Part shown: positions 1-64,000 of the stretch, piece after piece
Position numbering within the stretch: the first letter of the stretch is position 1
Layout: every line of letters begins with the position of its first letter
Source: an uncultured Solirubrobacterales bacterium
GTDB taxonomy: Bacteria; Actinomycetota; Thermoleophilia; Solirubrobacterales; Solirubrobacteraceae
Length of the DNA stretch: 64,000 nt
Direction of reading: 5' to 3'
Assembly (NCBI GenBank): GCA_963799735.1
Contig: CAWCYP010000042.1
Coordinates: forward strand, 1,384-65,383
Notes under the pieces: model-generated
Told to the model about the DNA's origin: nothing
The model's database searches: none
What the model saw: only the letters and a program-made list of their open reading frames with translations
Translations under genes and position numbers: made by a program

Positions 1-471
1 GCCGCCCTGGCCGGGGGGACGGCGCCGTGCGTGCTGAACGCCGCCAACGAGATCGCCGTCCACGCCTTCCTAGAGGGTCGACTGGCGTTTACTGCAGGAT
101 CGCGATCTCATACGCACTGCATGGAGGCGAGAGCGTGGATCTGCCGATCGTGCCGCTGGATCTGGCGGCGATCGGCACGCTCACGTTTGAGCCGGTCGAT
201 GCTCGAGGCGTTCCCATGCCTGCGCCTGGCGCGCGAGGCCGCGCTGGCCGGGGGCACTGCGCCGTGCGTGCTGAACGCCGCGAACGAGATCGCCGTGCAC
301 GCCTTCCTGGAGGGCCGCCTGGCCTTCAACGCGATCGCCGAGACGATCGAGCGCACTTTGTCGGAGCTGCCGGCAGAGCCGGTGCGGGCGTTCGAGTCGC
401 TATACGAGGCCGACCGGCGGGCACGGGAGGTCGCGATCGACGCGGCCGCGGGCTTGGGCGAAGTCGTGTAA
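1..471 (+). CDS. dxr: 1-deoxy-D-xylulose-5-phosphate reductoisomerase, 3' end (partial, with an internal divergent duplication)
   Basis: Motifs LDLAAIGTLTFEPVD and FPCLRLAREA...VLNAANEIAVHAFL; upstream of rseP and ispG. Confidence 0.9.
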   Translation, partial: AALAGGTAPCVLNAANEIAVHAFLEGRLAFTAGSRSHTHCMEARAWICRSCRWIWRRSARSRLSRSMLEAFPCLRLAREAALAGGTAPCVLNAANEIAVHAFLEGRLAFNAIAETIERTLSELPAEPVRAFESLYEADRRAREVAIDAAAGLGEVV

Positions 472-522
472 TTCCCACGCCAACCGCCGGCAACCGCGGA
501 CGCGCCTGCCAAACTGAGTCCC

Positions 523-1639
523 ATGAGCTGGGTCCTGACGATCCTCGGCATCGTGGCGCTGATCGTGCTGCACGAGCTGGGGCACTTCCTCGCCGCCAAG
601 GCGGTCGGGATGCGCGTGGAGCGGTTCTCGCTGTTCTTCCCGCCCACGATCTTGCGGGTCGCACGGGGCGAGACCGAGTACACGATCGGCGCGATCCCCG
701 CGGGCGGCTACGTGAAGATCACGGGGATGAACCCGGAGGAGATCGACGGGCTCGACCCGGAGGTTGTCGCGGCGCGCCTACTACAACCAGCCGCCGTGGA
801 AGCGGATCGTGGTGATCTTCGCCGGGCCGGGCGTGAACATCGTGATCGCGTTCGTGCTGTTCTGGGCGATCCTCTTCTCGGGCAGCATCAACGGGGGGCC
901 CTCGGAAAACCTCAATCTCGATCCGTTCACGAACGCCGTCGTCGCGACCACCTCGGTGCGCCGATCGAGCGCGCACGAGCCGGCCGACGGTGTGCTGAAG
1001 CCGGGCGATCGTATCGTCGCGGTGGACGGCGGCGCGCGACGGCGACCTCGCGTGCGCATGATCGCGGCCCATCGCTGCGCGGGCGCGCTCGTCGAGGGCT
1101 GCCGCGCGGCCACGCCGGTGGCGCTGACGGTCCGCCGAGCCGGACGGACGCTGCGGTGTCGGTCTATCCGCGCTACGACAAAGAAGCCGAAAAGCGGATG
1201 CTGGTCGGCTTCGAGTTCGCGGAAGCCGCGAAGTCAGCTCCGGCGCGCTCAGCGCCGCTGGAACTTCGGTGCACGAGATGTGGACTCGACGACGAGCACG
1301 CTGATCTCGGGTACGTCCATGCCTTCACGAGCTCCAAGGTTCGCCAGCAGTTCCACAGCATCGTGGGCATCACCGAGATCGCCCACGAAACCGTGGTTGC
1401 CGGGGCCGGTTATGCCCTGGTGTTCCTCGGACTACATTTCGCTCATCCTCGCGGTCGTCAACCTCTTTCCGTTTCTGCCGCTGGACGGTGGTCATGTCCT
1501 GTGGGCGCTGGCCGAGAAGGTGCGCGGAAGACGGGTCTCGGTCGCTGCGATGTGGCGCTTCAGCTCGGTGGGGCTCGTGCTGCTCGCTTTTCTTGTGATC
1601 AACGGGGTCAGCAACGACATCAGCCGGCTCGGCGGCTGA
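523..1639 (+). CDS. rseP: RIP/M50 intramembrane metalloprotease with PDZ domain (frameshifted)
   Basis: HELGH, GGYVKITGM, AGPGVN, NLFPFLPLDGGH spread over two frames. Confidence 0.9.
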
Positions 1640-1640
1640 C

Positions 1641-2264
1641 CTACATGTCTCGCCTCTCGCCGTCCGGCGAGTGCACGCAAACCCAGCTCTTGACGAGCGG
1701 CCCGAAGCGCTCGGGTAGCGCGGGACCGAACAGGGCTTCCAGCTCGGATTGGCGCAGCAGCTCGATCTCCTCCCACTCCCCGGCCGCCCCCAGTCGCCAG
1801 TAGGGTCTGCGCAGCGCCGGTGGTAGCCAGTGCGCGAACGGCAGCAGCGAGTGCGGCTCCAGCGGAAACGAACACGCGGGGGTCTGTACGAACCAGCCAC
1901 AACCGACCCGGCGAACCTCCGCGGCGAACGCGGCGCGGCGCGCGGGCGGGACGTGCTCGATCACGCTGGAGCAGTAGACGAGATCGAACTGATCGTCGGC
2001 GAACGGAAGACTGTCGGCGGCGTCCGCGCGCACGAACGGCCCCGGGTAGTCCGGGCGCTCGGCGAGGTCGACGCCGGTGATGTCGAGATCCGGCTCCAGG
2101 GCGCGCAGGCCGAGTCGCCCGCAGCCGACATCCAGTACCCGTGCGCCCTCGGGCAGGTGCGTGAGCGCGAAGAACCGCTCGTGGCGGCGCGCGCGCGCGC
2201 GGGCCGCGAACGGCGAGGCCAGGCGCGCGAGCGGGCCGCGTGCGGTGGCGTAGACGTCGGGCAT
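1641..2264 (-). CDS. Class I SAM-dependent methyltransferase
   Basis: VLDVGCG, FDLVYCSSVIEHV. Confidence 0.85.
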   Translation of the reverse strand: MPDVYATARGPLARLASPFAARARARRHERFFALTHLPEGARVLDVGCGRLGLRALEPDLDITGVDLAERPDYPGPFVRADAADSLPFADDQFDLVYCSSVIEHVPPARRAAFAAEVRRVGCGWFVQTPACSFPLEPHSLLPFAHWLPPALRRPYWRLGAAGEWEEIELLRQSELEALFGPALPERFGPLVKSWVCVHSPDGERRDM

Positions 2265-2280
2265 CGTAGAATCAGGCTAT

Positions 2281-3562
2281 ATGGCCTCTGAGCGTCAGAT
2301 CCACGTGGGCCCGGTCCCGATCGGCGGCGGCGCGCCGGTCGCGGTGCAGACGATGACCAAGACCGAGACGGCGAACCTGACGGCGACGATGGATCAGATC
2401 CGCACGGTCGCGGAGGCCGGCGCGGACATCGTGAGGGTGGCGGTGCCGCGCGAGCAGGACGCCGAGGCGCTGCAGACGATCGTCGCGCAGTCGCCGATCC
2501 CAGTGATCGCGGACATCCACTTCAACCACACGCTCGCGTTGAAGGCGATCGAGGCGGGAGCGCACTGCGTCAGGCTGAACCCGGGGAACATCGGCGGGCC
2601 CGGAGAAGGTCGCAGAGGTGATCGCGCTGGCCCGAGAGCGCGGCACTCCGCTGCGCGTGGGCGTGAACTCCGGCTCGCTGCCCAAGCACCTGCGCCAGCT
2701 GGAGTACGACGATCCCGTCGAGGCGCTGGTGACGGCGGCGATCGAGACCGTGCAGCTGATGGAGCGGCTGGACTTCACGAACTTCAAGGTCTCGATGAAG
2801 TCGACGTCGGTGCCGAACACGATCGCCTCCAACCGGATGTTGGCCGAGCGCATCCCATATCCCCTGCACCTGGGCGTGACCGAGGCCGGCACGAAGTGGT
2901 CGGGGTCGCTGAAGAGCGCGGTCGGCCTGGGAACCCTGCTGGCGGACGGGATCGGCGACACGATTCGCATCTCTCTCTCCACCTTTCATGCCGAGGAGGA
3001 GGTGAAGGTCGCCTGGGAGATCCTCAAGGCCCTGAAGCTGCGCGAGCGCGGCCCGGACCTGATCGCGTGCCCGACATGCGGGCGCCTGCAGTTCGACATG
3101 GACACGGTTGTGGTCGAGGTCGAGCGGCGATTGGAAGCCTACGAGGACCCGATCGAGGTCTCTGTGCTCGGCTGTGCGGTCAACGGCATCGGCGAGGCGC
3201 GCCACGCGGACTTCGGCATTACGGGCGCAAAAGACATGGGCATGATCTACTCCAAGGGCGAGCCGCTGAAGAAGGTGCCGACGGAGCAGTTGGTCGATGA
3301 GCTGTTCAAGGAGATCGACCGCTACTACGCAGCCGGCAAGACCGTCCAGCGCGACGAGACGGCCGCCGCGGAGGCGCGCGCTTGGCTGGCCGAGAACGAG
3401 GACGACACGCAGATGACTCCGGAGCGGATCGCGGCGCTCGAGGCAGCAGCGGCCGAGGACGATGAGCAGGCCGACGCGGTGTTGGAGTCGATGCTCACGC
3501 CGGCCGTTTCGTTGGACGAGGCCGTCTCACCAGTGGCCGGTCGGCGCTTCAGCCGCAGCTGA
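2281..3562 (+). CDS. ispG: HMBPP synthase GcpE (one frameshift near 2605)
   Basis: [41 protein letters not shown]. Confidence 0.95.
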
Positions 3563-3592
3563 GAAGCACCGACTCGGCCCGTTCGCTTTCGA

Positions 3593-4199
3593 TCAGCCCG
3601 CCGCCGCGAATCGCTCGGCGACCTTCTCCCAGTTGACGACGTTCCACCATGCGTCGATGTAGTCGGGGCGGCGGTTCTGGTAGGAGAGGTAGTAGGCGTG
3701 CTCCCACACGTCGACCCCCAGCAGCGGGGTCTTGCCGCCCGAGATCGGGTTGTCCTGGTTGGCGCTGCCGACGACGGCCAACCCGGAGCCGTCGTGCACG
3801 AGCCAGGACCAGCCCGAGCCGAACTGATTGACGCCGGCCGTCTTCAGCTGGGTTTGGAAGTCTGCGAACGAGCCGAAAGCCGAGGAGATCGCGTCCGCTA
3901 GCTCGCTGGCGGGCTCGCCGTCGCCACTGGGGGACATGCTCTCCCAGAACAAGGAGTGGTTGTAGTGGCCGCCGCCGTTGTTTTTGACCGCGGTGCGCTT
4001 GTCCTCCGGCACCTGGGAGAGATTCGCGCAGCACGTCCTCGATCGCCGCGTCTGCGAGCGGAGTGTCCTCGAGCGCGGCGTTGACCTTGTCGACGTAGGC
4101 CTGGTGGTGCTTGTCGTGATGGATTTCCATCGTCGTCTTGTCGATGTGGGGCTCGAGCGCGTCGTAGGCGTATGGGAGCGGTGGAACGGTGTAGGCCAT
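3593..4199 (-). CDS. sodA: Mn/Fe superoxide dismutase (frameshift near 4025)
   Basis: [35 protein letters not shown]. Confidence 0.95.
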
Positions 4200-4330
4200 G
4201 GGAGTCCTTTGTCGGGGTTCTGTTCACGATTGTTAGGAGAACCCTTTCTTTCTATCAAAGGCCAACTGCCCGGTCGATCACGTGCGCGAACGGTTGCTCG
4301 GACGGGCATGGATTAGGCTCTGCCTCCACG

Positions 4331-5627
4331 ATGCCCCGTCTGTCCGAGTACATGCTGCCGACCGAGCGTGAGGCGCCCGCCGACGCGGAGGCGATCTCGC
4401 ACAAGCTGATGGTGCGCGCCGGTCTGATCAGACAGATGGGCGCGGGCATGTGGACGTGGCTGCCGGCGGGCTGGCGCGTGCACCAGCGGGTGGTGGGCAT
4501 CATCCGCGAGGAGATGGACGCGATCGGCGCGCAGGAGATGCTGATGCCGGTGCTGCAGCCCGCGGAGCCGTGGCGCAAGACCGGGCGGCTGGAGATCGAC
4601 GAGCTGTTCAAGCTGTCAGACCGCAAGGGCTCGGAGCTCGTGCTGGCGATGACCCACGAGGAGGCGGTCACGTTCCACGCCGCGCAGACGATCCACTCCT
4701 ACCGCGACCTGCCGCTGATCGTCTACCACTTCCAGGTCAAGGAGCGCGACGAGCCGCGCCCGCGCGCGGGGGTGTTGCGCACGAGGGAGTTCGTGATGAA
4801 GGACTCCTACAGCTTCGACCGCGACCAGGCGGGCCTGGAGGAGCGCTACGCGGTGCACGTCGGCGCGTATGACCGCATCATGGACCGCACGGGGCTGCGC
4901 TGGTACAGGGTGGAGTCCGACGTCGGGATGATGGGCGGGCTCGGCGCGCACGAGTACATGGCGCCGTGCCCGGCCGGCGAGGATCGGTCGTGCTCGGGCG
5001 CCGGACGGCTACGCGGCAAACGTCGAGGTGGCAAAGCAGGACCCGAAGGTGCACGAGGACGGCTCGGGCAACTACATGCTCGACGGCGAGCCGCTGCGGG
5101 TGGAGCAGGCGATCGAGATCGGCAACATCTTCAAGCTCGGCACCCGCTACTCCGAGCCGCTGGGCGCCAACTACCTGGACGAGCACGGCGAGGAGCATCC
5201 GGTCTGGATGGGCTCCTACGGGATCGGCCCGGCGCGGATCGTCGCTGCCGCGGTCGAGCAGTTCGCCGACGAGCACGGCATCTCCTGGCCTAGGGCGCTG
5301 GCGCCGTTCGCCGTGCACCTGGTGGGGCTCGGCAAGCCCGGCACGCCCGAGCACGACGCCGCCGAGCGCGTGCTACCAGACGCTGAGCGACGGCGGGATC
5401 GAGACGATCTACGACGACCGCGAGATCGGACCCGGGAGAGAAGTTCGCCGAAGCCGAGCTGCTCGGGTGCCCGCTGCAGACTGACCGTCGGGCGGCGCGC
5501 GGTGGAGTCGGGCGAGATCGAGGTCCAGGTGCGCCGCGGCCGTCAAGCGGCCCCGGGCATACCGTTCGACGGCGAGCCGGAAGGGCTGATCCGGGCGGTG
5601 GACGAGCTGTGGCAGGGCCTCCCGTAG
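4331..5627 (+). CDS. proS: Proline--tRNA ligase, short form (frameshifted)
   Basis: [58 protein letters not shown]. Confidence 0.93.
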
Positions 5628-5656
5628 ACGGGCAATCTCCTCGCCGGGCAAGTTCG

Positions 5657-6317
5657 ATGGACCCCGCCACCCCTGAAGACGGGCGCGCCCCGGCTGACCC
5701 TGCGCCGGCTGGTGGGCCTGGACCGCTCCGGGCCGCCGCCGCCAGAGACGCTGGCCGGGCAGCCGCTGCGCCCGTGGACGGTTCCCAACGCGATCGGGTT
5801 CTTCCGGTTGGCGCTGATTCCCGTGTTCCTGATCGTGGCGCTGTCGAGCTCCGATGGAACGGGCGCGGCGCCGGCGGCGCTGTTCGCGATCATCGGCTGG
5901 GGCGACTACGCCGACGGGATTGCCGCGCGGGTGACGCGCCAGTACAGCCGGCTGGGAACGTTGATGGACCCGATCACCGACAGGCTGCTGGTGATCGCGG
6001 GCGTGGTGGTGTGCTGGCGCTTCGAACTGCTCCCGCGGTGGGCGCTGGCGGTGCTGGTGGTGCGCGAGCTGTCGATGATCGCGCTTGGTCGCTATGGCCT
6101 GACGCGCGGGGTCGATCTGCGCATCAACTGGCCCGGGCGCCTGTCGGTCGCGCCGGTGATGGGCTCGTTCTTCTTCGCGCTGGTCGGGCTCGAAGGACTG
6201 GCCGAAGTGCTGCTGTACATCGGCCTGGCGCTGGCGCTGACGGCGACGGTGCTGTACGCGCGGTCGGGACTCACGCGGTTGCGGGAAGCTTCATCCCGGC
6301 CCCGCGGTCAAACCTAG
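5657..6317 (+). CDS. CDP-alcohol phosphatidyltransferase (PgsA-like)
   Basis: WTVPNAI, DYADGIAAR...SRLGTLMDPITDR. Confidence 0.88.
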
Positions 6318-6343
6318 CCTCAAGCTCTACTTTACGGTAAAGT
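6318..6343. promoter_or_regulatory. Palindromic operator candidate upstream of the rsiG-FHA-merR cluster
   Basis: ACTTTAC-G-GTAAAGT inverted repeat (6329-6343) overlapping CCTCAAG-N5-CTTTACG; resembles FtsR/MerR-type sites (inference). Confidence 0.4.
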
Positions 6344-6419
6344 CTGGGTGGCAATTCCATGGGTTGAACAAGTAGGGCAAGCCGGCTTCGGCGACCACAC
6401 CGCGACAGGAAGATCAGAT

Positions 6420-6684
6420 ATGGACACGTTCCCAGACCTGGGCTCGCTGGACGACATCGAGCTGAAGGACCTCATCAAAGAGCTGACCGAGGAAGAGACC
6501 GAGATTCTCATACAAGCGGCGGATACTGCACGGCAAGATCGACATCCTGCGCGCCGAGCTGGTGAACAGGCTGCGCAAGAAGCACGACGGAGGCGTCACG
6601 CCGGTGATCACGGGCGACGACGTCAAGCAACTGACCGACATTCTCGCCAACAACCAGGCCACCGTCCCGACCGACGTCGAGTAG
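6420..6684 (+). CDS. rsiG: Single-motif RsiG/AmfC-like c-di-GMP-binding anti-sigma factor (1-nt insertion near 6505)
   Basis: Corrected frame reads EETEISYKRRILHGKIDILRAEL = E-x3-S-x2-R-x3-H-x3-D, versus the RsiG motif E-x3-S-x2-R-x3-Q-x3-D. Confidence 0.75.
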
Positions 6685-6716
6685 AGGACGGGGGTGGAGG
6701 ACTAGGGAGGATCGTC

Positions 6717-7197
6717 ATGGCCCTGCACTGCACGGAGTGCGGATTCGTCAACGTCGAGGGCGCGAACTATTGCCAGCGCTGCGGCGCGCTGCTGCCGCGC
6801 GCGGAGGGCGCGGGCGGGGTGGAGTGGGGAACCGATCACCGCGACCTACCGGATCGACGAGGCGGGCGAGCTGGTGCCGATCGAGCTGGAGGATGTCACC
6901 GCGCACGGTCCGGCGCTCGTGATCCGAGCTGGAGGAGGGCGCGTCGGGGAGAGCTTTCCCGTGCAGGGCGAGCGCATGAGCATCGGCCGGCGCCCTGACT
7001 CGAACGTGTTCCTCGACGACGTGACCGTCTCCCGCGACCACGCGCTGCTGATCGAGCGCGCAGGGCAGTGGCACCTGGACGACTGCGGCTCGTTGAACGG
7101 GACATACGTGAACCGCTCGCGGATCGAGTCCCAGCGTCTGGAGGAGGGCGATGAGGTGCAGATCGGCAAGTACAAGCTGACGTTCCACGCACGCTGA
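6717..7197 (+). CDS. Zinc-ribbon + FHA domain protein (GarA/OdhI-like; frameshifted)
   Basis: CTECG...CQRCG; IGRRPDSNVFLDDVTVSRDHA, GSLNGTYVN. Confidence 0.9.
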
Positions 7198-8009
7198 TGG
7201 CCACCCAGGCGCAGACACCTCAGTCCGACGTCGAGCAGCTCAACGCCGAGCTCGAGCGGACCGAGGGCGCCCCGGGCGCCCCGGGCGCGCCACGGCAGAA
7301 GTCGATCACGATCGGCACGGTGTGCAAGGCGCTCGCGCAGGAGTTCCCCGACATCTCGATCTCCAAGATCCGCTACCTGGAGGATCAGAAGCTGCTGACG
7401 CCGCGGCGCACGCCGGGCGGCTATCGCCTGTACACGCAGGGCGACGTGGCGCGGTTGCGCACGATCCTGCGGATGCAGCGCGACGAGTTCCTGCCGCTGC
7501 GGGTGATCCGCCAGGAGCTGGCGGCCGGGCGCGCGGGGGACGGCGCTGGCACGGCGCCACCCGTCCCGGGCAAGCGCGGACGCGAGGGAGTGCGCCCGTG
7601 GCGCACGAGCGTGAGCGTGAGCGCGGTGACCGGCGCGCTGTACTCGCTGGAGGACGTGCTGGAGGAGACCAGTGCGGACGCCAAGCTCGTGCGCGAGCTG
7701 GAGGAGTACGGCGTCGTCAAGGGCGAGCTGCGCGGGGGCGTGCGTTACTTCGACGAGACCGAACGCGAGATTATCGGCGCGGTGGCCGAGCTCGCGCGCT
7801 ACGGCGTGGGCGGGCGCAACTTGCGCGTGTTCAGATCCTCGGCCGATCGCGAGGCGAACCTGCTCCAGCAGATTCTCGCGCCCGCGCTGCGCTCGCGCAA
7901 CCCGCAACGGCGCAAAGAGGCGCTGGAGGCACTGGAGAACCTCGCGGCGGTGGCGACCCACCTGAAGCACCTGCTGCTCGTGCGCGACCTGCGCAAGATC
8001 GTGCGCTGA
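7197..8009 (+). CDS. MerR-family regulator (FtsR/Rv1828-like)
   Basis: EFPDISISKIRYLEDQKLLTPRRTPGGYRLY; follows the FHA gene. Confidence 0.9.
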   Translation: MATQAQTPQSDVEQLNAELERTEGAPGAPGAPRQKSITIGTVCKALAQEFPDISISKIRYLEDQKLLTPRRTPGGYRLYTQGDVARLRTILRMQRDEFLPLRVIRQELAAGRAGDGAGTAPPVPGKRGREGVRPWRTSVSVSAVTGALYSLEDVLEETSADAKLVRELEEYGVVKGELRGGVRYFDETEREIIGAVAELARYGVGGRNLRVFRSSADREANLLQQILAPALRSRNPQRRKEALEALENLAAVATHLKHLLLVRDLRKIVR

Positions 8010-8013
8010 TGCG

Positions 8014-8562
8014 ATGAACGCCGCCGGTGTGAGTGGTGTGAGCCCTCAGCTGCGAGAGCTGGTGCGTGAGATCCCGGACTTCCCCCAGGAGGGGGTGAGC
8101 TTCAAGGACATCACACCACTGCTGGCCGATCCGCGCGCGCTGCGGTCCGCCGTGAAGGGACTTGCCGAGTACGCACGGCCGCTGAACGTGGACTGCGTGA
8201 TCGCGGCCGAGGCGCGCGGGTTTCTGCTCGGGCCGGCGCTGGCGCTCGAGCTCGGAGCGGGGTTCGTGTTCGCGCGCAAGCCGGGCAAGCTGCCGTACGA
8301 GACGGTCAGCGCCGAGTACCTGCTCGAGTACGGCTCGGGCGAGCTGGAGCTGCACACCGACGCGCTGGGCGCGGGCGGCAGGGCGCTGGTGCACGACGAC
8401 CTGCTGGCGACGGGCGGGACCGCGCGAGCGCTGTGCGAGCTCGTCGAGAGCCTCGGCGGCGAGGTCGCCGGTTGCGGGTTTCTGATCGAGCTCGAGCTTC
8501 TCGGCGGGCGGGCACGATTGGCGCCACACGAGGCGCATGCGCTGATCTCCTACGAGTCCTGA
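8014..8562 (+). CDS. apt: Adenine phosphoribosyltransferase
   Basis: IPDFPQEGVSFKDITPLL, EARGF, RKPGKLP, DDLLATGGT. Confidence 0.95.
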   Translation: MNAAGVSGVSPQLRELVREIPDFPQEGVSFKDITPLLADPRALRSAVKGLAEYARPLNVDCVIAAEARGFLLGPALALELGAGFVFARKPGKLPYETVSAEYLLEYGSGELELHTDALGAGGRALVHDDLLATGGTARALCELVESLGGEVAGCGFLIELELLGGRARLAPHEAHALISYES

Positions 8563-8588
8563 GCGGGAGCAGGGGAGGCAAGCAACCC

Positions 8589-9057
8589 ATGCCGACGACG
8601 CGCAGGACCCGCACGATCGCCGCCCCGGTGCAGGAGCTGTGGGAGACGATCCGCGACCCGCATCACCTGCCGCGGTGGTGGCCGCGGGTGAGCCGGGTGG
8701 AGGATGTCGACCGAGGACCAGTTCACCGAGGTGATGACCACGTCAAGCGGAAAATACGTGCGCGCGGACTTCACGCTGGTCGAGTCCGACGAGCGCGCCG
8801 GGCGGCTGCGCTGGGAGCAGCGGCTGGAGGGCAGCCCGTTCGCGCGGCTGCTGAGGTCGGCGGAAACCGAGGTGTGCCTGAGGGATGTCACGGACGGGAC
8901 GCAGGCGAGGGCATCGACGGAGGTGACGATCGAGCTGAGACAGGCGCTGAACGGGTTCTTTCCCCGATTCGGTGGATACATGGTCCGAAGAGCGGCGGCA
9001 AGCACGATCGAAGAGGCGCTGGACGGGCTGGAGCGGATCGGTGGTCACGATGGATGA
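8589..9057 (+). CDS. SRPBCC/polyketide cyclase family protein (frameshifted)
   Basis: RTIAAPVQELWETIRDPHHLPRWWP. Confidence 0.75.
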
Positions 9058-10721
9058 GCCGCCGCGGATGCGCTGGTGGGGATGGGGCGATCCGGAGCAC
9101 GCCTCCCGAGCGCTGAGCCCGCGCATGCTGGAGCTGTTGCGCGAAACGGTGGGAGTGGCGAGCACGCCGCGTCCGCCGGTCGCGCTGGGCGCGGTGAAGC
9201 TGCCGAAGGCGCGACTCGCCGAGAGCGCGAAGGCGAGTCTTCAGGCGATCGCCGGTAGAGACGGCGTGCGAGACGATCACTCGGAACGGGTGGGACATGC
9301 CGCCGGGAAGGGGTATGTCGATCTCGTGCGCATGCGCGCGGGCATTCCCGAGGGCGCCCCGGACGCGGTCGTGCTGCCTACAGGACACGAGCAGGTGCGG
9401 GCGGTGCTGGAGGTGTGCGCCCGACACGGGCTGGCGGTCGTGCCGTTCGGCGGGGGGACGAGCGTAGTGGGTGGCGTCGAGCCGCTGCGGGACGGGCACG
9501 CGGGGGTGATCGCGCTGGACATGCGCCGGATCGGGAGGTCGTGGAGCTCGACCGCGAGTCGAAGATCGTGACGGTGGGCGCGGGCATGCGCGGACCCGAG
9601 CTCGAGCGGTGGCTGGCGGCGGAGGGGCTGACGCTGGGGCACTGGCCGCAGTCATACGAGTACGTGACGCTGGGCGGATGCGCGGCGAGCCGCTCGGCGG
9701 GACAGGCCTCGAGCGGTTACGGGAGCATCGCCAAGATGGTGCTCGGCCTGCGGATGGCGGTGCCGGCGGGAGACATCGCGCTGGATGCGATGCCCGCGAG
9801 CGCGGCGGGACCGGGGCTGCGAGAACTGATCGTTGGCTCGGAGGGGACGCTGGGGGTGATCACCACGGTCTCGCTGCGGGTACGCGAGGCGCCGGCGAAG
9901 CGGGTGTATGAGGGAGTGATGTTCGAGAGCTATCCCGCGGGGATCGATGCTCTGCGGGCGATGGCGCAGGAGCATGCGCTCCCCGACGTCGCACGGCTGT
10001 CAGATGCGGCGGAGACGCGCATGTCGATGCTCCTGGCGGGGGACGGAGGGCTGAAGGGCCGGCTCGGGCGGGCGTATCTCGGTGCACGCGGATACGGGGA
10101 AGGACAAGCCGAGCGGTGCATCGCGATCGTCGGTTTCGAGGGAAACGCGAAGGAGGTCAAGGCCCGGCGCGGGCGCGCGCTCGCGCTGGCCCGCCATAAC
10201 GGGGGGTTGGCGCTTGGGAGGCTCGCCGGGCAGGGCCTGGCTGAAGGGACGCTTCCAGGCGCCTTACCTGCGCGACGAGCTGCTGGATCACGGCGTGATG
10301 GTCGAGACGCTGGAGACGGCGACGCGCTGGTCGAACGTGCAGCGGCTGCGTGACGCGGTGGCGAGCGCGATCGAGGGGGCGCTGGCCGAGCAGGGGACGC
10401 CGGGCATCGTGATGTGCCATGTCTCGCACCTGTACGAGACGGGGGCTTCGCTGTACTACACGTTCATCGCCCGCCAGCGCGAGGGAGGGGAGATCGAGCA
10501 GTGGCGCGCGGTCAAGAGGGCGGCGAGCGAGGCGATCGTCACGGGTGGCGGGACGATCACCCACCATCACGCGGTCGGCCGCGACCACGCGCCGTGGCTG
10601 CGAGCGCGAGATCGGCGCGGAGGGCGTGGCGAGCATCGGGGCGCTGAAGGCGCAGCTCGATCCGGCCGGGATCATGAACCCGGGCAAGCTGCTATTTCGT
10701 CAGGGCGAACGCGCCGCTTAG
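9050..10721 (+). CDS. FAD-binding oxidoreductase (alkyl-DHAP synthase-like; frameshifted)
   Basis: PFGGGTSVVGG, GHWPQS, GSEGTLGVIT, TITHHHAVG, DPAGIMNPGK. Confidence 0.88.
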
Positions 10722-11516
10722 GACGATGGGACCTGGGCTGGTGGGGTGTTCGCTGGTCTCGCGGGTGAGCACGATGTGGTGGTATTCGCTGGCGTTGGAG
10801 GGCAGCAGCGCGCCTCCCTGCAGGCGCCCGTTGGAGCCGACCGTCGGGGCCTTGCTGATCGCCTCGGCGCTGGTCGGGGAGTTGTAGAGCCAGATCAGAT
10901 AGGAGAATCCCTGCGAGGGCGGCAGGTGTTCGGCGGCGAGGTAGAAGGCGCGCTGGGAGCCTTCGGCGAGGACCTCGGCGATGCCGATCGCTTTGCTCGA
11001 GGGTTCGGGCGAGGTCAGCGTCAGCTGGTTGGTGACGCTGGGGGTTTTCGACGAGGCGCTCGATTGCGTGCCCGTCGATGCGGTCGGCGTCGTGCTTGTG
11101 GAGGTGTTGGTGGCGGTGTTCGGGTGTGAACTGCCGCCGCCGCTGGTCAGCAGGACGACCACGACGATGATGACGACGGCTATCCCGGCGAGCAGCGCCG
11201 CCCCGCCGCGCCTGGAGACGGGCAGCCCCGGCGGCGCGCCAGAGGCGTCGCCCGGCGGACCGGCGCTCTCGGCGGCTCGCGTGCCCCGCGCGGAGGGAGC
11301 GGGCGCGGACTCCAGTCCCCCCGGAGTGCTGGCGGGCGCGGACTCCGGTCCCCTCGGAGCGCCGGCGAGCGCATCGAGCGCCGCGTGCGCGCGATCGCGG
11401 ACGGCGCTCTCGGGGATGCCGAGCAGCTCGGCTACCTGGGCGTAGCTCTTGCCGCGGTCCACGAGCAGGGACAGCGTGGCGCGCAGGTCGGGGGGAAGAT
11501 CGTCGAGTCGCGGCAT
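10692..11516 (-). CDS. Membrane protein with N-terminal sigma-70 region-4-like HTH and C-terminal RskA-like domain
   Basis: GKSYAQVAELLGIPESAVRDR; one TM helix; Ser/Thr linker; YLIWLY...TRE...PGPIVLSG. Confidence 0.6.
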   Translation of the reverse strand: MPRLDDLPPDLRATLSLLVDRGKSYAQVAELLGIPESAVRDRAHAALDALAGAPRGPESAPASTPGGLESAPAPSARGTRAAESAGPPGDASGAPPGLPVSRRGGAALLAGIAVVIIVVVVLLTSGGGSSHPNTATNTSTSTTPTASTGTQSSASSKTPSVTNQLTLTSPEPSSKAIGIAEVLAEGSQRAFYLAAEHLPPSQGFSYLIWLYNSPTSAEAISKAPTVGSNGRLQGGALLPSNASEYHHIVLTRETSEHPTSPGPIVLSGAFALTK

Positions 11517-11554
11517 GGTTGTGCTGAGGGTTCGTAGGCTATCGTGGCGCCGCG

Positions 11555-11982
11555 ATGGCAACGCCGAGCTTCCCCACCGCCGAGCAGCTGAACGAGGCGG
11601 TGGCGGGGTACGATCGCCTCTACGGCTTGGAGCTCCTCGAGTTCTCGGAGACCGAGGTGCGCGCCCGGGTGGCCGTGCGCGAGGAGATCAAGCAGGGATG
11701 GGGTTGGTGCACGGCGGGCTCTATGCGTCGCTGGCGGAGTCGATGAGCTCGCTGGCGACCGCGGTGGCGGTGATGAGAGAGGGCAAGGTGGCGATGGGCA
11801 TGTCGAACAGCACGAGCTTCCTGCGGCCGATCACGCAGGGGACCGTGCACGCGCACGCCAAGCGGCTGCACGGCGGGCGCACGACCTGGATCTGGGATGT
11901 GACGTTCAGCGACGACGAGGGCAGGACGTGCGCGGTGACACGGATGACGATCGCGGTACGGCCGCTGCCCGACGCCGCCTAA
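11555..11982 (+). CDS. PaaI-family thioesterase (frameshifted)
   Basis: GLVHGGLYASLAES, SFLRPI, GRTTWIWDV. Confidence 0.88.
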
Positions 11983-12557
11983 CCGAGCGCCTTCAGCGGG
12001 TTGGGCACCTGCGAGGGGAGGGGCCGGGAGCCGAAGCCGATGTCGGGCAGCCGCGCGGGCAGCGGCGAGAAGGGTGAGGCGGGATAGTTGATCGGAACGG
12101 CCGTGGCGGCGGCGGCGAGGGCCAGGGCGGGGGTGTGGGCGTAGACGTCGAGGACGACCGGGCCCGTGGGAATCGAGATCGCCTTGCCCCGCTCGGCGAG
12201 GAAGCCGGGGACGCCGCGCAGGGAGATCGTCGTGCGGGAGGTGGGGGAGCCTTCGCCGGGCACGAAGCTGTTGTCCGGGGAGGTGACGATCTTCAGCGGC
12301 GTCACGCACGTGGACTGCCCGCCTTCCAGGCAGTCGCCGTACTGGACGGTGAACGACCCGCTGGGGTCGCGCAAGGCTTCGGTGATGGCGAGGTCGTGGA
12401 ACGTGCTGCCCAGCCAGTAGACGGGGTAGGGCGCGAGCACGAGGCTCTCGAGCTCGTTGTGCGGGATCGGCTGGTCCTGGATGGTGTTGCCGCACGCCCC
12501 GAGGACGAGCGCGCAGAGCGTGCAGGCGAGCGTGGCGAGCGCAGGTCGGCGGCGCAT
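11979..12557 (-). CDS. Hypothetical lipoprotein
   Basis: MRRR + hydrophobic stretch + lipobox VLGAC; PYPVYWLG. Confidence 0.65.
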   Translation of the reverse strand: MRRRPALATLACTLCALVLGACGNTIQDQPIPHNELESLVLAPYPVYWLGSTFHDLAITEALRDPSGSFTVQYGDCLEGGQSTCVTPLKIVTSPDNSFVPGEGSPTSRTTISLRGVPGFLAERGKAISIPTGPVVLDVYAHTPALALAAAATAVPINYPASPFSPLPARLPDIGFGSRPLPSQVPNPLKALG

Positions 12558-14247
12558 CACGAGGTCGGCGGCTCTGTACTGGTTCGTGATGGGCATGCGC
12601 CGGTCGCGGCCGAACGCGCGCGTGGTGACCTTGATGCCGGGAGGGGCCTGGCGGCGCTTGTACTCGGCGAGGTCGACGAGGCGGATCGTCCGGTCGACCT
12701 CGGGCTCGGGCAGACCGTCGGCGATCAGCTGCTCACGACTGTGGTCGAGCTCGATGTAGCCGTGCAGGATGCGGTCGAGCAGGTCATACGGCGGCAGCGA
12801 GTCGTCGTCGCGCTGGTCGTGGCGCAGCTCGGCGGAGGGGGCGCGCGCCACGATCGAGGCGGGGATCGGCGCGGATGCGCGCGACGGGGCGCCCTCCTCC
12901 TCCTCCTCCTCTCTGCTCGGCAGCCGGCGAGGCGCCGGCGGGCGAGTTGCGCCACTCGCACAGGCGGTAGACGAGCGTCTTGGGCACGTCCTTGATGACG
13001 GCGAAGCCGCCGGCCAGATCGCCGTAGAGGGTGGTGTAGCCGACGGACATCTCGGACTTGTTGCCGGTCGTGAGCACGAGCCAGCCGAACTTGTTGGAGA
13101 GCGCCATGAGCAGGTTGCCGCGGATGCGGGCCTGCAGGTTCTCCTCGGTCAGGTCTGGCGCAAGGCCCTCGAACTCGGCGCTGCAGGGTGTGCATGTAGG
13201 CGTCCATGACCGATGCGATCGCCAGCTCGTGCGTGCGCGCGCCGAGCGCCGCGGCCAGTGCGTGGGCGTCTGACTGCGTCGCAGCCGAGGAGTAGGGAGA
13301 GGGCATGATCGCCACGTTGACGCGCTCGGCGCCGAGGGCGTCAGCGGCGAGGCATGCGACGAGCGCGGAGTCGATCCCGCCGGAGAGGCCGAGGACGACG
13401 TGGGAGAAGCCGTTCTTGTCCACGTAGTCGCGCAGGCCGAGCTGTAGCGCGGCGTAGACCTCGGCCTCGACGGGCGCGAGAGGCTCGTGCAGGCGGTTTG
13501 AGCTAGCGGCCGGCGGCCCGGGGGGAGATCGAGATCGCAGACGAGCAGGTCCTCGCTGAACTGGCGCGCGCGGGCGATCGTCGTGCCGGTGGGGTCCAGG
13601 ACGAAGGAGTGGCCGTCGAAGACGAGCTCGTCCTGGCCGCCGACGAGCGCGCAGAAGGCGACGTGGGCGCCCGACTCGATCGCGCGCGAGCAAACAGCTG
13701 TTCCCGTTCGGCGCCCTTGCCGGCGTGGTAGGGGGAGGCGGAGATGTTGATCAGCAGGCTCGCGCCGGACGCGGCCTCTTCGGTCGCGGGCGGGCCGGGC
13801 TGCCACAGGTCCTCGCACACGGTCAGGCCGACGCGGTGGTCGCCGACCTCGATCGTCGCTCCGCGAGGAGCCGGGGGTGAAGTAGCGGCGCTCGTCGAAG
13901 ACGCCGTAGTTGGGGAGGTGGAGCTTGCGATAGATCGATTGGACGGCGCCGTCCGCGAGCACCGCTGCGGAGTTGTAGACCCGACCGGAGTCGAGCTCGG
14001 GAAAGCCGACGATCGCGGTGATGCCGTCGACCTCACGGGCGAGATCGTCCAGGGCGGAGCGGGCGTCGGCGAGGAAGTGCTCGCGCAGGAGCAGGTCCTC
14101 GGGCGGGTAGCCGGTGAGGGCGAGCTCGGGAAAGAGCACGAGCTCGGCGCCGGCCTCGCGCGCGGAGCGCACGCCGGCGAGGATGCGATCGGCGTTGGCG
14201 GCGATGTCGCCGACCGTGGCGTTGATCTGGCACAGCGCCAGGCGCAT
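12557..14247 (-). CDS. nadE: Glutamine-dependent NAD+ synthetase (several frameshifts)
   Basis: FPELALTGYPPEDLL, GLSGGIDS, ENLQARIRG, TGNKSE, EYKRRQAPPG. Confidence 0.93.
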
Positions 14248-14265
14248 CGCGGAGCGAGCTCTCCG

Positions 14266-15821
14266 TCAGCCCTGCTTGGCGGGCTTGCGCGGCGGCGCGG
14301 CCCTGCCCCCGCCCGCCTTGCCCGCGGCGCGGGCGCCGGGCGGCGCGGACCCGTTGGTCGAGACGGCTTTGCGCGACGCTGCTGCCTTGGTGGCGGACCC
14401 GGACCGTTTGCGGGCGGGGCGGGCTGCACGCCGGCGGCGCTGGCCAGGGACGCGATCGCCTGATCCAGGTCGCGCGCGATCGCCTCCAGATCGGGGACGG
14501 CGTCGTAGTCGGAGAGCAGGCCGAAGCCGAGGTGGCCGTCGTAGCTCATGACGGCGATCCCCAGCGCCTGGCGGCGGGCGAGCGGCACGACCGGATACAG
14601 CCGGCGCAGGCGGCGGCCGAGCAGGTATAGCGGGAACTGCGGGCCGGGGACGTTGGTGACGACGAGGTTGAAGTAGCGTTGGCGGGCCTGCAGGCGCGCG
14701 GCCTGGCTGAGGATCGTGGGCGGAGCGAAGCCGGCGAGGTTCGTCAGGACCTGCGCGCCGACGGCTTGGCCGGAATGCTTGAGGTCCTCCATCGCGTCGC
14801 GGATCTGCGCCAGACAGTCGGCCGGGTTCTCGACGCCGACGGGCAGGGGCGCCCACATCGCGGCTACCTGGTTGCCGAGGGCGCCGCGCTGGGAGTCGGC
14901 GCGGACGGAGACGGGGACCATCGCCTTCAGCACGAGTCCGTCGGTGTTCTGGCCCTGCGCGCGCAGGTAGCGCCCGAGGGAGAGGCTGACGGAGGCGAGC
15001 ACGACATCGTTGAGGGTGCCGCCGAGCGAGTCCTTGACCGCCTTGAACAGGGCGAGGTCGGCGTCCACCCAGGTGTAGCGGCGGTGCGGGCCGATGTCGA
15101 CGTTGAACAGGCTGGGCGGGGCGGGCGCGCTGATGCCGGCGAGCGTGGTGGCGCCGACGCTGGCGATGCTGTCCTTGACCTGCGTGGCGACCTTGCGCGG
15201 CGCACGCAGCAGCGCGCGCGTGCCACGAGTCATCTCGGCGGGGACGGTCGCGCGCTCGAGCAGCGCCTCGCCGAGCAGCTTGGCGTAGCCGGGCAGCGGC
15301 CTGGCCGTCCACGGCGCCGGCGGCCTCGACGTGCCGGCCGGCTCGGGGGAGGTGTCGAACAGGACGGTCGTGATGTCGACGCCGGAGATCCCGTCCACGA
15401 GCGCGTGGTGGGTCTTGGCGATCAGCGCGAACCGCCGGCCGGCCATGCGCTGCACGAGCCAGATCTCCCACAGCGGCTTGGAGCGGTCCAGGCGCTGGGA
15501 GAACAGCCGCCCCGCCAGCTGCTTGAGCGCGGCCTCGTCCGCGGGGCGCGGCAGGGCGGTGTGGCGGATGTGGTAGCGCGGGTTGAAGTGCGGGTCGTCC
15601 GTCCACAGCGGGCGTCCCTGGCCCAGCGGCACGTAGGCCAGCCGCTGGCGATAGCGCGGCACCAGGTGCAGGCGGCTGAGCACGTGATCGGTCAGCTCCT
15701 TGGGCGTCGGCGCGAGACCCTCGAAGACCATCACCGAAGCGACGTGCATGTGCGCGGTCGAGTCGTCCTCCAGGTGCAGGAAAGCTGTGTCGAGTGCGGA
15801 CAGGCGGTCGGGATTGGCCAC
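14266..15821 (-). CDS. Wax ester/triacylglycerol synthase (WS/DGAT)
   Basis: LSALDTAFL, catalytic HHALVDG, TNVPGP. Confidence 0.93.
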
Positions 15822-15927
15822 TGCGGTGATTGTCGCGGGTTGGGGGGCTCGCGTCAATGCGGGCGGGAGGATCCCGGGTGGAGAGGCGATCAATGTGGTT
15901 TGTGTGGGGGTAGAGAGAGTCAGAAGA

Positions 15928-15949
15928 GGCGGGACAATGTGGCGAGGGT
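15928..15949 (+). repeat. 22-bp direct repeat, copy 1 (GGCGGGACAATGTGGCGAGGGT)
   Basis: Identical to 16414-16435. Confidence 0.9.
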
Positions 15950-16404
15950 ATCGCTTATCAAGAGTCGCTACGACGATGGGCAGCTCTGACTACAAAGTGC
16001 TCGCGAGCCACGACCGCGAGGACGCGCCGGCTTGCGCGATCCACAGTTCAGTGGTGGGCTCTCGGGCTCATCGGCGCTCGTCGCAGGAGGGTAAGGGCGC
16101 GACAAAGGGATCGACGGTCGGCTCTACTTCTTTGACGAGGGCAACGAAACGCGAAGAGGTATCGTCTCCGTCAAGGCTGGCAAGGTCCAGGTCAGCCATG
16201 TCGCGATCTCGTGGAGTGCTGCAACGCGACAAGCGCAGATCGGTGTCTTGATCTCTAACGAGCCAACCTGGCCGATGCGCCAAGAGGCTGCAGCCGCAGG
16301 GTTCTACTCCAGCCATGGGGCCAGCATCAAGGGTGCAGCTCCTAACGGTTAGCGAACTACTCGCAGGCAAGACCATCGATATGCCTGCCGTGGCGCGCAT
16401 ATGA
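15950..16404 (+). pseudogene. 3' fragment of a DNA methyltransferase/Mrr-like restriction endonuclease fusion
   Basis: Reading across indels gives QFQWWALGLIGA, DKGIDGRLYF, VSVKAGKV, VRDLRGVL, EAAAAGFY, VQLLTVSELLAGK. Confidence 0.7.
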
Positions 16405-16413
16405 CGCAGGTCG

Positions 16414-16435
16414 GGCGGGACAATGTGGCGAGGGT
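16414..16435 (+). repeat. 22-bp direct repeat, copy 2
   Basis: Identical to 15928-15949. Confidence 0.9.
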
Positions 16436-16501
16436 GGGACTCAGTCGCCGCCGCGTCCTGAGGCGTGCGAGCGATACGGGAACGCCAGAGGCTCGCTGCG
16501 C

Positions 16502-16691
16502 TTAGCCCTTCGGCGGCGGCGTGTTCTCCGCCCGGTGCAACAGCCGATCCCAGGTGCTGCGCTTCGGGACCGGTATCTCGACCGGCTCGTAGCGGCTTGC
16601 CCGTCTTCGGGTCGATCCCTTTGGGCTGGGTCGGCTGCGTGGGCTTCATGTCACGCGGGTCCATGTTCGTGTCGCGCGGGTCCGTGTCCAT
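16502..16691 (-). CDS. Small hypothetical protein (frameshifted)
   Basis: MDPRDMKPTQPTQPKGIDPKTGKP..EPVEIPVPKRSTWDRLLHRA, TAA at 16502. Confidence 0.45.
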
Positions 16692-17150
16692 GTGCCCAGG
16701 CTATCTTCTCGCCCTCCCGCTCAAAAGTGCCTGGCTTCGCGAGCGACACGGCGTCGAAGTTGAGCACGGTCGCCAGCTTCCCGAAGTCGCCAAAGTTGTA
16801 GTGGAGCACGCCAACGTCTGCCTCTTGCGCCGAGGCGGCGATCAGCACGTCGCCAAGGTCCGCGCGGTGATAGCCGCCACCGCCTTTGGCGGCTAGCTCC
16901 TGGATCGCATTGAATGCGGCCCGATATGCGGCACTCCGCACCGACACTTCCTTGAGTTGATCAAAATGCCGCACCCCAGGATTCGACCTCAGCGTTGTTC
17001 TTCGCGTGATGCAGAAGCTCGAGCCGCACAATCGGGCTGAGCAGTAGCTGGCCACGACGCATGGCGTCGGTCCATTCGCTCGGCGTGTTCTCAAGCGCCT
17101 TGGAGCGCTTGATAGCTGTCCACGCCGACGTATCAACTATGAGCCGACGG
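16651..17150 (-). CDS. PIN-domain VapC toxin (frameshifted; boundaries approximate)
   Basis: LIVDTSAW, SPIVRLELL, DVLIAASA, VLHYN-GDF. Confidence 0.8.
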
Positions 17151-17173
17151 CCCCCGTAGGGCGCCTTGGCTCC

Positions 17174-17400
17174 CCGCTCCTGTCGCCTCTCCTCAACGCC
17201 TGCGAGCCGCAAGTCTCGGTAAAGCAATCTCATCCTCGATGTTCGCCATCGCGCGCCAGAACGCAGCCTCCACTTCGCGGCCCTTACGCGCGCTCCACCT
17301 ACGCCTATAGCGTAGCCCGCACACCCGGCGAATCCCCCGCTGCATGGCACCGCGAAGCACTCGGATCACTTCGGACCGTGCTGCCCTGTCACGGGCTCCG
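17174..17400 (-). pseudogene. Possible degenerate VapB-type antitoxin
   Basis: Fragments RSEVIR and EAAFWRAMANIEDEIALPRLAARRR* just upstream of the PIN gene; CTACAT repeats near 17405-17417. Confidence 0.35.
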
Positions 17401-17487
17401 TAGTCTACATTCTACATACCTATTGGACAATGTGTGACCCACCTCACACAACCCCGTCCCCACGACCAGCTAGCCTCCTACGACGTT

Positions 17488-17670
17488 CGACCTGCCGAGT
17501 CGCGTCCGTGGATGGATGCGAGCGGGGGACCCACTGCCGGATCGCCTCTAGGACGAGGCTGAGCCGGATGGGGCGAATCGGCCGCTGATGCGGCTGTAAC
17601 GCCCGGTAGATGCGCGCTCGTTGCGCGCGGACGCCGCTCGTGAGCCCGACAGCTAACCCCGTAGGCGGAC
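17488..17670 (+). ncRNA. Cyclic di-AMP (ydaO/yuaA) riboswitch
   Basis: Ordered blocks GCCGAGTC...GGGGGACCCA...GGGGCGAATC...CCCGACAGCTAACCCCGTAGGC upstream of a cell-wall lytic gene. Confidence 0.85.
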
Positions 17671-17690
17671 ACCAAGGAGGCATCCCCTCG

Positions 17691-18364
17691 ATGTACGTCC
17701 CTGCGACGTCCGCGCAGCCTGCTGCGCCCGCAACGCCCCTCGTCCCGATCGAAATCACGACGGGCGGATCCTCACCCGGCATCATCGCCGGGCTGGCAGG
17801 ACTGGGAGCGGCGCCCGCGCACGTCTCGCTCATCGTTCGCCGGCCCGACCTGAACGTGCTGGCCGACCACGCGAGCACGGTCAGGGGCACGCTGGAGCCG
17901 GACCTGGCCGGACGGGTGGTGGAGCTGCAGGCGCTCGGCGCGCGGGGCTGGAGCACGCTCGCGAGCACGCGCACCGGCCGCGGTGGGCGCTTTCGGCTGC
18001 GTTACGTGCCGCGCCGTACGGGCAGCGAGCGCGTGCGGCTGCGCTTCGCCGGCGACGCGGAGGATATCGAGTGCCCGTCGTCCGCTCGGGCGCCTGAACG
18101 TGTATCGCCTCGCGGAGGCGTCCTGGTACGGGGGCGGCGGCGGATCTGGCGTGCGGCGGGGAGCTGACGAGCACGACGATGGGGGTCGCCAACAAGACGC
18201 TCCCGTGCGGCACTCTGGTCACGTTGCGCTACGGCGATCGCAGCGTGCGGGTGCGGGTGATCGACCGCGGCCCGTACGTGGCCGGGCGCGAATTCGACCT
18301 TACCGAAGCGACCAAGCAGGCGCTCGGGTTCGGCGACACGGGCGAGGTGTGGAGCACGCGCTGA
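17691..18364 (+). CDS. RlpA-like (DPBB) lytic transglycosylase family protein (frameshifted)
   Basis: ASWYG, GVANKTLPCGT, VIDRGPYVAGREFDL. Confidence 0.85.
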
Positions 18365-18468
18365 CGGGCGCGGCTCGTCGACTGTCGCGCTGGGAGCGTT
18401 CGTGCAGGGCTTGGCATCGGCGGTGACCGGTCGTTGAATGCACCGACGTGAAATCTTCGCGCGTGCAT

Positions 18469-19537
18469 ATGTGGCTGGACGGCTCGGGCGACTGGGCCTG
18501 GCCCGGAACGGGTGGGGGCGAAGCGGCGGTGGAGCTGCTGCCGCCGCCATGGGTGCCCGCGAGCCCTCGCCGCGCGGAGCCGGCGATACCGCAGGCGCGC
18601 CGTCCACAGCGCGGGCTCGCGCGACGGTATGGCGCGAGCCTGCTCCTCACCATGTTGGCGGCCGCGTGCGTCGGACTGGCGTTGGACGGCCGGACCGACG
18701 TCGAACGTCTCGTCGGCAGCGCGATCCGCTTCGCGTCCCTCCGCGGCCGAGATTACGCTGGAGCGCTCGACCGCGAGTCCTCTGCAGTCGTTGCCGACGA
18801 TCGTGGGGGTGAGCAATGACGCGGCGGGCAGCTCGATCGACTCGACCAGCTACGTCTCGCGGGCGCTGGGAGGCGAAGGCTCGTTCCTGATCTACCTGCC
18901 GCCGGGCTACGCGAGCACGACCATGCACTACCCGGTCATCTACCTGCTGCACGGCGACGGGGAGAGCGACGGCTCGTTTTTGCAGATCGGGGTGCAGGGC
19001 ACGCTCGACCGGCTGATCGCCCGGCGCACGATCCCGCCGGTGATCGCGGTGATGATCCAGGGCGGGCCGGGGTCGAACAACTGGCTGAACCTGGGCGCCA
19101 GACGCTACGAATCGTATGTGCTGGAAGTGCAGCGGCTCATCGACCGGATGCTGCCGACGATCCCCGACCGGAGCGCCCGCGCGATCGCCGGGTACTCGAT
19201 GGGCGGCTACGGCGCGATGCACATAGCGCTGACCCATCCGAGCGAGTTCGGGACGGCGGAGAGCTGGCTCGGGTTCTTCAACGGCCTGGAAGGCCAGGCG
19301 CGCGCCGACCGCTCGGTGATCTCACGCCTGGGCCTGCGCGCGTACGTGTATGGAGCCGCTGAGGACGTGATCGCCGATCCCTCCGAGAACACCCCGTTCG
19401 CCGCCGCCCTGCGAGCCGATGGAGCCGACGCCCACAGCGCCGTGTATCCCGGAGAACACGACTTCGCGACCCTCGAAGCCCACCTCGAACACATGCTCGC
19501 GTTCGCGGGTCGTGGGTTGGCCCGAAAGGTGGATTGA
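18469..19537 (+). CDS. Putative esterase, alpha/beta hydrolase (N-terminus uncertain)
   Basis: IYLPPGY, YPVIYLLHG, GYSMGG. Confidence 0.82.
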
Positions 19538-19582
19538 TAGACGGATATCGATAGAGAAGAGATGAAAGGAAAAGCTTCGCCG

Positions 19583-20596
19583 TCAGCTCTCGGCGACGTG
19601 GAGCACCAGCTTGCCCGTGTTCTCGCCGCTGAAGAGCCGCAGAGCGTGTCGGGAAAGCGCTCGATGCCGCCCTCGGCGATGTCCTCGCGCGAGGACAGCT
19701 CCCCGGAGGCGACCCAACCGCCCAGCGCCTGGGTGGCCTCCGGGAGGCGGTCGAGGTAGTCCGAGAACACGAAGCCGGTCATGGACGCGTGGTTGACGAG
19801 CAGCGACATGTAGTTGGACGGGCCGGTCATCGCGCCGGTGGCGTTGTACTGGGAGATGGCTCCGCAGATCACCACGCGGGCATGGCGGGCGAGGTGCGCG
19901 AGGGCGGCGTCGAGTATCTCTCCGCCGACGTTGTCGAAGTAGATGTCGATGCCCTTCGGGCAGTGCTCGTGCGAGGCCAGCGGCGACGTCCTGGGACTTG
20001 TAGTCGATGGCGGCGTCGAACCCGAGTTCCTGCACCACGTAGCGGCACTTCTCGGCGCCGCCGGCGATCCCCACGACGCGGCAGCCCTTGAGCTTGGCGA
20101 TCTGACCGACCACTCCGCCGACGGCACCGCCGGCGCCCGACACCACGACCGTCTCGCCCTCGGCGGGGCGGCCGATGTCGAGCAGACCGAAGTAGGCGGT
20201 CATGCCCGGCATGCCGAGCGTGCCGAGGTAGGTCTCGAGCGGGGCGAGTCCGGTGTCCACCTTGAAGAGGGCGTTCCCGTTGGCGACCGCGTACTCCTGC
20301 ACACCGAGCAGCCCGGTGACGTGGTCGCCGACGGCCAGATCGGCATGGTTGGACGCGATCACCCGGCCAGCCGCGAACCCGCGCATGACGTCCCCGATTT
20401 GGACCGGGGGGATGTATGAGCGACTCTCGTTCATCCACCCGCGCATCGCCGGCTCGAGGCCGATGTAGCGAATCTTGACGAGTGCCTCGCCATCGCCCGG
20501 CTCGGGGACGGGCTCCTCGGTGTAGGACCAGTCGCTGCGCTTCGGCAGGCCGACCGGGCGGGCGGCGAGTCTGACCTGGTGGTTCACGGCGTCCAT
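19583..20596 (-). CDS. NADP-dependent oxidoreductase (CurA/PTGR family; frameshifted)
   Basis: GMPGMTAYFGLL, GAGGAVG, YFDNVGG, GENTGKLV. Confidence 0.92.
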   Translation of the reverse strand: MDAVNHQVRLAARPVGLPKRSDWSYTEEPVPEPGDGEALVKIRYIGLEPAMRGWMNESRSYIPPVQIGDVMRGFAAGRVIASNHADLAVGDHVTGLLGVQEYAVANGNALFKVDTGLAPLETYLGTLGMPGMTAYFGLLDIGRPAEGETVVVSGAGGAVGGVVGQIAKLKGCRVVGIAGGAEKCRYVVQELGFDAAIDYKSQDVAAGLARALPEGHRHLLRQRRRRDTRRRPRAPRPPCPRGDLRSHLPVQRHRRDDRPVQLHVAARQPRVHDRLRVLGLPRPPPGGHPGAGRLGRLRGAVLARGHRRGRHRALSRHALRLFSGENTGKLVLHVAES

Positions 20597-20661
20597 TTCA
20601 TTTGCCCTTCGTTGGTGGGTGGACCGCCTCGGCGGGGGCTCGCGCGAACCATACGTCAACT

Positions 20662-21240
20662 ATGCTCGAACGCCTCATGGACACCGATCGCCAAACCCCG
20701 CCCTCGTCCGCGCCTGCAGGTTCGCCGCACTCCAACGGGCGGTTCGCTGCCGAGCGGGACCTGCGGGACATGCGCTCTCTGTACTACAAGTACTTCGGGG
20801 ACCGGCGCAAGGAGCGCCAGCTGTTCTCCGCCGGCTCGTTCTTCGTGACGTTTGCGGCGGTGCGCGGGATCACTCATGCGATCAGGGCCGGGCGGGGGCC
20901 GTTCAGGAACATCACCCCGGGCGGGCGGCACATCCACCACATGACCTTCGGGATCGCCGGCCTGCTGACGGTCGGGTACCTGTGGCTGCTGGAGATCGGC
21001 ATCAACGAGGAACGCTGGACGTCAAGAGTGACCGCGAGCGCGTTTGGGAGCGGCGCGGCGCTCACGCTGGACGAGTTCGCGCTGTGGCTGAACCTCGAAG
21101 ACGACTACTGGACCAAGCAGGGCCGCGAGAGCATCGACGCCGTCGTCCTGTTCGGCTCGCTGCTCACCCTGAGCGTCCTCGGCAAGGGCTTCTTCGCAGA
21201 GCTCTTGCGAGCCAGGCGTCTGAGACTCCATCGAACCCGC
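20662..21240 (+). CDS. Actinobacterial integral membrane protein (3' end runs into an insert)
   Basis: GGRHIHHMTFGI, GAALTLDEFALWLNLEDDYW..QGRESIDA. Confidence 0.75.
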
Positions 21241-21392
21241 CGCTCCCGGCGCCACAGTTCCGGATTGTCCCCAATCGTATTCCGGATTGTCCGCGTGCCG
21301 GGATTCCGGCTGAGCACTGCCGATGTCGATTGGGACGCGTTTGCATCTGCGCTGCTATCGAGCCTGGGAACGTCGTGGCTGGTGGGTGCGAC

Positions 21393-21605
21393 TCAGGCGG
21401 TGATCTGCTCGCGCTCGGCACGCTCGGCTTCGGCGACCATTTCGGCGGCGCGTTTGGGATCGCCGAGGGCCAGCAGATGCGTCTGCTGGGCGATGTACAG
21501 GGCGGCTGCCCGGTCGAGCGGGACGCGCTTGCCGTCGATGACGGCGTGGATGCGCTTGCGAGTGCCGTTGCTGTTCAGAGCGCCGTTGTTGGTGTGCTCG
21601 GTCAT
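21393..21605 (-). CDS. Small hypothetical protein
   Basis: 70-aa ORF with protein-like composition. Confidence 0.45.
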   Translation of the reverse strand: MTEHTNNGALNSNGTRKRIHAVIDGKRVPLDRAAALYIAQQTHLLALGDPKRAAEMVAEAERAEREQITA

Positions 21606-21746
21606 GGTTCAGGGATAGGACGTCCGTCAAGCGCTCCCGGCGTCGCCGATGATCTCGGCGTTGGTGATCGAGAGATGTTTGTTGGAGTGGGAGATAGAGA
21701 TTCCCAACCGCGACGGCGAGCAGCTCGTGATGCGAACTCCAGGTCG

Positions 21747-21986
21747 TTATAGCCGTCCTCGGGGAAGAGCTCGCCGAAGATCTCGCGGTGCCACGAGCAC
21801 AGCAGTTCGGGGGGACATCTCGATCGGCCGGGACTTCGCGACGGGCCCGAGCTTCACGAGCAGCTGGGCCAGCCGGTTGACGCTGATGTCCCAGGTTTCC
21901 TCCGGGGTGTGTCCGGCAGCGCAGAAGAACGGCGACTCGGAGTCGTCGCGGAATCCCCGGAACGGTGCGCCGTGGCTCGGGTTCAT
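21747..21986 (-). CDS. Small hypothetical protein or fragment
   Basis: 79-aa ORF inside the accessory insert. Confidence 0.3.
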   Translation of the reverse strand: MNPSHGAPFRGFRDDSESPFFCAAGHTPEETWDISVNRLAQLLVKLGPVAKSRPIEMSPRTAVLVAPRDLRRALPRGRL

Positions 21987-22079
21987 CGCACGGGACTGTA
22001 GGGCGCGCTTCGGGGCTCGGCGAATGTGCGCCCAGCGTGCTCGTGGCGCCCGCCGGAAGGAGCGCTAGATTCGGCCCAG

Positions 22080-23239
22080 ATGCCCGTCGAGTCCTCATCC
22101 GAGTTGAGCACGGCCCATATCGACTGCGACGCCTTCTACGTCTCGATCGAGCTGCGACGCCATCCGGAGCTGCGTGGCAAACCAGTGATAGTCGCGGGGA
22201 GCGGACCCGGGCGGTCGTGACGACCGCGAGCTACGAGGCCCGCAAGTACGGCGTCGGCTCGGCGATGCCCGCCGCTCGGGCACGCCGGTTGTGCCCACAG
22301 GCGATAGTGCTGCCGCCCGATTTCACGACCTATCGCGAGGCATCGCGCGAGGTGATGGACATCGTGCGCACGCATGTCGAGCGGGTCGAGGTCGTCGGCC
22401 TGGACGAGGCCTATCTCGACCTGAGCGGGTTGTTCTCGCCACGCGCGGCGATGCGCCGACTCGTCGCGGAGATCAGGGATCAGACGGAGCTGACGTGTTC
22501 TGTGGGGATCGGGCCGAACAAGCTCGTCGCGAAGGTTGCCTCCGACGCGGAGAAGCCGGCGGGGTTCGTCGTGCTCACGCGCGAGCAGGCGTGCGCGCGC
22601 TTCGCGCAGGCGCCGCCCGGGCTCGTGCCGGGGATCGGCCCGAAGACCGCGGCGCGCCTGGCTGAGCTGGGACTCACCACGCTCGCGGACGTCGGCGCGG
22701 CGCCTGAACACACGCTCGTCGAGCGGTTCGGCCCGAACCTCGGGGTCGAGCTGGGTCGCCGCGCACGCTTCGAGCACGACGGCGTCGTCGGTGCCGCGCG
22801 CAAGGTCGTCTCGGAGTCGCGCGAGCGGACGTTCGACTACGACGTGCATGATCTCGCTCTGATGCGCGAGTCGCTGAGCGTGATGGCCGATGAGCTGTGC
22901 ACGAGCATGATCGCACACGGGCGCAGTGGACGCACGATCGGGATCAAGGTTCGCCTCGACGACTTCACTACCGTCACACGCGCCCACACGATCGAGGCGC
23001 CCACCAACGACGCCGAGCTCGTGACCGCCGTCGCGCTGCGCATGCTCGCCGAGTACGCGCCCCCGCGCCCGGTGCGCCTGCTCGGCGTGCGGGTCGCCGG
23101 GCTGATCTCCTCTGCCGAAGCTCCCGCGACGTCGAGCTTGACCGCTGCCGAAACAGTTGACAGTCCCCCCGAGATGTCCCACTCCTCCCATTCGCCCTAC
23201 TTGCGCAGAGCGCTGGACCAGCTCTCGCTGCACATATAG
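22080..23239 (+). CDS. dinB: DNA polymerase IV (frameshifted near the 5' end)
   Basis: [41 protein letters not shown]. Confidence 0.93.
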
Positions 23240-23248
23240 GATCAGCCG

Positions 23249-24048
23249 ATGCCGCTGGCCCGCGCGGGTGAGATCGAGCTCAGCTACGAGCGTGCCGGCT
23301 CCGGGCCGCCGCTGCTGATGATCATGGGGATGAGCGGCACCTTCTCTCACTGGGACGCCGGGTTCCTCGACGATCTGCGCCGCGACTTCGACACGATCGT
23401 CTACGACCATCGTGGTGTGGGCGCGAGCAGCCGCCTGGAGGGACCGATCACGACCGCCCAGCTCGCCGAGGACACGGTGGGCCTGCTCGACGCGCTTGAG
23501 GTCAATCCGCGCACGTGCTGGGCATCTCACTGGGCGGAATGGTCGCGCAGGAGCTCGCTCTGACCAATCCCGAGCGCATCCGCTCACTCACGCTCGGCTG
23601 CACCTACTGTGGCGGCGAGGGCAGCGCGCTCTCCGCTGAGGGGTCGGGCTCCGAATCGCTGAAGGAAGGGCCTCGGGCAACCGCGAACGTGCTATTCGCG
23701 CCTCCTGGGAGGCCAACGTGTCTCCGGGCTTCGCGGCCGACCCCGGCCTGGGCGTGTTTTCTGGAGGTTGGGCTGGCCGGCGCCGTGGCCCTTGCGGTGA
23801 TCATGGAGCAGGGGCGGGCGATCGTCGAACACGACACCTCGGCGCGCCTGCACGAGATCGCGTTGCCGACGCTCGTCATCCACGGCACGCTCGACGAGAT
23901 GATCCCGGTCCAGAACGGCCCCATGATCGCCGGTCTCATACCCGGCGCGCGCCTGGAGATCTTCGACGACGTCGGCCACCTGTTCTACTGGGAGCGGCCC
24001 GAGCGCTCGGCCGAGCTGATTCGGGCGCACGCGGCCGTGCATGCCTGA
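23249..24048 (+). CDS. Alpha/beta hydrolase (frameshifted)
   Basis: YDHRGVG, GISLGG, GHLF. Confidence 0.88.
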
Positions 24049-24905
24049 GCGCCCAGCCGCCACCGAGCTGAGCGTTCTCACAGACGACGGCGTCGAGCTG
24101 TCCGGCCAGCAGACGGGTGAGAGCTCGTCGCCGTCATCGCCCCCGATCGTCCTGCTGCATGGTCTGACCGCGACACGCCGCTATGTCGTGATGGGCTCGC
24201 GCGTGCTCGAGCGCTCGGGCCTGCGCGTGATCTCCTACGACGCGCGCGGCCACGGCCGTTCGGCCCCCCCGCCGAACCCCGGCGCATACGGATACGAGCG
24301 CCTGTCGCGCGACCTGCTGGCGATCCTCGACGCGCTCGACATCGAGCGAGCCATCCTCGCCGGCGCCTCGATGGGCGCGCACACGATCGCGCGGTTCGCG
24401 CTGCGCCATCCCGAGCGTGTCGCGGCGCTGGGATTGATCACACCAGCCTACGATCCCGCCGCCGACACGACCGGACCGGACGCGTTCGCCGAGTGGGACG
24501 CGCTCCGCGGGGATTGCGCGAAGGTGGGGTGGAGGGGTTTCTCGCGGCGTACGACTTCTCGCCCGTGCCCGGCGCATGGCGAGCGACGGTCGAAACGGTC
24601 GTTCGCCAGCGGCTGTCGGCCCACGACCATCCCGAGGCGGTGGCGGACGCACTGGAGGTCGTGCCGCGCTCGCGCCCATTCGAGAGCATCGAGGAGCTGA
24701 GCGGCATCGAGGCGCCACGCTCGTGATCGCAAGCCGCGACGAGGCCGACCCTGGCCACCCGCTCGCCGTGGGGGAACGCTTCGCGCGGGCGATCCCCGGC
24801 GCGAGGCTGATCATGGAGGATCCCGGCCAATCGCCGCTCGCCTGGCAGGGGGGACGGCTCTCGAAGGCGCTGCTCGAGTCGCGTAGTCGTTTAGGCCATA
24901 CGTGA
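24041..24905 (+). CDS. Alpha/beta hydrolase (frameshifted)
   Basis: VLLHG, YDARGHG, GASMG. Confidence 0.85.
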
Positions 24906-24919
24906 TAGCGTACGAACGT

Positions 24920-25669
24920 ATGCCAGAGATACGCGACTGGGACGGGCAGGCCTACGTCGGATCTCGGGACCGATGGAGGCTCTGGGCCAGGCGGTGCTCG
25001 ACCGGCTGGCGCTCACCGGCGATGACGGTGCTCGACGCGGGCTGCGGCTCGGGCCGGATCACCGAGACGCTGATCGAGCGGCTGCCGCGCGGCAGGGTCA
25101 TCGCCGTGGATATGTCCGAGTCGATGGTCGCGGCGGCCCGCGCGCGGCTCGGGCCCGGCGCGGACATCCGCCGAGCGGACCTGCTGGAGTTGGAGCTGGA
25201 CGAGCCCGTAGACGCGATTTTGTCGACCGCCACGTTCCACTGGATAGCCGATCACGACGCGCTGTTTCGCCGCCTGTACGGAGTCCTGCGTCCCGGTGGG
25301 CGGCTGGTCGCCCAATGCGGGGGAGAGGAGAACATCACCAAGCTGCGCGGTCGCGCCGCCATGGTCATGCAGCGCGAGCCCTACGCGGAGCGCTTCCGTG
25401 ACTTCCGGCCCCCGTGGAATTACGCCAACGCCGCCGACACGCAGGCGCGGCTGCGAGCGGCCGGGTTCGCCACCGCCGAGTGCTGGCTCACGGAGGCGCC
25501 CACCGAGCCCGAGCACCCGCGCGAGTTTTTGTCCACGATCGTGCTGGGCCCGCACGTCCAGCACTTGCCCGAGCGTCTGCGCGAGCCGTTTATGGACGAG
25601 GTGATGGCCGAGCTGGGCGAGCCGGTGATCGTCGACTACGTGCGCCTGAACATCGACGCGACGGCTTAG
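24920..25669 (+). CDS. Class I SAM methyltransferase (Tam-like; frameshifted)
   Basis: VLDAGCGSG, STATFHWI, DYVRLNI. Confidence 0.85.
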   Translation: MPEIRDWDGQAYVGSRDRWRLWARRCSTGWRSPAMTVLDAGCGSGRITETLIERLPRGRVIAVDMSESMVAAARARLGPGADIRRADLLELELDEPVDAILSTATFHWIADHDALFRRLYGVLRPGGRLVAQCGGEENITKLRGRAAMVMQREPYAERFRDFRPPWNYANAADTQARLRAAGFATAECWLTEAPTEPEHPREFLSTIVLGPHVQHLPERLREPFMDEVMAELGEPVIVDYVRLNIDATA

Positions 25670-25819
25670 TTTCCGGGGAGAGTGGAAGTTGGCGGAGAAG
25701 TGGAAAGCCGAGGGAATATAAAGATCAAAAAAGAACATTAGTATATACGTATATACCAGTGGAGTACCGGCAAAAAAAAGTTAATACGTCCCGCCCCCAT
25801 ATGCGCCCACCCCGCACCC

Positions 25820-27685
25820 TCATACCGCACCCTCATACACCTCCGCTCCGCTCAAGAGCGCGGCGTAGCGCCCGCCGCGCTCGAGCAGATCGTCGTGTGT
25901 GCCGCGCTCCACGATCCGGCCGGAGTCGAGCACGAGGATCTGGTCGGAGTCGCGGATCGTCGACAGGCGATGGGCGATCGCGATCGTCGTGCGACCCCGT
26001 GACAGCTCATCGAGCGCCAGCTGGACCGCGCGCTCGGTCTCGGTGTCCAGGGCGGAGGTCGCCTCGTCGAGGACCAGCACGGGCGGGTTGCGCAGGACGG
26101 TGCGCGCGATTGCCATGCGCTGCTGCTCACCGCCGGAAAAGCGGTAGCCGCGCTCGCCCACGGGCGTGTCGTAGCCATCGGGCAGCGAGGAGATCAGCTC
26201 GTGGATCTGCGCCGCGCGCGCGGCGTCTTCGATCTGCTTGTCGCTGGCGTCCGGACAGGCGAAGCGCAGGTTCTCGCGGATCGAGGCGTGGAACAGGTAC
26301 GTTTCCTGGGAGACGAGCCCGACCGTCGCCGCCAGCGACTCCTGGGTCAGGTCGCGGATATCCACCCCGTCGATGCTGACACAGCCGCGCTGGGGCTCGT
26401 ACAACCGTGCGACCAGATATGCGAGTGTCGTCTTGCCAGACCCGGTCTCACCCACGAGCGCCGTGCGTGTCCCCGCCGGGATCTCCGCCGTGATCTCTTC
26501 GAGCGTCCACGGCGAGTCAGAGTCGGGGTCGTAGCGAAACCACACGTCGTCCAAGCGCACGTCGCCGCGCACTCCGCTCAAGGTGCGCGCGTCGGGGCGC
26601 TCCTCGATGTCGACGGGCAGGTCGAGGTACTCGAAGATGCGCCCGAACAGCGCCAGCGAGGTCTGGACTTCGAGGCCGACCGACAGCAGCTGCTGCATCG
26701 GGAACAAGAGGCGCGTCTGCAGCGTCGTGAACGCGACGACGGTGCCGATCGAGATCACGTCCTGGCCGTGGACGATCGAGTAGCCCGAGAACCAGTAGAC
26801 CGCGGCGGGCATGATCGCGAAGCTCATCTGCACCGAGGCCATGCGCCAGCGCCCGGCCATCCGCGCACGCACCTCAAGGTCGGCCAGTTCGCTCGACTCC
26901 GAGCTGAACCGGTTCACCAGCTCGTGCGAGCGGCCCATCGTCTTGCCGAGCAGGATGCCCGACACCGACAAAGACTCCTCGACGAGCGTGGACATGTCCG
27001 CGAGGCGACCCTGACGGACCGACTGGATGCGCCTGCGCTCGTTGCCGACGCGGCGGGTCAGCCACACGAAGAACGGGAGCAGGATCAGCGAGAACACGGT
27101 CAGCTGCCAGCTGAGCGCGAACATCGCCACGATCGTCGCCGTGACCGTGGCGACGGTGGACACGGTCGAGGTGGCGGTGCTCGTGACGACGTCGTCGATG
27201 CCGCCGATGTCATACGCGATGCGTGCCTGCACCTCTCCCGAGCGGGTGCGGGTGAAGAACGCCAGCGACATGCGCTGCAGGTGCGCGTAGACGGCGGCGC
27301 GCAGGTCGTGCATCACGCGCTGGCCGACCTGGTTGGATATCAGCGTCTGCGCGACGCTGATCACACCGTTGATGATCGCCAGCGCGATCATGCCGGCGAC
27401 CAGCCACGTGAGCAGGGTCAGGTCGTGCCCGACAATGCCCTTGTCGACCGCTTCGCGCAGCAGGAATGGCGAGGCGACGCTGAGCACCGAGCCGAGCACG
27501 ATCAGCCCCAGCAGCAGGCCGAGGCGCAGCCGGTATGGGATGAACAGTCGCCCGATGCGCCGCAGCGAGACCGGCCGGTCGGGAATGTCCTCGGGGCGCA
27601 GCTCGGGTTGCTCCGAGCGGCGGCCTCCGCCACCGCCGCCTCCTCCACCGCCTCCGTGCCCCTGAGCGAATGGCTGACTGCTCAC
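25820..27685 (-). CDS. ABC exporter, fused permease/ATPase
   Basis: TM domain; GETGSGKT; FSGGEQQR; LDEATSALD; AHRLST. Confidence 0.95.
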   Translation of the reverse strand: MSSQPFAQGHGGGGGGGGGGGRRSEQPELRPEDIPDRPVSLRRIGRLFIPYRLRLGLLLGLIVLGSVLSVASPFLLREAVDKGIVGHDLTLLTWLVAGMIALAIINGVISVAQTLISNQVGQRVMHDLRAAVYAHLQRMSLAFFTRTRSGEVQARIAYDIGGIDDVVTSTATSTVSTVATVTATIVAMFALSWQLTVFSLILLPFFVWLTRRVGNERRRIQSVRQGRLADMSTLVEESLSVSGILLGKTMGRSHELVNRFSSESSELADLEVRARMAGRWRMASVQMSFAIMPAAVYWFSGYSIVHGQDVISIGTVVAFTTLQTRLLFPMQQLLSVGLEVQTSLALFGRIFEYLDLPVDIEERPDARTLSGVRGDVRLDDVWFRYDPDSDSPWTLEEITAEIPAGTRTALVGETGSGKTTLAYLVARLYEPQRGCVSIDGVDIRDLTQESLAATVGLVSQETYLFHASIRENLRFACPDASDKQIEDAARAAQIHELISSLPDGYDTPVGERGYRFSGGEQQRMAIARTVLRNPPVLVLDEATSALDTETERAVQLALDELSRGRTTIAIAHRLSTIRDSDQILVLDSGRIVERGTHDDLLERGGRYAALLSGAEVYEGAV

Positions 27686-27781
27686 GGGGCTGACTTTAGC
27701 CGCCGGGTCGTAGGCTTAACGCGAGATGAGCCTGTCCGCCTCACAGTCGCGCGTGCTCGGATGCCTGCTGGAGCGGCGCCC

Positions 27782-28558
27782 ATGAGCCTCGTCCACCCGC
27801 TCATCGCCGTCGCCTCTTCCACGGACACCGCCGGCGGCGTCGGCATCCCGATCGCGCTCGCGGCCGGGCTCGTGTCGTTCATGTCGCCGTGCGTGCTGCC
27901 GCTCGTGCCGGGGTACCTGTCGACCGTCGTGGGGGTGGCGCCCGCGGACATGCGGCACGCGGGGGCGCGACGCGTGCTCGTGCCGAGCCTGCTGTTCATC
28001 GCCAGTTTTTCCTCGATATTCATCCTGCTGGGACTCGGTGCGACGGCGATCGGCTCGACGCTGAACGACCACAAACAGACGCTCGAACTCCTCGGCGGGA
28101 TCGTGATCGTGCTGATGGGCGTCGCGTTCCTGGCCACACCGTTCGTCGATCGGCTCAACTTCCAGTGGCACTCCGAGTCGCTGATGCGACTGGCCGGGCG
28201 CGGCGGTCCGCTGATCGCGGGGGCGGCGTTCGCGATCGCGTGGACGCCGTGCACGAGCATCACCCTCGGCGCGATTCTTACGCAGGCCGCGGTCTCCAGC
28301 TCGGCCGCCCACGCGGCGCTGCTGCTGGCGTTCTACTCAGCGGGCCTGGCGATACCGTTCCTTTTGATCGCGCTCGCGTTCGAGCGCGCCACGAATGCGC
28401 TTCAGGTCGTCAAGCGCCACTTCCCGATCGTGATCGGTGTCGGCGGCGCGGTCATGATCGCCCTGGGCCTGCTGATCCTCACGGGCGAGTTCACGACGCT
28501 CAACTCCCAGGCCAACACCTTGCTGCAGGGAACCGGCCTTGACGTCTCGGGCGTCTGA
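27782..28558 (+). CDS. ccdA: Cytochrome c biogenesis protein CcdA
   Basis: SFMSPCVLPLVPGY, AWTPC, YSAGLAIPF. Confidence 0.9.
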   Translation: MSLVHPLIAVASSTDTAGGVGIPIALAAGLVSFMSPCVLPLVPGYLSTVVGVAPADMRHAGARRVLVPSLLFIASFSSIFILLGLGATAIGSTLNDHKQTLELLGGIVIVLMGVAFLATPFVDRLNFQWHSESLMRLAGRGGPLIAGAAFAIAWTPCTSITLGAILTQAAVSSSAAHAALLLAFYSAGLAIPFLLIALAFERATNALQVVKRHFPIVIGVGGAVMIALGLLILTGEFTTLNSQANTLLQGTGLDVSGV

Positions 28559-29582
28559 CGCATCTGACGCCGCGCAGCGCACGGCCCTGGCGTCGGTCGC
28601 CGCCGCGGCGGCGCTGGTGGCGATCAAGTTGGTCGTGGGTCTGCTCGCGCACAGCCTGGGGCTGATCGCCGAGGCGATCCACTCGGCCACCGACCTGGTC
28701 GCGGCGCTGCTGACGTTCTTCGCTGTCGGCGTCGCCGGGCGTCCCGCCGATCGCGAGCATCCCTACGGCCACGGCAAGGCCGAGCACCTGTCGGCGCTCG
28801 GCGAGGGCGCGATCCTGATCGTCGCGAGCATCGCGATCGCGTATGAGGCGATCGGCCGACTCGCCGGGCACGGGCCGACGGCGGACGCGCGCTGGTACGT
28901 GCTGGCGGTGATCGGCGCGGTGATCGTGATCGACGCGGGCCGCTCGCGCACCCTGCACCGCGCCGCGCACCGGCACTCCAGCGCCGCGCTGGGCGCGAAC
29001 GCGCTGCACTTCACGCTCGACCTCGTCGGCTCGGTGGCCGTGTTGATCGGGCTCGTGCTCGTGCGGGCCGGGCATCCGCAGGCCGACTCGGTCGCGGCGC
29101 TGCTCGTAGCTGGGCTCGTGCTGTACTCGGCGGGGAGGCTGATGCGCGGCAATGTGCGCGTGCTGATGGACAGCGCCTCAGGACCGGCCGAGCGGACCGC
29201 GCGCGCCGCAATCGCGGGCATTGAGGAGCCCGTGACCCTGAGCCGCCTGCGCATGCGCGAGTCGGGCGGGCGGCACTTCGTCGACGTGGTCGTAGGCGTG
29301 GAGCCCGACGCGGACCTCGCCCACGGCCACGCGGTCGCCAGCGCGATCGAGGAGGCGATCGCCCGCGACCTGCCCGGAAGCGACGTGGTCGTGCACGTCG
29401 AGCCCGACACCGCGCTCGGCTCGCGCCACCTCAGCCACGGTCCCCGCGCGGTGCTGACGCTGTGCCTGGGGCCCGATCAGACGCTCGCCGACGCGCGCGC
29501 GCTCGCGGATGAGCTCGAGCACGAGATCAGGGCCGCGCACCCGGACGTGATCGACGTGTCGGTGCACACCGACCACGATTAG
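28539..29582 (+). CDS. Cation diffusion facilitator transporter
   Basis: EAIHSATD, PADREHPYGHGKAE, VHVEP. Confidence 0.92.
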   Translation: MTSRASDASDAAQRTALASVAAAAALVAIKLVVGLLAHSLGLIAEAIHSATDLVAALLTFFAVGVAGRPADREHPYGHGKAEHLSALGEGAILIVASIAIAYEAIGRLAGHGPTADARWYVLAVIGAVIVIDAGRSRTLHRAAHRHSSAALGANALHFTLDLVGSVAVLIGLVLVRAGHPQADSVAALLVAGLVLYSAGRLMRGNVRVLMDSASGPAERTARAAIAGIEEPVTLSRLRMRESGGRHFVDVVVGVEPDADLAHGHAVASAIEEAIARDLPGSDVVVHVEPDTALGSRHLSHGPRAVLTLCLGPDQTLADARALADELEHEIRAAHPDVIDVSVHTDHD

Positions 29583-29712
29583 CAGGGCGTCGTCTTCCCG
29601 GGGCGTCGTCTTTAGGCGTCTGTCCCGGTAGTCGGATCCAGCGAAACCAATCCAGCGAAACCGAACCCAGCATCACCTTGACTAATGTCTTGGCATGCCA
29701 TACTCTTTGTTC

Positions 29713-30430
29713 ATGGCAGTCCAAGGAGGTGTTGCGCTCACCGGCGGTCGAGGACTACTCGAAGGCGATCTTCTCGCTGGAGTCACGCAGCGACGAGCCG
29801 GTGTCGACGAACGCCCTGGCCGAGCGATTGGGCATCACGCCGGGCTCTGTCTCGGCGATGCTCAAGAAGCTCGACGAGCTGGGGCTGACCACTCACGTGC
29901 CCTACCGGGGAGTGCGCCTCACCGCCGACGGGCGGCGCCTCGCGCTGGAGGTGATCCGCCATCACCGGCTGCTCGAGAGCTTTCTGGCCGACGCGCTGGG
30001 GATGCCCTGGGATCGCGTTCACGCCGAGGCCGAGGTGCTCGAGCACGTGCTCTCCGAGGATCTCGAGGCAGCTGATCGCGGCCAAGCTCGGGCAACCCCA
30101 CGGTGGACCCCCACGGCGACCCGATCCCGAGCGCCGAGCTCGAGCTCGACGAGCGCTCGACGCGCAGCCTCGAGAGCCTGGCAGGCCGGCGAGGAAGGGG
30201 TCTTCGTGCGCGTCTCGGACTCCGACCCGGAGATGCTGCGCTACCTCGCCGGCTGCGGGATCTCGCCGGGAGACCGCTTCGCGGTCCGCGAGCGCCAGCC
30301 CTTCGGCGGCCCGCTGTTCGTGCGTCTTCGGAGAGCGCGAGCACGCGATCGGCGGCCAGCTCGCCGGCGCCATGCGCGTCGAGGTCGACCAGACGCCTCA
30401 GCAGAGCCGCGTCAGTGTCAGCAAGGAGCC
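29713..30430 (+). CDS. DtxR/MntR metal-dependent repressor with FeoA domain (frameshifted)
   Basis: VEDYSKAI, RHHRLLESFL, EAEVLEH, DPHGDPIP; palindrome TGGCATGCCA just upstream. Confidence 0.9.
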
Positions 30431-30434
30431 ACCG

Positions 30435-31800
30435 ATGGCCACGACTGAAGCCGCCGCCTCCCCCGGCCTCGTCCTGCCGCCGCTGACCGAGGAGGACACC
30501 GCACGGTCTCGGGACCGCTCGCGCGTTCATCACGCGCGCAGGCACCGCAAGCGCTGGCATCTGCTGTGGCTGCTCGTCGGCCCCGGGATCCTCGCGATGC
30601 TCGGCGAGAACGACGGGCCGAGCATGATCGCCTACGCCGCCGACGGCGCGCAGTACGGGCTCGGGTTCTTCGTGCCGTTCATCCCGGTGCTGTTCGCGAT
30701 GGCCTTCGTCTGCCAGGAGATGTGCATGCGCGTCGGCGCGGTCACCCACCGCGGCTATGGCGAGCTCGTCCTGCAGCGCTACGGAAGGGTCTGGGGCTGG
30801 TTCGGCGCCGGCGATCTCACCCTCACCAACCTCGTCACGCTCGTCGCCGAGTTCGTCTCCATCCGCGTCGGGCTGGCCTACTTCCACCTCGGCTCCGGCG
30901 TGGCCGTCGCGCTCGGACTGGCGCTGGTCGTGTTCACCCTCAGCGGCGGGCGCTACTGGCGCTGGGAGCGCATCGTGCTCGGCCTGGCGCTCTTCAACGG
31001 CCTGTTCCTGGTGGCGGCGATCCTGGTCAAACCCCACGTCGGAGCGATCGCCAGCTCGTTTGACTTCAGCCCCTTCCCCGGCGGGAGCTTCAACACGCTG
31101 CTGCTGCTGCTGGCCTCCACGATCGGCGCCACGGTGACGCCGTGGATGATCTTCTTCCAGCAGAGCGCCTCCGCCGACAAGGGCATGACTCCCCGCGACG
31201 TCAAGCACGGCCGCTATGACACCGCGGTCGGCGCGGTTCTGGCCGCGATCTTCGGGGTCGGGGCGCTGATCGCCGGGGCGGCGCTGCTCACCCACGACGG
31301 ATCGGGCATCCAGGGGTTCGCGGGCGCCGGGTTCCCCGAGGCGCTCGAGCACGTCGCGGGCAGCGCCGTCGGCACCGTGTTCGCGCTGGGACTGATCGAG
31401 GCCGGCGCGGTGGCCATCCTCACGATCTCCGCCAGCACCGCCTACGCCGCCGGAGAATGCGTCGGGGTCTCCCACAGCTTCAACAGCTCGCCGCGCAACG
31501 CCGCCGTCTTCTACGCCGCGAACATCGGGGTCGCGCTGCTCGCCGCGGTCGGTCATCCTGATCCCGGGCGCGCCGCTGCTCTCGATCGCGCTCAACGCCA
31601 ACGTGCTCGCGACCGTGCTGCTCCCCGTCAGCCTGGTCTTCATGGTCATGCTCGCCAACGACAAGGGGCTGATGGGCCGGTGGGCGAACAAGCGCTCGAC
31701 CAACGCGATCGGGATCACGGTCATCGCGTTCGTCGGACTCTGCGGAGCCGCCTACGGCATCGACTCCTTCCTGCAGACGATCCATCTCATCGGCTCATGA
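30435..31800 (+). CDS. NRAMP-family divalent metal transporter (frameshifted)
   Basis: GPGILAMLGENDG, QEMCMRVG, GATVTPWMIFFQQS. Confidence 0.9.
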
Positions 31801-32058
31801 AGACACGAGACGCCCATCATCGAACGACGCACACCAGAGCTCCGCGCATCCGAGAGCAGGACCTGCAGCCACAGGAGCGCTTCGAGGACGAGCTGATCAT
31901 GCACCTCGAGCGCGACCAGTTCGTGGCCGAAACCTCCCGGCCCGTGCCGCGAGCCGCAGCTCAGCGCACGCGCCACAGCCGGACTGTGGGCGCTGCGCGT
32001 CTTCGTCGTCCTCGTCAGCCTGATGGTCATCTACACCTTCATCGACCAGCTGCGCTAG
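31797..32058 (+). CDS. Small membrane protein coupled to the NRAMP gene (frameshifted)
   Basis: ATGA overlap; LERDQFVAETSRPVPR, LWALRVFVVLVSLMVIYTF. Confidence 0.6.
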
Positions 32059-32102
32059 ATCACGCCGGCCAGGACCGGTGCGATTGACCCTCGAGGACGT
32101 GC

Positions 32103-33906
32103 CTACCGCCGCCGGCTCTGTGCTTCCAGCGCCATCGCCTGGGCGACCTGCTCGCGCAGCTGGATCAGCTCGCGCCGGCGAGAGAGTACGAGCAGTGCGA
32201 GGAGGGCGACGGCTCCGAGGCCCACAAAGCCGAGCGCGGCCTCGAGCTTGGCTGTCAGGCTCGTGGTGACGAGCTCTCGCGGGGGCAGGCTTACGCGTGG
32301 GGTCGAGGTCGCCGCGGTCGGCTGGGCGCCTTTGGGACGGGGGCTGATGACCGGCTGGCGTCTGCTCGGCCATCGCCAGCATCTCGCGCGGCCCGACGCT
32401 GTTGGTGAGCGTGTTTTCGATCCAGTACGCGGCGCTCCCTTCACGCCAGGCGATCGTCTTGATCTGTTCTCCGGCGTAGAACAGCTCGTAGGTGCGCGAG
32501 CCGATGTGAGCCGTCTGACTCGGGTGGCTCAGCAGGGGCGGGTCGGTCCAGCCGCTTCCCTGCACGTCGTAGTATTCGCCCAGGCCTCCGCGGTCGATGA
32601 CGATCGTGTAGATCGAGTGAAGGTGGCCTCGCCCGTCGTGGATGTCATAGACGTGCAGCATGTCCGGTTCGGCGCCCGCGAAGGTGTCGCGCGCGCGGGG
32701 ATACTCGAGCGCGAAGGGCAGCTGCGGCGCGGCCGAGCGCGCCTGCTCGAGCGCTTCCGCGGAGGTCGGCGTCAGGTATATCCCTGGAGCGCCGCGGTGA
32801 GCATGACGGCGCGGGCGAGCGGCGCTCACCGCCTGGTTCAGCTTCTGCGTGTGGATCGCGGCGGTGCCGTGCAGGAACGAATGCACCGCTTCGCTGATCT
32901 GTTCGGGTGTGGCGGTGTCGAGGCTTGGGCCCAGGTTGACATGGAACGGCACCTGGCGGACCGGGTCGCCGGCCGCTTCGACCAGGAGCTCGAGCAGCTG
33001 CAGCACCTGTTCTTCGCCGTGCAGGTCGGTTTCCATGGCCTTGCCGAGGATCCGCTCGAACTTTTCGCGGTTTTCAAACAGCGTCGGGCCGTACTCCGCC
33101 TTGGTTTCGAGCAGGAACCGCTGGTCGCGGGCGTCGCGGATCAGCGATGTGCTTTCGTGGCGGTTGGAGACGAATTCGAGCGCCTGCTTGCCGCACAGCC
33201 GCTGATAGCCCGGCTGGAGGTTGATTTCGGAGTACTGTTCGGCGCCGGGTTCGCTGTTGCTGTGGTAGTAGCGCTTGTCCACGGTCATGTAGACGCAGCC
33301 CATTTCATTGACCGCGTGGGCGAATTTCTTGAAGTTCGTGACGAACACGTGGTTGATGACGGTGATGCCGAGCACGCGCTTGATCGTTTCGACCATCAGC
33401 TTGACGCCGCCGGAGGTGCCGCCGCCATTCTCGAAGCCGTACGTGTAGGCGGAGTTGATGCGATTCGTGATCACTTCCCCGGTGGGCGCGGTGAACGTGA
33501 CCTGCAGCTCGCGCGGGATCGAGAGCATCGAGATCGTCGGCTTGCTCGGGTCGATCCGTACGAGCAGCATCTCGTTGGAGTGCGGCAGCACCGGTGCGGT
33601 CGTCGTGTGCCGGCGTTCGTCGTTGCCGATCAGCAGCAGCGTCTCCGGTTCGCCTTTGCTCGTGGGAGCGAGCACCTTCGGCGCGACCTTGACAGGCTTG
33701 CTCTGGTCGAGCGCTTCGACGACTTTGCTGACCTCGTTGCGGGCGATGGCGTAGGTCGCCCCGCCCGTGAGCAGGACGATCCCGACGGCCGCGAGCAGCA
33801 CGCGCTTGGCCATCCACCAGGCACGACGCGGTGGCTCGGGTGCCATCCAGCTCGGCGGAACACCACTGGGAGGGGGCAGCGGGGGTGGGCTCGTCGCGGT
33901 GCTCAA
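32103..33906 (-). CDS. LCP (LytR-CpsA-Psr) family protein
   Basis: LLIGNDER, LSIPREL, INSAY, RDARDQRFL. Confidence 0.88.
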
Positions 33907-34008
33907 AACGCTGGGGTGCCGGATGACATTATCGTGCGCGCCAGACTACCCCGCCGTGCTGACACTCTGCGCAGCACGCCCGAACCAGCCCGTGTCAGGC
34001 CGCCCGCT

Positions 34009-34782
34009 TCAGGCTGCTGTGACCTGCTGTGATCGCCCGCGCGCTCGGTAGCGCCGTTCCCACGCCTCCTGGTTGCGCTTGGCGTCGAGCACGAACGGCG
34101 AATAGGAGATCGCCTTGACGATCGCCCGGTTGATCTGCGACCAGGGGGAGGGGAGGGGGCGCAGCACATCCACGAACAGCACCACCCTCGTCTCGTCGGT
34201 GTCGTTCCAGACCTCGTGGTTGTACGTGTCGTCGAACACCAGGCTCTGGCCCTCCTGCCAATGGCGGATGTCCTCACCGACCCTGATCCGGCACGCCGGC
34301 GCGTCGCGGGGGACGATCAGCCCGAGGTGGTAGCGCAACACGCCCTTGTAGGGACCCCTGTGGTCGAGGATGTGCTTGTTGGGAGAGAGGATAGAGAACA
34401 TCGCCGTCGTCATTCCCGGGATCCGCTGCATCAATAGGGCTGTCTGAGGGCACATCTCCGTGCCGAGCTTCGCCTCGAACCCGTAGCCGTAGAGGAAGAA
34501 GGTCTTCCAGCGGTCGTCGTCGGTGATCTCGATCTGGTCCTTGGAGATGTCCTGGAAGTTGGCGAGGTCGTCGCGGTCCTCGAGCAGCCGCTCGGCCTCC
34601 TCGCGGATCGTCTGCCAGTTCGCCTCGATCTCGGCGATCCACGGGAAGCGGTCGTTGTCGAAGAACGTCGCGTCGCCCACGAGCGAGCGTCGCCCGATGA
34701 ACCGCTCGATCGGCGCCAGGATCCGTTCACCGGCGGCGATCGTCAGCTCGACCGTCCGCTCCCACAACGACTTCTGTGACAT
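34009..34782 (-). CDS. Aspartyl/asparaginyl beta-hydroxylase domain protein
   Basis: HRGPYKGVLRYHLGL, FDDTYNHEVWN, RVVLFVD. Confidence 0.9.
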   Translation of the reverse strand: MSQKSLWERTVELTIAAGERILAPIERFIGRRSLVGDATFFDNDRFPWIAEIEANWQTIREEAERLLEDRDDLANFQDISKDQIEITDDDRWKTFFLYGYGFEAKLGTEMCPQTALLMQRIPGMTTAMFSILSPNKHILDHRGPYKGVLRYHLGLIVPRDAPACRIRVGEDIRHWQEGQSLVFDDTYNHEVWNDTDETRVVLFVDVLRPLPSPWSQINRAIVKAISYSPFVLDAKRNQEAWERRYRARGRSQQVTAA

Positions 34783-34788
34783 CCGCGC

Positions 34789-35688
34789 TTAGGCAGCCTC
34801 TCGTAGCGCAGCCATCTCGGGCGACTCCGCCAGCTTCTTCAGCGCGCGCTGCTCCAGCTGCGAGGCCCGCTCGGCGGAGAAGCCGAGGCGCTTGCCGATC
34901 GCGGTCAGCGTCTGGGGCTCCTCGCGGCCGGTGCCGAAGCGCAGGGTCAGCACGGTGCGCTCGGTTTCGGGCAGCTGGGCGATCGCCTCGTGCACGATCC
35001 GCTCGCGCTCGTTGTCCCAGGCGGTCTCTTCCGGCACCTCGGCGTCGGCGGGCAGCAAATCTCCAAGCGCGGTGTCGCCGTCCTCGCCGACCTGCTGGTC
35101 GAGGCTGACCAGGGCGGCGCGCTGGTGGCGCACCTCCTCGACCTGCTCGATCTCCAGGCCCGTCTCGGCCGCGATCTCCTCGACGGTGGGCTCGCGCCCG
35201 AGCCTGACCGACAGCTCGCGCTCGACCCGCCCGACCTTGCGCGAACGCTGGGCGACGTGGACGGGCAGGCGGATCGTGCGCCCGGAGTTCTCCAGGCCGC
35301 GCTGAATCGCCTGCCTGATCCACAGCGTGGCGTATGTGGAGAAGCGGAAGCCCTTGCGCCAGTCGAACTTCTCGGCGGCCCTGATCAGCCCCAGCATGCC
35401 CTCCTGCACGAGGTCGGCCAGGGGCAGCCCCTGGTTCTGGTAGCGCCGCGCGTTGGAGGCGACCAGGCGCAGGTTCGAGTTGACGAGCAGTTCCTTGGCC
35501 TGCAGGTCGCCGCGCTCGATCTTCTGCGCCAGTTCGATCTCCTGTGCGGGTGTGAGCAGGGGGTAGCGGCGCGAGTGCGCCAGCAGCTGGTCGACGGACT
35601 CGGGTATGAACGCGTCCAGCGCGCCGTTGGCCGCGCTGTCAGCCGGTTTTGTTGTGGTTCTCGGGGTTTTGCGGGGTGTGTCTGCCAT
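34789..35688 (-). CDS. RNA polymerase sigma-70 factor, RpoD-like (short, group 2 type)
   Basis: SNLRLV, DLVQEGMLGLIRAAEKFD, FSTYATLWIRQAI, RTIRLPVH; lacks region 1.1. Confidence 0.92.
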   Translation of the reverse strand: MADTPRKTPRTTTKPADSAANGALDAFIPESVDQLLAHSRRYPLLTPAQEIELAQKIERGDLQAKELLVNSNLRLVASNARRYQNQGLPLADLVQEGMLGLIRAAEKFDWRKGFRFSTYATLWIRQAIQRGLENSGRTIRLPVHVAQRSRKVGRVERELSVRLGREPTVEEIAAETGLEIEQVEEVRHQRAALVSLDQQVGEDGDTALGDLLPADAEVPEETAWDNERERIVHEAIAQLPETERTVLTLRFGTGREEPQTLTAIGKRLGFSAERASQLEQRALKKLAESPEMAALREAA

Positions 35689-36005
35689 GTCTGGTCCTTC
35701 TAATCCGATGCTTGCAGTCGGAATTATACGCCGCGATAGTTGCGTTGTCAACCATCCTGGGTGGACAGTCGATCTGGGTCTCGTTCGACAAGATGTACGC
35801 GGCTCCCTGCCGTTTGGTGCACTTTTCAGCACTCTTTCTGTCGGCTTTCCTTCCTCACGATCGATCTTTCCTTGTTGTTCCTGGACGTACTCGCACGACC
35901 TGCACGCGCGCGTGCACGAGGTCCCGGACCATATGGAACCCGCGAGGCCCGCTTAAGTCTCTGTACCCGGCTTTGCTCATGTCCTATCGCCGCTATGCTC
36001 GATCG

Positions 36006-36755
36006 ATGGCCTCCGTGGACCTCTCCGGCCAGGTCGTCGCCGTCACCGGCGCCTCCTCGGGCATCGGCGAGGCAACCGCATTGGCGTGCGCCCGAGCGGG
36101 TGCGGCCGTGGCGCTCGCCGCCCGGCGCGCAGATCGCATTGAGGCGCTGGCAGAGCGTATCACCGCCTGCGGCGGCCGCGCGGTCGCGATCGCCACGGAC
36201 GTGGGGGAGGAGGACCAGGCCGGCGAGTTCGTGCGGCGCGCCCACTCCGAGCTCGGGCGCCTGGATGTGCTCGTCAACAACGCCGGCGTGATGCTGCTCG
36301 GCCCGATCGAGAACGCGCCCACCGAGGAGTGGCGGCGCATGATCCACGCGAACGTGTTCGGCGTGTTGTACTGCACGCACGCGGCGCTGGGGCTGATGCG
36401 CGAGCAGGGCTCGGGGCACATCGTCAACGTCAGCTCCGTCGCCGGCCGCGTCGCCCGCCAGGGCTCGGGCGTCTACAACCTGACGAAGTGGGGCGTGGGC
36501 GCGTTCTCGGAGTCCCTGCGCCAGGAGGCCGTGGGGCTCGGCGTGCGCGTGACCCTGATCGAGCCGGGCGCCGTCGCCACCGAGCTCCCCGGCCACAACC
36601 GCCCCGAGGTGCTCGAGCAGATGGCCAAGCGCTTTGCGGGCGTCACGCCCCTCGCATCCGAGGACATCGCCGACGCGATCCTCTACGCGATCGGCCAGCC
36701 GCCGAACGTGAGCGTCAACGAGCTGCTGATCCGCCCCAGCGGGCAGGCGGGCTGA
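36006..36755 (+). CDS. SDR oxidoreductase
   Basis: TGASSGIG, NNAG, YNLTK. Confidence 0.93.
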   Translation: MASVDLSGQVVAVTGASSGIGEATALACARAGAAVALAARRADRIEALAERITACGGRAVAIATDVGEEDQAGEFVRRAHSELGRLDVLVNNAGVMLLGPIENAPTEEWRRMIHANVFGVLYCTHAALGLMREQGSGHIVNVSSVAGRVARQGSGVYNLTKWGVGAFSESLRQEAVGLGVRVTLIEPGAVATELPGHNRPEVLEQMAKRFAGVTPLASEDIADAILYAIGQPPNVSVNELLIRPSGQAG

Positions 36756-36803
36756 GAAGCGGCTGGGAGGGTCGGTCTGTCTATCGAACGGGCGTCGGTT
36801 CGG

Positions 36804-37329
36804 CTAGTGCACCGGCCAGTCGATGCGCTCGGCCAGATCGCTGACAGTTAGCTCGATCAGCCCGCTGCGCTCGATGGGGCGGTACTCGCCGTCTCCCAGC
36901 GCAAGCCAGTCGAGCGAGCGCTTGGCGGGGTCGAACGATCAGTACCTCATCGACGTCGTGGACGGCATAGAAAGGCAGCTTCTCCCAGCTCTCGTCGCCT
37001 GGCGAGACGATCTCGATGACCAGGGCGGCGGTTGGGTGCCACGTGCCGGAGGCGCCGGGCCGGTGCAGGGCGCTGTCGGGGACGCGGAAGTCGTGTTCTG
37101 ACTCGCCGAGGTTGGACTGGCCGATCATGCGAAGGCCCGCCTGCTGGGCAGGGGGTCCGATGATTCTGTGGAGCTGGCTTTCGATGTCACCATGCCCATC
37201 GCTCGGTGCGGGGACCATGTGCAGGACACCCTCCCACACCTCGTCGAGGCGATCAAGACCCGAGCGGCGCCGGCGCTCGAGCAGCTCATCGAGCCCCGCC
37301 GTGGGAGGGTCCAGAACCACCGTACGCAT
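36804..37329 (-). CDS. Uma2-family putative endonuclease (frameshift near 3' end)
   Basis: DEVWEGVLHM, FRVPD, IEIVSPGD, KLPFY. Confidence 0.85.
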
Positions 37330-37426
37330 GGGCGAAGCGTAGCGCGCAGCGACCTCCGCAGGCCGCCACGAATGCCTCCAAGTCCGCGAATCCACAGTGC
37401 GGCGGCGCACCTGTCGGGCGCATGTG

Positions 37427-37440
37427 CGAACATGTGTTCG
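37427..37440. promoter_or_regulatory. LexA (SOS) box
   Basis: CGAAC-ATGT-GTTCG, the Gram-positive/actinobacterial consensus, abutting the GTG of the radical SAM gene. Confidence 0.85.
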
Positions 37441-38470
37441 TGCGCTGGTCGAACCTGACGCTGGGCGAGGAGGAGCAGCGCCGGCTGCCGGGGTACCGCG
37501 ACGAGGCGGTCGTACGCCGGTTCGACGCGCCCGAGGCGCTCGAGACCCGTTTCTACGAGGTTCGCGCCCGCTCGGTGCTCAATCGCGTGCCCGGCGCCTC
37601 GCGGATGCCGTTCCGCTGGACGATTAATCCGTACCGGGGCTGCAGCGCATGCTTGTCCGCTACTGCTTTGCCCGCCCATCGCACACATATCTCGGCTTCG
37701 ACGCCGGTCGCGACTTCGAGCGCGAGATCGTCGTCAAGGTCAACGCACCGGAGGTGCTGCGGGCCGAGCTGGTGCGGCCGTCGTGGAAGGGCGAGCACGT
37801 CGCGCTGGGGACGAACACCGATCCATACCAGTGGGTGGAGGGACGCTACCGGCTGATGGTGGGCATCTGGGAGGCGCTGCGCGACGCCGCGGAGGGGGGC
37901 AATCCCTGCTCGGTGCTGACGAAGTCGCCGCTGTTGCTGCGCGACCTCCCACTGATGCTGCAGATCGCCCAGCGCACGCACTTCAGCGCTTGCCTGTCGA
38001 TCCCGACGCTCGACGAGAAGGCCTGGCGTGCCACCGAGCCGCACACCCCGAACCCGCGGGCGCGCCTGGAGGCGGTCGCCGAGCTCAACCGCGCGGGCAT
38101 TCCCACGGGCGTGTTGATCGCGCCGCTGATGCCGGGGATCAACGACGCGCCGCACCAGATCGAGCCGCTGCTCGAGCAGGCCATCCAGGCCGGCGCGACG
38201 AGCATCGGCGGGGCCACGCTGCACCTGCGCGGGGAGGTGCGCGACGTGTTCATGGGCTGGCTGCGGATCCAGCGCCCAGACCTCCTCGAGCGCTACGAGC
38301 GGCTGTACAGTCGCGGCGCCTATGCGCCGCGCGAGGAACGCGAGCGCCTGGCGGGGCTCATGCGCTGTGGGAGGCATTCGACGCCCGGAGGGTTCAGGCG
38401 CGTGCCGGCGCCCATTCCACCGACCGCCCCGAAAACGCCGGACCCGCCGGCGCAGGAAGCCCTGTTCTGA
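37440..38470 (+). CDS. Rv2578c-family (SPL-like) radical SAM protein (frameshifted)
   Basis: WTINPYRGC...YCFAR, GTNTDPYQ, LTKS, PLMPGIND. Confidence 0.9.
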
Positions 38471-38622
38471 GCACGTCTCGCACGGGGAAGGTTCTCGGGC
38501 AGACGGCGTCTGAGGGCATGAAGCGGGACGCGCTCGCGGGAACCCGGGATCGTGTCCGGCGTGCGATGATCCTGGCAGAGTGCCGTGGCGGGCCTAGACA
38601 GCGACGACAGGGAGGACGGACG

Positions 38623-39140
38623 ATGATGAGCGCAACATCTACTGACAAGACCACCGGCGGGAGGCTCTCCGCCGATCGGTCGCGCTGAGCGTCGCGCTGG
38701 TCGCGCTGCTGGCTGTTGCCGGCTGTGGCGGCAGCTCGTCGAGCAGCGGTTCGTCATCGACCTCGACACCGACGCCCGGTACCACCCCGGCCACCTCTCC
38801 TCCTCTTCTTCTCCCTCTTCGTACTCACCACCGGGTGCCGGCCACGGCCAAGGGAGAAGCGCTGAGCCTGGAAGCCAACCACGAAGGCGAACTGAAATAC
38901 AACAAGACCTCGTTGACGGCCAAAGCCGGGAACGTTTCGATCGACTTCACGAACATGGCCCCGCTCAGTCACAACGTCACGGTCGAATCCTCCTCCGGCG
39001 CCATCGTCGGCGCGACACCGACGTTCCAGGGCGGGACCAAGACGCTGTCGCTGAACCTCAAACCCGGCACGTATAAGTTCTTCTGCTCCGTTCCCGGCCA
39101 CCGCATGGCCGGCATGGAAGGAACATTGACCGTGAAGTAG
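38623..39140 (+). CDS. Cupredoxin/plastocyanin-like lipoprotein (frameshifted)
   Basis: Lipobox VAGC; HNV...YKFFCSVPGHRMAGM. Confidence 0.85.
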
Positions 39141-39188
39141 GAGCGACGCACGGCCCGCGAGGGCCCGCATCGTCGTATTAATGCAGGG

Positions 39189-40964
39189 ATGGCCACCGGC
39201 GCGAGCATCCGAGCGGGCACGAACGGCGGCCCGCCCGCCTCGGATCGCTACAAGTGGGTCGCACTGTCCAACGTGACGCTGGGGGTGCTGCTGGCGACGC
39301 TCGACGGGTCGATCATCCTGATCGCGATGCCCGACATCTTCCGGGGCATCCATCTGGACCCGCTGGAGCCGGCCAACAGCTTCTACCTGCTGTGGATGAT
39401 CCTCGGGTTCCTGGTCGTGACGAGCGTGCTGATCGTGAGCCTGGGGCGCCTGGGGGACATGTACGGGCGGGTGCGCATGTACAACCTCGGGTTCGTCATC
39501 TACACGCTCGCGTCGCTGGTGCTGACCGTGGATTGGATGACCGGGCGCGCCGGGGCCACGTACCTGATCGTGTTCCGGATCGTGCAGGGTGTGGGGGCAG
39601 CGTTCCTGCTGGCCAACTCGGCGGCGATCATCACCGACGCGTTCCCCGAGAACCAGCGGGGCATGGCGCTCGGGCATCAACAACATCGTCGGCGTGAGCG
39701 GGATGTTCGTCGGGCTCGTCCTCGGCGGATTGCTGGCGCCGATCGACTGGCGGCTGGTGTTTTTGATCTCGGTGCCGGTGGGGCTGTTCGGCACCGTGTG
39801 GGCATACCTGAAGCTGCAGGAGCGCTCAACGCCCAAACGCGCGCGCGTGGACTGGGGCGGCAACGTCACGTTCGCGCTCGGGCTGGTCCTGATCATGGTG
39901 GCGGTCACCTACGGCATCCGCCCCTACGGCGGCCACGCCACGGGCTGGACCAGCCCAAGGGTGCTCGGGCTGCTGAGCGCGGGCGTCGCGTGCCTGGCGG
40001 CGTTCGCGGCGATCGAGCAGCGGGTCGCCGAGCCGATGTTTCGCCTGCCGCTGTTTCGCATCCGCGCGTTCACGTTCGGGACGCTCTCGACGTTCCTCTC
40101 GGCGGTGTGCGCGCGGCGGCCTGATGTTCATGCTGATCATCTGGCTGCAGGGCATCTGGCTGCCTCTGCACGGCGTCAACTTCGCCGATACGCCGCTGCG
40201 GGCGGGCATCTACATGCTGCCGCTGACACTCGGCATGATGGTCGCCGGCCCCACCTCCGGGTACCTGTCAGACCGCTTCGGGGCGCGCTGGTTCGCGACG
40301 GGAGGGATGCTCGGCTCCGCGTTGAGCTTCTTCCTGCTGGGCCTGCTGCCGATCGACTTCCCGTTCCCCGCATTCGCGGGCGTGCTGCTGATGATGGGCA
40401 TCTCGATGGGCATGTTCGCCTCGCCGAACCGGGCAGCCGTGATGAACAGCCTGCCGCCCCAGCACCGGGGAGCGGGGGGCGGGATGAACCAGACGTTCCA
40501 GAACTCCGCCCAGGTCCTGTCGGTCGGGATCTTCTTCACGTTGATGATCCTCGGCCTATCCTCGACGCTGCCCGCCACGATGCTTGCCGGCCTGCGTGCT
40601 CACGGTGTCTCCTTCGCCATTGCGCCACACCGCCGCGCACCTGCCGCCCGTGTCTGTGCTGTTCGCGGCGTTTCTCGGCTACAACCCGGTCGAGCATCTC
40701 CTCGGCCCACACGCGCTCGCCTCGCTCCCGGCCGCCGGCCGGGCGACGCTGGCCGGGCGCTCGTTCTTCCCGCAGCTGATCTCCGAGCCGTTTCGCACGG
40801 GTCTGCACGAGGCGTTCGCGTTCGCGATCCTCGCCTGCCTGATCGCCGCGGGCGCGTCCCTGATGCGCGGCGGGCAGTATCACTACGCCGCGCCGGCCAC
40901 CCTCGGGACCGCCGACGCCGACGGGCAGTCCAGCGGCCTGATAGAAAATCTGGAGCGCGTATAA
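39189..40964 (+). CDS. MFS transporter, DHA2-like (frameshifted)
   Basis: GRLGDMYGR, FRIVQGVG, SDRFG. Confidence 0.9.
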
Positions 40965-41016
40965 CTATGGGTAGACACAAGACGGACCTGAATAGAGACG
41001 AGAAAGAGGATCAGAG

Positions 41017-41530
41017 ATGAAGATCGGACGATTGCTGCTGCGGCTGACGGTGGGTGGGTTCTTCTTCGGGCACGGGACGCAGAAGCTGTTCGGCTGGTTC
41101 GGCGGCAACGGCCTCGACGCGACCGCCCGGCTTCGAGCACATCGGCCTGCGTCCCGGCCGGCGCAACGCAATCGCCGCCGGCGCGGCCGAGGCCGGGGGA
41201 GGGGCGCTGCTCGCGACGGGAATCGCGACGCCGCTGGCCGCCTCGGTTCTGACCGCCACGATGCTGACCGCGATCAAGACCGTGCACGCCAAGAACGGCC
41301 CCTGGGCGACCAACGGCGGCTATGAGTACAACGTGGTGCTGATCGCGGCGGTGCTGGCGCTCGCCGAAATAGGCCGTGAGCGCCCCGGCAGAGTGGCGGC
41401 CGGCGCGCTGCTCACTGGTGCACTCGGCGCGCTCGGGGCGCATTTGGCCAATGCCTCGCAGCCCGCACCGCCGGTCCCCGAGGCGGCGGGGGATCCCAAT
41501 GGGACCGAGCCGGTAGCCCAGGACGAGTAG
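41017..41530 (+). CDS. DoxX family protein (frameshifted)
   Basis: HGTQKLFGWFGG, GGYEY. Confidence 0.88.
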
Positions 41531-41951
41531 GCCAGGTAGCTTCGCGCCCATTGCAGTGTTCAGTCGGCCGTGGGCCAACCCCACAACTCGTACACGACCG
41601 GTGCGGCGAGGGACGCGTCGGCAATGCTCGCGACTGACGCCGGCACCCATCCACTCAAGGGCGCAGCGGCTGCCCAATACTCCGCAGTGGGTGATGACGT
41701 ACCACTGGAGCCGCAGGCCGATGTCGCATGAGGCCCAGATGCGAAGCGAAGGCCTCACGCACAGCCTGCCCGTAAGCGACCTTGGACTTTTCTCCGGCGA
41801 TGTCGTTGGGCGCAGCGGCATCACGTAGCCCGCAAAGAGCGTCAAGATCAGCGATCTGCCGTGGTGGCGCTTCCACTGTTTCTTCGCCCAGCGCAATTCG
41901 GCGCCGGTCCGGTACTGCTCCGGTCCCGGGCGTGCCATCACCAGCCCCTTC

Positions 41952-42412
41952 CTAGTCGGAGCTCGGGAAGACCATCTTCAGGCGCAGTCGCTCGGCCAGC
42001 AGGTCGGCGCAAACCTCGTCGGGGAGCTTGACGACCCGCCTTTCGACCCCCCAAGCGTCAAGGGCCTCTGCGAGCCACCCGACCACGCCGTCTGCGGCCT
42101 CCCGATCGCAGAACGCGATGATGAGCTTGCTCGCGGGCCGGCTTCGCCCCAGCGTGATGAGCTTCAACGCGTCGCCCATGATCTTGCGGCGCTGACCTCC
42201 CTTCGTCCCCCCTGGTGGGCGAATATCTCCACGAGAACAGACTCGTCCGGCCCGACGCCGTCCACGTCCACATGGGCACCGCCATCTAGCGACAACCGCT
42301 GTGGCGTCAAGTCAACGTCTAGCTCCTTGGACAGCCGTTGGCGGATCAGTTTCTCGGCTTTTTCGTGCGCGATAGCTCTGCCCAGATGCATGGGGTTATC
42401 TGGGGCGCTCAT
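41952..42412 (-). CDS. Hypothetical PD-(D/E)XK-like protein, copy A (frameshift near 42205)
   Basis: VDVDGVGPDESVLVEIFAHQG...K..GDALKL; paralogue at 58434-58898. Confidence 0.75.
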
Positions 42413-42531
42413 CGCCACAGCCTCCTTGGTATGTCGTGTTTCGGCGTCATGAGCATCCGTCCTATGCGACTTCGTCAAGTTCGCTGCCTAGGTTGCGATC
42501 CGAATAGATGGTGGGTCTAATCAGCCGAGGC

Positions 42532-42972
42532 TTAGTTAGCGCAAGCGACGCCGGCTTCTTCCCCTATTCGGTGAGTTTCGCTCGACATCGGGGAAGCGTA
42601 CGCTTGAGCGGGGGTCACGCGCGCAGCGTCGTACAGAGAGATGCAAATGGACTGTTCTTTGCTTCCACCCTCTTGGTCGCCATCCTTCTCCATGAGTTCT
42701 AACTGTCCGAGACTCCAGCCGTTGTGTTCCGCCAGTATCATCTCTTCGGCTTGAACGGTATCGCTGCGAGCACTGGCCGTCGTTTCAGTTGGCGTGGTTG
42801 TTGCTGCGGGTGTCGCCTTGCTGGCGACGATCTTTGCGGATTCTCCGCCCTTCGGCTCAGATGGCTTTGTCGCCGTCGAGCCGCAGCCGGCGACTGCGAT
42901 AGCGAGGCTGAGTACGGCGAGGGTAGTGATCGATAGGCGCTTCATTGCCTTCGCTCCGTGTTTGGGCCTCAT
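42532..42972 (-). CDS. Hypothetical lipoprotein
   Basis: MKRLSITTLAVLSLAIAVAGC lipobox; Thr-rich linker. Confidence 0.7.
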   Translation of the reverse strand: MRPKHGAKAMKRLSITTLAVLSLAIAVAGCGSTATKPSEPKGGESAKIVASKATPAATTTPTETTASARSDTVQAEEMILAEHNGWSLGQLELMEKDGDQEGGSKEQSICISLYDAARVTPAQAYASPMSSETHRIGEEAGVACAN

Positions 42973-42974
42973 GG

Positions 42975-43015
42975 GAGCGGTATCGGCCATCGCGGGCAGG
43001 TTCTCGAGGGCTCTG
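42975..43015 (-). promoter_or_regulatory. Sigma28/WhiG-type promoter candidate (shared with 58327-58367)
   Basis: TCGAG-N15-GCCGATAC. Confidence 0.5.
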
Positions 43016-43087
43016 AATGGCTCCGTGAGCCCCAACCCCACCTGGGACCTGGACGATGCCCGCGACGTTGATGCCCACCGCTGGCAC

Positions 43088-43480
43088 GTACCCGTTCAGG
43101 GGGTCGCAGGCTCGTTTGGGCGCAGTGACTGGGGCTCAGGGTCCGGCTGGGAGGATTGATGGCAGCGGCTGGCCTGAGCGGGCGGCGGTCGCGGCGTGGA
43201 TGAGGTAGTCGAGTACAGGTCGGTCTTGCAGGCGCAGTGTCTCGCGGACTGAGAGGATTCGCTCGACCCAGCGGTTGTCTTGTTCCGATTGGGTGCCGCT
43301 GGACGCGGCGCATGATCACTGCGTGCCTGAGCGCTCGCTCGGCCGCGTTGTTATCCATGGGTATCTCGAGGTCTTTCACGTCGCAGAAGGTCCACAACGC
43401 GTCGTATTCACCGAGTAGTCCTTGACAGAAATTGGCTGTCCGCGTGTGACGGCCTGAAGCGCCTTGCTCAAGTAGCCGAT
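43088..43480 (-). mobile_element. IS66-family remnant: transposase C-terminus and right end
   Basis: LWTF...DNNAAERALRHAVIMRR...WVERILSVRETLRLQ; terminal GTACCCGTTCAGGGG at 43088. Confidence 0.85.
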
Positions 43481-43620
43481 GTCCTCGATGTCTACATCGA
43501 TCTGCGCATCAAGCCACAGCCCCGCAACGGAAAGCGCCATGCCGCCATCGAGGTCCATGAGGCCGCCGGCTCGGCGATCCATGTGCAGTTAGGGCAGTTA
43601 TGTGCTATGGTGGTCGGGCT

Positions 43621-43971
43621 ATGCCGAAGACTCTTCATTTCGACGCGACTACGCAGCGGGACGACATTCTCGATGGGGTCAAGCGTGCGCTCGAGGAGAT
43701 CGATCTCGAGGATGGCCCCGTGTCGGTGTCGATCGTGGGGGAGTCGGAGACGATGTCGCCCCAGCAGGCCGCGGACTTCCTGGGCATTTCGCGCCAGCAC
43801 ATGACGCGGCTGCTCGACGCGGGCATGTTGCCGTTCATGCGTAAGCCGGGTTCGACCCACAGGGTGATTCCCTCGCGCGCCGTTGTTGAGCTTGCCGGTA
43901 GCCGCAAGGCGGCAAAGCGGCGGTTGGATGACTTCGCGGCGAGCATGAACGACGCCGGCGTCTTTGAGTAG
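43621..43971 (+). CDS. Excisionase-type HTH antitoxin
   Basis: MSPQQAADFLGISRQHMTRLLDAG...HRVI; stop overlaps the PIN start. Confidence 0.85.
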   Translation: MPKTLHFDATTQRDDILDGVKRALEEIDLEDGPVSVSIVGESETMSPQQAADFLGISRQHMTRLLDAGMLPFMRKPGSTHRVIPSRAVVELAGSRKAAKRRLDDFAASMNDAGVFE

Positions 43972-44555
43972 TGCCGCCGAAGGCTGTCCTCGACACGAAC
44001 GTCGTCTTCTCCCGGGTGTTGCACGAGCTGCTCGGTCGTGCCGCCACGACGGGCGACCTTCTGGAGTTTCTCTGGAGCGAGGAGCTCGTGCAGGAGACGA
44101 TCCGGGTGTTGATGGAGGAGAAGAATCTCGACCGCGAGCATGCGGAGATGTGGGTTGGGTTGATGACCGATGCGTTTCCCGCGGGCCGCGTCGATATTTC
44201 CAAGATCCCGTCTGATCTGGACCTGTCGGCGTTGACGAGCGATGAGGATGACCAGCACATCTGTGCATTGGCAGTCGTCGGCGAAGCGGATTACATCTTT
44301 ACTTTCGATAAGAGCTTCAAAGTTGAAGGTTTGGGAGCACTCGGTATCGATGTGGTTGAGCCCGACGTGTTCTTGTCAAGAGAGATAGATAAAGACCTCG
44401 ATCTGTTTCGCGACATCCTCACCGAGCAGGCAGCGGCATGGGGAGGACGGACGATCGAAGAACTGATCGGCGCGATCGAGCGGACTGGCACTCCGGCGTT
44501 CGCCGCGAAGGCCAGAAAGCTCTTCGGCGAGGAGTCGGAGGAGCGACGGGCATGA
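43971..44555 (+). CDS. PIN-domain toxin
   Basis: VLDTNV, WSEELVQE, DEDDQHI, ADYIFTFD. Confidence 0.88.
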   Translation: MPPKAVLDTNVVFSRVLHELLGRAATTGDLLEFLWSEELVQETIRVLMEEKNLDREHAEMWVGLMTDAFPAGRVDISKIPSDLDLSALTSDEDDQHICALAVVGEADYIFTFDKSFKVEGLGALGIDVVEPDVFLSREIDKDLDLFRDILTEQAAAWGGRTIEELIGAIERTGTPAFAAKARKLFGEESEERRA

Positions 44556-44684
44556 CATCCGGCGCGCTGTCTCACCGACGCAGGACCGGCGCTGAAGATC
44601 GAGGGGGCCGTCCGCTGAGCCTGAAGCTCGGCCGGGGCGAGAAGGCTCGGTAGCGGTTACCCGGGCCAGATCTCGACGGCGGTC

Positions 44685-45839
44685 TCAGGCCAGGGGCTCG
44701 CGTGTGAGATAGGCGATGAGGTGATCGAGGGAGACGAAGCGCACGCGCGTGCCCGTGTAGGTGCGTGTGTAGGGGCGCTCTATGTCTGGGGCCACGACGA
44801 AATTCTCGCCTTGCGGGTAGCCGCGGCGGAATGCGAGCAGCGCGGAGGGATCGAACGACGCGGCCTGCCACTTGCACTCCAGCGCGATCGGCTCGTCTCG
44901 GCCGCGCTGCGGTAGCACGAAGTCGACCTCGGCTCCGCGCTTGTTGCGCCAGTAGCGGAGCGCTCGGTGCTGTAGGCGGCCTTGAATCTCGTTCAAGACG
45001 ACGTGCTCCCACAAAAGGCCCATGTCTTCTGGGCGCAGGCTGGTGATGCCGCGGTGGTAGCAGACGAAGCCGGTGTCGAACCCGTACACCTTTGGCGCCG
45101 CGACGATCTCGGTCGGGCGGTGGGTGCTGTAGGGGCGCACGACATGAGCCACGAATGTTGCCTCGAGCGCCGTCAGGTAGTTGGCGATCGTCTGGCGCGA
45201 GACCTCGCACGGGGCGGCGAAACGGGTGGCCTCGAACATACCTCCGCTTTGAGTGAAGAGCAACTCGGTGAAGCGCTGAAATGAGGAGCGGCGCTCCAGA
45301 CGGAAGAGCTCCTGGACGTCCTTGGCCCAGTAGGCGTCCATCCACTCCTGGAACTCGCGCGCGGGCGGCTCGTCTGCGAGGTAGAACGGCGGCAGGCCGC
45401 CGTGCAAAAAACGGCGCTCCAGGCCGCTGCCGCCGAACTCCTCGACGTCCGCGAGCAGCATCGGGGTCAGCCACACGGTCTCCTTGCGACCGGTGAGCGT
45501 GTCCCGGAACTTCGCCGTGGCCTCGAGCGTGGAGGAGCCGGTGGCGAGGATCTGCACGTCGGGAAAGTGATCGGCGGCGATCTTCAACAGCTCGGATGGG
45601 TTGGCGAGGCGGTGCACCTCGTCGAGGACGATACGGCGTCCTCTCAACTCGCCGAGAAACCCCTCCGGATCGTCCATCTGCCGCCTCGTTCGCGGCAGCT
45701 CGCAGTCGAAGTACTCGATGTCGTCGAGACTCCGGCACAGACACGTCTTGCCCGCCCGCCGTACGCCCGCAAGCCAGACCACCGAGCGTGCGCGCCACGC
45801 GCGCTGCACGCAGTCCAGCCAGAATTCTCGCTGTACCAT
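44685..45839 (-). CDS. AAA_14 ATPase with DUF4143 domain
   Basis: GVRRAGKT, LDEVH, TGSS, PKVYGFDTG, EVDF, ECK. Confidence 0.92.
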   Translation of the reverse strand: MVQREFWLDCVQRAWRARSVVWLAGVRRAGKTCLCRSLDDIEYFDCELPRTRRQMDDPEGFLGELRGRRIVLDEVHRLANPSELLKIAADHFPDVQILATGSSTLEATAKFRDTLTGRKETVWLTPMLLADVEEFGGSGLERRFLHGGLPPFYLADEPPAREFQEWMDAYWAKDVQELFRLERRSSFQRFTELLFTQSGGMFEATRFAAPCEVSRQTIANYLTALEATFVAHVVRPYSTHRPTEIVAAPKVYGFDTGFVCYHRGITSLRPEDMGLLWEHVVLNEIQGRLQHRALRYWRNKRGAEVDFVLPQRGRDEPIALECKWQAASFDPSALLAFRRGYPQGENFVVAPDIERPYTRTYTGTRVRFVSLDHLIAYLTREPLA

Positions 45840-45906
45840 ACGACGCTAAGTTAGCATATAGTACTACTATCTGCTATCCGACCGACGTTCAGTAGCGTGT
45901 AACGCC

Positions 45907-46635
45907 TCAGGGTCGCGTCCACTCGGCGTCCGAATCGGACACCAGGTGAGCGGCGAGCCCGACCGCCAGGACGAGCGCGACCGCGACCGCGATGGCCGAG
46001 GCGACGGATACGTTCAGCACAAGCAGCCCGCCGATCAGCGCACCAGCGAGCATCGCCGCGATTGCCAGTGCGCGCCGTCCCAGTCTGGAGCCGGCGCCGC
46101 CCACGATGGCGGCCTCGGAGGCCAGGCCGGTCAGCGTTTTTGTCAACACGCTCGTGGTCAGATCGGGTACGGCCAGGCGTTGGGCAGCGGCGTTCTGCAC
46201 GCCCATCGCGAGCGCCAGCAGAGCGGTGATCGTCAGGCGGATGCCCCGATCGGGCGGCGTGGCGGCGAGTACCGCAACCAGCAGGGCCACCGCCATCAAC
46301 GGCGCCTGGGCGACGCCGGTGGCGCGCAGCATGCGCCCGCGATGCGCGGAGTGACGCCCCCCGAGCCATCCGCCGCCGAGCGCACCGAGCAGAAATGCGC
46401 CGAGCGCGATCAGCGATGAGCTCAGCGACAGCCCGCTCGCGCCCGCCAGCGCGAAGCCGACGAACACGACGTTGCCCGTCATGTTCGCGACGAACACGTG
46501 CCCGAGCTTCAGGTAGCTGGCGGCGTCCACCAAGCCCGTGACGACCGTGAGCGCCACAAGCATCGGCGAGAGCGGTCCATGACGATCCCCCGCGGGTGGC
46601 CACAGCGTGTGTCTGACCTCCTCCAGAACACTCAT
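45907..46635 (-). CDS. YoaK/DUF1275 membrane protein
   Basis: GLVDA, FVANMTGN, AMGVQN. Confidence 0.9.
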   Translation of the reverse strand: MSVLEEVRHTLWPPAGDRHGPLSPMLVALTVVTGLVDAASYLKLGHVFVANMTGNVVFVGFALAGASGLSLSSSLIALGAFLLGALGGGWLGGRHSAHRGRMLRATGVAQAPLMAVALLVAVLAATPPDRGIRLTITALLALAMGVQNAAAQRLAVPDLTTSVLTKTLTGLASEAAIVGGAGSRLGRRALAIAAMLAGALIGGLLVLNVSVASAIAVAVALVLAVGLAAHLVSDSDAEWTRP

Positions 46636-46639
46636 CGCG

Positions 46640-47689
46640 CTACGCCGTCAGCACGGTCTTGACGCTCTCGACGCCGAGGAAGTGCTCACGCAAGGCGCCG
46701 ATGGCATCGTCCAGCGGCGCGACGTTCATGGGGATCGCCTCCGGATGCAGGCGCCCGTCGACCATCAGGTCGAGAACCTCGGGGATCAGGGCCCGCGCGT
46801 GGGTGCGCCCGACATGGAAGGTGGCGTTGCGGACATACATCCTCAGCAGCGGGATGCTGCCGCTGCGGTGCAGCCCGCCCGAGCTGGTGCAGACTCCGTC
46901 GGGGGCGGTGTTGGCGAGCGCGAGACCCTCGTTGGCGTTGGTGTCCACGACCAGCGGGGCGGCGCGGCGCCGGCGCAGCCGGCGGGGATGCAGCGCGTCC
47001 ATGCCCAGACGCTCGGCATGCGCGCGCACGCCGGGCCGGGCGTCGGCGAAGGTGATGTTGCGGGCGCCGTACGCCTGGGCGATCAGGCCGGTGTAGAGGG
47101 GCAGGCTGGCGGTGAACAGGGTCCTCGGGTCGGTGGCGCCGAGAATCAGCACCTCGCTGTCGGGGTCGTCCTGAAGCAGGGGCGGCAGATGGGGTGCGAT
47201 GTGGCGGTAGGCGTCGCAGACGTTGTCGGCGACGCTGGCGGCGGCGACCGGGTCGATGCCCTCGGGAAGCGCGACGAGCATCGCGTCGGCGTAGGGCACG
47301 GCGAGCTGATCGGAGAACGCCCCGCCCCAGTGGCCGGCGCTCACGCCCATGCCGTACATCGAGATCGGCGGGACGCCGGTGCAGCTGCCTGTGCGCCCGG
47401 CGCGGCACGGCGCGCAGACGCCGCAGTTGATCTGAAACGGGACGACTACGCGATCGCCGGCCTTCACGGTGGCGACCCGCGCGCCGACGGCGAGAACGTC
47501 GGCGACGCATTCGTGCCCGAGGTGCAGCGGCAGCGCGAGCTGGGTGGCGCCGAGCACGAGCGGGCAGTCCAGATCGCACGTGGAGGAGGCGATTGGGTGC
47601 ACGATCGCACCGTCCGGGCCGGGCGGCGGAGGGGCGGGGACATCGCGCCAGTGCAGCCGCCCGCCGGGCGCGGCGATCAGGGCGCGCAT
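46640..47689 (-). CDS. Zinc-dependent alcohol dehydrogenase family protein
   Basis: CDLD, GHE, CGVCAPC...C. Confidence 0.88.
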   Translation of the reverse strand: MRALIAAPGGRLHWRDVPAPPPPGPDGAIVHPIASSTCDLDCPLVLGATQLALPLHLGHECVADVLAVGARVATVKAGDRVVVPFQINCGVCAPCRAGRTGSCTGVPPISMYGMGVSAGHWGGAFSDQLAVPYADAMLVALPEGIDPVAAASVADNVCDAYRHIAPHLPPLLQDDPDSEVLILGATDPRTLFTASLPLYTGLIAQAYGARNITFADARPGVRAHAERLGMDALHPRRLRRRRAAPLVVDTNANEGLALANTAPDGVCTSSGGLHRSGSIPLLRMYVRNATFHVGRTHARALIPEVLDLMVDGRLHPEAIPMNVAPLDDAIGALREHFLGVESVKTVLTA

Positions 47690-47942
47690 CCGCGGCCGCG
47701 AACGCCGGACCCGCTGGCGGGCGCTGTCGCCGGCAGTCGCTGTCAGCCGGCGCAGCCGCTGCCCAGAGTCGCGTTCCAGAATGACGGGCGCGGCGGCCGC
47801 GGCGCCGGGCGAGAGAAGCCCCGCGTAGTGGCGCACCCATCCGCGCGGGCGACGTTGATGGGTCCGCCCGCTCACGCTCGCCGCCGGGATCTGTGGGGAG
47901 CGAGCCTCCCGAGCATCCGGCTGTCCCGCCCGGTCACGTCGG

Positions 47943-49059
47943 TCAGCCCATCACATCGACGATGTCGCCGATCTGCAGCATCCCGAACACCGTGCGAGCG
48001 GCTTCGATCGGCAGCTCCACGCAGCCGTTGGACTGGGGGAAGCCATACGATTCGCGCGGATAGCCGTGCACGGCGTCGCCGCCGTTGAAGTAGTTGACCC
48101 AGGGGACGTCCGGCACGTCGTATTTGGCGCCGCCGGGGTCTTCGCCGGCCATCGTGGTCGATACGTAGCGGGCGTAGATGGGAAAGATGCCGGTTTGCGT
48201 TTCCGCACCGGCCACCCCGGTGTTGACCAGGGTGCTGAACGGGACGCGATCGCCGCGGTGCAGGTAGAGCCGCTCGGGCTCTGACTCGGACACGGTCACC
48301 CAGGTGTAGGACTGCGGGTCGCGGCGACCGGCGCTCTCGTCATACAGCAGCGATGCCCACGTGGCGGCGTTCGGTTCGCCGGTCGAGCTGCGAGCCGCGG
48401 TCGGCCTGGTAGACGGTCGAGCGCACCGCGCGTGGTCTCGTCCAGCTGGCCGGTCTGGGCAGCGGGGCGCATCGGAGGGGTCGGGCGCTAGCGCGCCGCG
48501 CGGTGGATGAAACGCGTGTTCTGCCGCTTCGCGCCGGGTCTCCCGGCCGGAGGCGATGTGGACGTCGTACCGCGGATGGAGCGCGGCGCCCATGTAGCCG
48601 AGTCGCGCCAGCGATTGCTGCAGGCCGGCGATCGGCGGGCAGGCCACGTGCAGGTCGGATCGTCTGCCTGCGTCCCAGGGGGGCGTGGGCGGTGGAGGTA
48701 GTGCCCGCCCACACCGTCAGCGCGTAGTCCGAGCAGGGTTCGAGCGTGGAGGCGGGCGTGAACACCTCGGAGTCGCCGGCGATGCGCCAGCGTCCTGCTA
48801 CCCGCGGGCTGAGCATCGGCGCCGGCGAGGACGGATACACGGGCGCCGACAGGATCACCGTGAGCGGCTGGGCGCCGTCGGCGATCGTGCTCGCGGGGAG
48901 CTTCGCCAGTCGCGTCGGGGGCAGCGGTGCGCTCGTGGGGGTGGGGGAGGAGGGTGCGCTCGGCGCGGGCGCCGCCGTGGCCATCGCCAGGGACGTGGCG
49001 AGCAGGAATCCGGCTCCCGTGACGCCTGTGATCGTGAGCCATCGACCGCCGCGGTTCAT
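47943..49059 (-). CDS. L,D-transpeptidase (YkuD) family protein (frameshifted)
   Basis: Signal peptide; T.TGIF.IY, VPWVNYF, HGY...SNGCV. Confidence 0.85.
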
Positions 49060-49298
49060 GCACTCAGGCTAGTGCATGGATGAGACGGGGGATGATGGGG
49101 GGACGACGGCGGGGCCGCACATGTGCGGCCCCGAGACACGCCGCATGCGGCGTGTCTGCATGAATTTTAGAGTGATGGAGGTCGTTCGAGGCATCCAGGC
49201 GCGCCGGCAACAGAAGCTTGAACTGATCCGCCCGGCGGCGGCGGCAGCAGCGCGAACAACCGCGGAAGAGCCGAGCGCTCATGGGCGCGGCGGGGTCT

Positions 49299-50280
49299 TC
49301 AGTCGCTGCGCCCGACCAGCACCACGACACGCGCGACGAACCCGAACATCGACAGCGCGCCGCCGCTCAGCGCGGTCGGTGCGGGTGCGTGCAGCGCTCT
49401 CGCCACGCGCGCCGCCAGCGTACGTGCGCCCGAGCCGTAGAGCACGTCGTCGTGGGCTCGGTGGCCCGTGACCGCGGTGCCGAGGATCGTCGCGCTCACC
49501 GACGGCAGATGCGCATGCAGCCTGGCCGCGACGCTCTTCAGGCGCGGCGTGCTCGCGAGCGGACCCTGGCTCGAGGAGTACAGGCCGGTCTCATCGACGA
49601 GCACGACGGTCGCGAGCGGGCGCGGCACGACGGCGGGCAGGTTCGTGGCCTGTCCGGCCGTGCCCAGGCTCGCGCTCACGCTGCCGCCGTAGACGCCACC
49701 AACTGCCGGGAAGGTGGCGCTGCCGTTCTGGAAGCTTACCTCGCACAGACCCTGTGCCTGGCGGGGCGAAGCCGGACACGAGCAGCTGACCGCCATGCTT
49801 GACGGTCTTGGGCGGGTTCGCGCCAGCCAGCTTTTGCGAGTCCAGGCAGTCGAAGCTCACCAGCGCGAGCTGGGCGTAGACCAGGACGCAGTCCTGCGGA
49901 TCGTAGAGCTGACCGTCGGGCGCCAAGCCGCACGACTGTCCGGGGATCACCCACCAGGCGGCCGTGCTGGTCGCGTCCCACAGGACGGTGTCCCCATACC
50001 AGGCGTAGGCGAGCTGATTGCCCAATCCGATCGAGGCCAGGGTTTCGGACCATTGCGGCAGGGTCTCCTTCGACCAGCGTGGGCTCTTCAAGAACGGCAC
50101 AGCCGCGGGCAGCGAGGATGGGGGCGAACCGGACCCCTGATAGGGCGCGCCGCCCGTGCAGACGTCCGCGGATGCGGCCGGCGCCCGCGAAAGGCTGAGC
50201 GCAAGCGCGGCGAGCGCCAGGGCGAGCATCGGCATCGCGCCGAAACGCCGGACGGCCGGCGGCTTGGACTCGACGTGCAT
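49299..50280 (-). CDS. Secreted hypothetical protein (frameshifted)
   Basis: Signal peptide ending ASA-D; Cys pairs; continues in a second frame near 49750. Confidence 0.6.
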
Positions 50281-50499
50281 TGTTGGCTTTGATCATTGCG
50301 CATTCGCAGTGAGCGTCGCATCGGAAGTACTTCACGATCGCGGGCTGAACATGCGTCCACGCCTCTTCAGATCGCTATTTGATGCGGTAGTCTTCGGCGC
50401 CAAGATCGGCAACGATCGGCGGCGTCGGGTGTCCACGAACAGATAGATGGGGAGGCCATGTTTCGCATCCATAGACAGGCGCGTACGGGTGGAAGAGGG

Positions 50500-52562
50500 A
50501 TGACGACGATGCGCCCGGCGCTTCGCCGCAGCGCGCTGGTCGGTGCGCTCGCCGCCACCGCCGTGCTCGCGTTCGCGGCGCTCGCAACCTCGGCGTTGGC
50601 CTCGCCGATCGCCCTCGACGCCCCGGACAATGGAACTGCGCCGTTGGTCGCGTATGACCCGGTGTCGCAGACGACATACGTTGCCTGGGCGAATCCCCAA
50701 GGCCCCGGTGTTGACCTGTGCGTCCTGCCGGCGGGCGCCACCGGCTGTGAGGGCGGCGCACGGTGCTGCTCGAAGACTCGAAATTCCCAGGCTACTCGGA
50801 CACCAGCGGCGAACCGGGGCTTGGGGGCTCGTCGTCCTGCCGGGCGGCGAGGTAGTGGTGATCGGCACGCCCGTCAGCACCGGCAGCGTCGCGTGGGAGT
50901 CGCCCGGCGACGGCTCGGCCTTCCTGTCAAGTAGCCATGGGCTGCAGAACGGCGGCAAATTCATCAGCCCAGTCTCGCTCTTCTACACGTTCGGCAACGC
51001 CGTCGCGCTCAGCAACACCGACGTCGGCCTGCTGGACGACTACGGCAACTTCTTCAGCGACTCGCCGTTCGCCGGCCCCGAGTCTCCCGCGATCTCGAGC
51101 CCCAACAGCAACCCGAGCGGTCAATACCCGCGGAAGGGCCTCGACACCAACGGACCGGAGATCGCCGCCGAGCCCGCGCCCGCGCCCGCACCCGCAGGCA
51201 CCGACATCGTGGTCGGCGTCGGATCAAACAACAGCGCCGCCCAGCTCACGCCCACGGGCTGCCTCAACTACGCCGCCACCGGCTACGGCGTCTCCGCCGG
51301 TGAGGTGGACGGAACCTCCAAAGCTGGTGGCACCCTCAACGGCGAGGGTCTGCCGAATTATCAACTCCTCGCCTGCTCCGCTGAGGAACCAGTCCTTGCC
51401 AGCGGCGGTCAGAGTGGGATCGGTGTGCTCGAGGAGGAGGGCTCCGCCATCTCCGGGGCCGGGCCGGACTGGCAGATGGATTACCGCCCGTTCATCGCGA
51501 CAGCCACCGGGGGCTCGTTCGGCCTCCCAGTTCGAGCTGGCCGATATCACCGGCGAAGTCCTGGATGGTGTCGACGCGCTTGACGTATCCGAGGACTCCG
51601 GCACCGGTGTATACGCCTTCTGGGAAGACGGCAACACGGTGCTCGATTACAGCTCCAACGGAGGCGCCAACTGGGGTGCACCCGTGCTCACCCCGATCCC
51701 CTACACAGCCCACGGCGTGATCACCGGCATCGGTGGCGGCAGTGCCGAGATCGCCTACGTCGACAATCCCGGCACTGGCAATCAAGTCTTCCTGCAGGCC
51801 GTCAGTTACCAACAGCTAGAGCTCAAACCGACCGCAATCTCGACCAGCCAGACCTCCGGCACAACAAGCGGAGCAAACATAACGATCCCTGCGGGCACGG
51901 TTGGTGAGACCGACAAAGCGACGATCAGCGGTGTGAACGCCGCCAGCGCAACCGGCACGGCCACCTACACGCTGTACGCGTCGTCCTCGTGCTCAGGAGC
52001 CCCCGTGTTCCAGTCCAGCGGGCCGGTGACCGGCGGAGCCGCAGCCTCGTCGACTCCGGTCACGAGCGCGCTCGCACCCGGTACCTACTACTGGCTGGCG
52101 GCGTACAGCGGGGACTCTGCGAATATGCCTAGCGCGAGCGCCTGCGGCTCAGAGGTGCTGACGGTCGCCGCAGTCGCGCCCACGTCGCTGCTCACGATCC
52201 CCAAGCAGACCGATGACGTTACGAGCAAGGGCAACATGTCCATCGCGTTGGACTGCGCCGGCGCGAAGTGCAGCGGCAGCCTGACGCTGGTCGCGAAGGT
52301 CAAGAAGACGACGGGCAAAGGCAAAAAAAAGAAAACAAAAACGGTGGTCGAGACGATCGGCAACGTCTCGTTCTCTTCGCTCGCCCTGGGTACGGACACG
52401 ATCGCGATGAAGCTCAACAGTACGGGCCTGAAGCTGCTCGAGCACGACCACTACAAGCTGAGCAGCACCGGGAGCGCGACGTACCTCTCCGGCACGGTGT
52501 TCAAGACCACCACGGGCGATGTGGCGCTCAAGGGGCACAAGCCGAAAAAGAAGAAAAAATAG
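50500..52562 (+). CDS. Large secreted Ser/Thr/Gly-rich protein with Ig-like region and Lys-rich C-terminus (frameshifted)
   Basis: Signal peptide; PGTYYWLAAYSGD; KGKKKKTK and terminal KKKKK. Confidence 0.7.
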
Positions 52563-52570
52563 CGCTTGCC

Positions 52571-52634
52571 CTGACGGAGCTCCCGGGATTCCCGCAGGCT
52601 CAATGGGGGAGGGAGGGGAGAGAGAGGAGCGCAT
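52571..52634 (+). repeat. Intergenic repeat R1 (left part of the unit)
   Basis: CTGACGGAGCTCCCGGGATTCCCGCAGGCTCAATGGGGGAGGGAGGGGAGAGAGAGGAGCGCAT; matches R4 and R2. Confidence 0.85.
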
Positions 52635-52699
52635 CAAGGGCGGCGAGCCCGTGATCCGAGGCACCCGCATCGATATACTCTGACTGCAGAAAGCAAAAC

Positions 52700-53540
52700 A
52701 TGATGGTGGCTTCCGCAGATCCGATATCGACCCGGGCGGCCGGGATCAGCGCGGCTCGCCGGCAGCGTCTGGAGCGCTTGCACCGCTCGTTCAGCGCCCC
52801 GTTCACGATCGCCGAAGCCGCCAAGGTGTTGGACGTCGCGCCTGCGGCGGCCGGGCGCGAGCTCGGCTACCTGAGCCGCCGGGGATGGCTGACACGGGTC
52901 AGGCGCGGCCTCTACCTGCCGGTACCGCTGGAGGCTCCTCGCTCCGGGGAGTGGACCGAGGACCCCTGGATCGTGGCGAGCAAGGCGTTCGCACCCTGTT
53001 ACATCGGGGGTTGGAGCGCGTGCGAGCATTGGGATTCTCACAGAGCAGGTGTTCCGCGACGTCGTGGTCGTCACCTCACGCGCGGTCAGGCAGCGTCATC
53101 ACGAGTTGCAGGGAATGCCGTTCCTCGTTACGGTCCGCTCCGCCGAGGCGATGTTCGGCACCCGCAACGTGTGGAGGCGCGACGTGCGCGTGGCGGTGTC
53201 CGATCCATCCCGCACGATCATCGACGTCCTCGACGACCCCGGTCTCGGCGGTGGCATCCGGCACGTGACCGCGGTGCTTGAGGAGTACCTGCGAAGCGAG
53301 CACCGCGATGATGAGCTGCTGATCGAGTACGGCGACAGGCTGGGGAACAGGACCGTCTTCAAGCGACTCGGCTGGTTGCTTGAGCTGCTCGGCATCGACG
53401 GTCCGCTGAGGGATGCGTGCTCAACCCGGCGCAGCGCCGGGTTGAGCAAGCTCGATCCCACCGTCTCGGGAACGGGTCGCATCGTCCGGCGCTGGGGGCT
53501 GCGCATGAACGTCGATCTGCAGAGCCGTGGTGAGGACTGA
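52700..53540 (+). CDS. Type IV TA antitoxin AbiEi-like (frameshift near 53035)
   Basis: N-terminal wHTH ...GWLTRVRRGLY; CYIGGWSA.EHW; SDPSRTIID; KRLGWLLE. Confidence 0.88.
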
Positions 53541-54761
53541 TGATCTCGCGCGCGGACATTGTGGGACGCGTTCAAGAATGGGGTCTGGCCGAGCACGTGG
53601 TGGAGAAGGACTACGTCCTCGGCTGGGTCCTGTGGGGTATCGGCTCCGGACGCGACGCTCGGCGAGCACTGGATCTTCAAGGGCGGGACGTGTCTGAAGA
53701 AGTGCTACGTCGAGACCTACCGCTTCTCCGAGGACCTCGACTTCACGATCCTGCCGGGAGGTCCGCTCGCCTCCGATGAGGTCATTCCGCTGCTGCGGCG
53801 TGTTCTGCAGCGCGTCGGTGAGGAGTCGGGCTTGGACTTCACCGTCGGCGAGCCGCGCCTCGAGAACACGTCCCTCGGGCACATCCGCCGAGGGCCGCAT
53901 CTACTACCGCGGCCCGCGCAACGCTCCCGGAGCGACGAGCGTCAAACTCGATCTCGGCGCAGACGAGACGGTCATCCGGCCAACCGTGCCCCGAACGATC
54001 GCCCACCCCTACCCCGATGCGCTGCCAGCGACCGGCACGGCGCGCTGCTACGCGCTTTGAGGAGGTCTTCGCCGAGAAGTTGCGAGCGATGGCGCAACGC
54101 GGACGCCCACGCGACCTGTACGACATCGTCAACCTGTTCCGGCGCGAGGAGCTGCGACCACATGCAGCCCTGATACAGGAAGTGCTCGTCGGCGAAGTGC
54201 GAGGCCAAGGGCATCCCCTCCCGACCGCCGAGACGATCACCAGCGCGCCGCACCGTAACGAGCTCGAATCGGAGTGGGCGAACATGCTCGGCCACCAGCT
54301 CCCCGCGCTGCCGCCGATCGAGCAGTTCATCGGCGAACTCCCAGCCCTGTTCGCCTGGCTGCACGGCGAAACGCAGTCTCCAGCCCCTACCGGCAATCCC
54401 GACCGAGCCCGACGAGGACGACACGTGGACGCCACCGGCGACCGTGGCGATCTGGGGTCAGAGCGTTCCGCTTGAGCCCGTGCGCTTCGCAGCCACAAAC
54501 CACCTTTGCGTCGACCTCACCTACGACGGATCGGTCCACCGCATACAGCCATACTCGTTGCGACGAACTCGTGCCGGCGACCTCATCCTCCACGCAGTAC
54601 GATCGGACGCCGACGAGCATCGCGCCTACCAGGTCGAGCGAATGCAGCGCGTACAGATCACGACCGAGCCCTTCCGACCGGTGCACGCAATCGAGCTCTC
54701 GCCATCCGGGCCGCTGGCAACGCAAACTGCGCGCAGCCGCGCTGACCACGGCGCAACCTGA
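53540..54761 (+). CDS. AbiEii/AbiGii nucleotidyltransferase toxin with C-terminal WYL-like domain (frameshifted)
   Basis: VEKDY, FKGGT, RFSEDLDF, AEKLRA, RPRDLYD; C-terminus VDLTYDG..RIQPYSL...RAYQVERM. Confidence 0.85.
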
Positions 54762-54788
54762 ACCTGTCTATTGGCGTTGGCCCGGGCC

Positions 54789-54876
54789 GAGCCTGCCGGC
54801 AGGCAGGCTCAATGGGGGAGGGGAGGGGGAGAGAGAGGAGCGCATGCGAGGCTGAGTCGGGGTTCGCAGGGCTGGG
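54789..54876 (+). repeat. Intergenic repeat R2
   Basis: Perfect hairpin GAGCCTGCC-GGCA-GGCAGGCTC, then AATGGGGGAG purine tract, then GCGCATGCGAGGCTGAGTCGGGGTTCGCAGGGCTGGG. Confidence 0.85.
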
Positions 54877-54895
54877 AACTCATCGTCGAGGCGTC

Positions 54896-55654
54896 TTATG
54901 ACAATGAGGTGATCGGCGGTGCGGGTTGCAGCGTCAGGCGCCAGTCGGCGGCGACCTTGACCAGCGCTTCGATGACAATGAGGTGATCGGCGGTGCGGGT
55001 TGCAGCGTCAGGCGCCAGTCGGCGGCGACCTTGACCAGCGCTTCGGGTGCCGGGTCGGTCAGCGGGATCGGGTCATCGACGGCTTCCAGGTTGGCGCGGC
55101 CCTCGAACAGTGCGAAGCAGGGCAGGCCGTCGAGTCGCGACGGAAGCGGATTCCAGCGCATCCAAGCTCGTCGTAAGAGTCGGCGGCGATCACGCGGGTC
55201 ATCGAGCGTCGCCTGCGCGTGACCTCCGTGATGTCGAGATGCTTCATCCCGTGAGCGGCAAGCAGGGCCGCGTGGCGCTGCTCCATCTGGTGGCGCACTG
55301 TCGGGTCGGTGAGGTCGAGGATTCGGCTTGGGCGTTGATGGCGCAGCAGACGAGTACGTTCTGTCGCCGCCAGTCGGCGGTGATCTCCTGCACCGGTAGG
55401 TCGGCCAGCGCGTCGGTGCCGAACGTTGCGAGATAGTTGGCGACCTCCCGGGTGTCTCGTCGCAGGTCGGCTAGTACCTCACGCAGAGCGGTTTCGGACT
55501 CGATCGCGCAGTAGATCGTGCGGAATCGCTGTTCGGGATCGTCGAAGCGATGGTTCCACGAGCACCGCTCCCGAGGTAGGAATCCGATCGGGTCGGATAC
55601 GTGACCAACTCGCCAGCGGACATCGCCGGGCGCTTGGAGTCCCTTGCTGCTCAC
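54896..55654 (-). CDS. RES-domain toxin (frameshifted)
   Basis: WRVG, HRFDDP, TIYCA...TALREVLA, GIRF.SR, ALFEGR. Confidence 0.85.
54898..55045. repeat. Perfect 74-bp tandem duplication at the 3' end of the RES gene
   Basis: 54898-54971 is identical to 54972-55045. Confidence 0.9.
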
Positions 55655-56041
55655 ACGTCTGCGCTGGCGAACTGCCGCGCCGTGCGAACGACGGGGACGA
55701 AGTCCTCGGGTGTCTTGCCGTTGCGCAGCAGCCCGATCGGAGCTTGGTCGCCGAGACGGCTGTTGGTTCGAACAGCCACGCCTTGGCGGTTTCGGCGTCG
55801 TAGCAGTCGCGGATCATGCGCACGACCTTATAGCCCTCCCGCAGCCGCAGCTCGACCTGCGTGGTCGGTGTCGGCCCGCCGGGCTTGCGGTAGCGGCCGA
55901 TCTGTTGACATCGTTGAGGCCGGCGAGGTAGGCCGTCATCCGCTGCCCCAGAGCATCCTGCAGGAGGCCGGCGATCGTGGCGATCGGCAGCTTGGTCGCA
56001 TCGTCTTCGAGCTTCTCGGCGGCGCGTAGAACGAGTGGCAT
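55651..56041 (-). CDS. Xre/MbcA/ParS-type antitoxin (frameshifted)
   Basis: LGQRMTAYLAG; AKAWLF..N.RL.DQAPI.LLR; GTGA overlap with the RES gene. Confidence 0.8.
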
Positions 56042-56136
56042 GGTGGTTCTCCTTTCTTTGTGGTCAGGATACTACCATCCGCACACTCTAAAACAACCCG
56101 CTAGAACATACTCTCATCCTGCTCGATCACGGCTGC

Positions 56137-56202
56137 GCGCATGCGAGGCAGAGCTGGGGTTCGCAGGGCTACTGGCGGCCTGGCGCCCACGACGATCGGA
56201 GG
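56137..56202 (+). repeat. Intergenic repeat R3 (right part of the unit, ending at the ohr RBS)
   Basis: GCGCATGCGAGGCAGAGCTGGGGTTCGCAGGGCT...GGCCTGGCGCCCACGACGATCGGAGG. Confidence 0.85.
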
Positions 56203-56206
56203 CAAC

Positions 56207-56706
56207 ATGGCGAAGGTGCTTTACACAGCGGAGGCGACCGTCACCGGCGGGCGGGCCGAAGGTCACGGCCGCACCAGCGATGGGGTGTTGGATGTCGAGC
56301 TTCGCAGCCCGCCGGAGCTGGGCGGCGAAGGTGGTGGGACCAACCCCGAGCAGCTGTTCGCGATCGGGTACGCGGCCTGCTTCGAGAGCGCGTCGGCGTG
56401 GTGGGGCGTCGCGAGCGGGCCGAGGTCGGAGACGTGTCGATCGACAGCCGCGTCAGCCTGTTGCCGATCGAGGGCGGAGGCTTCGGGCTCGCCGTGGCGC
56501 TCGACGTGAGCCTGCCGCAGATCGATGACCCCGAGCAGGCCGTCCGGATCGTCGCCGCCGCGCACAAGGTCTGCCCGTACTCGAACGCGACGCGGGGCAA
56601 CATCGAGGTGCAGCTGACCGCCAACGGGCAGGCGGTTGATCGACCGGACTATGGCGAGAATTGGCTCTTTTCCATTCACGAGCACCCGCCGGCGCGAAGA
56701 AGCTGA
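56207..56706 (+). CDS. ohr: Organic hydroperoxide resistance protein (frameshift near 56390)
   Basis: [29 protein letters not shown]. Confidence 0.93.
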
Positions 56707-56835
56707 CGGAGCTCCCCCGGGATTCCTGCCGGCTCGACGGGAGAGGGGAGAGGGAGAGAGAGAAGCGTATGCGAGGCTGGGCTGGGGTTTACAGGACTGG
56801 GCTTGTGGCCCGGCGCCCACGACGACGATCGGAGG
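56703..56835 (+). repeat. Intergenic repeat R4 (longest copy)
   Basis: Contains the R1 left block, purine tract, R2/R3 middle block and the R3 GGCGCCCACGACGA..TCGGAGG tail. Confidence 0.85.
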
Positions 56836-57220
56836 ATGCGGCCTGATCTTCGAGAGCGCGCTCGGCGTACCGCGCGGGCAGAAGCGCATCCTCTCATTGA
56901 GCGTCCGCTCATGTACCGGCTGCGCCACGGACGGGTGGCGTGGCGCAACGTGGCTGGAGACCGAGGCCGCGCGGTTCTGGCTCTGTGCCGGCGCGCAGCG
57001 CGAGGAGGGCTCTGGCGAGGACGCCTACGAGATCTTCGCCGCACTGCATCGAGCCGAACGACTGCTACCCGATGACGATGACCGGCCGCGTGATGAGCTT
57101 GAGCGCATTGCGACTCAGGCAACCGACGGGCGCTTCGTCGAGGAGCGACTCCGAGACGTCCTCTTCGGCTTGGTCCTGGACGCCGCGGAAGCGGAGCTGT
57201 GGGAGCCCCGCGCGGACTGA
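56836..57220 (+). pseudogene. Fragment of an unknown gene, possibly toxin-like
   Basis: YRLRHGRWRGATW...FWLCAG..REEGS..DAY; no intact N-terminus. Confidence 0.4.
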
Positions 57221-57555
57221 CCCTCGGGTGAGCCGGCGTGGTTCGAGGTCGCGCGCCTCGGCCTGCGCTGGCCGATCTTCGATCGGTCACCAAGCTGATC
57301 GGAAGAGACACCGCCGACTCGCTCGACATCGGCCTCACCGACACCCAACGAGTACGCGAGCGTGGACGTCTTGCCGCCCAGCAGCGCCTCCTGCGCGCGC
57401 TCCATGCGCTGTACAAACTGCTCGCGGTGATGTTCGACGTACTCGTCGACCGCGCGCTCGACAAGCTCAGCCTGCTTCAGGCCCGCCATCAACGCTGCGT
57501 AGCGGACCTTCTCCTTGGTGGCTTCATGGACCTTGATCGGGGACTGCGCTCGCAT
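57115..57555 (-). CDS. RHH/CopG-like DNA-binding protein (antitoxin-like; 3' end uncertain)
   Basis: SPIKVHEATKEKVRYAA...QAELVERAVDEY. Confidence 0.6.
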   Translation of the reverse strand: MRAQSPIKVHEATKEKVRYAALMAGLKQAELVERAVDEYVEHHREQFVQRMERAQEALLGGKTSTLAYSLGVGEADVERVGGVSSDQLGDRSKIGQRRPRRATSNHAGSPEGQSARGSHSSASAASRTKPKRTSRSRSSTKRPSVA

Positions 57556-57719
57556 TATGGGTCACTCGGTACTTCGGTACTGCTGAGAATACCATGTTGC
57601 ACTGGCGGGCGAGCCCGCCACGATGCCCGACGGTCAATACACCCGGGCGGGGCGAGTCGCCCCGCCCGCCGGACACGCGTGGGAGGTCCTCGGCGGCCGG
57701 CGTCAATGGCTGTCCGTGG

Positions 57720-58217
57720 CTATGCATTTGGACTGGCGTGCAATGCCTCCAAGAACTCGACCTGCGCTTCGACATACGCAGGAACCTGGAGCCTGTTGGG
57801 ATGTTCGCCCATCTCAGCCGCGTCGAAGAAGTCCTGCGCTTGCGCGAGCCCGAAGTGCTCGCGCAGCATCTCCCACGTCTCCGGGCGCCAGCGCTCCCAC
57901 TGTATGCCCATGTTCATCACGTCCGTCATATCCATGATCGCGTGGCCGTCCGCAATGGCTCTGGCCAAGAGCTGTTGGGTGTGCGCTCGGCGCTCTTGCT
58001 GGGGGCGCTGTTCCAGCGCCAGACGCCCCTTGTACTCGGCTCGGGTCGTCAAGGCGAAGCTCACCGCGAGCAACCACAGCGCCACGATCGCAACCCACGC
58101 CCAATAGTGACGAGCCGTAGCGAGGAATGCCGCGCAGTGACAACGGAGACGGCAAAGCCCAGCAGATTGAGCCATCGCTGCCCCGTTTGCGTGAGCCAGC
58201 CCACTCCCCTGGAGCAT
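57720..58217 (-). CDS. Hypothetical membrane-anchored protein
   Basis: TM WAWVAIVALWLLAVSFAL followed by a helical domain. Confidence 0.5.
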   Translation of the reverse strand: MLQGSGLAHANGAAMAQSAGLCRLRCHCAAFLATARHYWAWVAIVALWLLAVSFALTTRAEYKGRLALEQRPQQERRAHTQQLLARAIADGHAIMDMTDVMNMGIQWERWRPETWEMLREHFGLAQAQDFFDAAEMGEHPNRLQVPAYVEAQVEFLEALHASPNA

Positions 58218-58326
58218 AGTGGCCGCTCAACCTGCGATATGAATTACCTACGTGTCCGCGTGGGCGTCGTCGGGCCCCCCGCCCAGATTCATCCGTGGCC
58301 CAGCGTAGATCGGCCACGCTGCGTTG

Positions 58327-58367
58327 CAGAGCCCTACAGGACCCGCCCGCGATGGCCGATATTGCTC
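58327..58367 (+). promoter_or_regulatory. Sigma28/WhiG-type promoter candidate (shared with 42975-43015)
   Basis: TACAG-N15-GCCGATAT. Confidence 0.5.
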
Positions 58368-58433
58368 GCGGGAAGTCGCATAGGACGGATGCTGATGACG
58401 CCGAAGCACGACATACCAGAGGAGGCTGTGGCG

Positions 58434-58898
58434 ATGAGCGCCCCAGACAACACGCAACAGAGCAGGTCTGACGCGCAGAAAGAAGCGGAGATACTGATTC
58501 GCAAACGGCTGTCCAAGAAGCTAGGCGTCGCCCTGACACCACAGCGGCTGTGGCTGGACGGGCCGGGGGGCGCCTATGTGGATGTGGACGGCGTCGGGCC
58601 GAACGAGTCGGTTCTTGTGGAGATATTCGCGCACCAGGGGCGACTGAAGGGAGGCCAGCGCCATAAGGTGACGGGCGACGCGTTGAAGCTCATCACGCTG
58701 GCGCGGACCCGACCCGCGAGCAAGCTCATTATCGCGCTCTGTGATCAAGCGGCCGCAGACGGCCTGGTCGGCTGGCTGGCGGAGGCCCTCGACGTCTGGG
58801 GGATCGACAGGCAGGTCGTCAAGCTCCCAGATGACGTTTGCGACGGTCTCAAGGCTGCGCAACTGCGCCAGAATATGGTCAACCCGAGCTCCGACTAG
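58434..58898 (+). CDS. Hypothetical PD-(D/E)XK-like protein, copy B
   Basis: VDVDGVGPNESVLVEIFAHQGRLKGGQRHK; GGAGG RBS. Confidence 0.8.
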   Translation: MSAPDNTQQSRSDAQKEAEILIRKRLSKKLGVALTPQRLWLDGPGGAYVDVDGVGPNESVLVEIFAHQGRLKGGQRHKVTGDALKLITLARTRPASKLIIALCDQAAADGLVGWLAEALDVWGIDRQVVKLPDDVCDGLKAAQLRQNMVNPSSD

Positions 58899-58972
58899 TC
58901 CCCGTGCCCGCGTCGCGGGCCCGCACGGGCTGATGAAAATGGGGGATGATGTGGTGGTCGCCCGGGACGCCG

Positions 58973-59440
58973 ATTGATCGTCGTGGATGAGGCGCACGCG
59001 CTGCGCAACGAGGACACGAGCTGGTATCGAGCGATGGAGCGGCTGCCGGGCGGCACGCCCAAGCAGGTCGTGCTGCTGACAGACGCCGATCGACAACGGG
59101 CTGTGGCTTCTACAACCTCGTGATGCTCTTCGCCCGCCACGACCGGGCCTTCACCGGCGCGGGGATCGACTCCGTCAGGAGTCTCTTCATCGCGGCGGGC
59201 GCCAACAGCCGCGATCCGGAGAACCTCGACCCGGACGTGCTGTATCCGCTGGCTGACGCGGTGAGCGTACGTCGCGACCGCGTGTTCATCGAGCGCAAGT
59301 ATGAGGGCGCCACCTTCCCGGACGGCACCCCGATCCGGTTTCCGAAGTCGACGCTGCGCACGCGCCGCTACGACCTCGACGTGGCCCATCCGGGCCTGTT
59401 CGAACGCATCACCGACGAGATCGATGAGCTACTGGCGGGT
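58973..59440 (+). pseudogene. Internal fragment of an SNF2/SF2 helicase
   Basis: LIVVDEAHALRN, VVLLT.TPIDN; no Walker A or helicase C domain. Confidence 0.75.
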
Positions 59441-59549
59441 AATCCGTCGACCTCGGCCAGGGAAGGGGCACAGCGCCAGGCCGGCGGGCGGGGGGCGAGG
59501 CTGATCACCGCTCCGCTCCTGCGTCGCGTCGCTCGATAAGGTTTTCCGC

Positions 59550-59732
59550 ATGACCCAAGACGAGGAGCGCACACAACCGCCGCCAGAGCCTTCGCCGCCA
59601 GAGCCGGCTCAACCAGCGCCGGACACGAAGGCGGAGGCGGTAACCGACCGATGTCAGGTCGTCGATTCGCGGCGCGGACGATGCCGTCTCAGGGCTGGGC
59701 ACAGCGTGCCTCACAAGTTTGAGTTCGTGTAG
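59550..59732 (+). CDS. Small Pro-rich hypothetical protein
   Basis: 60-aa ORF with C-x8-C-x5-H-x3-H (possible metal site). Confidence 0.4.
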   Translation: MTQDEERTQPPPEPSPPEPAQPAPDTKAEAVTDRCQVVDSRRGRCRLRAGHSVPHKFEFV

Positions 59733-59781
59733 GTACCGGCTGTTGGGGCCATCCCCGCCCCACGGGCGCCACGTGCAAAGC

Positions 59782-59809
59782 TAAAGCCCGCTCCCCCGGA
59801 GACCGACTA
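59782..59809 (+). promoter_or_regulatory. Sigma28/WhiG-type promoter candidate
   Basis: TAAAG-N15-ACCGACTA. Confidence 0.4.
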
Positions 59810-59925
59810 TAGGGCCATAAAAGCCCTCAAGATCCTCAGCGGCACCCTCCTCGTTGTCTTGATCGTCTCGGCGATCGCGTCGGGGATGACCAAGGGTAGT
59901 CCGAGGCCGGCAAGGAGGTAGGGGC

Positions 59926-60694
59926 ATGGCGCGGGAGACAAAGTTCCAGTTTGCTAACTACGATGGGGGCCTACGAAGTCATTCGACGCCAGAGCCGAGC
60001 GGCACCCTCGATCTTGGCGCCTAGCGGCAAGTGGGAGCTGCACTACGATGGCGGCTTCGGCAAACGGGACAAGTGGATCTATGGGGGTATCCAGCGGTAT
60101 CCGTTCGCGGTGAGCGAGACCTCACCGTCCTCGTGTCGCGTGACCCTTCGCGACACTCAAGATTCGACCATCAGCGCCGGCTTCGATCTCCCAGAAACGC
60201 CAGCCTCCGTGCTCCACGAGGCGCTGGCCGCGCAGGGGCAGTCGGTGGCGCGAGGCCCGGTCGTGGCAAAGTTCTCCCCCGGCCTGACTGCTATCCGGGT
60301 CTATCGGGACGGTACGATCGAGTCGAAAATGCACGGCAGTGGCTCAATCATCGGGGCCACTGCTCGCATCGATCAGTCGGGTAGCGAGCGGATATTGCGA
60401 GATACACGTCAGGCATTCCTGACGATCGAGGGGCCACATGTGGCCATCTCCGCCAAACTCGGGGCGAATAGTGGATCGGTCGTTGGGGCGGCGAGAAAGT
60501 TCGCCGCCACGATCAACCAGCTTGCCCAGCAGCTCGGGCCGGCGGCTGCTTCAGCGCCGGCGGCTTCAGCGCCCGCGCCAGCGGAGATCTCGATCCCTGA
60601 TCAGATCGGCAAGCTGGCCGAGCTACGGGACAAGGGCGCACTCACCGAGGATGAGTTCGAGGCGAAGAAGGCTGAACTCCTCAAGCGCATCTAA
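59926..60694 (+). CDS. SHOCT-domain protein (5' frameshift)
   Basis: C-terminal DQIGKLAELRDKGALTEDEFEAKKAELL. Confidence 0.8.
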
Positions 60695-61050
60695 CGATCA
60701 GCCGCGAGCGTCTGAAGCTGCTTTCACCAGCGCTCTGAGCCTCTCCCCCGGTGCCGCTCTTACCGCCCCTTCGCCACGGACTTCTTGAGCGCCTCCAGTC
60801 GGCTTGTGACCCCGGCGATCTGCTCCGCAACGGACGCTGTCGGGCACCCTCCGGCGGCGAGCTCCTCGGCTCTGTCAAGAGCGTCGACGGCCTCGGGCAC
60901 AGCCGCCGACCAGGCACAGCCGCCAACCATCCGCATGCGGTCGTAGCCTCAGCGTGATGAACGACGAGCGCTCCGAACCCCGAGCCCCGGCAGCCTCGAG
61001 GTACCCGCCTGCCTGATGGGGAAGGTCCCACAACCGGACCGGCAGCCGCC

Positions 61051-61767
61051 GTGCCTTCTCCGCCAGCGGAGCTTCTTGATCCCAAGACGGAGGCGACGGT
61101 CGATGCGTTGCTGGAGACCGTTCGGCACCTCTTGGCAGAAGAGAACTCGCGCGATCAGAGCTTCAACACGCGCGGTGTCGGTCTCGCCGGGTTCGTGGGG
61201 ATCGTCGTGTCGCTGAGCACAACGCTCGGCCACGATGCCCTCGCCGCAAACTGGGGCGCCCCGTGGAAGGGCATAGCTGTTGGTCTCTTCGCCGGCGCGC
61301 TCGCGTCGTTGGTTGGCAGCGTGGTGGTCGTGGTCACCAAAGTGCTGCGTCCACGTGAGTCTGCGAGCCTTGGCATCGCGGAGGTCGAAAAGTACCCGCT
61401 GCCGGAGTACATCTACAGGCCGAAGGTGATGAATCAGGGCAGCGTCATGCGCGGGTTGATCGACGCCCTCGTCATCGAGCGCTCACGTGCGGGACCGAAG
61501 GCCACCGGGCTGCATTGGGGCTACAGGCTGCTCCTTGTGGGACTGGCCTGCATCTCTATACTCGGGTTTCTACTCGGACTTCACGACGCCAAGTTGATCG
61601 GGGTGCCACGTGCCGGACGAACCCTCCAGCCAGGAACAACCATCTGCACCAGAACCGGCCGCGCCAAGTGCGCCCACGGAGAACGAGCCGCAGCCGCCGG
61701 CCGCCGAGCCATCCCCGTTCGTCGTTCCGAACATGGACTTGGTGGAGAAGGAAGCCAAGGGCGATAG
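61051..61767 (+). CDS. Three-TM membrane protein (true end possibly near 61612)
   Basis: Three hydrophobic helices; LRPR after TM2; K...L before TM3. Confidence 0.65.
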   Translation: MPSPPAELLDPKTEATVDALLETVRHLLAEENSRDQSFNTRGVGLAGFVGIVVSLSTTLGHDALAANWGAPWKGIAVGLFAGALASLVGSVVVVVTKVLRPRESASLGIAEVEKYPLPEYIYRPKVMNQGSVMRGLIDALVIERSRAGPKATGLHWGYRLLLVGLACISILGFLLGLHDAKLIGVPRAGRTLQPGTTICTRTGRAKCAHGERAAAAGRRAIPVRRSEHGLGGEGSQGR

Positions 61768-61780
61768 CGAGCGACGATGA
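61610..61780 (+). CDS. 56-aa Pro/Glu-rich peptide (below the ORF-track cutoff)
   Basis: VPDEPSSQEQ...EPSPFVVPNMDLVEKEAKGDSERR*; ATGA overlap with the next ORF. Confidence 0.5.
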   Translation: MPDEPSSQEQPSAPEPAAPSAPTENEPQPPAAEPSPFVVPNMDLVEKEAKGDSERR

Positions 61781-61983
61781 GCAGGATGACTGACGACAGC
61801 CCATTCGCACGACCCGCTGTGATGTTGGGCTATCCGCTCGATCCGGCCGAGAGGGCTGCGGTCGAGCACGCCCTGAGCGAGGTCGAGCACGCTAGATCCA
61901 ACGGCTCTGCCCCCAGGACGCCAGAACCATCTGGCCCGATGAATCACAACCAGCAGGACGACCCGACAGTCGCCAAGTCATGA
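61777..61983 (+). CDS. Small hypothetical protein
   Basis: MTDDSPFARP...; translationally coupled. Confidence 0.45.
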   Translation: MSRMTDDSPFARPAVMLGYPLDPAERAAVEHALSEVEHARSNGSAPRTPEPSGPMNHNQQDDPTVAKS

Positions 61984-62156
61984 TCGACCCCGCAGAAGCC
62001 CGGCTCCGATTCTCGACCCAGTAATCGTGATGATCCCGCCGCCAAAGCGGAGCCCGTCCGAGTTGTGCCAGAGAGCAACCTGCCGGAGAATAGGCTTACG
62101 TCGCCCTTCCCGCTCCATCCAGTTGATCGTCTCGAAGAGAGCGATCAGTCCGTCAA

Positions 62157-62290
62157 GTGACGGCTTGCTCCAGCTTTTCGGCTGAGAGCCGGTCGTTTGG
62201 GCAGTGCTCGGTGCCGTAGCGGTGGCGCGTGAAGCAGGTGTAGTAGGTGTAGCGGCCGTTGCGCCCGTGGGCCGCGTTCCCGAAGGGGCC
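62157..62290 (-). pseudogene. Large serine recombinase zinc-ribbon fragment
   Basis: GNAAHGRNGRYTYYTCFTRHRYGTEHCPNDRLSAEKLEQAV. Confidence 0.75.
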
Positions 62291-62377
62291 GCGAAGTCCC
62301 CGTGGCAACGGGCGGAGATAGGTGCTCAGCCGCTCGGCGCTGAAGAGGCGCTCGAGGTGGCGTACTGGTCATGTCAT
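62287..62377 (-). pseudogene. N-terminal fragment of an Abi_2/AbiF-like protein
   Basis: LERLFSAERLSTYLR..CHGD. Confidence 0.6.
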
Positions 62378-62405
62378 CGGCGATCGTCAGCGCTACCATA
62401 AGAGG

Positions 62406-62470
62406 TGAAGACACCGGAACGGTCCCTGCGCAAGTCTCTCTCGGGAGACGGGCCAAACCGCCGGGGTTTC
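62406..62470 (+). ncRNA. Candidate structured small RNA associated with the Abi-like gene
   Basis: TACCAT -10 at 62394; nested stems CCGG/CCGG, GGTCC/GGGCC, GTCTCT/GGAGAC around unpaired TGCGCAA. Confidence 0.5.
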
Positions 62471-62653
62471 GGTTCGTTCCGACGATGACACGGCGGCCGT
62501 CCGGCTCACCCAAGCGGGGACACCTACCCATGCCATCAAACGACATGAGCCCGCCAGGGAGCCGCGCGGGAGCGGTTCGTGTTGACTTCGGCTGGCTCCA
62601 TTGGAGAATCACTTGCAACTGAGCCGTTTTCAGGCTAACTCCATAGAACCGGA

Positions 62654-63196
62654 TCAGCGGTGCGTCAGCTCAGCAAGCGGCGCGGTCAGTTCTTCCGCTT
62701 CGCTCGGCTCGATGCCCTCAAGCCGGGATGCGAGCAGGCTCGTCAGGATCCCGACCTTCGCGGTGAGCTTGACGACCGGGTCCTCCATGAGACCGCGGTA
62801 GAACTGGAGCTCGGGCTGGCTCGCGTTTGTGATCGAGAACGCGGTGATCAGCCCGACCGTCTCGAATAGGCGCCGGCTGCCCTTGCGCCAGTGCGCGATC
62901 AGCCCGTGGTCAGCCCAGTATCTGACCTGCCGCTCAGACATCCCGGTCAGCTGAGCGATCTCGCCGCTGCTCAGCGGGTAGCGGTGACCGACCGCTGCGC
63001 TCGGGTCGAGGACGACCTGTTGCTGGCGGCGCTTCAGCCGTGGCCACAGCGCGCGCACGCGCGGGTCGCGCAGCACGCGAGCCTGGTCCAGGCGCTCCCG
63101 ACGCTCCGGCGAGACCTCCGCGGGGCGCATACTCCCGCGGCGAGGCGCCGGCTGCTTCACGGCGCTGTTATGTCCACCCCTGGCCACGTCGCGCAT
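62654..63196 (-). CDS. MerR-type HTH protein
   Basis: LSSGEIAQLTGMSERQVRYWADHGLI. Confidence 0.8.
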   Translation of the reverse strand: MRDVARGGHNSAVKQPAPRRGSMRPAEVSPERRERLDQARVLRDPRVRALWPRLKRRQQQVVLDPSAAVGHRYPLSSGEIAQLTGMSERQVRYWADHGLIAHWRKGSRRLFETVGLITAFSITNASQPELQFYRGLMEDPVVKLTAKVGILTSLLASRLEGIEPSEAEELTAPLAELTHR

Positions 63197-63367
63197 CCTA
63201 GCACAGAAACTGACAAGTGGTTGTCAGTCTTCGTCGATGATCGACCAGCAGTACACCGGTATCTCGATGAGGAGCTTGGAGCGTGACCTCCGTCATCTTC
63301 GGGAAGCTGGCGTAATCGAGTTCGTTGGCGCTCCACAGACCGGCTTTTACCGCCGTAAGTGAGCGCT

Positions 63368-63436
63368 CTGCCACACTCTGCCACACTCTGCCAATCACCG
63401 CCATACACCGCCAATCACCGCCACACTCTGCCACTT
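63368..63436. repeat. Seven-unit array with exact 10-bp period
   Basis: CCACACTCTG x2, CCAATCACCG, CCATACACCG, CCAATCACCG, CCACACTCTG, CCACTT. Confidence 0.9.
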
Positions 63437-63669
63437 CCTCGGCCAGCAGCAGCTGGAACGTCTGGTGGGCGCAGCGCAGGTGCTGTTCGTGCTCTGCTCG
63501 CGGGGCGCGCTCGCCGTGGGAGAGCACTCCGGCGAAGAGTAGTTGGCACATGTGAAAGTAACTGGGCGGTCCGGCTCATACGACTGGGTGGGCACTGACC
63601 AACCGTCCCGACCCAAAGGCGTTCACGAAATTCTCACCTTGGAGGGGGAGAGAGAGCTAGGATACGGCT

Positions 63670-63843
63670 ATGACGACGGATGAGACCAGCGCCCGCAGCC
63701 TTCTGGACAGCGTCTTCGCCTCCATACAGGAGCGGCAAGCCAAGGCTGCTGAGCGCCAGCGCCTGAAGGTCGAATCCCAGCTGGCGATCGAACGGCTGCA
63801 CCGGGCCGTCGCGGCTCTCAAGGCCGCCCGGCCTTACGCTTAG
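63670..63843 (+). CDS. 57-aa helical hypothetical protein
   Basis: MTTDETSARSLLDSVFASIQERQAKAAERQRLKVESQLAIERLHRAVAALKAARPYA*. Confidence 0.45.
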   Translation: MTTDETSARSLLDSVFASIQERQAKAAERQRLKVESQLAIERLHRAVAALKAARPYA

Positions 63844-64000
63844 CCGCCGGTCGGACCTCTTCGAGCCGAGCCGTACGCTCGCTTCGACCTGGCGCTACCC
63901 GCTTTGGGCCGCTGCTGGTGGCGGCGGGTTGTCGATGCGCGTCAGTGCGCGGACGCGGGCGTCGCGCGAGACGGCGGATACCTCTGCGGGCAGGTCGGCG

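What the first reader, a model, noticed from the sequence alone, without database searches (positions are those of the whole stretch)
52571..56835. Candidate new cassette array: a mosaic ~130-bp repeat brackets TA and stress-gene modules
Seen: four co-oriented copies, R1 52571-52634, R2 54789-54876, R3 56137-56202 and R4 56703-56835. The unit is CTGACG-[GAGC...GCTC hairpin]-purine tract (GGGGAGGGAGGGGAGAGAGAG)-GCGCATGCGAGGC..GGGGTTCGCAGGGCT-..GGCGCCCACGACGATCGGAGG. Each interval holds exactly one module: AbiEi/AbiEii (R1-R2), Xre/RES on the opposite strand (R2-R3) and ohr (R3-R4), with a gene fragment after R4. R1, R2 and R4 begin within about 30 nt of the preceding stop codon. In R3 and R4 the unit ends in GGAGG just before an ATG. 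The hairpin keeps its GAGC/GCTC closure while its interior changes (perfect 9-bp stem in R2). A purine-tract remnant occurs at 63639-63656. Known: integron arrays have this one-site-per-cassette, TA-rich layout, but these repeats lack the attC RYYYAAC/GTTRRRY ends. Inference: recombination sites of an undescribed cassette-capture or tandem-integration system whose recombinase lies elsewhere.
Basis: partly seen in the sequence, partly recalled or inferred. Interest (0 to 1): 0.78.

Follow-up and report, generated by a model that had tools for sequence, protein, structure and literature searches.

The report
Duplicated ohr leader marks insertion hotspot
The four repeats are real, but they are overlapping pieces of one stretch of DNA in front of a peroxide-defence gene (ohr), likely left behind as toxin-antitoxin modules were inserted there, and likely not the sites of a dedicated gene-cassette enzyme; a different, far more widespread repeat array in the same genome and its relatives is the better candidate for a new cassette system.

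Summary
R1-R4 are real, co-oriented and found only at this locus. They are not four copies of one site: with the unit written A-B-C-D, R1 = A+B, R2 = B+C, R3 = C+D+ohr, R4 = A+B+C+D followed by a 31-bp vestige of a second ohr. C+D is the native ohr upstream spacer (homologue in relative G104). The AbiE block lies between two copies of B, the RES block between two copies of C; junctions are ragged, run into truncated genes through microhomologies, lack attC motifs and a conserved fold, and no intact recombinase is on the contig. The core pattern was found in 0 of 400 other genus genomes. The purine tract is a genome-wide motif, not a specific core. Best reading: an insertion hotspot where repair-type insertion duplicated parts of the ohr leader. 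The genome holds other such arrays with unrelated units; one, a 155-bp 'D element' with a sharp left end, forms arrays of up to about 11 copies around toxin-antitoxin and defence genes and matched in 32 of 401 genus genomes. That family, not R1-R4, is where a new cassette system may lie.

The parts
50458..52562 (+). Gene A, predicted secreted protein split by frameshifts; left neighbour of the hotspot
   Evidence: ORFs; no Pfam hit; 3' end homologues in relatives have varied downstream neighbours and no R repeat
52571..52634 (+). R1 = segments A+B, cut off after GCGCAT
   Evidence: 57 of 68 columns match R4; B block 41 of 43 columns match R2, no substitutions
52631..52678 (+). Internal fragment of a DUF433 antitoxin gene, joined to R1 through a microhomology of 3-4 nt
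   Evidence: 89-98% DNA matches in many relatives; the G011 homologue is PF04255; junction
52700..53540 (+). AbiEi antitoxin (frameshift at 53035 is corrected by a short-read contig)
   Evidence: PF13338, PF09407
53540..54761 (+). AbiEii toxin with WYL-like tail, frameshifted, ending earlier than the G023 homologue
   Evidence: PF08843, weak PF13280
54789..54876 (+). R2 = private 9-bp hairpin + segments B+C
   Evidence: 61 of 74 columns match R4; C block 31 of 34 match R3; fold z -4.5
54898..55045 (+). Perfect 74-bp tandem duplication at the 3' end of the RES gene
   Evidence: not checked against reads
54934..56041 (-). RES toxin and its upstream antitoxin-like ORF
   Evidence: PF08808; 78% DNA match over 1.14 kb in G019 and G009, which lack the R repeat
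56137..56202 (+). R3 = segments C+D, the intact ohr upstream spacer with ribosome-binding site
   Evidence: D shared with G104 (from 56182) and G068 (from 56180); C aligns to the G104 spacer
56208..56640 (+). ohr (OsmC/Ohr family); frame reads on to a stop inside R4
   Evidence: PF02566; 86% to G104; frameshift at 56392 corrected by contigs
56703..56835 (+). R4 = full unit A+B+C+D, 79-84% to the other pieces; leader of a decayed second ohr copy
56838..56868 (+). 31-bp internal fragment of ohr
   Evidence: matches the window's own ohr near 56373-56400 and ohr homologues at 87%
56858..57270 (+). 5'-truncated toxin-like gene with a ~155-bp internal deletion at 57105/57107
   Evidence: 85-89% to longer homologues in G022, G002, G009; toxin label is inference, no Pfam hit
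57115..57555 (-). Small antitoxin-like ORF paired with the toxin-like gene
   Evidence: only weak sub-threshold Pfam hits; conserved pair in G022, G002
62153..62308 (-). Zinc-ribbon remnant of a large serine recombinase, 5 kb downstream; link to the repeats not shown
   Evidence: PF13408 E 2e-9

Best explanation
R1-R4 are overlapping pieces of one spacer in front of ohr, and they are likely scars left when repair-type insertion of accessory DNA re-copied part of that spacer, with no dedicated recombinase. Shown: unit A-B-C-D; an older, diverged second copy of leader plus ohr (R4 and the ohr vestige); the AbiE block between two copies of B and the RES block between two copies of C; truncated genes at the junctions. 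Inferred order: an early tandem duplication of leader-ohr, then insertion of the RES block with a 34-bp duplication, then of the AbiE block with a 41-43-bp duplication, then erosion by small deletions. Inferred mechanism: a broken or stalled end is joined to incoming DNA at a few bases of microhomology (end-joining or polymerase template switching; Ku is present) and returns to the chromosome slightly upstream, or a circle carrying part of the spacer integrates by a single homologous crossover. Once flanked, a module could be looped out or moved by RecA; toxin-antitoxin pairs would persist because their loss is penalised. The purine tract is likely a by-product of local strand-biased mutation.
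For: Pairwise blocks: R1/R2 41 of 43 columns, 0 substitutions; R2/R3 31 of 34; R4 versus others 79-84%. D is shared with the two closest ohr homologues, and 25 of 32 columns of R2's C align to the 70 bp upstream in G104 (0 of 1000 shuffles; R4 7 of 1000). ohr vestige after R4. DUF433 fragment and 5'-truncated toxin-like gene at junctions with short shared bases. Core pattern in 0 of 400 other genus genomes at up to 3 mismatches and 0 in the metagenome collection. No tyrosine or intact serine recombinase on C42. One soil contig joins 52561 to 56182, skipping both blocks. The genome has other arrays whose units are unrelated gene edges: C1, C41, C49, C56, C57. In the D-element arrays only 9 of 56 intervals match another as a whole, while 35 of 56 share part with another genome. 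Ku in 5 of 5 genomes. The purine 10-mer: 61 observed against 1.2-7.5 expected; in a glycyl-tRNA synthetase-like gene it arises from six clustered C losses on one strand.
Against: R1 and R4 start at the same base, and R1's right end and R3's left end coincide at GCGCAT beside an 8-bp palindrome, as a fixed crossover would give. D-element copies have a sharp left end (32 of 50 start at model position 7 or less) behind many different upstream sequences, which random repair does not predict. The G104 alignment is short, was seen by eye before scoring, is weak for R3 (59 of 1000) and absent for G068; A+B have no homologue found elsewhere. The empty-site joint is one contig, depth 3, 41 letters on the short side, intervening sequence unknown. 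ComEC was found in 0 of 5 genomes, so how cargo DNA enters is unexplained. The assembly is 63.5% complete, so a recombinase may be missing. No insertion event was observed.
Confidence: 0.55

Rival explanations
1. The repeats are sites of a cassette-capture system whose recombinase acts in trans and cuts at or beside GCGCAT; later decay made the ends ragged.
For: Co-orientation, about one module per interval, coincident ends of R1/R4 and R1/R3. Sharp left end and 2-11 co-oriented copies in D-element arrays of many relatives. The genome encodes 5 tyrosine recombinases over cut-off and 4 large serine recombinases on other contigs.
Against: No core in all four copies; no conserved fold; private to one locus; unit is in part the ordinary ohr spacer; unrelated units make similar arrays in the same genome; no recombinase recurs beside D arrays among 127 and 110 ORFs scanned.
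Confidence: 0.2
2. Decayed tandem genomic islands: successive elements integrated at one site, lost their integrases and left attL/attR pieces (CIME-type accretion); the serine-recombinase remnant at 62.2 kb is a relic of one.
For: PF13408 remnant 5 kb downstream; island-like cargo from 52.6 to 63.5 kb; in the C49 array the copies end 3-13 nt past one gene's stop codon.
Against: Intervals are 0.5-2.2 kb with no integrase trace; the duplicated blocks differ between intervals (B versus C); no tRNA in the window; no R-like sequence at the far end of the island.
Confidence: 0.12
3. The repeats are relaxase nick sites (oriT-like), so that modules between two copies are mobilised and re-integrated by a TrwC-type relaxase.
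For: TrwC catalyses recombination and integration at minimal oriT copies (PMC3264647, passages); a TrwC/VirD4 region lies about 12 kb from one D array; some D copies end just after position 109-119.
Against: Neither R nor D profiles match the DNA around that trwC; TrwC found in 3 of 5 genomes and not in G000; D ends are multimodal.
Confidence: 0.05
4. A dispersed miniature element (REP/MITE) or a long-read assembly artefact.
For: The assembly has many indel errors.
Against: Only four hits genome-wide, all at this locus; copies differ by substitutions; short-read contigs reproduce R1 and its junction.
Confidence: 0.04

Closest known systems
Additive flexible genomic islands (integration hotspots with partial direct repeats; Alteromonas, PMC4898812, section 'Additive fGIs' read)
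   Same: Variable modules accumulate at one spot and some are marked by a partial direct repeat of the target sequence.
   Different: There the repeat is part of a tRNA/tmRNA gene; here it is the upstream spacer of a small accessory gene, the repeats are of unequal extent, and modules are 0.5-2 kb and often truncated.
Tandem accretion of ICE/IME and CIMEs (PMC5704250, passages)
   Same: Tandem, co-oriented att-like remnants around decayed cargo without an integrase.
   Different: No constant att core, no target-gene 3' end or tRNA, no integrase-bearing member found.
IS26 translocatable-unit arrays (PMC4196232, abstract)
   Same: Arrays of unique segments separated by directly oriented copies of one sequence.
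   Different: The repeat here encodes no transposase and its copies are ragged fragments.
Integron cassette arrays (attC structure from PMC5371416, passages)
   Same: One repeat per module, often close behind a stop codon, toxin-antitoxin-rich.
   Different: No attC end motifs, no folded site, no integrase on the contig, cargo with truncated ends.

Membership tests
   none on either strand of the four repeat regions
Integron / attC array | Each site folds into an imperfect single-strand hairpin | tested here: not met
   R1, R3, R4 fold no better than shuffles on either strand; only R2 has a private stem
Integron / attC array | IntI tyrosine recombinase with attI | tested here: inconclusive
   no PF00589 match on C42; five over cut-off on other contigs, not typed; genome 63.5% complete; IntegronFinder not available
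Tandem islands / CIME accretion | Constant att core shared by all junctions | tested here: not met
   R1 and R3 overlap by 6 nt; duplicated blocks differ between intervals
Tandem islands / CIME accretion | Target is a tRNA or the 3' end of a conserved gene | tested here: not met
   no tRNA/tmRNA in the window; repeat is the 5' spacer of ohr
Tandem islands / CIME accretion | Cognate integrase in one member or in trans | tested here: inconclusive
   only a zinc-ribbon remnant at 62153-62308
Additive hotspot with partial direct repeats | Variable accessory modules at one place among relatives | tested here: met
   29 relatives have varied sequence after gene A, none with this cargo; one contig skips both blocks
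Additive hotspot with partial direct repeats | Inserted module bracketed by a partial copy of resident sequence | tested here: met
   B brackets AbiE, C brackets RES; C+D is resident ohr spacer
REP / MITE | Dispersed multi-copy element | tested here: not met
   4 profile hits, all at this locus
IS26-type translocatable-unit array | Repeat is a transposase-encoding IS | tested here: not met
   133-bp non-coding unit; no transposase family in the ORFs scanned
pdif / Xer module array | 28-bp XerC/XerD site with two 11-bp arms | not tested
   no explicit scan made
Relaxase (TrwC) oriT recombination | Repeat matches the oriT beside the relaxase gene | tested here: inconclusive
   no match around one trwC, whose upstream region contains low-complexity sequence; other trwC loci not examined
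Known structured RNA | Rfam family match | tested here: not met
   only a c-di-AMP riboswitch at 17.5 kb in the window; nothing at the repeats at E up to 1

The most novel reading that the evidence does not exclude
Solirubrobacterales of this genus run an undescribed gene-cassette accretion system in which an unstructured repeat built from a small gene's leader serves as the handle for capturing and reshuffling toxin-antitoxin and defence genes, with the enzyme acting in trans or supplied by host repair. R1-R4 would be a young, private instance; the 155-bp D element, with its sharp left end and arrays of up to about 11 copies in several genomes, would be the established form.
Probability: 0.27. 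Interest if true: 0.75.

Novelty: new variant of a known kind. Interest (0 to 1): 0.42.

Why it matters
How defence and toxin-antitoxin genes pile up at hotspots that have no integrase is poorly resolved. This locus preserves the individual steps (older duplication, two insertions each with a 34-43-bp duplication of resident DNA, microhomology junctions), and it warns that co-oriented repeats between toxin-antitoxin modules need not be recombination sites. The D-element arrays give a replicated, testable case across dozens of genomes of an abundant soil lineage; a fixed-end capture mechanism there would be a new route of gene acquisition.

Tried and rejected
Genus search with R4: 8 of 150 other genomes hit; the five inspected and the four short hits were an AG microsatellite in an unrelated repeat or chance coding matches, and were dropped. 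R2 against three D-array genomes: 0 of 3. Metagenome 22-mer: one hit, a chance match at a start codon. Purine tract as recombination core or replichore-polar motif: rejected, it occurs on both strands of the longest contig and in coding DNA, and D copies with and without it are alignable. Promoter/terminator scan: nothing above shuffles. D element as structured RNA: z about 0, weak consensus fold, no Rfam hit; as a gene tail: no long in-frame upstream ORF in common. The 101-aa protein: no Pfam hit, low-confidence model (pLDDT 60), best fold Z 4.5, Atlas scores 0.78, no informative fusion, no viral relative: function not found. Natural transformation: ComEC 0 of 5. Other joints have short sides or lie in conserved genes and were not used.
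Full report
Setting. The window is C42:1384-65383 of a 2.77-Mb, 69-contig assembly, 63.5% complete. It has many single-base frameshifts; short-read contigs from a public soil run correct three in this region, so frameshifts alone are not read as decay. Homologues of a protein from relatives' arrays are labelled Solirubrobacteraceae/Solirubrobacterales, which places the lineage by inference.

The observation. Four co-oriented repeats lie at the stated coordinates. A profile built from them finds these four and nothing else below E 2 in the genome. Contigs of run X2 and X1 reproduce 52313-52618 and 52604-52807. Pfam confirms AbiEi, AbiEii, RES and OsmC/Ohr.

Anatomy. Only R4 is full length. Writing it A-B-C-D, R1 is A+B, R2 is B+C, R3 is C+D and runs into ohr. 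Block B is shared by R1 and R2 at 41 of 43 columns with no substitution; block C by R2 and R3 at 31 of 34; R4 is 79-84% like each piece. So there are two lineages: an old copy (R4) and a second copy now spread over R1-R3, in which the AbiE block sits between two B copies and the RES block between two C copies. After R4 come 31 bp of internal ohr sequence, so R4 is the leader of a decayed second ohr. That vestige is joined to a toxin-like gene lacking its 5' end and about 155 internal bases compared with G022, G002 and G009. R1 is joined through 3-4 shared bases to about 45 bp from the middle of a DUF433 gene. The modules therefore have ragged, not precise, borders.

What the unit is. Of 150 other genus genomes searched with R3+ohr, 91 matched; the two closest, G104 (86%) and G068 (84%), match from 56182 and 56180, so D is native ohr leader. 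The 70 bp further upstream in G104 align to R2's C block at 25 of 32 columns (0 of 1000 shuffles; R4 7, R3 59 of 1000; nothing in G068); I saw this by eye before scoring it. No homologue of A+B was found. One X1 contig joins 52561 to 56182, skipping both toxin-antitoxin blocks (depth 3, 41 letters on the short side, intervening letters unknown): weak support for an allele without them. Gene A in G320 and ohr in G104 each lie just upstream of the same phosphatase-like gene, whose counterpart in this genome is on C69 with other neighbours, so both are mobile accessory genes.

Distribution. The C-block pattern, with up to 3 mismatches, matched in 0 of 400 other genus genomes and 0 metagenome stretches. 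In 29 relatives with gene A's 3' end, what follows varies and has no R repeat. The RES module has 78% homologues in G019 and G009 without it.

Structure and motifs. Only R2 folds better than shuffles; its 9-bp stem is private and may be a fold-back event (inference). No attC motifs, no Rfam match, no tRNA. The purine 10-mer occurs 61 times against 1.2-7.5 expected, with G-runs before the GA repeat in 53 tracts and after in 12. In a glycyl-tRNA synthetase-like gene it results from six clustered C-to-A/T changes on one strand relative to five relatives. It is thus a lineage-wide mutational product more likely than a recombination core.

Enzymes. No tyrosine recombinase or intact large serine recombinase is on C42 or C1; a serine-recombinase zinc-ribbon remnant lies at 62153-62308. 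Ku was found in 5 of 5 genomes, ComEC in 0 of 5, TrwC in 3 of 5 and not in this one.

The wider pattern. A self-comparison of the genome gave 14 sets of three or more co-oriented repeats. Of the six contigs inspected, C39 and C50 are gene paralogues or protein repeats; C41, C49, C56 and C57, like C1 and the window, have partial copies of a gene edge or spacer between accessory genes (ATPases, Fic proteins, toxin-antitoxin pairs), each with an unrelated unit. The C1 array has 10-12 copies over 12.5 kb around Xre/RES, PIN, Mrr, AbiE, DprA and others. Its unit derives from a 155-bp 'D element' fused to the leader and 5' part of a 101-aa gene of unknown function (725 homologues) that is single-copy in most of 77 loci, often behind what reads as a type III restriction gene. 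The D element matched in 32 of 401 genus genomes, this one included, with only two candidates scored per genome. Arrays of 4-11 copies were seen in G209, G027, G140, G237, G007, G299, G046 and G367. Its left end is sharp (32 of 50 hits start at model position 7 or less; 37 of 85 BLAST hits in the first 10 nt), its right end ragged and multimodal. Mrr, AbiE, DprA and a dienelactone hydrolase recur in different orders, but only 9 of 56 intervals match another whole, while 35 share part with another genome. No recombinase recurs next to these arrays among 127 ORFs and 110 of 155 called ORFs; one broken tyrosine integrase with TrwC/VirD4 lies near a G299 array, and assorted DDE transposases elsewhere. 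The window's cargo is not part of that pool beyond a 144-bp AbiEii match.

Mechanism. Best supported (0.55): insertion by end-joining or template switching, or single-crossover integration of a circle, each time re-copying part of the resident spacer, followed by erosion. The anatomy is shown; the chemistry and order are inferred. A trans-acting site-specific system (0.2) is kept alive by coincident ends (R1/R4 left ends, R1/R3 at GCGCAT) and by the sharp D-element end. Decayed tandem islands (0.12), relaxase sites (0.05) and artefact or MITE (0.04) follow.

Literature. Seen: PMC4898812 (passages and the section on additive islands), PMC5704250, PMC5371416 and PMC3264647 (passages), PMC4196232 (abstract and outline). 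Eight full-text searches listed no paper describing such arrays in this lineage; the library lacks most subscription papers and no supplements were read. Template switching, end-joining and addiction by toxin-antitoxin pairs are cited from general knowledge.

Verdict. Real but locally ordinary: scars of repeated insertion at the ohr leader, a variant of additive hotspots. Interest 0.42, carried largely by the D-element arrays.

Noticed in passing
G000:C1:24001-36491 (L019:6000-18500); also L220-L231, L032, L034-L036: D-element arrays: 155-bp unstructured repeat with a sharp left end, fused to the leader of a 101-aa gene, separating toxin-antitoxin, restriction, DprA and other modules in varying order; matched in 32 of 401 genus genomes; no shared recombinase found. 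Best candidate for a new cassette system.
   Followed up: partly
L036:11853-12155 (-), protein P0001: 101-aa protein family (725 homologues) without Pfam, fold or Atlas assignment, usually single-copy and often behind a type III restriction-like gene; sequence right after its stop codon is highly variable.
   Followed up: partly
G000:C49:66374-74670, C41:3325-13278, C56:62151-65495, C57:19299-22239: Further arrays of co-oriented partial repeats with unrelated units (3' end of a hypothetical gene, 5' part of a DUF5131-like gene, short spacers) around ATPase, Fic and toxin-antitoxin genes.
   Followed up: partly
G000:C57 near 80426 (L234) and about 60 other places: Short patches of strand-biased C loss that create GGAGAGAGAG tracts even inside core genes; cause unknown, possibly damage to exposed single strands.
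   Followed up: partly
window 62153-62308 (-): Remnant of a large serine recombinase (PF13408).
   Followed up: partly
window 41952-42473 and 58372-58898: Two inverted 83%-identical copies of a small nuclease-like ORF without a Pfam hit, 16 kb apart.
   Followed up: no
G000:C40:53509-53888: Second, more deleted relic of the toxin-like gene pair that follows R4, behind another AbiEii-like gene.
   Followed up: partly
window 17483-17682 (+): c-di-AMP riboswitch (RF00379).
   Followed up: no
window 63360-63433: Tandem 10-bp repeats between the MerR-like gene and the purine tract.
   Followed up: no
L045 and L046 flanks (G019, G009): The RES-module homologues are flanked by a different repeat with internal TGAGAC units, resembling transposon ends.
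   Followed up: no
L002, L011, L014, L016, L017 (G089): A dispersed ~250-bp repeat containing an AG microsatellite, also in G099 and G150; identity not determined.
   Followed up: no
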